The notes under the pieces were generated by a model that did no database searches, was not told where the DNA came from, and was given only the letters and a program-made list of their open reading frames with translations. A DNA stretch of 63,170 nt, the filler included, from Collodictyon triciliatum (lineage: Eukaryota): assembly GCA_043381765.1 (NCBI GenBank). It is 5 parts of 5 records of this genome, joined end to end, with 100 filler letters (N's around TTAATTAATTAA, not from the genome) between each part and the next. Parts side by side here need not be neighbours in the genome. Positions count along the whole stretch, not along the records: positions 1 to 12,591 come from JBHJMP010002141.1; 4 more parts are not named here. One strand, given 5' to 3'. Of this stretch, positions 1-63,170 are shown one piece after another; the first letter of the stretch is position 1, and every line of letters starts with the position of its first letter. The position numbers and the translations under genes are program-made.

Positions 1-97
1 ACTAATAATAATACTAATAATAATACTAATAATAATACTAATAATAATACTAATAATAATACTAATAATAATACTAATAATAATACTAATAATAATA
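1..97. repeat. (ACTAATAATAAT)n microsatellite at scaffold end
   Basis: Direct tandem repeat visible. Confidence 0.95.
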
Positions 98-948
98 AAG
101 GGGAATAAAAAAAGGCCTCGGGCTCAAGCCATCGGCCCACGGGCAGCAAGATTATTATGATTATAGTGTTCAGTATTAGTTGCTCGGATTCATTTATCTT
201 TTCTTTTTTTTCTTTTTTCTGTTTTCTTCGGTCTCATTCAGCCTGTAAATGGATATACTCCATAACAAAGGTTGTGACGAGCTTGGTTTTATCCCTCTCA
301 AGGCACAACACTTTTTATACAACGAAAGTGTACCCATATATAGCAATTTATTGCACAGACAACCATCGAGTTAAATCTTGATTGCAAAAGCAGAGGCATT
401 GATGAATCCAAGAAACAATCTGAATAATACAACAGTATGATTAGTATAAAATAAAATAAGGTTAAAACTACTTAATAATCATTCTATTCATGTAATCAAT
501 TTATATTTTATTTTCCATTTATGCAATATCACTAAAATTAAAAAATTAAAAAGAAACCCTTGCCTTGGCCTAGGCAGAACCCGCCCTATAAACCTGCCAC
601 CAAATATGCATTCCAAAAAAGCATACTATCCACACTTGCGGCGGTAATCATGTTGTTTGGGGCTGATATGTTGACTTTCAGTCTCAATGGCGAAACAGCC
701 GTCCTTTCGAACTCGCCGAATCGGCTCTCAGTGTTTTGTCATAAATCACTTCTAAAAAAACTTGGTGTGTTCCTTTGCCACAATGCGCACATTTTGAGAG
801 CCTCGGCAGATGCTTAATTTTACCTAAATTGATTTTGTGCAGTTTTTTTTTTATTGTTAAATTGACTGATTGACTAATTGAGTAAAGTTTTATTCAAATT
901 GAAAACTCGGTAGTTTTCTAAAGGAAAAAGTAAAACAAAGACTTTCAG

Positions 949-2835
949 ATGAAGAAAAGAAAACGTCTTGAGTCTGAGAATATAAAGTCTGTAAAACCAC
1001 ATTATCGAAATGTGAAAACATCTCTAAAGTCGATTGTAAAGAATGCGGATGATTATTGCAAAATCGATGATACGGTTTTATTGTGTCATAACTTGGTTAC
1101 CGACACTTATCTGTTTGCAAGATGTTACATGTTGAAATCATGACAACTTCCCAACAATCGATGAAATGTTTTTTTTTTTTTTTTTTGTACGCTTTAGAGA
1201 CAGTCGGAGTAGATTCACAAGATAGACCCACAAGATTAAAAACCAGATATGAGATATGGCATGGTGACTTTTTATCTATATGATTTTCGATTCCTTTTGT
1301 CCCGAGAAGAGCGCTTTCCGTTGGTTAGACTGTCTCATGTATCACCGTACTTGGCGAAGCAAATGTTAACAGCTTATCATAATAGCATTAAGGAACATTT
1401 TGTAAAGAGGTTACTGCGCTTTATAAATCAAACAGTTCCTGAAGATGACAATGTTACGGAGCTATCAAAAAGCCAAAGTTACGAAAGTTAAAACAGCCAT
1501 CTTCAAGAAACTCGAAATACTGGAACAATATAAAGAATTAGGCTACAACGCGTTTGCATCATATCATTCCCAGCGATATTGTAAAAGGTATCGAATATGA
1601 CGTCAAAGCCAATCCAAATAAGTACATTCCATATGTGATTTACATGAATCGCATTTTTTAGGACATCGGAACCAAAAACTGTTTCAACCAATCTCTAAAA
1701 GAACTAATTATTTACCATGTCATATTACCCTAGATGCCACATGTTTGATATAGCTATTATAATTAACTGGAAAAACATCATCAATGAAGAATAAATCAGG
1801 ATGAAAAGAGACCCTATGGAATGACTTCTTTGAAATGAAGAAGAGAGTCTTTCATCAAATAGACTACAGTTTTAAATACATGATACAAACAGACAGCTTG
1901 GCGGTGTCATTATTGTTTGAAAAGAAAGGTATTTCAAATTCAAGATTCAAATATAACCAAAAAACCCCCAATAATATGTTTATATAGATGAACTTTCCGA
2001 AGAACAGTTATCCTGATTAGAGACAAAAAAAATATAGCTGGAGTGAATGCAGGCAAGTTTAATTTGGTTTACACGGTAGATGAGAAAGGTAAGAAATTAC
2101 TTTACTCGGCACAAAGAAGACATGGCAGCAAATCTCCTAAAAATCACAAAATACTCTTGCGAAAAAAAAAGAAGAAAAGTACAATTATTCAGCGATATAC
2201 ATGGCAACAGGTTTACAATGTGCTATTTCTTTTGGTGCCATGACTTTTGAAGAGAATGAGTAGCTTGAGATATCAAGAGTATCTTTTATCGATTTAGAGA
2301 CAGAACTGAGTAAGCATAATTCATGCACTGTCGATTATGAAAAAATTTCGAGAGTATTATCCATGACATCAAGATTCCAGATAGAACTACCCAGATTTTA
2401 TAAACAAGTAACTTTTCGAAAGATGGGATAGAGACACTATGTTAATACAAAAAGTGAAGAATTGTTTATGAACCGAATCGAAAAGACATTTGGCAAGGAT
2501 GTTGTACTGGTGAATGGAGACTGGAGCAGAAAATGTCTGATGAAACATTTAATTGCAACAATTGGAAGAGGATTACGAAAAATACTATCCAAACGCTTTG
2601 AAACAGTTAGTGTGGATTAATTCAGAACCTCCAAGATGAGTTGTAACTGCGAAAAAGAATAGGAATATATGACACCGAAAGGAAATTCAAAAAAAGTATA
2701 TAGATGTCTCATATGTAAAGAATGCAATCGGCCAGAAGGCAAACAAAGTGCATTCTTGACAACGGACTTTAACAGCTCTAATAACACTCAAGAAAGGTCT
2801 TTTAATCCTTCAAAATATTCATACACCTTTCTCTA
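949..2835 (+). pseudogene. Fanzor1 (TnpB-like RuvC RNA-guided endonuclease), copy 1, with many stops and frameshifts; ~620 codons
   Basis: Broken ORFs read MKKRKR..YRNVKTSLKSIVKN, MIQTDSLAVSLLF, GVNAGKFNLVY (RuvC-I), NGDWSRKCLMKH, VD*FRTSKMSCNC (Glu codon is TAA at 2618-2620), CLICKEC, LTTDFNSSNN (RuvC-III). Confidence 0.88.
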
Positions 2836-2841
2836 AAAAAT

Positions 2842-2964
2842 AGGCTGTCGGGTCTTTCCCCTGGTAGCCTTTACCACTACTCGACCTCTTTGTGAAAAAA
2901 GTGGTGAGACCTTGGAAACTAGCGGACGAAGTTTACCAGTCGAAAGATGGTATATCTCTTCTAG
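2842..2964 (+). ncRNA. Putative Fanzor omegaRNA scaffold, copy 1
   Basis: Conserved in three copies. Hairpins aggctgtcggg/cctggtagcct, ttaccact/agtggtga and taccagtc-GAAA-gatggta, plus closing actag/ctagt. The 5' boundary is uncertain. Confidence 0.7.
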
Positions 2965-3122
2965 TAAAGAAAAAAAGAGCAAATCTTCTCCTAAAAGCTC
3001 TAACCAATCGACGCCAATCAATATAGTCATACCTTATCCTATAACCCAACAAAGAAGGGGAACAAAAGAGAGAACTGGGAATTATGGGCACGATCATCAA
3101 GTTACGAGCGGCCACAAAACTG

Positions 3123-3164
3123 ACAGATCACACAGATCACACAGATCACACAGATCACACAGAT
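3123..3164. repeat. Tandem 10-mer (ACAGATCACA) x4
   Basis: Direct observation. Confidence 0.9.
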
Positions 3165-3632
3165 AAGAGTAGTGACGGATAAGCTGTCCGCAGGAGCAAA
3201 CCAGACGCACAAATGAGCAGCTATTCCAAGTCGCGCTCGCTCTTCCACCAACTCGCCCCGGCAGCAATCCTGGAGGACGATCACGAAGCAGATCCATCAA
3301 ACAACTCAAACGAAGCTGGTCCAAAGGCCAGATCGGAGCTTGACTTGGAGCCGAAAAGCCAGACTGTGCGGGGCAGAACGGAAACAACGACGCTGCCGCA
3401 GGGCATTCAGTCCCGTTTTTTTGCTCTGCGCGACTCTTTTCGGGCCCGTCGCATCTCTGACGGCTCCCGAACAAATCGCACTCGCTCGGCCTTGTTGCAG
3501 GAGCCTTTTTCCTCGGATCCTGCAAGTCTGTGCCCAAGCCTCTGGAACAAAGACGCCTTCTCCCCTTTGTCCGAAGAAACAAGTTTGTTTAGATTCTTTT
3601 GCTCACATGTCAAATATATAATTTTATCGATA

Positions 3633-5120
3633 ATGAAGAAAAGAAAAANNNNNNNNNNNNNNNNNNNNNNNNNNNNNNNNNNNNNNNNNNNNNNNNNNNN
3701 NNNNNNNNNNNNNNNNNNNNNNNNNNNNNNNNNNNNNNNNNNNNNNNNNNNNNNNNNNNNNNNNNNNNNNNNNNNNNNNNNNNNNAAAAAGACATCTTCA
3801 AGAAACTCGACATACCGAACAATATAAAGAATGGGCTATAACGCATTTGAATCGTATGATTCCCAGCGATATTGTAAATGATATCGAATATGACGTCAAG
3901 GTCAATCCAAACAAGTACATACCATGTCTGATTTACACGAATCGCATTTTTGAGGACATTGGAGCCAAACTGTTTCAACCAATCTCTATAAGAACTAACA
4001 ATATACCATGTCATATTACTCCAGATACTGCATGTTTGATAGATCTATTAGTATTATCTGGAAAAACATTGTTAATGAAGAATATATCAGGGTGCAAAGA
4101 GGCCCTATGGGATAATTTCTTTGAAATGAAGAGGGTCATTCATCATAGAGACTACAATTTTAAATACATGATACAAACAGACGGCTTGGCGGTTTCATTA
4201 CTATTTGAAAAGAAAGGTATTTCAAATTAAATATACAATTTAATTAAAGACCCAAGAATATGTCTATATTGATGAACTTTCCGAAGAGCGATTATCTTTA
4301 TTAGCGAAAAAAAAAATAGTTGGAGTGGACGCTGGCAAGCTTAATTTGGTTTACATGGTGTGTGAGACAGGTAAGAAATTACGTTACACGGCACATCAAA
4401 GAAGACATGATAGCAAATCTCTTAAAAATCACAAAATACTCTTGCGCGAGAAAAAGAAAGTACAATTATTCAGGGATATGCATGTCAACAGGTTTACAAA
4501 GTGCTGTTTCTTTTGGTCACAGGACTTAAGAAGAAAATCAGCAGTTTGAGACATCAAGAGCATCTTTAATCGATTTGGAGACAGAACTGAGTAAACATAA
4601 TTCATGCACTGTCGATTATGAAAAATTTCGAAAATATGTATCTATGAAATCAAGATACCAGATAGAATTATCCAGATTTTATGAAGAAACTTTTCGAAAG
4701 ATGATAAGGAGATAACATGTTAATACAAAAAGAACCGAACTATTGTTTATGGACTTAATCGAAAAGACACTTGGCAAGGATGTTGTACTGGTCTATGGAG
4801 ACTGGAGCAGAAATTCTCAGATGAAACATTTTATGCCAACAATCGGAAGAGTATTACGAAAAATACTATCCAAATGTCATGATACCATTAGTGTAAATGG
4901 ATTTAGAACCTCCAAGATGTGCTGCAACTGCGAAAAAGAACTGGAATATATGAAACTGAAAGGAAACTCAAAAAAAAAAGTGTATAGATGTCTCATATGT
5001 AAAGAATGCAATCGCTCAGAAAGCAACTAAAGTGTATTCTTGACAAAGGACTCTATCAGCGCTAATAATATGATCAACAAAGTTCTTTTAATCCTTCAAA
5101 ATATGCAAACACCTTTAAAA
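3633..5120 (+). pseudogene. Fanzor1 copy 2, with a gap in the 5' part and stops/frameshifts
   Basis: MIQTDGLAVSLLF, GVDAGKLNLVY, YGDWSRNSQMKHFMPTIG, VNGFRTSKMCCNC..CLICKEC, LTKDSISANN; colinear with copy 1 from ~3786. The 5' start is uncertain because of the N gap. Confidence 0.88.
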
Positions 5121-5123
5121 AAC

Positions 5124-5244
5124 AGGCTGTCAGGTCAGTCCTGGCGGCCTTCACCACTACACGACCTTTGTGAAAAAAAGTGGTGAGACTTAGGATACTA
5201 GCGCACCAAGTTTACCAATCGAGAGATTGGTATGCCCCTTCTAG
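5124..5244 (+). ncRNA. Putative Fanzor omegaRNA scaffold, copy 2
   Basis: aggctgtcagg/cctggcggcct; tcaccact/agtggtga; perfect taccaatc-GAGA-gattggta; tactag/ctagta. Confidence 0.7.
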
Positions 5245-5612
5245 TAAAATATGTGTTCTTGGACAGACAAGGTACAATAGTTATTTTGCACTATGCTGCT
5301 GTGCAATGTGCCCACCCTTCAATATCACTACATCCATCGAAATATATGATATTCGGTTCATTAGTTGAAACAGTACATGTTCACACTGTATACTTGACTC
5401 ACGTCTGTCATTTGACATGTGGGCTATAATACCCCATTGAATTATTGAGAAACTAAAAGTTTGATTGATTAACCATCTTCATCCCAAATCGGTGGCAGAA
5501 TATGCCATGAACAAGTATATTCGATGGTATTTTTATATAAGTAATAATGATATAATTATCCCTGTCGCCGCCTACATAACGAAAAAAATACGATGTTGTC
5601 CACATAAGCAGC

Positions 5613-6678
5613 TCAATCATCATCTGACGGATCTGAATCAACCCCTTTAAACTGGTATTGTGACCCTTGTTCTAGTGCTTCCATTGGTTTCTTAGTTGTT
5701 TGCCTTTCATTTGTCGGAGGTGGCTTTGGTTTGAATGCAAAGCGTTGAATGTTTGGAGAAGGTCGTAAAATTGAATATCCAACTGGTGATTTGGATTTTC
5801 TGCCATAGAAATCATAAGTCGTATCAGGCATGGTTGCAGCAGAGACAGAAGAAGGGGCGCGAGGAGTTTGCTGATAGTGTGATACTGCAGACACTGAGCG
5901 GGCTCTTTGCTTCATTTCCCAGTAAGTTTCCTTTTCCTGGTGATGTGAGCGGCAGAGCATTATGTGAGCATGTTTGATTTGGGTACACGGCTCGTGGTCA
6001 TGAAGATGAACATCTTTGAGAAGATATTTGTGAGGCTACACTACCTTCCATTTCCTTCTCTTCTCTCTGGCTGTTTCCTCATCCCTAGCTGCTCGAGCAG
6101 ATAGTACCTTCGTGTAGTGTGACCTTTCTTCGTCAAACTATTTAAAAAGAAAAAAGATGATGAGATGAGATGAGGTGAGATGATTAGCATTGATTGAAAA
6201 ACATAGTAGGTTTATACACATATTTTCAGTTTTCCTAAGCGTATGACTTATGTATAATTCTCCTTTCTTCATTTTAAATACATTATCATTGCTTTTTTAT
6301 ATTTAGTTGTTTCCAGTGGCAATATGATCTAGATATTTAATATGACACTTTCATGTTTCTTTTCGGTCTTTTTTGTTTGTTTTGTTTGTTTTGTTTGTTT
6401 TGTTTGTTTTGTTTGTTTTGTTTGTTTTGTTCGTTTTGTTCTGTTTTGTTTTGTTTTGTTTTGTTTTGTTTTGTTTTGTTTTGTTTTGTTTTGTTTTATT
6501 TTGTTTTGTTTTGTTTTATTTTGTTTTGTTTGTTTCGTTTGTTTCGTTTGTTTCGTTTGTTTTGTTTGTTTTGTTTGTTTTGTTCGTTTTGTTCGTTTTG
6601 TTTGTTTTGTTCGTTTTGTTTTGTTTTGTTTTGTTTTGTTTTGTTTTGTTTTGTTTTGTTTTGTTTTGTTTTGTTTTG

Positions 6679-6709
<31 letters not shown>

Positions 6710-8264
6710 TGTTATAAATATGTTTCCATCGAGAAAATTGAGACCAAATATAAGTTGAATAGATAAAAATAATTTCGAGACATACCTTTTTTCTTCGAAC
6801 TTTTTCCTGCTCTCGAGGTGTAAACATTAATACATCAGACTTGTTCAACTCTTCGTAATTCCTCTCTGCGTTCAAATATTGTATTCGGCTTTCCAAAGTG
6901 TATCGCTCTGGTATCACCGAGATTTTCCATTTTAAAAAAAATCAGCATTAATTATTTCTTCAAAAGAATGCAAAAGGGTTCCAAAGTCGACCCGTTGAAA
7001 AAAGGAGAAGAAAAATGGAGGTAGGGTGTCACCTTCTGATGTTTTTTTTTATCGATTTGGATTCTAGATACAGATATAGTACAAAAGGAAGTATGCACAT
7101 GGATAACTTTCATATCAATACCGATTCTATCTTGCAAGGACTTCCTCTCTTTTGGGTCGTTCCGATATCTTTCTATTTTCGCATTCACTTGGGTGACTGC
7201 ACCAGTTTGCTTGCTTCGAGGTGATGGATTTTCTATATCTTCGATTGTAGATGCCTTCCATACAACAGCTTTGAACAGAGATAAGAAAATGAACATTTGA
7301 TCAGTAAAGTCTATGATTATATTATTTTTTCCGAAAAAAAAAAGCAAGGAAATATATAATAGAAAAAAAAGCCTCTTTATTCAAAATCGCATTTAAATTT
7401 TAAGCAGTTTTCAAATGCACTATATCGTATTGGAAAAAATTCTTTATAGTACGATAAAGTCAAAATAGGTAAAAACATGAGTGGTGATAAAAGTTGCAAA
7501 CCTTTCTTCACGGGAGCTTCCGGTAATTGTGATAAACCCGTGATTGTATGTTTTCCTGCTCGACGAAACAAGAAAAACAACGATAACAATGATAACAACG
7601 ACAAAAATTTTTTATTTATTTCGAAAAAAAAAAAGAAGACATATTAATTGTTTTATATTGTTGTTAATACTATCTTTCATGTGGGAGGAAATCAGGTTAT
7701 AGCAATATGAACAACGATGAACACATAAAATAATTCAATACCGAGCATCTCGACTATTTCTGAGTAGACAGAATCAAACTTTTCATGATCCGCAGAGGGA
7801 ATCTCCAAATTGTCAGAGGATAGGAGCCCATGACTTTCATGTACATTATTTGATTGCAATGCTGATGATGCATTCAGCGCACGAATTAGCGGCGCAGCCC
7901 GTTGATTGTGCCTTGCAGTAACTTCACAGAGAGCCACTGGTGTTGGTTGTGTAGCGGTGCGGGCGGGACTCTGAGTCAACGTTAGGAAATCCAGTCGTGG
8001 GATATGAGGAAGATGTCTTTGTGAGAGTAGGGCGTTGTTTTCTGGTCCTATATTGTTTGCTTTTCCGGTGGGACGTGAGCTTGATGTCTCGTCTGCATCT
8101 TTTGTATTTCCGTCGTAGCCTTCGTCCAAGTCATCTTCGTGCAGGCCGCAGTCTGTCAGCGTGAAAGTTCCGCCTGCGTGAGCTTCGGCCTTGGAAGGGT
8201 TGCGACCGTGGCCCAGGATGCTTCTCATTCGCTCATCCACGCTGAGAGTAGGGAAGCGGATCAT
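5613..8264 (-). CDS. Multi-exon hypothetical protein
   Basis: Coding-like exons at ~7740-8264 (MIRFPTLSVDERMRS..), ~7190-7260, ~6785-6920 and ~5613-6140, separated by AT-rich or microsatellite introns; no family recognised. Confidence 0.55.
6370..6710. repeat. (TTTTG)n / (TTTGTTTTG)n microsatellite, intronic
   Basis: Direct observation. Confidence 0.95.
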
Positions 8265-8842
8265 TTTACTGTGTTTTGTTTTACTTGGCTTTGCTTTGAT
8301 ATGGTATGTCTTGTTCTCGGCGGTGAACTTGAAGTGGTTAAACAACAGGAGGCGGGGGCAAAGCTTGGTGGTTGCTTGATTCTTGTCACAGCGCCTAGAA
8401 GGGTTGAGGAAGTGTGGATGTCAGAACAAGGAAATAATATTTTTTTTTTTTTTTGTTTATTTGTTGTATTCAGTTGATAAAAACAGAAAATTCTATATGC
8501 AAGCCAGAAACGAGAACCAATGGCAGTGGGAATCGAGGCAAAGAAAAAGCGATTGCCTACGCTCAAGTCCAAGCGATACTCAGTGTAAACCCCAGGCGAT
8601 GCCCAGTTGTTGCGTTTGTCTTTTGTTTATTTTCCATGTTTATCTTTTTCGTGGAAGTACGACGGGCACTGCAGAGAAAAAGCGAAAAGGAAACAAAAAG
8701 AAAGGAAGACAAGGAGAAAGAAAGAAAAAACAAGAGGGCAAAGGTTTACACACAAAACAAATCGAAGCCAGACAAAGTCGTGTTGTGACGAAAAGAAGAA
8801 GAGTCAATCCTCCATGATTATATTGCTTTTCACGAGAGGTAT

Positions 8843-10081
8843 TCAAGAAAACAAGGGCAGGAAGGATTCCTCGTTATGTGTCCTGCGAATCGCCTCAGCC
8901 AGAAGCCGGGCCACGTTGCAGACAACAATCTTTTGCGATGCAGCAGCAGCGTTTTCGGACGAGATGGCCACCGTATTTGTCACAAAGACACGCTCGATTT
9001 CAATCCTGTTGATAATCTCCAGCGCGCCGGCAGAAAGCAACGGGTGAGTAGCACAGCCGACAAAGCGAGTCGCACCTGCTTTCTTGAGCGCCGCAACCGA
9101 TCTTTGGAAAGTGTGGCCAGTGTCGATGATATCATCCACAATAATCGCCTCCTTCCCATGCACATCTCCAATCACCGCGCCCGGGTCGTCCTCCGCAGAA
9201 GCCGCACTCTCCTCTGCCTTGGGCATGATGCGAAGCGCCGAGGGCGAGAGGGGATTGCCATACGCGCTCTTGGCCGAGTGCTGCGTCCCTGGAGTGATGT
9301 TCATATCGCTGGATCGGTTGTCGATGATGGCGAGCGATGCGTTCAGGCGACGAGCCACGTCTCGGGCCCGCTCAACGCTCCCTGAGTCTGGCGCCACAAC
9401 CACCAGGCGGTCTGGGCTAGCCAAGGCCGGCTGCAGCCGCTTGAGCTGGTCCACAAGCACCCCGGAGGCCATCAAATGGTCCACGGGGAGGTCAAAGAAG
9501 CCCTGGATTTGCCCCGCGTGCAGATCGATAGTCAGGAGGCGGTCAATGCCGGCCACCTGGTAGAGGTCCGCCACGAGCTTCGCAGAGATCGGGACGCGAG
9601 GGGCGGTCTTGCGGTCCTGCCGGGCATATCCGTAGTACGGGACAACGGCCGTGATTCTGCGTGCAGAGGCTCGCTTGATGGCGTCGATCAGAAGGAGAAG
9701 CTCCATCAGGTGGTCGTTGACGGGTGGGGATGTGGATTGAATCACAAAGACGTCTGCGCCTCGGATGTTTTCGTGGATGTGGACGCCAAGCTCCCCGTCA
9801 GGATGGCGAATAAGCTCCAGTTTCCCCAGAGGAACTCCCAGGCGCTGGCAGACCTCCTTGGCCACGGTAATGCTCGCATTTCCGGCAAAGATCTGAAACG
9901 GCACTTTACTTTAATATGAAAAACAGCGTTCGGTAGGGCGGTTTTGGCTGACTTGGTTTTGTTCTGCTGTTTCTTCTTCCTTTTTGGAGGGCCAAAGAAT
10001 GTGTGGAATAACAAAACAAAATAAAGTGCAAACATGATAGTCTGTTGAGTGTGTTTGAGGTACCTTGATTTCGTAGCCCAT
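8843..10081 (-). CDS. prs: Ribose-phosphate pyrophosphokinase (PRPP synthetase) family protein, 2 exons (10081-10064, 9892-8843), 355 aa
   Basis: Splicing GT(10063)..CAG(9893) gives MGYEIK|IFAGNAS; motifs ENIRGADVF, VPYYGYARQDRK, DLHAGQIQGFFD, IIVDDIIDTG, ATHPLLS. Confidence 0.93.
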
Positions 10082-10990
10082 ACGGCGTGGTGATGGTGGT
10101 GGTGGTGGTGATTAAAAAGGAAACCCCGTAGGCTGGGCCGGCTGGATTGGTGGGGCTGGGTGCTGGGCAAGCTGGCCTTGGCTTCTCTATGGGGAATCAA
10201 TTGAGAGTATGTTTCCTCAGAGTGGCCTTGCAGACAGGAATATTTTGGTTGCATGTGGCCACGGATCAAGTGCCTTCACGCTGTGAATTATCAAATGGTT
10301 GCAATTTCGGCGGATTTGAGTCTTCCGTGGTGTCGATACCGTTTCGCCAGAGAAAATTCACGCCTGATTTTGCAACTGCGTTGAGTCCACTGCTTTATTC
10401 TAATTTGGTATGATGACAATTTTTTTCCGGCATTTCTTAGATTCTTGCTGGAACCAGGGACACCGGAAAAGGCGGCATCTTTTTACGCTTCACAGCCTCC
10501 AAACAGATAAAAAGAAAGTGGAATGGAGAGAAGCAAGTTATCGTTTATAAACTAGTACAGAAACTTTTCTTGTTTCTCCCCGAAAAAGTTCCGATACAAC
10601 CAACCCATCAACAAAAGCTCTTTTTTTTTTTTTTTGAGCCTGGCACATATCAATCTCAGGACAAAGTTTGACATCAACATGGCGATTCATCTTGGTTTTC
10701 ACGCTCTTCTTTCCCCGCTATCCAACGGTGCGCGAGCAGTGCATGGGGTTTCAATATAATTGGAGTTGGGAATCGGCTTTAAATTTAATTTTTCAGGCTC
10801 TCCACATAAATTGTACAGATGATGGCGATGATGGTGTGTAGAAACAGCTTTCACAACATTTTTGATAGAGCCAGAACTTTGCGTTTGACTTTAAAAAAAA
10901 ATACAGATAGTCTAGGAATAGATAATCGACATCATGTTATATGAAAAAAAATCTAGATATACCCACCTAGCCAAAAGCTTATGGTAGCAT

Positions 10991-11090
10991 TGTTTGTTTG
11001 TTTGTTTGTTTGTTTGTTTGTTTGTTTGTTTGTTTGTTTGTTTGTTTGTTTGTTTGTTTGTTTGTTTGTTTGTTTGTTTGTTTGTTTGTT
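10991..11090. repeat. (TTTG)n microsatellite
   Basis: Direct observation. Confidence 0.95.
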
Positions 11091-11239
11091 AATCTAACCC
11101 TCGAATATTGACAGGGTGTTTATCATTTATTAGAATGTAAAAATAAACAGAGTATTGATGGGTCATAATTAAATCATTTGCAATAATTTTTTTTTTTTTT
11201 TACTAGTTGCTAGGAACAAGAGCTATTCTAACAATTTAC

Positions 11240-12450
11240 ACCTTTCAAGAGATTTACTCAGGAATGCCAGAGAATCCGGGTTTCTATAAATAAAATTTGG
11301 CGGATTATTATAATTATTTTGGATTTTTCTGCTTGGGAGACTATACCCATAGAGTATGGCATGTAAATTTTATCGATATTTTGCTCAAGTACAATTTTTT
11401 GTCCAAGGTTCTATGTATAAATATAATAAAACGACCCTGCCAGACAGAGCAGTGCTACCGATAACAGTTCTGTTCTGATGAAACTTGGCCATTACCTTCC
11501 TTCTTGTTTGCTAGATAATAATCTCGTAAGAAAGATTGAAAAATGGTGTGGCGGAGGCCGTAATTTAGGAATTTAAAATATTTGTTGTCAATAATTGAAT
11601 ACCTTCTCCACGTTCGAACGGATGGTCATTTCATTTATTTCGTTGCGAGGCCCTCCTTTTGCAAATCGATTGAATAATTCATCGTACTCTTCTGTTCTCT
11701 CTTGAATGAGGTCACTTAATTTCTTGTGTTCGTTCTGGAAGTTTTTTTCCCCAAACAAAAATAAAATTATTATTATTATTATTATTATTATTATNNNNNN
11801 NNNNNNNNNNNNNNNNNNNNNNNNNNNNNNNNNNNNNNNNNNNNNNNNNNNNNNNNNNNNNNNNNNNNNNNNNNNNNNNNNNTCTTGCAATTTTTTCTCT
11901 AACGCCTTTGTAGCTGATTGCGGTACGTAATATGATTTTTGATCTTGCTTCAAGTTTACAAGAGCCTTTTGCAAAGACTTAAGCTCATTTTGAAGTATTT
12001 TGACGTCGCATTCAGAATCGTGTATCTCTACAACTGAACTGTAGCGACCAGGTTCTCGAGAATTTGTGTTAACTAATAAATAAATAAATAAATCTACGTG
12101 TGTGTTTTCTTTTACACTGAACTATTGGAATAGAATTGAGTCCTCATTAAACGAAAAAAAAAAGAAAATAACAAATAAATTACCTTTCATGGCCAATATT
12201 CTTTCGCTAGCCTCATGGGCAGTTTGATACTTTGATATTTCTCTCTTATATCTATGTGAATGAATTCATTTGCATCATAGCATAAAGCATAAAAGAAAAT
12301 TAAAAACTCCTTGATTTTCACTTTGAATCGAATAAAGGAAAAAAAAAACTCCTTGATTTTTTTTATTGGGGGATGTTTTCCCATGTTGGTTTACCGTTCA
12401 ACGGATGCTTTGAGAATCTCGTTTTCGTGGTTGAGCCGTTTACTTTCATC
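11240..12450 (-). CDS. Fragmentary multi-exon hypothetical coiled-coil protein (5' end beyond scaffold end)
   Basis: Short coding-like exons, e.g. NFQNEHKKLSDLIQERTEEYDELFNRFAKGG and LQKALVNLKQDQK, flanked by GT/AG. Confidence 0.4.
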
Positions 12451-12471
12451 TAAATGAAATTTTATTGAGTA

Positions 12472-12591
12472 TTTTGGTGTTTTTGGTGTTTTTGGTGTTT
12501 TTGGTGTTTTTGGTGTTTTTGGTGTTTTTGGTGTTTTTGGTGTTTTTGGTGTTTTTGGTGTTTTTGGTGTTTTTGGTGTTTTTGGTGTTTT
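12472..12591. repeat. (TTTTTGGTG)n at scaffold end
   Basis: Direct observation. Confidence 0.95.
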
Positions 12592-12691
12592 NNNNNNNNN
12601 NNNNNNNNNNNNNNNNNNNNNNNNNNNNNNNNNNNTTAATTAATTAANNNNNNNNNNNNNNNNNNNNNNNNNNNNNNNNNNNNNNNNNNNN
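12592..12691. other. Artificial scaffold linker N44-TTAATTAATTAA-N44
   Basis: Identical 100-bp spacer with stops in all six frames; occurs four times. Confidence 0.97.
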
Positions 12692-13139
12692 AAGAAAAAA
12701 AGAAAAAAGAAAAAAAGAAAAAAGAAAAAAAGAAAAAAGAAAAAAAGAAAAAAGAAAAAAAGAAAAAAGAAAAAAAGAAAAAAGAAAAAAAGAAAAAAAG
12801 AAAAAAAGAAAAAAGAAAAAAGAAAAAAAGAAAAAAGAAAAAAGAAAAAAAGAAAAAAAGAAAAAACCCCAAAAAAAGTAAAAAATAAAGGTGAAAGACT
12901 ACCAGAAGATGCCGACGGCATGACTTGCATTTGGGCAAGATCATTCTATTCAGTAAAAAAAGTTAGGCTATTAACGTGTCAGCGTCCTCTTTACCGACCA
13001 TTTTTTCCTTCTAATTCGGCCAAGCACGTCCTCTCTGCCTCATTCCATACAAATGCACATTATTTAGTTTACCTAAGAAAAAAAAACACATTTACCTATC
13101 AATAACATGACTAGAAAAGCGCGTTCTTGAGCCAACTCA

Positions 13140-20219
<7,080 letters not shown>

Positions 20220-20599
20220 AGACTGGGATGTGCAACAGTATATTTTATGTAATCTCACTGACGAATTTTACCCTTGCACCATACTAAAAGAAATAGTAAC
20301 CAGCGTCCGCATTCTGCTGACTCGCTTTCCTTTTGCAAGGATACTGCGCTTTGAAGAAAAAAATAAACAAATACTATAGATGATATATTCACGTCATTTT
20401 TATTCCTTAGCTTTTCTGGAGAGGCGATTGTGCGAATAGAAAATAATATATTAAAAGACTCTAGCGGCACAGATTTAAAAGTCCTCTTCAATCAAATCAC
20501 CCTGGCCCATGGTGTTCACGTGACTTACTTTGTGATTATGCTGCTCAGGAAACACTGAATTTCTTTTTTTTTTAAAAAAAAAAAAAAGTTAAAATTTAC

Positions 20600-23500
20600 T
20601 TGATACTGAGCTCAAAAGCAGTCCCCAATGTATATGTATGTGGGACTATTGGGAATCTCAGATTGCGATGATTATTTCAAAATTGTATTGACTATACTTT
20701 GTTGCTTTTGGAATCAGCGAGTCCATGACTTTCATATCTTCTTCCTCGTCATCTTCGTCATCAAATTGAGATGGTCGAATGGCTACTGATGACGGTTTTC
20801 TTTGAATTAAGGTAGATTGCGGCTCTGATGAAATTTGTGTTTTTGAAGGCACTAATGGTGCTGGAAGCTTGGCCGACACCTGTGAATAAATGTTTGGAAA
20901 ATGGGCGATGGCAACATTTATGCAAAACATCAGATATGAATATACAACCTTCATCCCGTGTCAATAAGCAACAATCAAAATTTATCAACGAAATCTAGGT
21001 GGTTTTTAAAATAAATAAAAATAAATGCATATTACATATTGGTTGGTTTGAGTCTTTTCTGCTGATGGCTTGTAAGACGGTACATCGTAATCATCATCAA
21101 ATTCTCGAGGTGATTCAATCTCTGTTACTGTGACCTGCATTTTTATGCGATTACTGATCATGTTGCCGAGTGCGCAGAAAAAGCAAACATCAAAGAAATT
21201 GTAAACAAATAGCATGTTGATTCAAAGAGTATTGGTAGGAGACTCAGAGAGCATGCATACAGATCGCTTGGGTGTATGGTCATGCAGCAGCAGCGGCTCA
21301 TTTTGAGTTGGGACACTTTTTTCGGTGAACAGGGAAGCCACTAGCGTTCCTTGTGGTTTAGAAACCAGTGGTTGCTCGTCGTTGTCCACATCATCGAGAA
21401 AGCTCGTGATTCCTGGTTCTTTATGCTCGGGCTGCACAAACCTTGGGATGGGTCGGATGATATGAGAAGGTGTTGGTTTTTGGGGGTTTGGTGCGACTTG
21501 ATAATCATTCGGCTGCTTGGTTTTGCTTTCAACAGGCGTGCGCATAACTTTCGGAGGTTTTCTGGAAGATGGTGGCGTTTCTGGAGGTTTTTGCAGAATA
21601 TTAGCGTCGAATGTAACGCTTTTTTTTCCTGGCGATGTATCCCTCTTTTTCAGCAAAAGAGACAGCTATACACGTCGAAAAAAATTAGAAAAATTAGATA
21701 CGTAAGAATGTGCTAATGTGAGTAACAGAAAGTGGTACTGCCCGAATGTTTTTTTATTGTTTTTTTTTTTTTTGGAAAACTGCTTAGGTATAGGAAGAAA
21801 TGAAGTAGGTTTAAGCCCACATCTATCTCTAGGTGAAATTGGAACCATCATCGCCACCGTTACATTTCTTTTATTCATTTTACAAAAGGATGAAATCAGT
21901 ACCTCATCCTCGATATCTTTCCGGATACGCTGCGACTTTTGCCTCTGCTCTTCAGGCTCGGACAAGAATCGGATGTTGGAGGCCTATGAAGAGGTAAGAG
22001 GTTCGATACAGAGATATTAAATTTGGTGCAAATATAGGCGGTATATTATTTCTTGTGTCTGCAATATATACATCTAGGCTTCTTTTCAGCTCAGAGTCAA
22101 GCATTCTTTCATCTTCCCATTTGTAGCCAAGTGGGGTCTTTTCCATTAACTGCTTCATCTCTTGTATTAGGCTGTCTTCTCCATCAATTAGTTCACTCTA
22201 GATTAAAAACATCAAGGCAAAAAGATACATGTGAATCTGTTCATGTCATCAGCAAGAGAGTTAAAAGGTTATAAATGTATGAAAATAAGATAATAACATT
22301 AAAAGAGAAAAAAAGAGACAGATAGCCTTTCTTTCAGAGTTCGTTCTAGCCAACTCCAAGGTAGAACAATTATATAAAAGAGTCACCAACAAATGAATAC
22401 AGATACCTTTTTTTTAAAAAAAAAAAAAAAGTAAAAAAAATATATAAGTAAATAAATAAGGACTGTCGTTCAATTGTATACCTTGTTGTAATCAAAATAG
22501 CTTGAAACAAATGTCCGTTTTTCGTGGAACAGAAAAGGGCGGTCTAATGAGCGCATTTTGATTGGAGTGAATTTTAATTTGTAAATGGATGTAGCGACGG
22601 TATATGTTGACTGAACGGAGATGTAAGAAGTCTCTTGGAGTCCAATATTTGAATTTGGCGGCCATAGCATGTATTAAATCATAGTAGTACTTAATTATGG
22701 AAAGTATGAAAATGAATGAAAAAAGCATTATACGCGCTTTCTCCCACAAAAGGGGTTCAAATACAAATGGAGGGAGTGAAACTTTTTCCATATTGTCATC
22801 AGTGCTGTTTCCTGACTCCTCTGTTTCACCAGAAAACAAATTCTTGCTGGCGTTTCCAGAAAGCTTCGTTTTTCGCTTTTGTTTTGAAGGATGCGGTTTT
22901 TGTGGAAGTTCAGTATGTTTTGGACTATCAAGAAGTGAAGGAGATTCTTTCGTTTGCATTTCCTTTCCAGGATTTGAACTAAGCTGAGATACAAGCAGAA
23001 GAAAATCAGAAGAAATAACACAAGTGGCAATAGATTTCAAAAGCATAAACTCAATATCAGTCTCTTGTTTGCTTCGAAAAGTGAATATATTATATACTTT
23101 TGCATCTGCAAAGACAGGCTCTTTCTCTAGTAATATCTCCAAGTCCTTTTCTTGTGCTTTTTCGTCAGCTTGTATTTTTGTAGCTGATTCTTGAATTGAT
23201 GTCTGACTCTTTTCTTTTTCTCTCAGTGGATTGGAATTTTTCTTCGGTGTTCTCTGTTTTCTGGTCAGGCTGGTCTTTGGCTTTGCCTGTGATTTCTTGC
23301 GCTCTGTTTCCATCTCTGGTTCAGAGAAATGACTTTCCTCAATGCTTGGGGAATCTGGTGGCATTGCACTCTGTTATATTAAGAGTCAATAATTAATGAG
23401 CTCTGCGCACAAGATAAGAAAATCCCGTACTAATCATTTATGTATATTCCTTTATTGTTATTATTTAAAAAAATTACAGTTGGGCTTGGTATAACTGTAA

Positions 23501-25140
23501 TAGGCTGGATTTGCCTCCCGTTGAAAGATTGATTCTTCGTGGCTAATTTGAGAGGCTTTTTAGTAGGCTCAGAATGAGTAGGTTGCTGCTCGCTCTCATC
23601 GTCAGAAAGGATTTCCAGAGCATTAGATTTTTTCTTCCCTGTCTAACGATTTACAATGAATTGCACAACTGTCTTGTGGATTGATTGTTTTGGATATCAG
23701 AAGTTGCAATAATGAAGCAAAATATATTAATAAAAATTCGGCCAAACCTCCACAGGGACGTATGGAGTTTCATTCTTTATAGAAATGGACTCTCGAATCT
23801 GGTAAATATTATTGTTGCGATGTAGTTATGGATTAATCATGAATAAATCAAAATTTCGTGTTAATATTTAAATAATTTGAAAAATTTGAAAAGAATGAGT
23901 CAGAAAGCATACCTCTCTCATTTCAGCCCTCATGAATTTTACTTCCTCCATCAACGGCGGCGAAGATTCAAGCTGGTCTAATCTTCCCATTAAGCGCTGT
24001 ATTAAGGTGAAGAAACATGAATGCCTTCGAAAACCATCGCTGATGAGAAAAAAAGTGTTGTGTTATGTTGTGTTTTGTTATGTTTTGTTGTGTTTTGTCG
24101 CGTTATGTTGTGTTAACCGTAGATAATTAGCTATAATAATACTACAAAGTGTAAACAAGAACCGTTATAATTGATTTGATTTCATCCAATTTTTCGTCCG
24201 ACTTAGATGTTGTCGGCTTATCCTCATCAACAACCTTTCTCTCAATTTTTAGTTGCTCGTCTGATGTACTCTTCGATGTCTTTGGAGGGTCCCCTAGTGT
24301 GTGTGTTTTACTCAATATGTCGAACGGAATTCGATAGAATACTCGATACACACGATATTAAGAGCATATAAGATCCAGGTATAAATCCAAGAAAATATTA
24401 CGAAGCACAGGAACATCGTGTGGATTTACTGCAACGGGCATTGCATGGAATACACTCAGCTACATATTAAATACAACTAAACTTGTCAGGTTCATTTAAA
24501 TAAACTGTTAATCTACTCACAAAACCTTGCTTCTTTGGATTCAGCTTTATTGCTGGAACTTACGTCATTTGGATGTCTTCTTTGAAAATGCCCAAACAAG
24601 GCTTGTGTGTCCATGAAAGTTTTGTGGCACATAGGACATTTCTACCAAAAGTTTGGAGTAAATCTATTGAAAAAATTTTTATGTCCAACTCTATATTAGT
24701 GAAGTACACTACTTTGTAAGACTCTGAGGTTATCTTCAAGTCAGGTTTCTTTTGCAGTGCAGATTCGAGTGCCTGGTTGGTTTTTCGAAGTTGCTTAACC
24801 TCTTTTCTTACCAAATTGAGCGCAGCATCCTAAACGTAAATAGCGATTTTTGAACTTTTACATGTCAGATGAAAGGGCACTTATTTATGATACGAGATGG
24901 ATCCCTTGTAATTCATAGCATATGTGAATCATCAAAAGGGGGACGACAAAAACACTTTTTCCTTCAGTTCAGCATCCATTTGGAGAATCTTCAGAGACGC
25001 TGCAACGCATTCATCATCAACCAAACCAAATTGTTCGACCAGATATTGTTGTGCAACCAATAGGTACTCCAGCATAAGTTGGCTCAGTTGAAAGATTTTC
25101 AAATAGTTGTCATCTGTAAATGATGCCAGCTCTGCGCAAG
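20600..25140 (-). CDS. Multi-exon hypothetical protein, largely low-complexity (S/P/K/E-rich)
   Basis: Series of minus-strand exon-like ORFs (21222-21656, 22730-23364, 24165-24295, 24715-24830) with splice signals; no family recognised. Confidence 0.55.
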
Positions 25141-25147
25141 GTTTGTT

Positions 25148-25244
25148 TGTTAGTTTGTTAGTTTGTTAGTTTGTTAGTTTGTTAGTTTGTTAGTTTGTTA
25201 GTTTGTTAGTTTGTTAGTTTGTTAGTTTGTTAGTTTGTTAGTTT
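25148..25244. repeat. (GTTAGTTT)n at scaffold end
   Basis: Direct observation. Confidence 0.95.
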
Positions 25245-25344
25245 NNNNNNNNNNNNNNNNNNNNNNNNNNNNNNNNNNNNNNNNNNNNTTAATTAATTAA
25301 NNNNNNNNNNNNNNNNNNNNNNNNNNNNNNNNNNNNNNNNNNNN
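25245..25344. other. Artificial scaffold linker
   Basis: N44-TTAATTAATTAA-N44. Confidence 0.97.
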
Positions 25345-25649
25345 AAAAAGAAAAGAAAAAAGAAAAGAAAAAAGAAAAGAAAAAAGAAAAGAAAAAAGAA
25401 AAGAAAAAAGAAAAGAAAAAAGAAAAGAAAAAAGAAAAGAAAAATGGAAAGAAAAGAGAAAAAGGAAAAGGATGCAACAGAGATCGATCAGGCTTTGCTT
25501 TCATTTTTTTGGGTTTAGTCTGTTTGCTGGAGCGTTCTTGTGGGAAAAAGCGGAGATATGCTTGAAAAAATCCCAGAGAATCTCTCCATCTCAAATAAAT
25601 ACAGTTAACGAACATATATTAATCTTCATTTATAACACTACTTACATTA

Positions 25650-27228
25650 TTAAGCTGTAGCTTTCTGTCTTCGCTCGGTTGCTTTCTCAGAGTCCTTCTC
25701 AACACCCCATCCATTCTCATAGCATTCAACAATAATAGAAATAGCTTGGGAATATATATGCTTTTCACCAATTTTTCACCAATCACCCATGATGTCTTCT
25801 TTCATTTTCAGCCATTTCTTTCAAAACATAGAATGCTTCCTTTGAGCCTTATTGTGTTAAATGTTTCAATCCATCAAAGGCTAATGATGATTTCAAAGGG
25901 GCGACAAATCTCTAGAAGCATGTCTTCTCGGCGTCTTTCTCAACACTCCATCCATTTTCATAGCACTCAGCCATCATTTGAGCCTGAAACTTGGTAAACT
26001 TACCCTGCACATAATAGGCAGCAAAGCCCGCATCAAAGGAAACAGCACCAATAGAAAGTAGAAGGGATTTGTTGTATCGACTCAATCCTGTGAAATTTCT
26101 GATTTGGATGCATCCACTTTGCAGCTTTCTTGGGCCGATAATCTGGACTGTCTTTGCACCTTGGATTCTGTTGGAACCAATCATGTTTATCGCATCACTT
26201 GCTCTATTGAATACTGCGATGACTTTGTCTGGCTTTCCTTTCTTGACAAGGTATTTTCCTTAGGTGTAAGTCACTTCTGGTTTTTGCAGGTTTTGATTCG
26301 CTTCTCTGTGGCTTCATCCCAAATACGTATTGTTTTATATTGACTTCCAGAAGCCAGCCAATTTTCGCCATTCGGTCCTTGAATGCTGCAAACACATTTG
26401 ACATAGCTTGTATGCCCTTGTAATTTATCATGAGGAATTCCAAATTTCACATAATTCATATTTGGATTATCAAAAACACTATCAACAAGCATCAAATTCG
26501 TAAAATCAAAGCCATCCAAGTTGGTACCAGTGAGATTTACACCATCAAGGATTGACTTGCTGGGATTTGCATGTGGAATTTGGATGTTTGATAAATCCAT
26601 TCCAGCAAACGAAACATTCATGAAATTCAAAACTGTGATGGCATCAGGTGCAACCTTTGATTTGCTCTCATCAGTCTTTGACATGTAGACAATTCTGAAT
26701 AATGGCGCAATGATTTGCTCACGATTCCATTCGTCGTCTATTTTTGCATCATCCAGTGTTTCAAAAATGAATTCCTTGACTCTTGTAAAATCGACAGGCT
26801 CTTTATTGACTCCGATTTCCTTTAAATGGATGGACAAGAATTCGCATATGTTCAATGTTCTGGCGTGAATCTATCCGACTTTATCAGCGAATCTGTCTTT
26901 CAACTAAACCCAGAATGCCGTGTCTTCTTTATGCTGCTTCAGTTCCTTGTAAATCTTGTCTGGATTCTCACAAGCTACCCAGAAGTCCCAGTTTTCAAAA
27001 GAAGACATTCCGCCATGTCGAACAGCAGGTGTTTTGTAAAGCTGAATGGCTAACTCATGCTCTTTCTTCCCTCCCATAAGTTTCAAAATTTTTGTACATT
27101 GTGAACCGTCTTTCTGTGACATGATGGTCTTTGTCTCCTTTCTGATAGCAGCTTCCTTCTGGAAGTATTCAACGACTTGGTACGATCTAAATGCATGCAC
27201 ATTAGTTATTATTGATGTATTTTTCTGA
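25650..27228 (-). pseudogene. Intronless, frameshifted pentapeptide-repeat plus WD40 fragment of NACHT/WD40-type protein
   Basis: APDAITVLNFMNVSFAGMDLSNIQIPHANPSKSILDGVNLTGTNL..VKFG followed by LQGHTSYVKCVCSI..LASGSQYKTIRIWD; frame breaks at ~26855 and ~26270. Confidence 0.72.
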
Positions 27229-27264
27229 TGGACTCAGCTTATATATTCTATCTTAATAAAGCAA

Positions 27265-30200
27265 TTTACCTTTTAAGCTCAAAGTTTGTTCGGCCAACAT
27301 TCTCAAGGGAAGCCGCATAACCAGCGTGCTTTTCGCCCAGTATTCTCCCGCGAATATTCAGCGTCTTTGTATATGACTCCAAAGCACCCTTAAAGCTAAG
27401 ATAATAATAGTAAATAAATTATTCTTTTCAACTAGATATAAAAATAATTAATAAATAGATACCCCTTCAAATCATGGCTGATGTCTCCAATCATCTCATA
27501 GATAGCCCGTGACATTCGGATGACTTTCACCCAGGGTAGACATGAAAATATTCAGCGATTGCTTTAATGAGGAAAAGGCCTCAATTTTCCTTTATAAGAC
27601 GATAGTGATTTGATATTTATATAATTACGATTATATTATGTAAAATTTTAACCCCAAACAGAGTCCATAGAAATGAAAGATATGAAGCCACACTCATTTT
27701 TCAAAAATTGAAAGAAAGGAAAAATTATTGTATGAAAATATCTATAATTTAGAAATTTCGACTTTTCATTGGTAAGATGAACGTTCGCAATAAACTGGAT
27801 TGACGAAGCAACAGATGCACGCTTAGCTCCCAGCAATTTTTCAAGGATTGATTTCTCCTTTTCGAAGTTATAAATAGACTCTCCATACCTTGGTGATTCA
27901 ATCATATTAATCTTACACAAAAATTATACCTATATTTAAAATCAGCTTACACCGACTAACTATGTGCCACTCTTACCCAGCCAGAGAGACATGGCCATAG
28001 TTCTGATACGATATTGCGACAAGAGGATGCTCGTTTCCGACTTTTTTTGACGTATTTCCATCGCCTTTGTGTATTCATCCATCGCCTGCTCATTCCTATC
28101 ATAAAAAATTTATCAGCATACTTATATATTTACAAAAAAAAGAAGAAATAAGGAATCATTTAAATTATTAAAATATTACTTGACTGCTTCAAATATATGT
28201 CTCCGAAGCGGTTATACGATTGGGCCAATTGCAAATCGTTCTCACCCAGTAGTTTGATTCTCAAGTCCAGTGATTTCTTGTATTCTTCAAGAGCTTCATC
28301 AGTTCTATTTTATAAGCAAATCAGAACACTTCCTTTTTGAAACACTCTATTTAATTTATTCTTTCAAAATTCAAAGTGAGCCTTACTTATCCTGTTGCTG
28401 GTAGATGGTTTCCATATCTTCATAAATGGTGGCAATATGCAGGGAATCATCTGCATTTTTCTCAATTGAATTGAGGCATTTCTTGTAGTAGACCATGGAT
28501 TCAGCCCAGCTGTTTAATTTATTTTTATTTTGAAAAGTTTTCATTTTAATCATCATGTCATGTCTTAATTACAATCATTAAGGATTTTTTTTTTTTACTT
28601 TTAGAGGTACCTGAAGACACGACCGATATTCAGGTAATCAGCAGCCTTTGAATCTATATATTGACAGATTATTCAACGTATCAATATATAAACTCATACT
28701 TATGACATAAATTATTCAAGAAGATATTGCATACCCTTTGTTTGATGCTTTCCAAGGCGCACATTCAGAACAGACAACAAAAATGGGTTCTCAAAAGACT
28801 CCGAGAAAAATCCAAGCAGCAGGTCTCTCTCACATTATCCAAAGACTGAAAATATAATTAAAAGCTAAATCATGATTGAAAATTACATTTTTTGAGCACT
28901 AACCTTCAAAGAATTAATGATAAATTACCTTCGCCAAGCTTCCATAAGCGTCTTTGTAATTTGCCACTCCACTTGTGTTGATTGCTCTTCAGCATGTAAA
29001 GAACTCGTAGCGATAGCGACCACTGAGCATGATACTGATAAACTATAAAATATTGAAATTAATCCGAGATAATCTTGACATGACTAAAATAATTGAAAAT
29101 ATTTAGAAAAATAAAAAAAATTACATGATTTTGCTTCATGTATTCGACAAGCAATTCAAACGAATTTTCCTTCAGAAGCTGGTAGCAAATCTCAGCAGCG
29201 AGCTCCTCATTCGCATCGGTGGGCTCAGAATACTGGCCAAACAGCCATTTTCCGTATTTTTCGTGGGTTTTTTCCATATCTTTCTCTTCGGAGAAATATA
29301 CCTTTTCAGTGGTGTCCAGCAGCGGCTGGTGGAAGTACATGTATCTATGATAAGCAAGAATTAGCTTTATGCCCAAATAAAATTATATCGAAAGCGCCGA
29401 TTAACGAAAGAAAAGGATTGAGAAATAACACCAACCTTCCATTGCGGACGAAAAGCGACTCGATGAGGGTAAAGAAGAAAGGTTTCCTATTTGAATGAAT
29501 AAAAGTTAAGCTAAAAAATAAAAGAAAACGAAAAGCTTATTGATTCTATTAATACTAAAATTAAACAAAACACTCAGTAAGCTCAAATCCTGTGCCAATC
29601 GCATCTTTCATGTACTTGTCCAAATCACCTTCACTCAGGCCGATGCGGGAAACAAAGAGAATCTCCATCGAGAGGGAGACATACTCGACCTTTATTGTCT
29701 CTTTTTCACCAGATGAGGCCACTGAAAAAAAATCGTTCAATAAAATTTTCAATTTTCAATTATTATTATTATTTATTTTTTTTTTTGCAAAATATGAAAC
29801 CAATACTCACCTTTCCTGTCAAACTTCAATTGCCAGCGCTGGATAATGAAAGTGTAAAGCTCAATGACACCATTGGCCGAAAGCAAGGTAAACAGTTCGT
29901 CATCGAGCTTCTCATAGACACCAAACACCTTGACTTCATCCAGAATGATACGGAGATAGAGCGGGTGGCCTATAATAAATATCAGATAATAAAAAACTGA
30001 ATTATTCCTTGAAAAACTTAATCAAAATATATACTCTTTTTAAAATGTCTCACCAGTATCTTCAAAGTCAGCCAGAATCATTCCAAGTTGCTTTTTGTTC
30101 AGGGTCTTGACATAGCGAATGAGGAAGGATTTGACTCCATCCTTAATTTCACCCTCGGTCAACTTGGCGACAGGAATCGGCTCCAGTCCACTTTGCTTGG

Positions 30201-33200
30201 CAGACTTATGACATAGACGTACTCAGTAAACTACCACTCAAATCATTTTTATGTAAAATACCAACATATCCAAAAATTAGTAAATAATGAATACTGTGCA
30301 AGATTCATGGTTATGAATAGTCGACACAACCACGGCGACATTAGGTGGCGTTTCTTTGGGCAACCAGGTCAGCAGATGCGGAGCTGGCGTTCCTTGCGAC
30401 GGGTGGATTTGGTTGATAGCATCGATGAGAAAGACAAACTTCTCGTCCCTATAACATATAATTTAATATCAACTTTTTATTCGATTCAAAGTAGTCTAAA
30501 TTCGATTTATCATTAAAATATATATAAAATTAAAGTTTTAATTGTTTTTCTCCCGAATCATTTTCAGCAACCCCTGGAGTCCCTCTTTTTCGTATTATGG
30601 TGGCAAAATAAAATAAACTAAATATGAATAATTACACGACATTTGAATTAAAAGATAAAAATACGATACAGAAATAATACTAGTTCTTGCTTCTTTTCCT
30701 CGACAAAGTTGGCAGATATTGCGACCAAAGTCCAGAAGCGAATCGAAACACTGAAAGAAACCAAATATTTTTTTTTTAAAAAAAAACATCACAATATCTA
30801 TAAAAACGAGAACAAATATAAATAACCTTTCCACGTAGTTGCTGAGATTGGTGCATCCGACAAAATGGAAAAAGACATTCAGCCCAGGATGCTTCAGCCC
30901 TTCAAGGTCTCTCGCTGTAGCAGCCATGAGTGATGACTTTCCAATCCCAGACTCTGCAGCAAGAACGATGATTTTGGATTTCTCCGTGTTCAGCTGATTT
31001 GATGTTTATTTCGTCGTTTAATTAATTATTCTTCATTTCGTCTTACTTGCTGCGTGATTGTCTTGAGAAGCTCCTTTCTTCCGCCAAACCCAGCCAGTCG
31101 ATGCATCTTGAACTGGTGCTGCGCTTGGTCTTCAGGTTCTCCCACCTAGGTTATAGTTAGCTGAACAAAATGTAAATGAATTATATATCTCACCAATCAA
31201 TACTGAAACTTTTGCACCATTAAAAATAAAGAAAAAAAAAAAACAGCTTGATTCCCAAAGTCACGCTCGATGGCGTAAGTGAGATGGCGAGTCACAAAGT
31301 CCGAATACTCCTTCTCCCCTTTGTAGACAACATGCCCGAACTTGGCTTTGACTTTACCTTTGAGCTCCTCTTGCCTCTTGCTCTAAAAAAATACATTAAA
31401 ACGTGTCAAACAATTAAATCATTAAATAAACATAACATAATTACTCGAAAATAATAACACAACACTTTCTATCAATTTTTACCGCCTCTTCGCTTTCAGC
31501 TTGGAACAGCTTTCTTTCTTCCTCGCTCTGGCATGTTGGACGGCATAGTGCTCATCGCGGAGGTAAAAGAAGGCGCAGCTGCATACTGGTTTGTCAATCA
31601 GAAAAGTGTGCTGAATCTGAACATGAATATATGATTAAGAAGAATTTTTTAATTCCATTGTATTTATTCATGATAAGATACATAATACACGTAGAGGTTG
31701 GCTTCACCTCGTATTCAGTCACACTCAACCCAGGCATTCCGTCGATGAAAGGAAAGCGGCTATTGGTTTCACTGCGCCATTCTATCCAGACATCCTTCAT
31801 GGTAGCATCAGGCTTGGTATTCAGCAGCTCCTCAAGGCGGGCTTGTTTGTTCAGCTCCGTTTTGTTTTGGTCAGGAATCCAACCGTAGCGCGCACCGAGA
31901 GAGCACACAAAGTGTGGACATTTTCCGATGGAGTCCAAACAGCGAATCACAACCTTTGAAAGCAACAGGAGAAAATTGAAGATTATTATTATATAAAATG
32001 CTACATGTTCTAAAAAAATTCAAATAACAATGTTAATAATATTGCAATTACCCATCCCTCACTACTGTCCACAGAAGTCAGTCCCCAGCGCAAATCGATA
32101 AAGACAAGGTCCAGTCCCTTCGTCCTTGCAAGCCTTTTCAACCTGACATAAAGATTATATTGTTAGGAAAATAAAAGCATCAATTATTATTCCTTATCAG
32201 AGATTTATTTTTTTAATTTATGTATTAAACTTACTCAGGGGCTCCATTCTTGAAAAACTCATCTCTTTCTTGCTGCATGTCACGGAAAGATCGAGGAAAG
32301 GAAATCACGGATGACATGTTCGTCAAAAATAATGCGTGGCAATGGTGTCGATGTTACGTATCTTTGTGGAGCCGGATTCCACTTCTTGTATTGCCTTTCC
32401 TTCAGGTCTTCACGAGCAAGCTTCATCTGATTTGAATTTAAGATTATATTTTACGAAATTGAATGTATTTGGTCAAATTTTAATTATTTTTAATTAATAT
32501 GAATTACCTTGTCAAGAAGAATGCAAGTGCGGATGAGCACGACAGAGCATTTTTCTTGCAGACCAAGACCTGCATCAATATTTAAATTTAATTCAGTTAC
32601 TTTAAAATAAAATACAATAAATGAATAATCACAAAAATTAAGATAAATCAAATTTCAACCACGGAACGGAAACGGGGCCTTCGCTCTTTCTTAGAGCTTC
32701 TTGGCAATATCGTAACTCTCACGGCATTTTTCTTTCAAATTTGAGGATTGGAAATTAAAATTCAACATAGTTTTTTTTTTAAAATAAAAGGTCAAAAATA
32801 TGAAAGATTAAAAGTAGGTGTTATGTTACCCCAAGATTTCCCAAATGGCCAACGCTTTGTCCAATTAGATATCGAATTATTGCATTGAGCATATCTGTAA
32901 GAATATTTATATGTCAATTACTCATACAAAATACATCTACGATATGTGAAAAACTCCAAAATTATTTCCTTTACAAATAAAATAAACCAGCGTAATGGGA
33001 CTGAGAAGCAACAGCCTCATAACGCACATTCAATTTCAGAAACCAATCGACGGTGAGTTTTTGATTCTCATCAACAAGAACCTCCTCCTCAATAACTTTG
33101 TCACTAATATAAAAAAAAGGGATGAAATGCAAATCCATGAAATAAATTATAAAATTGTGAATACCATAATTATATCATACGCCAACAAGCGAGAATGGTA

Positions 33201-63170: not shown

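What the first reader, a model, noticed from the sequence alone, without database searches (positions are those of the whole stretch)
949..5246. Multi-copy Fanzor1 (eukaryotic OMEGA nuclease) family in a protist genome
Seen: three colinear ~1.9-kb copies, two in tandem here and a third at 56105-57885 on another scaffold. They carry TDG..VS.LF, GVDAG (RuvC-I), GDWS, (D/N)(E)FRTSK-CxxC..CxxC and RD..S.NN motifs, plus an N-terminal basic NLS-like MKKRKR. Known: this motif order and ~620-aa size match Fanzor1. Inference: three copies in 63 kb of unlinked scaffolds imply a high-copy family. The mutations differ between copies, so a consensus protein could be rebuilt. No transposase ORF is visible.
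Basis: partly seen in the sequence, partly recalled or inferred. Interest (0 to 1): 0.85.

Follow-up and report, generated by a model that had tools for sequence, protein, structure and literature searches.

The report
Three decayed Fanzor1 nuclease gene copies
The window holds three broken, neutrally decaying copies of a roughly 2-kb mobile unit that once encoded a Fanzor1 RNA-guided DNA nuclease; this is a real but ordinary fossil of a known family, not a working enzyme.

Summary
Three colinear copies exist at 949-2964 (+), 3633-5244 (+, with a 137-N gap) and 56107-57893 (-). They are 84-87% identical.

They are Fanzor1.
- A read-through of copy 2 hits 1224 proteins, best E 1.1e-45.
- The best full-length hit, P0003 (634 aa), matches SpuFz1 almost end to end at E 9e-37.
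- A model of the window's own C-terminal part finds Fanzor1 structures at ranks 1-7.

All three copies are dead.
- They carry 2-8 in-frame stops of all three kinds and 4-10 frameshifting indels each.
- Substitutions fall evenly on codon positions, 94:87:87, and the synonymous, non-synonymous and stop shares match chance.
- The essential alternative RuvC-II glutamate codon is TAA in one copy and GGA in two.

The window holds no transposase and no inverted-repeat partner. The closest intact relatives sit in 3.3-kb inverted-repeat elements with a DDE_3 transposase, on contigs labelled as giant-virus genomes.

The 3' ends fold well and end in a hairpin followed by CTAG|T, which resembles a Helitron terminus. 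This is a lead only.

Verdict: a new member of a known kind, of low interest.

The parts
949..2964 (+). Copy 1: the only copy with both ends, about 2.02 kb. It runs from the ATG (MKKRKR...) to the terminal CTAG.
   Evidence: tblastn with P0003 covers residues 2-594 in five pieces in three frames. 8 in-frame stops and 10 frameshifting indels against the majority consensus.
3633..3648 (+). Copy 2, first 16 bases (ATG, MKKRK), cut off by the assembly gap.
   Evidence: The 15-base word occurs only at 949 and 3633; 0.16 expected by chance. The sequence upstream is unrelated to that upstream of copy 1.
3649..3785 (.). Run of 137 N inside copy 2. It hides the part that matches about residues 6-190 of P0003.
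3786..5244 (+). Copy 2, body and 3' end.
   Evidence: tblastn with P0003 covers residues 197-602. 2 in-frame TAA stops and 4 frameshifting indels. Read depth stops at 5243/5244.
56107..57893 (-). Copy 3, lacking its 5' end. Its broken end abuts an unrelated repeat.
   Evidence: tblastn with P0003 covers residues 93-610. 4 in-frame stops and 5 frameshifting indels. Junction with repeat 57877-59103.
2046..2048 (+). RuvC-I aspartate codon. It is AAT (Asn) in copy 1; copies 2 (4328-4330) and 3 (57029-57031, minus strand) keep GAC.
   Evidence: This column is invariant D372 in the 20-member family alignment A2.
2516..2527 (+). GDWS, the canonical RuvC-II position where Gly replaces Glu. Also at 4797-4808 and 56546-56557 (minus strand).
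   Evidence: G496 is invariant in A2. The rearranged site is described in PMC10530073 (passages).
2618..2620 (+). Alternative RuvC-II glutamate codon, TAA in copy 1.
   Evidence: E530 is invariant in A2.
4899..4901 (+). Alternative RuvC-II glutamate codon, GGA (Gly) in copy 2.
56453..56455 (-). Alternative RuvC-II glutamate codon, GGA (Gly) in copy 3.
2765..2767 (+). RuvC-III aspartate codon GAC, kept in copy 1. Also kept at 5049-5051 and 56304-56306 (minus strand).
   Evidence: D581 is invariant in A2.
2842..2964 (+). Structured 3' tail of copy 1. It has an 11-bp hairpin, a second stem, and a terminal stem that encloses a hairpin with a GAAA loop, then ...CTTCTAG.
   Evidence: MFE -38.9 kcal/mol, z -2.41, 3 of 200 shuffles fold as well.
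5124..5244 (+). Structured 3' tail of copy 2, same layout.
   Evidence: MFE -47.6 kcal/mol, z -4.51, 0 of 200 shuffles. Internal control stretches give z +0.72 and -0.62.
56107..56227 (-). Structured 3' tail of copy 3, same layout. Its terminal CTAG is mutated to CTAT.
   Evidence: MFE -41.9 kcal/mol, z -2.63, 2 of 200 shuffles. Sequence.
4460..4560 (+). About 102 extra bases (34 codons) shared by all three copies and absent from intact relatives. Either a small intron or a coding insertion; not resolved. Coordinates are approximate and given for copy 2.
   Evidence: The spacing between two anchors is 68 residues in copy 3. In 139 relatives it is 34 in 112, with a range of 32-55. The downstream frame of the majority consensus has no stop over 39 codons here.

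Best explanation
These are three old, dead copies of one repeat family. Its unit is a roughly 2.0-kb mobile element that carries a single Fanzor1 gene of about 630-660 codons and a structured tail of about 120 bases running to the element's 3' end.

By homology, the ancestral protein was an omega-RNA-guided DNA endonuclease of the TnpB/Cas12 lineage. It had the Fanzor-type rearranged RuvC site: an Asp in RuvC-I, a Gly at the canonical RuvC-II position (GDWS), an alternative Glu about 34 residues further on, just before a four-cysteine zinc ribbon, and an Asp in RuvC-III. Its guide RNA would have been transcribed from the 3' end of the element, reading into the flank.

After insertion the copies drifted about 6-8% each from their common ancestor without selection. 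None can now make the protein, and none keeps the full catalytic triad.

Shown: homology, copy structure, damage, neutral decay, the 3' boundary, and the absence of a transposase in the window. Inferred: the ancestral activity, the omega-RNA role of the tail, and how the unit moved.
For: - Copies. Private differences number 119, 80 and 95 over 1436 ungapped columns, a star-like pattern.
- Family, by sequence: the copy 2 read-through P0001 finds 1224 proteins at E<=1e-3, 340 at <=1e-10 and 12 at <=1e-30. Typical hits are 600-700 aa and match in their C-terminal third.
- Colinearity: P0003 aligns colinearly to all three copies.
- Solved structures with P0003: SpuFz1 8gkh E 9.2e-37 over residues 14-607, PpFz1 7.2e-34, GtFz1 7e-16, nothing else at E<=1.
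- Solved structures with the profile of 20 relatives: PpFz1 1.6e-93, SpuFz1 7.4e-90, GtFz1 2.3e-72; the next hit is at 1.2e-3.
- Solved structures with P0001 itself: PpFz1 1.6e-7.
- Fold: the AlphaFold model of P0001 has mean pLDDT 85.7. Foldseek ranks 1-7 are Fanzor1 structures (E 9e-7 to 1e-3), followed by Cas12f and TnpB; ApmFz2 is at rank 22.
- Pfam: Cas12f1-like_TNB is found in 18 of 20 relatives.
- Catalytic columns D372, G496, E530 and D581 are invariant in A2; their state in the window is.
- Damage.
- Neutral decay: substitutions by codon position 94:87:87 (p 0.83). Shares of synonymous, non-synonymous and stop changes are 0.24/0.71/0.05, against 0.20/0.74/0.06 expected from random single changes (p 0.29).
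- Ancestral glutamate: the codon reads TAA and GGA in the window and AAA in one loose-end consensus of run X3. GAA is the only codon one step from all three (my inference).
- 3' tail: z -2.41, -4.51 and -2.63, against +0.72 and -0.62 for internal controls.
- 3' boundary: depth falls to zero from 5244 on in all four runs laid.
Against: - On their own, the window's fragments stay below Pfam's cut-off for Cas12f1-like_TNB: 11-16 bits against a cut-off of 26.3.
- No RNA evidence exists for an omega RNA.
- The three copies give no compensatory change: 0 of 42 predicted pairs.
- A covariance model built from the 3' ends of 52 relatives finds no significant match at the copies' tails. Its best match there is E 7.1, at copy 3, among 27 noise-level matches.
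- Rfam has no match in the window.
- The damage counts rest on a majority consensus of only three copies. Some 'frameshifts' may be alignment ambiguities in A-runs, or the edges of an intron.
- The 5' boundary rests on two copies, one of them cut off after 16 bases.
Confidence: 0.88

Rival explanations
1. The unit is a non-autonomous rolling-circle (Helitron1-type) element that captured a Fanzor1 gene. It would be moved in trans by a RepHel protein encoded elsewhere. This concerns how the unit moved and is compatible with the best explanation.
For: - The 3' end reads: a 6-8-bp hairpin, then 12-14 bases, then CTAG, then T. This holds in copies 1 and 2 and in two loose-end consensus sequences from other runs. 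Copy 3 has CTAT then T.
- No inverted partner of the terminus exists in the window, and no transposase.
- A TC lies 4-6 bases before the ATG in both copies that have a 5' end.
- Helitron1 ends are defined as 5'-TC and CTRR-3' with one subterminal 3' hairpin, and Fanzor1 capture by Helitrons is described (PMC3627910, passages read).
Against: - Only five termini were seen.
- The A-rich flanks leave the exact end uncertain by up to four bases.
- The base before the candidate TC is A in copy 2 but T in copy 1.
- The two TC dinucleotides could be chance (roughly 0.08 by my estimate).
- No RepHel could be sought, since no genome is held.
- No other element in the window shares this 3' end.
Confidence: 0.4
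2. The unit is a solo Fanzor1 element with terminal inverted repeats, like SPu-1 of Spizellomyces or a transposase-deleted Mariner/Sola derivative. Its left repeat has decayed or lies in sequence not seen here.
For: - The closest intact relatives lie in 3.3-kb elements bounded by 32-36-bp inverted repeats and carry a divergent DDE_3 plus HTH transposase. 15 of 80 metagenome loci hold that transposase.
- A roughly 2.1-kb element with a single 633-aa Fanzor1 ORF and 33-bp inverted repeats is the prototype in PMC3627910 (passage).
Against: - Allowing 3 mismatches, an 18-base word from the 3' terminus occurs only at the 3' ends of copies 1 and 2, on the strand expected there, and at no inverted partner site. 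No convincing inverted pair brackets copy 1.
- Homology between copies 1 and 2 ends at or within a few bases of the ATG.
- tblastn with two relatives' transposases gives nothing better than E 0.67.
Confidence: 0.3
3. The copies are remnants of an integrated giant-virus genome rather than of a host transposon family.
For: 436 stretches on viral contigs encode relatives. Many of the contig names printed for the 80 loci kept carry the label GVMAG, among them the 254-kb contig that holds the 88%-identical relative of P0003. Neighbouring genes there include DUF5755, the small chain of ribonucleotide reductase, and XPG.
Against: - The flanks in the window hold no viral hallmark seen in the ten ORFs scanned.
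- The scaffolds carry eukaryotic gene fragments.
- The copies share only the 2-kb unit, with unrelated flanks.
- Identity to the viral proteins is only about 48%.
Confidence: 0.05
4. The genes are functional, and the apparent breaks are introns, a variant genetic code or sequencing errors.
For: One shared 102-base extra segment could be an intron. Fanzor genes are known to hold introns (PMC10530073).
Against: - In-frame stops are of all three kinds, TAA, TAG and TGA.
- The breaks differ between copies.
- Substitutions show no codon-position bias.
- The catalytic Glu is lost in 3 of 3 copies and the RuvC-I Asp in 1 of 3.
- A 355-codon PRPP synthetase ORF on the same scaffold is open under the standard code.
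Confidence: 0.02

Closest known systems
Fanzor1 of Spizellomyces punctatus (SpuFz1, PDB 8gkh) and its SPu-1 element
   Same: - The protein has the same length class and the same domain order. P0003, the nearest intact relative of the window's copies, aligns to SpuFz1 over residues 14-607 at E 9e-37.
- The model of the window's C-terminal part superposes on SpuFz1 with TM 0.60 normalised to the query.
- The element is about 2 kb with a single ORF (PMC3627910, passage).
   Different: - The window's copies are pseudogenes.
- No terminal inverted repeats were found.
- The window fragment itself reaches only PpFz1 by sequence, at E 1.6e-7.
[quoted passage not shown]
   Same: - These are the closest intact relatives: 45-56% identity to the copy 2 read-through.
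- They share the catalytic columns.
- They have a basic N-terminus.
[quoted passage not shown]
   Different: - The relatives are intact, lack the 34-codon extra segment, and are paired with a DDE_3 transposase inside 32-36-bp inverted repeats.
- The window's copies have none of these features.
- The relatives' 3' RNA model does not match the window.
CRe-1/2/3 Fanzor1 elements of Chlamydomonas (non-autonomous Helitron2)
   Same: - A Fanzor1 gene carried by a rolling-circle element without its own transposase.
- Many copies, often lacking the 5' end, with 3' ends intact (PMC3627910, passages). Copy 3 here lacks its 5' end and keeps its 3' end.
   Different: - The Helitron2 hallmarks, hairpins at both ends and asymmetric terminal inverted repeats, were not seen here.
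- The 3' end here looks like Helitron1 (hairpin plus CTAG).
- Protein similarity to the CRe elements was not tested.
TnpB of ISDra2 and Cas12f
   Same: A RuvC fold with an inserted zinc ribbon; these are more distant Foldseek matches at ranks 8-18.
   Different: The canonical RuvC-II glutamate is replaced by Gly (GDWS) and an alternative Glu lies downstream. The protein is longer, and the setting is eukaryotic or viral.

Membership tests
Fanzor1 | TnpB-type C-terminal motif D ... [TS][TS]-x-x-[C4 zinc ribbon] ... RD (PMC3627910) on a RuvC fold | tested here: met
   The motif order is present in all three copies. The model of the window's own fragment has pLDDT 85.7, and its best seven fold matches are Fanzor1 structures. 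Individual residues are mutated in single copies: Asn for Asp in copy 1, and Ser for the first Cys in copy 1.
Fanzor1 | Closer to Fanzor1 than to Fanzor2 or bacterial TnpB | tested here: met
   Only Fanzor1 chains match P0003 at E<=1. With the family profile, the three Fanzor1 chains score 1.6e-93 to 2.3e-72 and the next hit is at 1.2e-3. ApmFz2 is at Foldseek rank 22, E 0.049. No tree was built.
Fanzor1 | Rearranged RuvC-II: the canonical Glu replaced by Gly or Pro, with an alternative Glu tens of residues downstream (PMC10530073) | tested here: met
   This holds for the family. Gly496 and Glu530 are invariant in 20 relatives, 34 residues apart. GDWS is kept in 3 of 3 window copies.
Fanzor1 | Complete catalytic triad in the present copies | tested here: not met
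   The alternative Glu codon is TAA, GGA and GGA; the RuvC-I Asp is Asn in copy 1; the RuvC-III Asp is kept in 3 of 3.
Fanzor1 | Open reading frame for the whole protein | tested here: not met
   2-8 in-frame stops and 4-10 frameshifting indels per copy. Substitutions are neutral.
Fanzor1 | Omega RNA encoded at the 3' end of the element, overlapping or following the ORF end | tested here: inconclusive
   The 3' 120-135 bases fold better than shuffles in 3 of 3 copies. However, 0 of 42 pairs covary, the relatives' model gives no match, Rfam gives none, and no RNA run is on record.
Fanzor1 | Eukaryotic or eukaryote-virus genome | tested here: met
   ORFs on the window's scaffolds carry SKIP/SNW, WD40 and IRS-type PTB domains and a eukaryote-like PRPP synthetase.
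Fanzor1 | N-terminal nuclear localisation signal | not tested
   A basic N-terminus, MKKRKR, is present in copy 1, and its first five residues in copy 2. P0003 also starts with a basic stretch. No predictor was run.
Fanzor1 | RNA-guided, TAM-dependent DNA cleavage | not testable with these tools
   This needs biochemistry, and the present copies could not supply the protein.
Helitron1 (non-autonomous) | 3' end CTRR preceded at about 10-12 bases by a hairpin | tested here: met
   CTAG in copies 1 and 2 and in two loose-end consensus sequences; CTAT in copy 3. The hairpin ends 12-14 bases before the terminus.
Helitron1 (non-autonomous) | 5' end TC, inserted between A and T without target duplication | tested here: inconclusive
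   A TC lies 4-6 bases before the ATG in copies 1 and 2. The preceding base is T in copy 1 and A in copy 2. The base after the 3' end is T in 5 of 5 termini.
Helitron1 (non-autonomous) | RepHel-encoding partner in the genome | not testable with these tools
   No genome is held.
Mariner/IS630-type element with Fanzor1 (as in the relatives) | Terminal inverted repeats and a DDE_3 transposase | tested here: not met
   No inverted partner of the terminus. The best tblastn match with the two relatives' transposases is E 0.67.

The most novel reading that the evidence does not exclude
A Fanzor1 lineage survives intact today in Mariner/IS630-like transposons of aquatic giant viruses. A branch of it was captured in a eukaryotic host by a rolling-circle (Helitron1-like) carrier, gained a 34-codon insertion or small intron, amplified to many copies and then died. 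The same nuclease lineage would thus have served two unrelated transposition machineries, linked by virus-host transfer.
Probability: 0.3. Interest if true: 0.4.

Novelty: new member of a known kind. Interest (0 to 1): 0.25.

Why it matters
It matters little on its own. Fanzor1 is a described family with solved structures and shown activity. Multi-copy and degenerate copies in eukaryotic genomes, and capture by Mariner and Helitron elements, have been in print since 2013 (PMC3627910, PMC10432273, PMC10530073).

The copies here cannot make a nuclease. Intact relatives at about 48% identity are abundant in public metagenomes, so rebuilding this family would add only one more orthologue to thousands.

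Its modest value is as a dated fossil, each copy being 6-8% from the ancestor. It ties a host repeat family to a Fanzor1 clade borne by giant viruses. It may also be an example of the same nuclease lineage travelling on different transposon types.

Tried and rejected
- Whole genome: none is held, so copy number, intact copies and a RepHel or transposase partner could not be sought.
- Pfam on eight single ORF fragments and two read-throughs: only sub-threshold Cas12f1-like_TNB matches.
- tblastn of the read-through against phage records: no match.
- Sequencing runs: no run holds more than 0.11 of the sampled words, and no RNA holder is listed. Runs X3 and X6 are only guessed to be RNA, so nothing can be said about expression.
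- One X3 contig skips 4453-4535 (83 bases, ends AA..AA, side 29) at the place of the extra segment. This is too weak, and not GT..AG, to call a splice.
- Intron or coding insertion: unresolved. The first anchor search caught only 15 proteins and 7 loci; it was redone on a MAFFT alignment of 139 relatives.
- A covariance model from 52 relatives' 3' ends, searched over the whole window with filters off: 27 matches at E 0.19-9.8, none significant and only one (E 7.1) at a copy's tail.
- Rfam at gathering thresholds: 0 matches.
- Search for an inverted partner of the 3' terminus and for inverted repeats around copies 1 and 2: nothing convincing.
- Search for other elements sharing the 3' hairpin: only copy 2 matched within 3 mismatches.
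- Organism: the Atlas look-up of the PRPP synthetase says only 'eukaryote-like'.
- Variant genetic code: considered and rejected, because all three stop codons occur in frame.
- Tandem duplication of copy plus spacer: considered and rejected, because the spacer has no similarity to the sequence upstream of copy 1.
- Supplementary files of the papers were not open. They may hold element consensus sequences that would settle the transposon class.

Full report
**What the window is.** It is not one stretch of genome. It is five scaffolds of about 12.6 kb joined by artificial spacers of the form N44-TTAATTAATTAA-N44, and most scaffolds end in microsatellites. Base composition is 29-39% G+C apart from a few richer islands. 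ORF fragments on the scaffolds carry eukaryotic domains: SKIP/SNW, WD40 with pentapeptide repeats, and an IRS-type PTB domain with a filamin repeat. There is also a complete PRPP synthetase.

**The observation.** Three colinear copies exist.
- blastn of the first 3.6 kb against the window finds two further matches of 1785 and 1492 columns at about 84% identity.
- The repeat finder and a three-way alignment agree.
- Pairwise identities over the shared 1.49 kb are 0.853, 0.843 and 0.870, with 25-39 gapped columns per pair.
- Private differences are spread evenly: 119, 80 and 95 of 1436 ungapped columns, with only 10 columns where all three differ. The copies therefore radiate from one ancestor, each about 6-8% away.

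*Copy limits.*
- Copy 1 is 949-2964.
- Copy 2 begins at 3633 with the same 15 bases as copy 1. That word occurs nowhere else in the window; 0.16 are expected by chance. After 16 bases it is cut by 137 N, and it resumes at 3786-5244.
- Copy 3 is 57893-56107 on the minus strand and lacks its 5' end.
- Copies 1 and 2 are separated by 668 unrelated bases. The sequence upstream of their ATGs is not alike.

**What it is.**
- Taken alone, the window's ORF fragments give only sub-threshold Pfam matches to Cas12f1-like_TNB.
- I translated 624 bases of copy 2 with X at its two TAA stops (P0001). An exhaustive HMMER search over 1.84 billion representatives found 1224 proteins at E<=1e-3, 340 at <=1e-10 and 12 at <=1e-30. 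The best was P0003 at E 1.1e-45. Most full-length hits are 600-700 aa and match in their C-terminal third.
- P0003 (634 aa) aligns colinearly to all three copies: residues 2-594, 197-602 and 93-610. This includes the N-terminus, so the ATG at 949 is the true start.
- Against all PDB sequences, P0003 matches only three proteins at E<=1, all Fanzor1: SpuFz1 (9.2e-37, residues 14-607), PpFz1 (7.2e-34) and GtFz1 (7e-16).
- A profile of 20 relatives raises these to 7.4e-90, 1.6e-93 and 2.3e-72, with the next hit at 1.2e-3.
- The window's own fragment reaches PpFz1 at 1.6e-7.
- An AlphaFold2 model of that fragment, built with 59 relatives as its alignment, has mean pLDDT 85.7. Its best seven Foldseek matches in the PDB are Fanzor1 structures, followed by Cas12f and TnpB. 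The mimivirus Fanzor2 is at rank 22.

**Catalytic site.**
- In 20 full-length relatives, the invariant columns include Asp372 (DPGK, RuvC-I), Gly496 (GDWS), Glu530 (just before TS and the zinc ribbon) and Asp581 (RD.N, RuvC-III).
- This is the rearranged Fanzor site described in PMC10530073: the canonical RuvC-II glutamate is replaced by Gly or Pro, and an alternative, essential glutamate lies tens of residues downstream (passages read).
- In the window, GDWS is kept in all three copies and the RuvC-III Asp in all three. The RuvC-I Asp is Asn in copy 1. The alternative Glu codon is TAA in copy 1 and GGA in copies 2 and 3.
- A loose-end consensus of another family member in run X3 reads AAA at that codon. 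GAA is the only codon one step from TAA, GGA and AAA, so the ancestor most likely had the glutamate. This last step is my inference.

**State of the copies.**
- Against a majority consensus, copy 1 has 8 in-frame stops and 10 frameshifting indels. Copy 2 has 2 and 4, within the 1.46 kb that is sequenced. Copy 3 has 4 and 5.
- The stops include TAA, TAG and TGA, so a variant genetic code does not explain them.
- Departures from the consensus fall evenly on codon positions, 94:87:87 (chi-square p 0.83).
- The split into synonymous, non-synonymous and stop changes is 0.24/0.71/0.05, against 0.20/0.74/0.06 expected from random single changes (p 0.29).
- The copies have therefore drifted without selection since they were inserted.
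- The consensus of the three has no stop in the parts that align to P0003, but those parts still lie in six blocks in different frames. Three copies are not enough to rebuild the protein.

**A shared extra segment.**
- Between two conserved anchors, copy 3 has 68 residues.
- Among 139 full-length relatives (62 proteins and 77 locus ORFs), 112 have 34 residues there and the range is 32-55.
- The extra 102 bases are present in all three copies.
- The downstream frame of the consensus is open across them (0 stops in 39 codons). They could therefore be a coding insertion as well as a small intron.
- One short contig of a run only guessed to be RNA skips 83 bases here, but not at GT..AG. I leave this open.

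**Relatives and their setting.**
- A scan of metagenome contigs found 567 stretches encoding relatives, of which 80 were kept. A scan of viral contigs found 436, of which 80 were kept.
- The relatives' ORFs are intact and uninterrupted. The loci have a median G+C of 0.31, and several lie on contigs of 80-290 kb.
- Many of the viral contig names printed by the tool carry the label GVMAG. One of these is the 254-kb contig with the 88%-identical relative of P0003, seen as both L002 and L081.
- In L002 and L021 the Fanzor1 gene sits next to a divergently oriented 338-346-aa protein with HTH and DDE_3 domains. Nearby genes are DUF5755, the small chain of ribonucleotide reductase, and XPG.
- 15 of the 80 metagenome loci hold that transposase.
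- Comparing L001-L004 defines a 3.3-kb element bounded by 32-36-bp inverted repeats.
- Fanzor1 inside Mariner-type elements of algal giant viruses has been in print since 2013 (PMC3627910, passages read).
- In the window there is no trace of such a transposase (best E 0.67) and no inverted partner of the copies' 3' terminus.

**The 3' end.**
- The copies stay alike up to ...CTTCTAG. Depth in all four runs laid falls to zero from 5244 on.
- The last 120-135 bases fold into an 11-bp hairpin, a second stem, and a terminal stem enclosing a 6-8-bp hairpin with a GAAA loop. The z-scores are -2.41, -4.51 and -2.63. Two internal control stretches give +0.72 and -0.62.
- This is where Fanzor and TnpB elements encode their guide-RNA scaffold (PMC10432273 and PMC10530073, passages).
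- The evidence here is fold stability only. 0 of 42 predicted pairs covary among the three copies. Rfam has no match.
- The relatives' 3' ends themselves show good covariation: 7 of 15 predicted pairs have compensated changes. A covariance model built from them nevertheless finds nothing significant at the window's tails.

**How the unit moved.**
- The 3' terminus reads: hairpin, 12-14 bases, CTAG, then T. This holds in copies 1 and 2 and in two loose-end consensus sequences from other runs. Copy 3 has CTAT then T.
- That is the Helitron1 signature: a CTRR 3' end with one subterminal hairpin, inserted before a T (definition quoted from PMC3627910).
- A TC lies 4-6 bases before the ATG in both copies that have a 5' end. 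The base before it is A in one and T in the other.
- With five termini and two 5' ends this is a lead, not a result. I rate the Helitron-type carrier at about 0.4, a decayed or unseen inverted-repeat element at about 0.3, and leave the rest open.

**Copy number.** Laying Logan contigs of four runs on copy 2 at 85% likeness or better gave 117, 18, 253 and 240 short contigs over 3817-5243. Likeness ranged from under 90% to over 99%, and up to 21 contigs carried the same alternative letter at one listed position. This fits a family of many diverged copies in the organisms behind runs X3 and X6 and in freshwater metagenomes. Contig depth is not a copy number, and none of these runs holds more than 0.11 of the sampled words.

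**Verdict.** The finding is real and the family assignment is right. What is there is a set of fossil Fanzor1 copies, not a usable OMEGA nuclease. Everything that defines the family at the sequence and fold level is met. An open frame and a complete catalytic triad are tested and not met. The omega RNA and the transposon class remain open. It is a new member of a known kind. The only mildly novel angles are its kinship with a Fanzor1 clade on contigs labelled as giant-virus genomes, and a possible rolling-circle carrier.

Noticed in passing
window 12592-12691, 25245-25344, 37889-37988, 50530-50629: The window is five scaffolds of about 12.6 kb joined by N44-TTAATTAATTAA-N44 spacers. Most scaffold ends are microsatellites, so the assembly breaks at simple repeats.
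   Followed up: yes
window 57877-59103 and 33898-35125 (inverted): A second, unrelated repeat of about 1.2 kb, 87-90% identical between scaffolds 5 and 3. It holds an open frame of 221 codons (58406-59071) with no Pfam match. In scaffold 5 it abuts the broken 5' end of Fanzor copy 3.
   Followed up: partly
window 8843-9910 (-): A complete, uninterrupted 355-codon PRPP synthetase ORF. It lies in a 52% G+C island within a scaffold of otherwise 33-38% G+C, and it is eukaryote-like by the Atlas look-up.
   Followed up: partly
window 3097-3632: The spacer between copies 1 and 2 is richer in G+C. It holds a (CAGATCACA)n microsatellite and an open frame running from 3183 into copy 2, with no Pfam match over 3183-3648.
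   Followed up: no
L002:1635-4952; also L001, L003, L004, L021 and others: On contigs labelled as giant-virus genomes, the relatives form a 3.3-kb element. It has 32-36-bp inverted repeats, an HTH plus DDE_3 transposase on one strand and an intact Fanzor1 gene on the other.
   Followed up: partly
alignment A5 (3' ends of 52 relatives, e.g. L008:4795-4906): The relatives' 3' ends hold a conserved ...ATCG-[stem-loop]-CTATTGATTTTACA motif around the stop codon, and the short stem covaries. A long-range stem pairs the TTTTACA motif with the element's terminal ...AAGGTGTA and encloses a variable hairpin. In all, 7 of 15 predicted pairs show compensated changes. This is probably the omega-RNA scaffold of that clade.
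   Followed up: partly
window 1160-1190: A run of about 18 T inside copy 1 lies where relatives encode a hydrophobic stretch. Copy 3's homology to copy 1 starts just after this place.
   Followed up: no

What the first reader, a model, noticed from the sequence alone, without database searches (positions are those of the whole stretch)
2842..2985. Structured omegaRNA-like 3' module with structure-preserving substitutions and a sharp guide boundary
Seen: stem 1 stays paired in all copies. Copy 3 has aggctgtcggg/cctggcagcct, copy 2 aggctgtcagg/cctggcggcct (G-U to A-U and U-A to U-G), and copy 1 has G-C to G-U. Stem 2 is tcaccact/agtggtga. The terminal stem keeps a GNRA loop (GAAA, GAGA, GAAA) and is enclosed by tactag/ctagta. 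Homology stops abruptly after CTA(G/T)TA at 2966, 5246 and 56105. The flanks then differ: aagaaaaaaagagc, aaatatgtgttcttgg, caataaagcactacg. In copy 3 the ORF C-terminus runs into the module. Inference: this is a scaffold plus flank-derived guide, as in TnpB/Fanzor.
Basis: partly seen in the sequence, partly recalled or inferred. Interest (0 to 1): 0.85.

Follow-up and report, generated by a model that had tools for sequence, protein, structure and literature searches.

The report
Decayed Fanzor transposon with guide-RNA tail
The structured 125-base stretch is the shared right end of three broken copies of a Fanzor1 (eukaryotic TnpB-like) mobile element and most likely encodes its guide-RNA scaffold, a known kind of system seen here only as relics.

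Summary
Three copies of a roughly 2-kb repeat (84-86% identical) share a 125-nt 3' module. It folds into an 11-bp stem, an 8-bp stem, and a GNRA-type hairpin inside a 6-bp closing stem. Similarity ends within 1 nt of CTA(G/T)TA at 2966, 5246 and 56105, and a fourth flank from a metagenome contig agrees.

The repeat encodes a Fanzor1 pseudogene. Its pieces hit the solved Parasitella and Spizellomyces Fanzor1 proteins, and the module sits where Fanzor1 omegaRNAs lie, on the sense strand at the gene's 3' end and ending at the right end.

In 56 of 160 related giant-virus and metagenome loci I found an analogous 3' box with a sharp boundary. In 23 of the distinct boxes I aligned, one hairpin covaries.

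- No change is double-sided.
- 9 of 12 stem changes keep pairing by wobble and 3 break it.
- The module is no better conserved than the decayed ORF.

All three genes have stops and frameshifts, and all lack the catalytic RuvC-II glutamate.

There is no RNA evidence, and the left end and TAM are undefined. A Helitron-like end (CTAG|T with a subterminal hairpin) remains a compatible rival.

Verdict: a new member of a known kind, of modest interest.

The parts
950..2966 (+). Copy 1: Fanzor1 pseudogene element. ATG at 950, right end at 2966, left end not defined.
   Evidence: tblastn places P0002 residues 2-165 at 955-1437 and further pieces up to 2806. Stops and frameshifts are present throughout. 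Homology to copy 3 covers 1184-2968.
2842..2966 (+). Copy 1 3' module (putative omegaRNA scaffold). Stem 1 is 2842-2852/2860-2870. Stem 2 is 2871-2878/2900-2907. Closing stem is 2917-2922/2961-2966. Hairpin 3 is 2934-2952.
   Evidence: Sequence. Fold -38.9 kcal/mol, z -1.97. Covariance model R1 scores 136.9 bits.
2967..2985 (+). Copy 1 flank, the putative guide-encoding stretch.
   Evidence: Similarity to the other copies is at the random level after 2966. That it is used as a guide is inferred, not shown.
3786..5246 (+). Copy 2: Fanzor1 pseudogene. Its 5' part is lost in the N gap 3649-3785.
   Evidence: tblastn places P0002 residues 197-602 at 3820-5114. At least 2 frameshifts and in-frame stops at 4713-4715 and 5028-5030.
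5124..5246 (+). Copy 2 3' module, the best-preserved one. Stem 1 is 5124-5134/5140-5150. Stem 2 is 5151-5158/5179-5186. Closing stem is 5196-5201/5241-5246. Hairpin 3 is 5213-5220, loop GAGA, 5225-5232.
   Evidence: Fold -47.1 kcal/mol, z -4.86, with 0 of 200 shuffles as stable. R1 scores 155.3 bits. The frame reading EKSGET ends TTC TAG TAA exactly at the right end.
5247..5266 (+). Copy 2 flank, the putative guide-encoding stretch.
   Evidence: Unrelated to the other flanks. Contig depth falls to 0 in bin 5279-5400 in all four runs.
56105..57893 (-). Copy 3: 5'-truncated Fanzor1 pseudogene abutting another repeat.
   Evidence: blastn aligns 56127-57893 to copy 1 1184-2946. tblastn places P0002 residues 93-610 here. 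The junction is described.
56105..56228 (-). Copy 3 3' module. The right end reads CTATTA.
   Evidence: Fold -41.9 kcal/mol, z -2.63. R1 scores 143.2 bits.
56085..56104 (-). Copy 3 flank, the putative guide-encoding stretch.
   Evidence: Unrelated to the other flanks.

Best explanation
The module is the right-end portion of a Fanzor1-carrying mobile element, and it most likely encodes the scaffold of that element's omegaRNA.

**Proposed mechanism (inferred by analogy with SpuFz1 and TnpB)**
- The sense transcript of the element's 3' end folds into stem 1, stem 2 (an SL1-like hairpin) and a terminal composite stem-loop whose 3' strand is the last 6 nt of the element.
- The RNA runs on for roughly 14-21 nt into whatever DNA lies beside the insertion.
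- A Fanzor1 protein binds the scaffold and uses that flank-derived tail as a guide. It cuts matching DNA next to a TAM, which would be sites lacking the element.

**What is shown here**
- The gene is a Fanzor1.
- Three copies carry the module.
- The predicted fold is stable on the sense strand.
- The boundary between conserved and variable sequence is sharp.
- Relatives carry an analogous 3' box.

**What is inferred**
- Transcription, processing, protein binding, guide use and the TAM.

The three copies in this window are relics. Each gene has stops and frameshifts and lacks the catalytic RuvC-II glutamate. Any activity of these RNAs would need an intact family member elsewhere in the genome.
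For: **Protein identity**
- phmmer with the 139-aa piece gives 1450 hits at E<=0.001. Many are 600-700 aa long, with the match near the C-terminus.
- The piece hits Parasitella Fanzor1 (E 8.6e-9), SpuFz1 (E 3.7e-6) and GtFz1 (E 0.0068) directly.
- P0002 hits SpuFz1 at E 9e-37.
- tblastn of P0002 covers all three copies.
- The zinc-finger CxxC...CxxC and the RuvC-I and RuvC-III Asp motifs are readable.

**Position and geometry**
- The module is on the ORF strand and overlaps the ORF end.
- The right end lies 195 nt after the RuvC-III Asp codon, against 210 nt in relative L081.

**Boundary**
- Three window copies plus one contig flank and zero contig depth beyond the end.

**Structure**
- 97.1% of cells pair.
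- The sense strand is more stable than the antisense strand in 3 of 3 copies.
- 9 of 12 stem changes keep pairing, p about 0.001 to 0.02.

**Relatives**
- 56 of 160 fetched loci carry a conserved right-end box followed by unrelated flanks.
- In an alignment of 23 of the 41 distinct boxes that have the upstream TTGATTTTAC-type motif, the adjacent hairpin has double-sided changes in 4 of 4 pairs.
- The folds are a short stem-loop plus a long composite stem-loop reaching nearly to the end.
- In some relatives the ORF stops upstream of the conserved box, so the box is conserved as nucleotides rather than as protein.

**Published model**
- Passages of PMC10432273 and PMC11423790.
Against: - No pair shows a change on both sides, and three cells are unpaired.
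- With three sequences the shuffle control cannot discriminate.
- The structure was partly chosen on these same sequences.
- The module is not more conserved than the decayed ORF: 22% against 21% variable columns.
- The module lies inside what was probably coding sequence, so part of its conservation could be protein-level.
- Covariance model R1 finds nothing in the 160 related loci, and Rfam has no match. RNA-level homology to any characterised omegaRNA is therefore not shown.
- The left end and TAM are undefined. No terminal inverted repeat like that of SPu-1 was found.
- All three genes are dead, and the catalytic Glu is Gly, Gly and stop.
Confidence: 0.7

Rival explanations
1. The terminal hairpin and the CTAG end are a transposition signal of the carrier element, for example a Helitron-like 3' terminus with a CTRR end, a subterminal hairpin and insertion 5' of a host T. 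On this reading the structure serves DNA-level termination or recognition and is not a guide-RNA scaffold. It could also be true together with the omegaRNA reading.
For: - The element ends CTAG followed by T in 3 of 4 flanks, and CTAT followed by T in copy 3.
- Hairpin 3 ends 8 nt before CTAG.
- No terminal inverted repeat was found.
- Copy 3 is 5'-truncated with an intact 3' end. Passages of PMC3627910 report the same for Helitron2-borne Fanzor1 families, along with capture of Fanzor1 by Helitrons.
Against: - The structured region is 125 nt with four helices, far more than a 16-20-nt Helitron hairpin.
- Conserved G.U pairs and the greater stability of the sense strand fit RNA better than DNA.
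- No 5' TC end could be checked because the left end is undefined.
- None of the 10 ORFs of 166 aa or more that I scanned in the window hit a Rep or helicase family. The window was not searched exhaustively for one.
- Relatives end with a different box, GGTGTAA(A), not CTRR.
Confidence: 0.15
2. The module has no RNA function. It is simply the C-terminal coding sequence and last bases of a decaying repeat. The stems are fortuitous, and the wobble-only changes reflect the transition bias of neutral decay.
For: - Variability equals that of the pseudogene body.
- There are 0 double-sided changes and 3 broken pairs.
- The ancestral frame appears to run to a TAG at the right end.
- 169 of 294 substitutions in the element are transitions.
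- If half of random changes kept pairing, 9 of 12 would give p 0.07 and 6 of 9 would give p 0.25.
Against: - Four helices with 97% of cells paired, against 35-52% in slid controls.
- z down to -4.86, with 0 of 200 shuffles as stable, in the best copy.
- The expected pair-keeping fraction from the element's own spectrum is 0.29, not 0.5.
- Homologous genes elsewhere carry a demonstrably covarying RNA hairpin at the same place.
- Characterised Fanzor1 genes have omegaRNAs there (PMC10432273, passages).
Confidence: 0.15

Closest known systems
SpuFz1 / SPu-1 element of Spizellomyces punctatus (Fanzor1 with omegaRNA; PDB 8GKH)
   Same: - Element of about 2 kb with a single Fanzor1 ORF.
- Protein homology: direct E 3.7e-6, and E 9e-37 through relative P0002.
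- A structured RNA scaffold at the 3' end reaching the right end, with the guide taken from the flank.
- No pseudoknot is needed. The layout is SL1 plus a guide-proximal stem-loop (passages of PMC10432273 and PMC11423790).
   Different: - SPu-1 has 30-33-nt inverted repeats, putative TA duplications and a CATA TAM. No inverted repeat was found here, and the TAM is unknown.
- The SpuFz1 scaffold is 75 nt and lies downstream of the stop codon. Here the module is about 125 nt and appears to lie wholly inside the ancestral ORF.
- No sequence similarity between the RNAs could be tested, because no omegaRNA sequence was available to me.
Fanzor1 genes of giant-virus and aquatic metagenome contigs (loci L001-L160; P0002 family)
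   Same: - The closest full-length relatives found, at 44-53% identity.
- A conserved 3' box overlapping or following the ORF end, a sharp boundary, predicted stem-loops, and similar distance from the RuvC-III Asp to the end.
   Different: - Their box, TCGGCGTTTKAAAT..GGTGTAA(A), is absent from the window.
- Model R1 does not find them.
- Their genes are mostly intact, whereas the window's are not.
Helitron2-borne Fanzor1 families CRe-1, 2, 3 of Chlamydomonas (Bao and Jurka 2013, PMC3627910)
   Same: - Non-autonomous elements carrying only a Fanzor1 gene.
- Copies 5'-truncated but intact at the 3' end.
- A 3' subterminal hairpin and no TIR (passages).
   Different: - The defining 5' end, the asymmetric terminal repeats and a RepHel partner could not be examined here.
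- The end here is CTAG|T, which is of Helitron1 type.
TnpB omegaRNA (reRNA) of IS200/IS605
   Same: The logic is the same: the scaffold is encoded at the 3' end of the nuclease gene up to the right end, and the guide is the adjacent flank.
   Different: - This is a eukaryotic Fanzor1 protein with a relocated RuvC-II glutamate.
- No TnpA is present.
- No Rfam family matched at gathering thresholds.

Membership tests
Fanzor1 (protein) | Significant sequence similarity to experimentally characterised Fanzor1 proteins | tested here: met
   Window piece against PDB: PpFz1 E 8.6e-9, SpuFz1 E 3.7e-6, GtFz1 E 0.0068. P0002 against SpuFz1: E 9e-37. tblastn of P0002 on all three copies.
Fanzor1 (protein) | RuvC-I Asp, CCCC zinc finger after the [TS][TS] motif, and RuvC-III Asp | tested here: met
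   VGVDAGK and VGADAGK in copies 2 and 3 (Asn in copy 1). RTSKMCxNC...CLICKEC. F-L-T-R/K/T-D.
Fanzor1 (protein) | Catalytic RuvC-II glutamate (SpuFz1 E541, the E of xEFRTSK) | tested here: not met
   Gly in copies 2 and 3 (VNGFRTSK) and a stop codon in copy 1. All 14 relatives in alignment A4 have Glu. Position mapped onto SpuFz1 and PpFz1.
Fanzor1 (protein) | Intact open reading frame | tested here: not met
   Every copy has several stops and frameshifts. The longest open pieces are 83, 147 and 139 aa.
Fanzor1 omegaRNA | Encoded on the sense strand at the 3' end of the Fanzor gene, with the scaffold ending at the element's right end | tested here: met
   The boundary is at 2966, 5246 and 56105, to within 1 nt.
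Fanzor1 omegaRNA | Conserved scaffold followed by copy-specific sequence (the guide) | tested here: met
   Three copies plus one contig have unrelated flanks.
Fanzor1 omegaRNA | Conserved secondary structure supported by covariation | tested here: inconclusive
   35 pairs, 97.1% of cells paired, 9 wobble-keeping and 3 breaking changes, 0 double-sided changes, only 3 sequences.
Fanzor1 omegaRNA | Transcript extending about 14-21 nt beyond the scaffold and bound by the protein | not testable with these tools
   No run on record as RNA holds the stretch. The runs laid are contigs of uncertain kind.
Fanzor1 omegaRNA | TAM next to the left end and matching the target | not testable with these tools
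   Only copy 1 keeps its 5' part, so the left end cannot be delimited.
Helitron (carrier element) | 3' CTRR end inserted before a host T, with a subterminal hairpin | tested here: met
   CTAG|T in copies 1 and 2 and in one contig. CTAT|T in copy 3. The hairpin ends 8 nt upstream.
Helitron (carrier element) | 5' TC end after a host A, and a RepHel-encoding autonomous partner | not tested
   The left end is undefined. No genome was available. Only 10 window ORFs were scanned against Pfam, with no Rep or helicase hit.
SPu-1-type (TIR/TA) Fanzor element | About 30-nt terminal inverted repeats | tested here: not met
   No inverted match of the right end occurs upstream of copy 1. Caveat: only one decayed 5' region was available.

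The most novel reading that the evidence does not exclude
This is a high-copy Fanzor1 family of a freshwater eukaryote with three unusual features.
- Its omegaRNA scaffold is about 125 nt and is unlike both the giant-virus type box and, as far as could be judged, the SpuFz1 scaffold.
- The scaffold lies entirely inside the coding sequence, and the stop codon is the TAG of the terminal CTAG.
- The same terminal hairpin and CTAG|T end double as a Helitron-like transposition terminus.

On this reading one RNA/DNA element would serve both rolling-circle termination and RNA-guided targeting. Intact, active copies would exist elsewhere in the genome.
Probability: 0.15. Interest if true: 0.55.

Novelty: new member of a known kind. 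Interest (0 to 1): 0.3.

Why it matters
Fanzor nucleases with their omegaRNAs are compact eukaryotic RNA-guided DNA cutters, and each new scaffold type widens the set available for study.

This family appears abundant in two sequenced organisms: hundreds of contigs in two small runs match it at 80-100%. Its scaffold differs in sequence from that of its nearest relatives.

If intact copies exist, the family would offer two things:
- A test of how far an omegaRNA can overlap the coding sequence.
- A test of whether Fanzor1 rides on Helitron-like carriers.

As seen in this window it is three dead copies. The immediate value is annotation: these 2-kb repeats are Fanzor1 relics, not host genes.

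Tried and rejected
**Searches that found nothing**
- Rfam at gathering thresholds over the whole window: no hit.
- Covariance model R1 built from the three copies: no further copy in the window, none in 80 giant-virus loci, none in 80 metagenome loci.
- Metagenome scan with the single 139-aa piece: 107 pattern matches, none confirmed. The second scan, with alignment A4, worked.
- DNA pattern of the module in viral contigs: 0 matches.
- The same pattern in genome contigs: the machine gave no answer twice.
- RNAalifold on the wide 48-sequence alignment of relatives: 0 pairs, because the alignment was too gappy. It was replaced by a narrower one.

**Tools or data not available**
- Whole genome: none is held.
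They list Fanzor loci and might already include this family.

**Sequencing runs**
- No RNA holder is listed. All 9 runs hold only small shares of the words, 0.05-0.08.
- The contigs laid cannot show transcription, ends or strand.

**Weak or negative results on specific ideas**
- Pfam on the pieces gives only sub-threshold Cas12f1-like_TNB (16 and 15.3 bits against a cut-off of 26.3). NCBIfam gives nothing relevant.
- No TIR was found between the right end and the region upstream of copy 1.
- I considered a closing helix TTTAC/GTAAA in the relatives. RNAfold predicts it in only 1 of 5 sequences folded, so I dropped it.
- The roughly 2.28-kb spacing of copies 1 and 2 suggested a tandem duplication. 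This cannot be judged, because the 5' part of copy 2 is in an N gap and the sequence between the copies is not repeated.

Full report
**What is in the sequence**

The window looks eukaryotic.
- GC content is 29-52% in 2-kb windows, mostly 32-39%, and microsatellites are frequent.
- It carries a PRPP synthetase gene and a SKIP/SNW gene.

It holds three copies of a roughly 2-kb repeat:
- Copy 1 on the + strand ends at 2966.
- Copy 2 on the + strand runs 3786-5246. Its 5' part is lost in an N gap at 3649-3785.
- Copy 3 on the - strand runs 57893-56105.

The copies are 84-86% identical pairwise.

**The fold**

RNAfold predicts the same architecture in each copy on its own:
- an 11-bp stem 1;
- an 8-bp stem 2 directly abutting it;
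- a 6-bp closing stem whose 3' strand is the last six bases of the repeat;
- inside the closing stem, a 7-8-bp hairpin with loop GAAA, GAGA or GAAA(G).

The free energies are -38.9, -47.1 and -41.9 kcal/mol, with z-scores of -1.97, -4.86 and -2.63. The reverse complements fold less well in all three cases, at -36.5, -40.7 and -37.3 kcal/mol with z-scores of -1.71, -2.47 and -1.10. This fits the G.U pairs that exist only on the sense strand.

**The boundary**

After CTAGTA (CTATTA in copy 3) the copies match at 7, 11 and 8 of 30 positions. That is the random level of about 27%.

I laid contigs of four public runs on 900-5400 at 80% likeness.
- 29, 184, 401 and 382 contigs matched, so the family is abundant in at least two sequenced organisms.
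- Depth was zero beyond 5279 and between 3165 and 3768.
- One contig diverged right after 2965, giving a fourth, unrelated flank.
- All four runs read T at 2917, so copy 1's mismatch in the closing stem is private to that copy.

The end of homology is therefore real to within one base.

**How strong is the 'structure-preserving' signal?**

On the three-copy alignment with a 35-pair structure, 97.1% of 104 cells are standard pairs. With the partners slid, 35-52% are.

Of the changes at paired positions:
- Nine change on one side and stay paired through wobble.
- Three cells are unpaired: A.C in stem 2 of copy 3, and A.A and C.U in the closing stem of copies 1 and 3.
- None changes on both sides.

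With three sequences the shuffle control is uninformative.

I used the element's own substitution spectrum (169 of 294 changes are transitions) to set a baseline. A random change at a paired site would keep a pair about 29% of the time.
- Nine of 12 gives p about 0.001.
- Without the two pairs I added myself and one alignment-dependent pair, 6 of 9 gives p about 0.02.
- If the true baseline were 0.5, neither figure would be significant.

The module is not better conserved than the rest of the repeat: 27 of 121 columns vary, against 277 of 1325.

The signal is suggestive, not decisive.

**What the repeat encodes**

All three copies are riddled with stops and frameshifts, but the open pieces are clearly Fanzor1.
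- The 139-aa piece 56315-56731(-) finds 1450 proteins at E<=0.001 among 1.84 billion. Many are 600-700 aa long, with the match near their C-terminus.
- The same piece hits the solved Parasitella parasitica Fanzor1 (E 8.6e-9), Spizellomyces punctatus Fanzor1 (E 3.7e-6) and Guillardia theta Fanzor1 (E 0.0068).
- The full-length relative P0002 (634 aa) aligns to all three copies at 36-53% identity per segment. In copy 1 the alignment starts at residue 2, at position 955, so copy 1 starts with an ATG at 950.
- P0002 matches SpuFz1 over residues 14-607 at E 9e-37.
- Pfam gives only a sub-threshold Cas12f1-like_TNB hit on the pieces.

The motifs read as follows:
- The RuvC-I Asp, the CCCC zinc finger and the RuvC-III Asp are all readable.
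- The relocated catalytic glutamate is the E of xEFRTSK. It maps to the Glu of LDEYKTS in SpuFz1 and of IDEFRTS in PpFz1. It is Gly in copies 2 and 3 and a stop in copy 1. All 14 relatives I aligned have Glu.

These are dead genes.

**Where the module sits relative to the gene**

- In copy 3 the frame with the RuvC-III motif runs 50 nt into the module.
- The frame that reads EKSGETLDTSG resembles the GEKVGQSVDFTVG tail of P0002. It stays open to within 3 nt of the right end in copy 3.
- In copy 2 that frame ends TTC TAG TAA exactly at the right end.
- I infer that the ancestral ORF ran through the whole module, with its stop in the terminal CTAG.
- The right end lies 195 nt after the RuvC-III Asp codon in copy 2, and 210 nt after it in relative L081.

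**Relatives**

Back-translated scans fetched two sets of loci:
- 80 loci from giant-virus contigs, about 50% identical in the C-terminal piece, chosen from 262 confirmed stretches.
- 80 loci from metagenomes, chosen from 520 confirmed stretches.

Model R1 finds none of them, so the window's scaffold sequence is its own.

In 56 of the 160 loci, however, the gene is followed or overlapped by a conserved box, TCGGCGTTTKAAAT..GGTGTAA(A). After the box the flanks are unrelated.
- Forty-one distinct boxes also carry an upstream TTGATTTTAC-type motif. I aligned 23 of them.
- In that alignment the hairpin next to the motif has double-sided compensatory changes in all 4 predicted pairs, in 4, 13, 7 and 9 sequences.
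- Single-sequence folds give a short stem-loop plus a long composite stem-loop reaching nearly to the end, with z-scores of -3.3 to -5.4.
- In some loci (L091, L094) the ORF stops upstream while the nucleotide box persists.

The clade to which the window's gene belongs therefore carries a structured, sharply bounded 3' RNA module. That is independent support for the reading, though not for this particular fold.

**Comparison with what is published**

I read passages of three papers, not the whole texts.
- Saito et al. 2023 (PMC10432273). SpuFz1 lies in a 2.1-kb locus. A 75-nt conserved region reaches the right-end inverted repeat. Native small RNAs run 14-15 nt beyond it into variable sequence. 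That 3' flank acts as the guide, and the TAM is CATA. Some omegaRNAs overlap the gene. GtFz1, NlovFz2 and MmeFz2 loci lack inverted repeats.
- Xu et al. 2024 (PMC11423790). Fz1 omegaRNAs share a 7-bp SL1, followed by a variable region (one to three stem-loops) before the guide.
- Bao and Jurka 2013 (PMC3627910). Fanzor1 has been captured by Helitron, Mariner and other carriers. Helitron2-borne families have 5'-truncated copies with intact 3' ends.

The window's module fits this model in position, strand, boundary and general layout. Stem 2 is a candidate SL1, and the terminal composite stem-loop is the guide-proximal element.

It differs in three ways: the length of about 125 nt, the full overlap with the ORF, and the lack of a detectable terminal inverted repeat.

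**Rivals**

*A Helitron-like end.* The end reads CTAG followed by T in 3 of 4 flanks (CTAT followed by T in copy 3). A hairpin ends 8 nt upstream. No TIR was found, and copy 3 is 5'-truncated. All of this fits a Helitron-like terminus. It may coexist with an omegaRNA function, or it may explain the terminal hairpin alone. The 5' end and a RepHel partner could not be examined.

*Neutral decay of coding sequence with fortuitous stems.* This is made less likely by the slid-partner controls, the z-scores and the relatives. The three-copy data alone do not exclude it.

**Limits**

- No genome is held for this window.
- No run on record as RNA holds the stretch.
- Supplementary files of the papers were not consulted.
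- The left end, TAM, transcription and protein binding remain untested.

**Verdict**

The thing is a new member of a known kind, a Fanzor1 element with its omegaRNA-type 3' module, present here only as relics.

Noticed in passing
window 12592-12691, 25245-25344, 37889-37988, 50530-50629: Four identical artificial-looking linkers (44 N, TTAATTAATTAA, 44 N) split the window into five pieces of 12541-12591 nt, each ending in microsatellites. The window seems to be a concatenation of separate contigs, so copies 1 and 2 (piece 1) and copy 3 (piece 5) need not be neighbours in the genome.
   Followed up: partly
window 33547-35125 and 57877-59375: A 1.5-kb inverted repeat pair (83-90% identical) of unknown nature; two ORFs in it have no Pfam hit. 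One copy abuts the truncated 5' end of Fanzor copy 3. The 17-nt junction matches the paralogous site at 15 of 17 positions and the interior of copy 1 at 13 of 17, which suggests a microhomology-mediated junction.
   Followed up: partly
L001-L160, e.g. L081:3421-3503: Giant-virus and metagenome Fanzor1 loci share a right-end box, TCGGCGTTTKAAAT..GGTGTAA(A), found in 56 of 160 loci. A covarying hairpin lies upstream and the flanks after it are unrelated. This is probably the omegaRNA scaffold of that clade.
   Followed up: partly
L109:919-947: A second copy of the right-end box lies about 2.7 kb upstream of the one next to the Fanzor gene. It lacks the upstream TTGATTTTAC-type motif and is not the box beside the gene. 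It may be a 'ghost' omegaRNA-like site.
   Followed up: no
window 4896-4898 (copy 2), 56429-56431 (copy 3), 2618-2620 (copy 1); approximate codon positions: The catalytic RuvC-II glutamate codon reads GGA (Gly) in copies 2 and 3 and TAA in copy 1. Whether Gly was already present in an active ancestor (a nuclease-dead Fanzor) or arose during decay cannot be told from three copies.
   Followed up: partly
window 1025-1046 and 2750-2771: A 22-nt, 86% complementary inverted match links the N-terminal coding region and the RuvC-III region of copy 1. It may be chance.
   Followed up: no
window 1165-1187: A run of about 22 T interrupts the N-terminal coding region of copy 1, just where homology to the truncated copy 3 begins.
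   Followed up: no
window 8843-9904 (-): An intronless 353-aa ribose-phosphate pyrophosphokinase ORF sits in a 52% GC island within otherwise 33-38% GC DNA.
   Followed up: no
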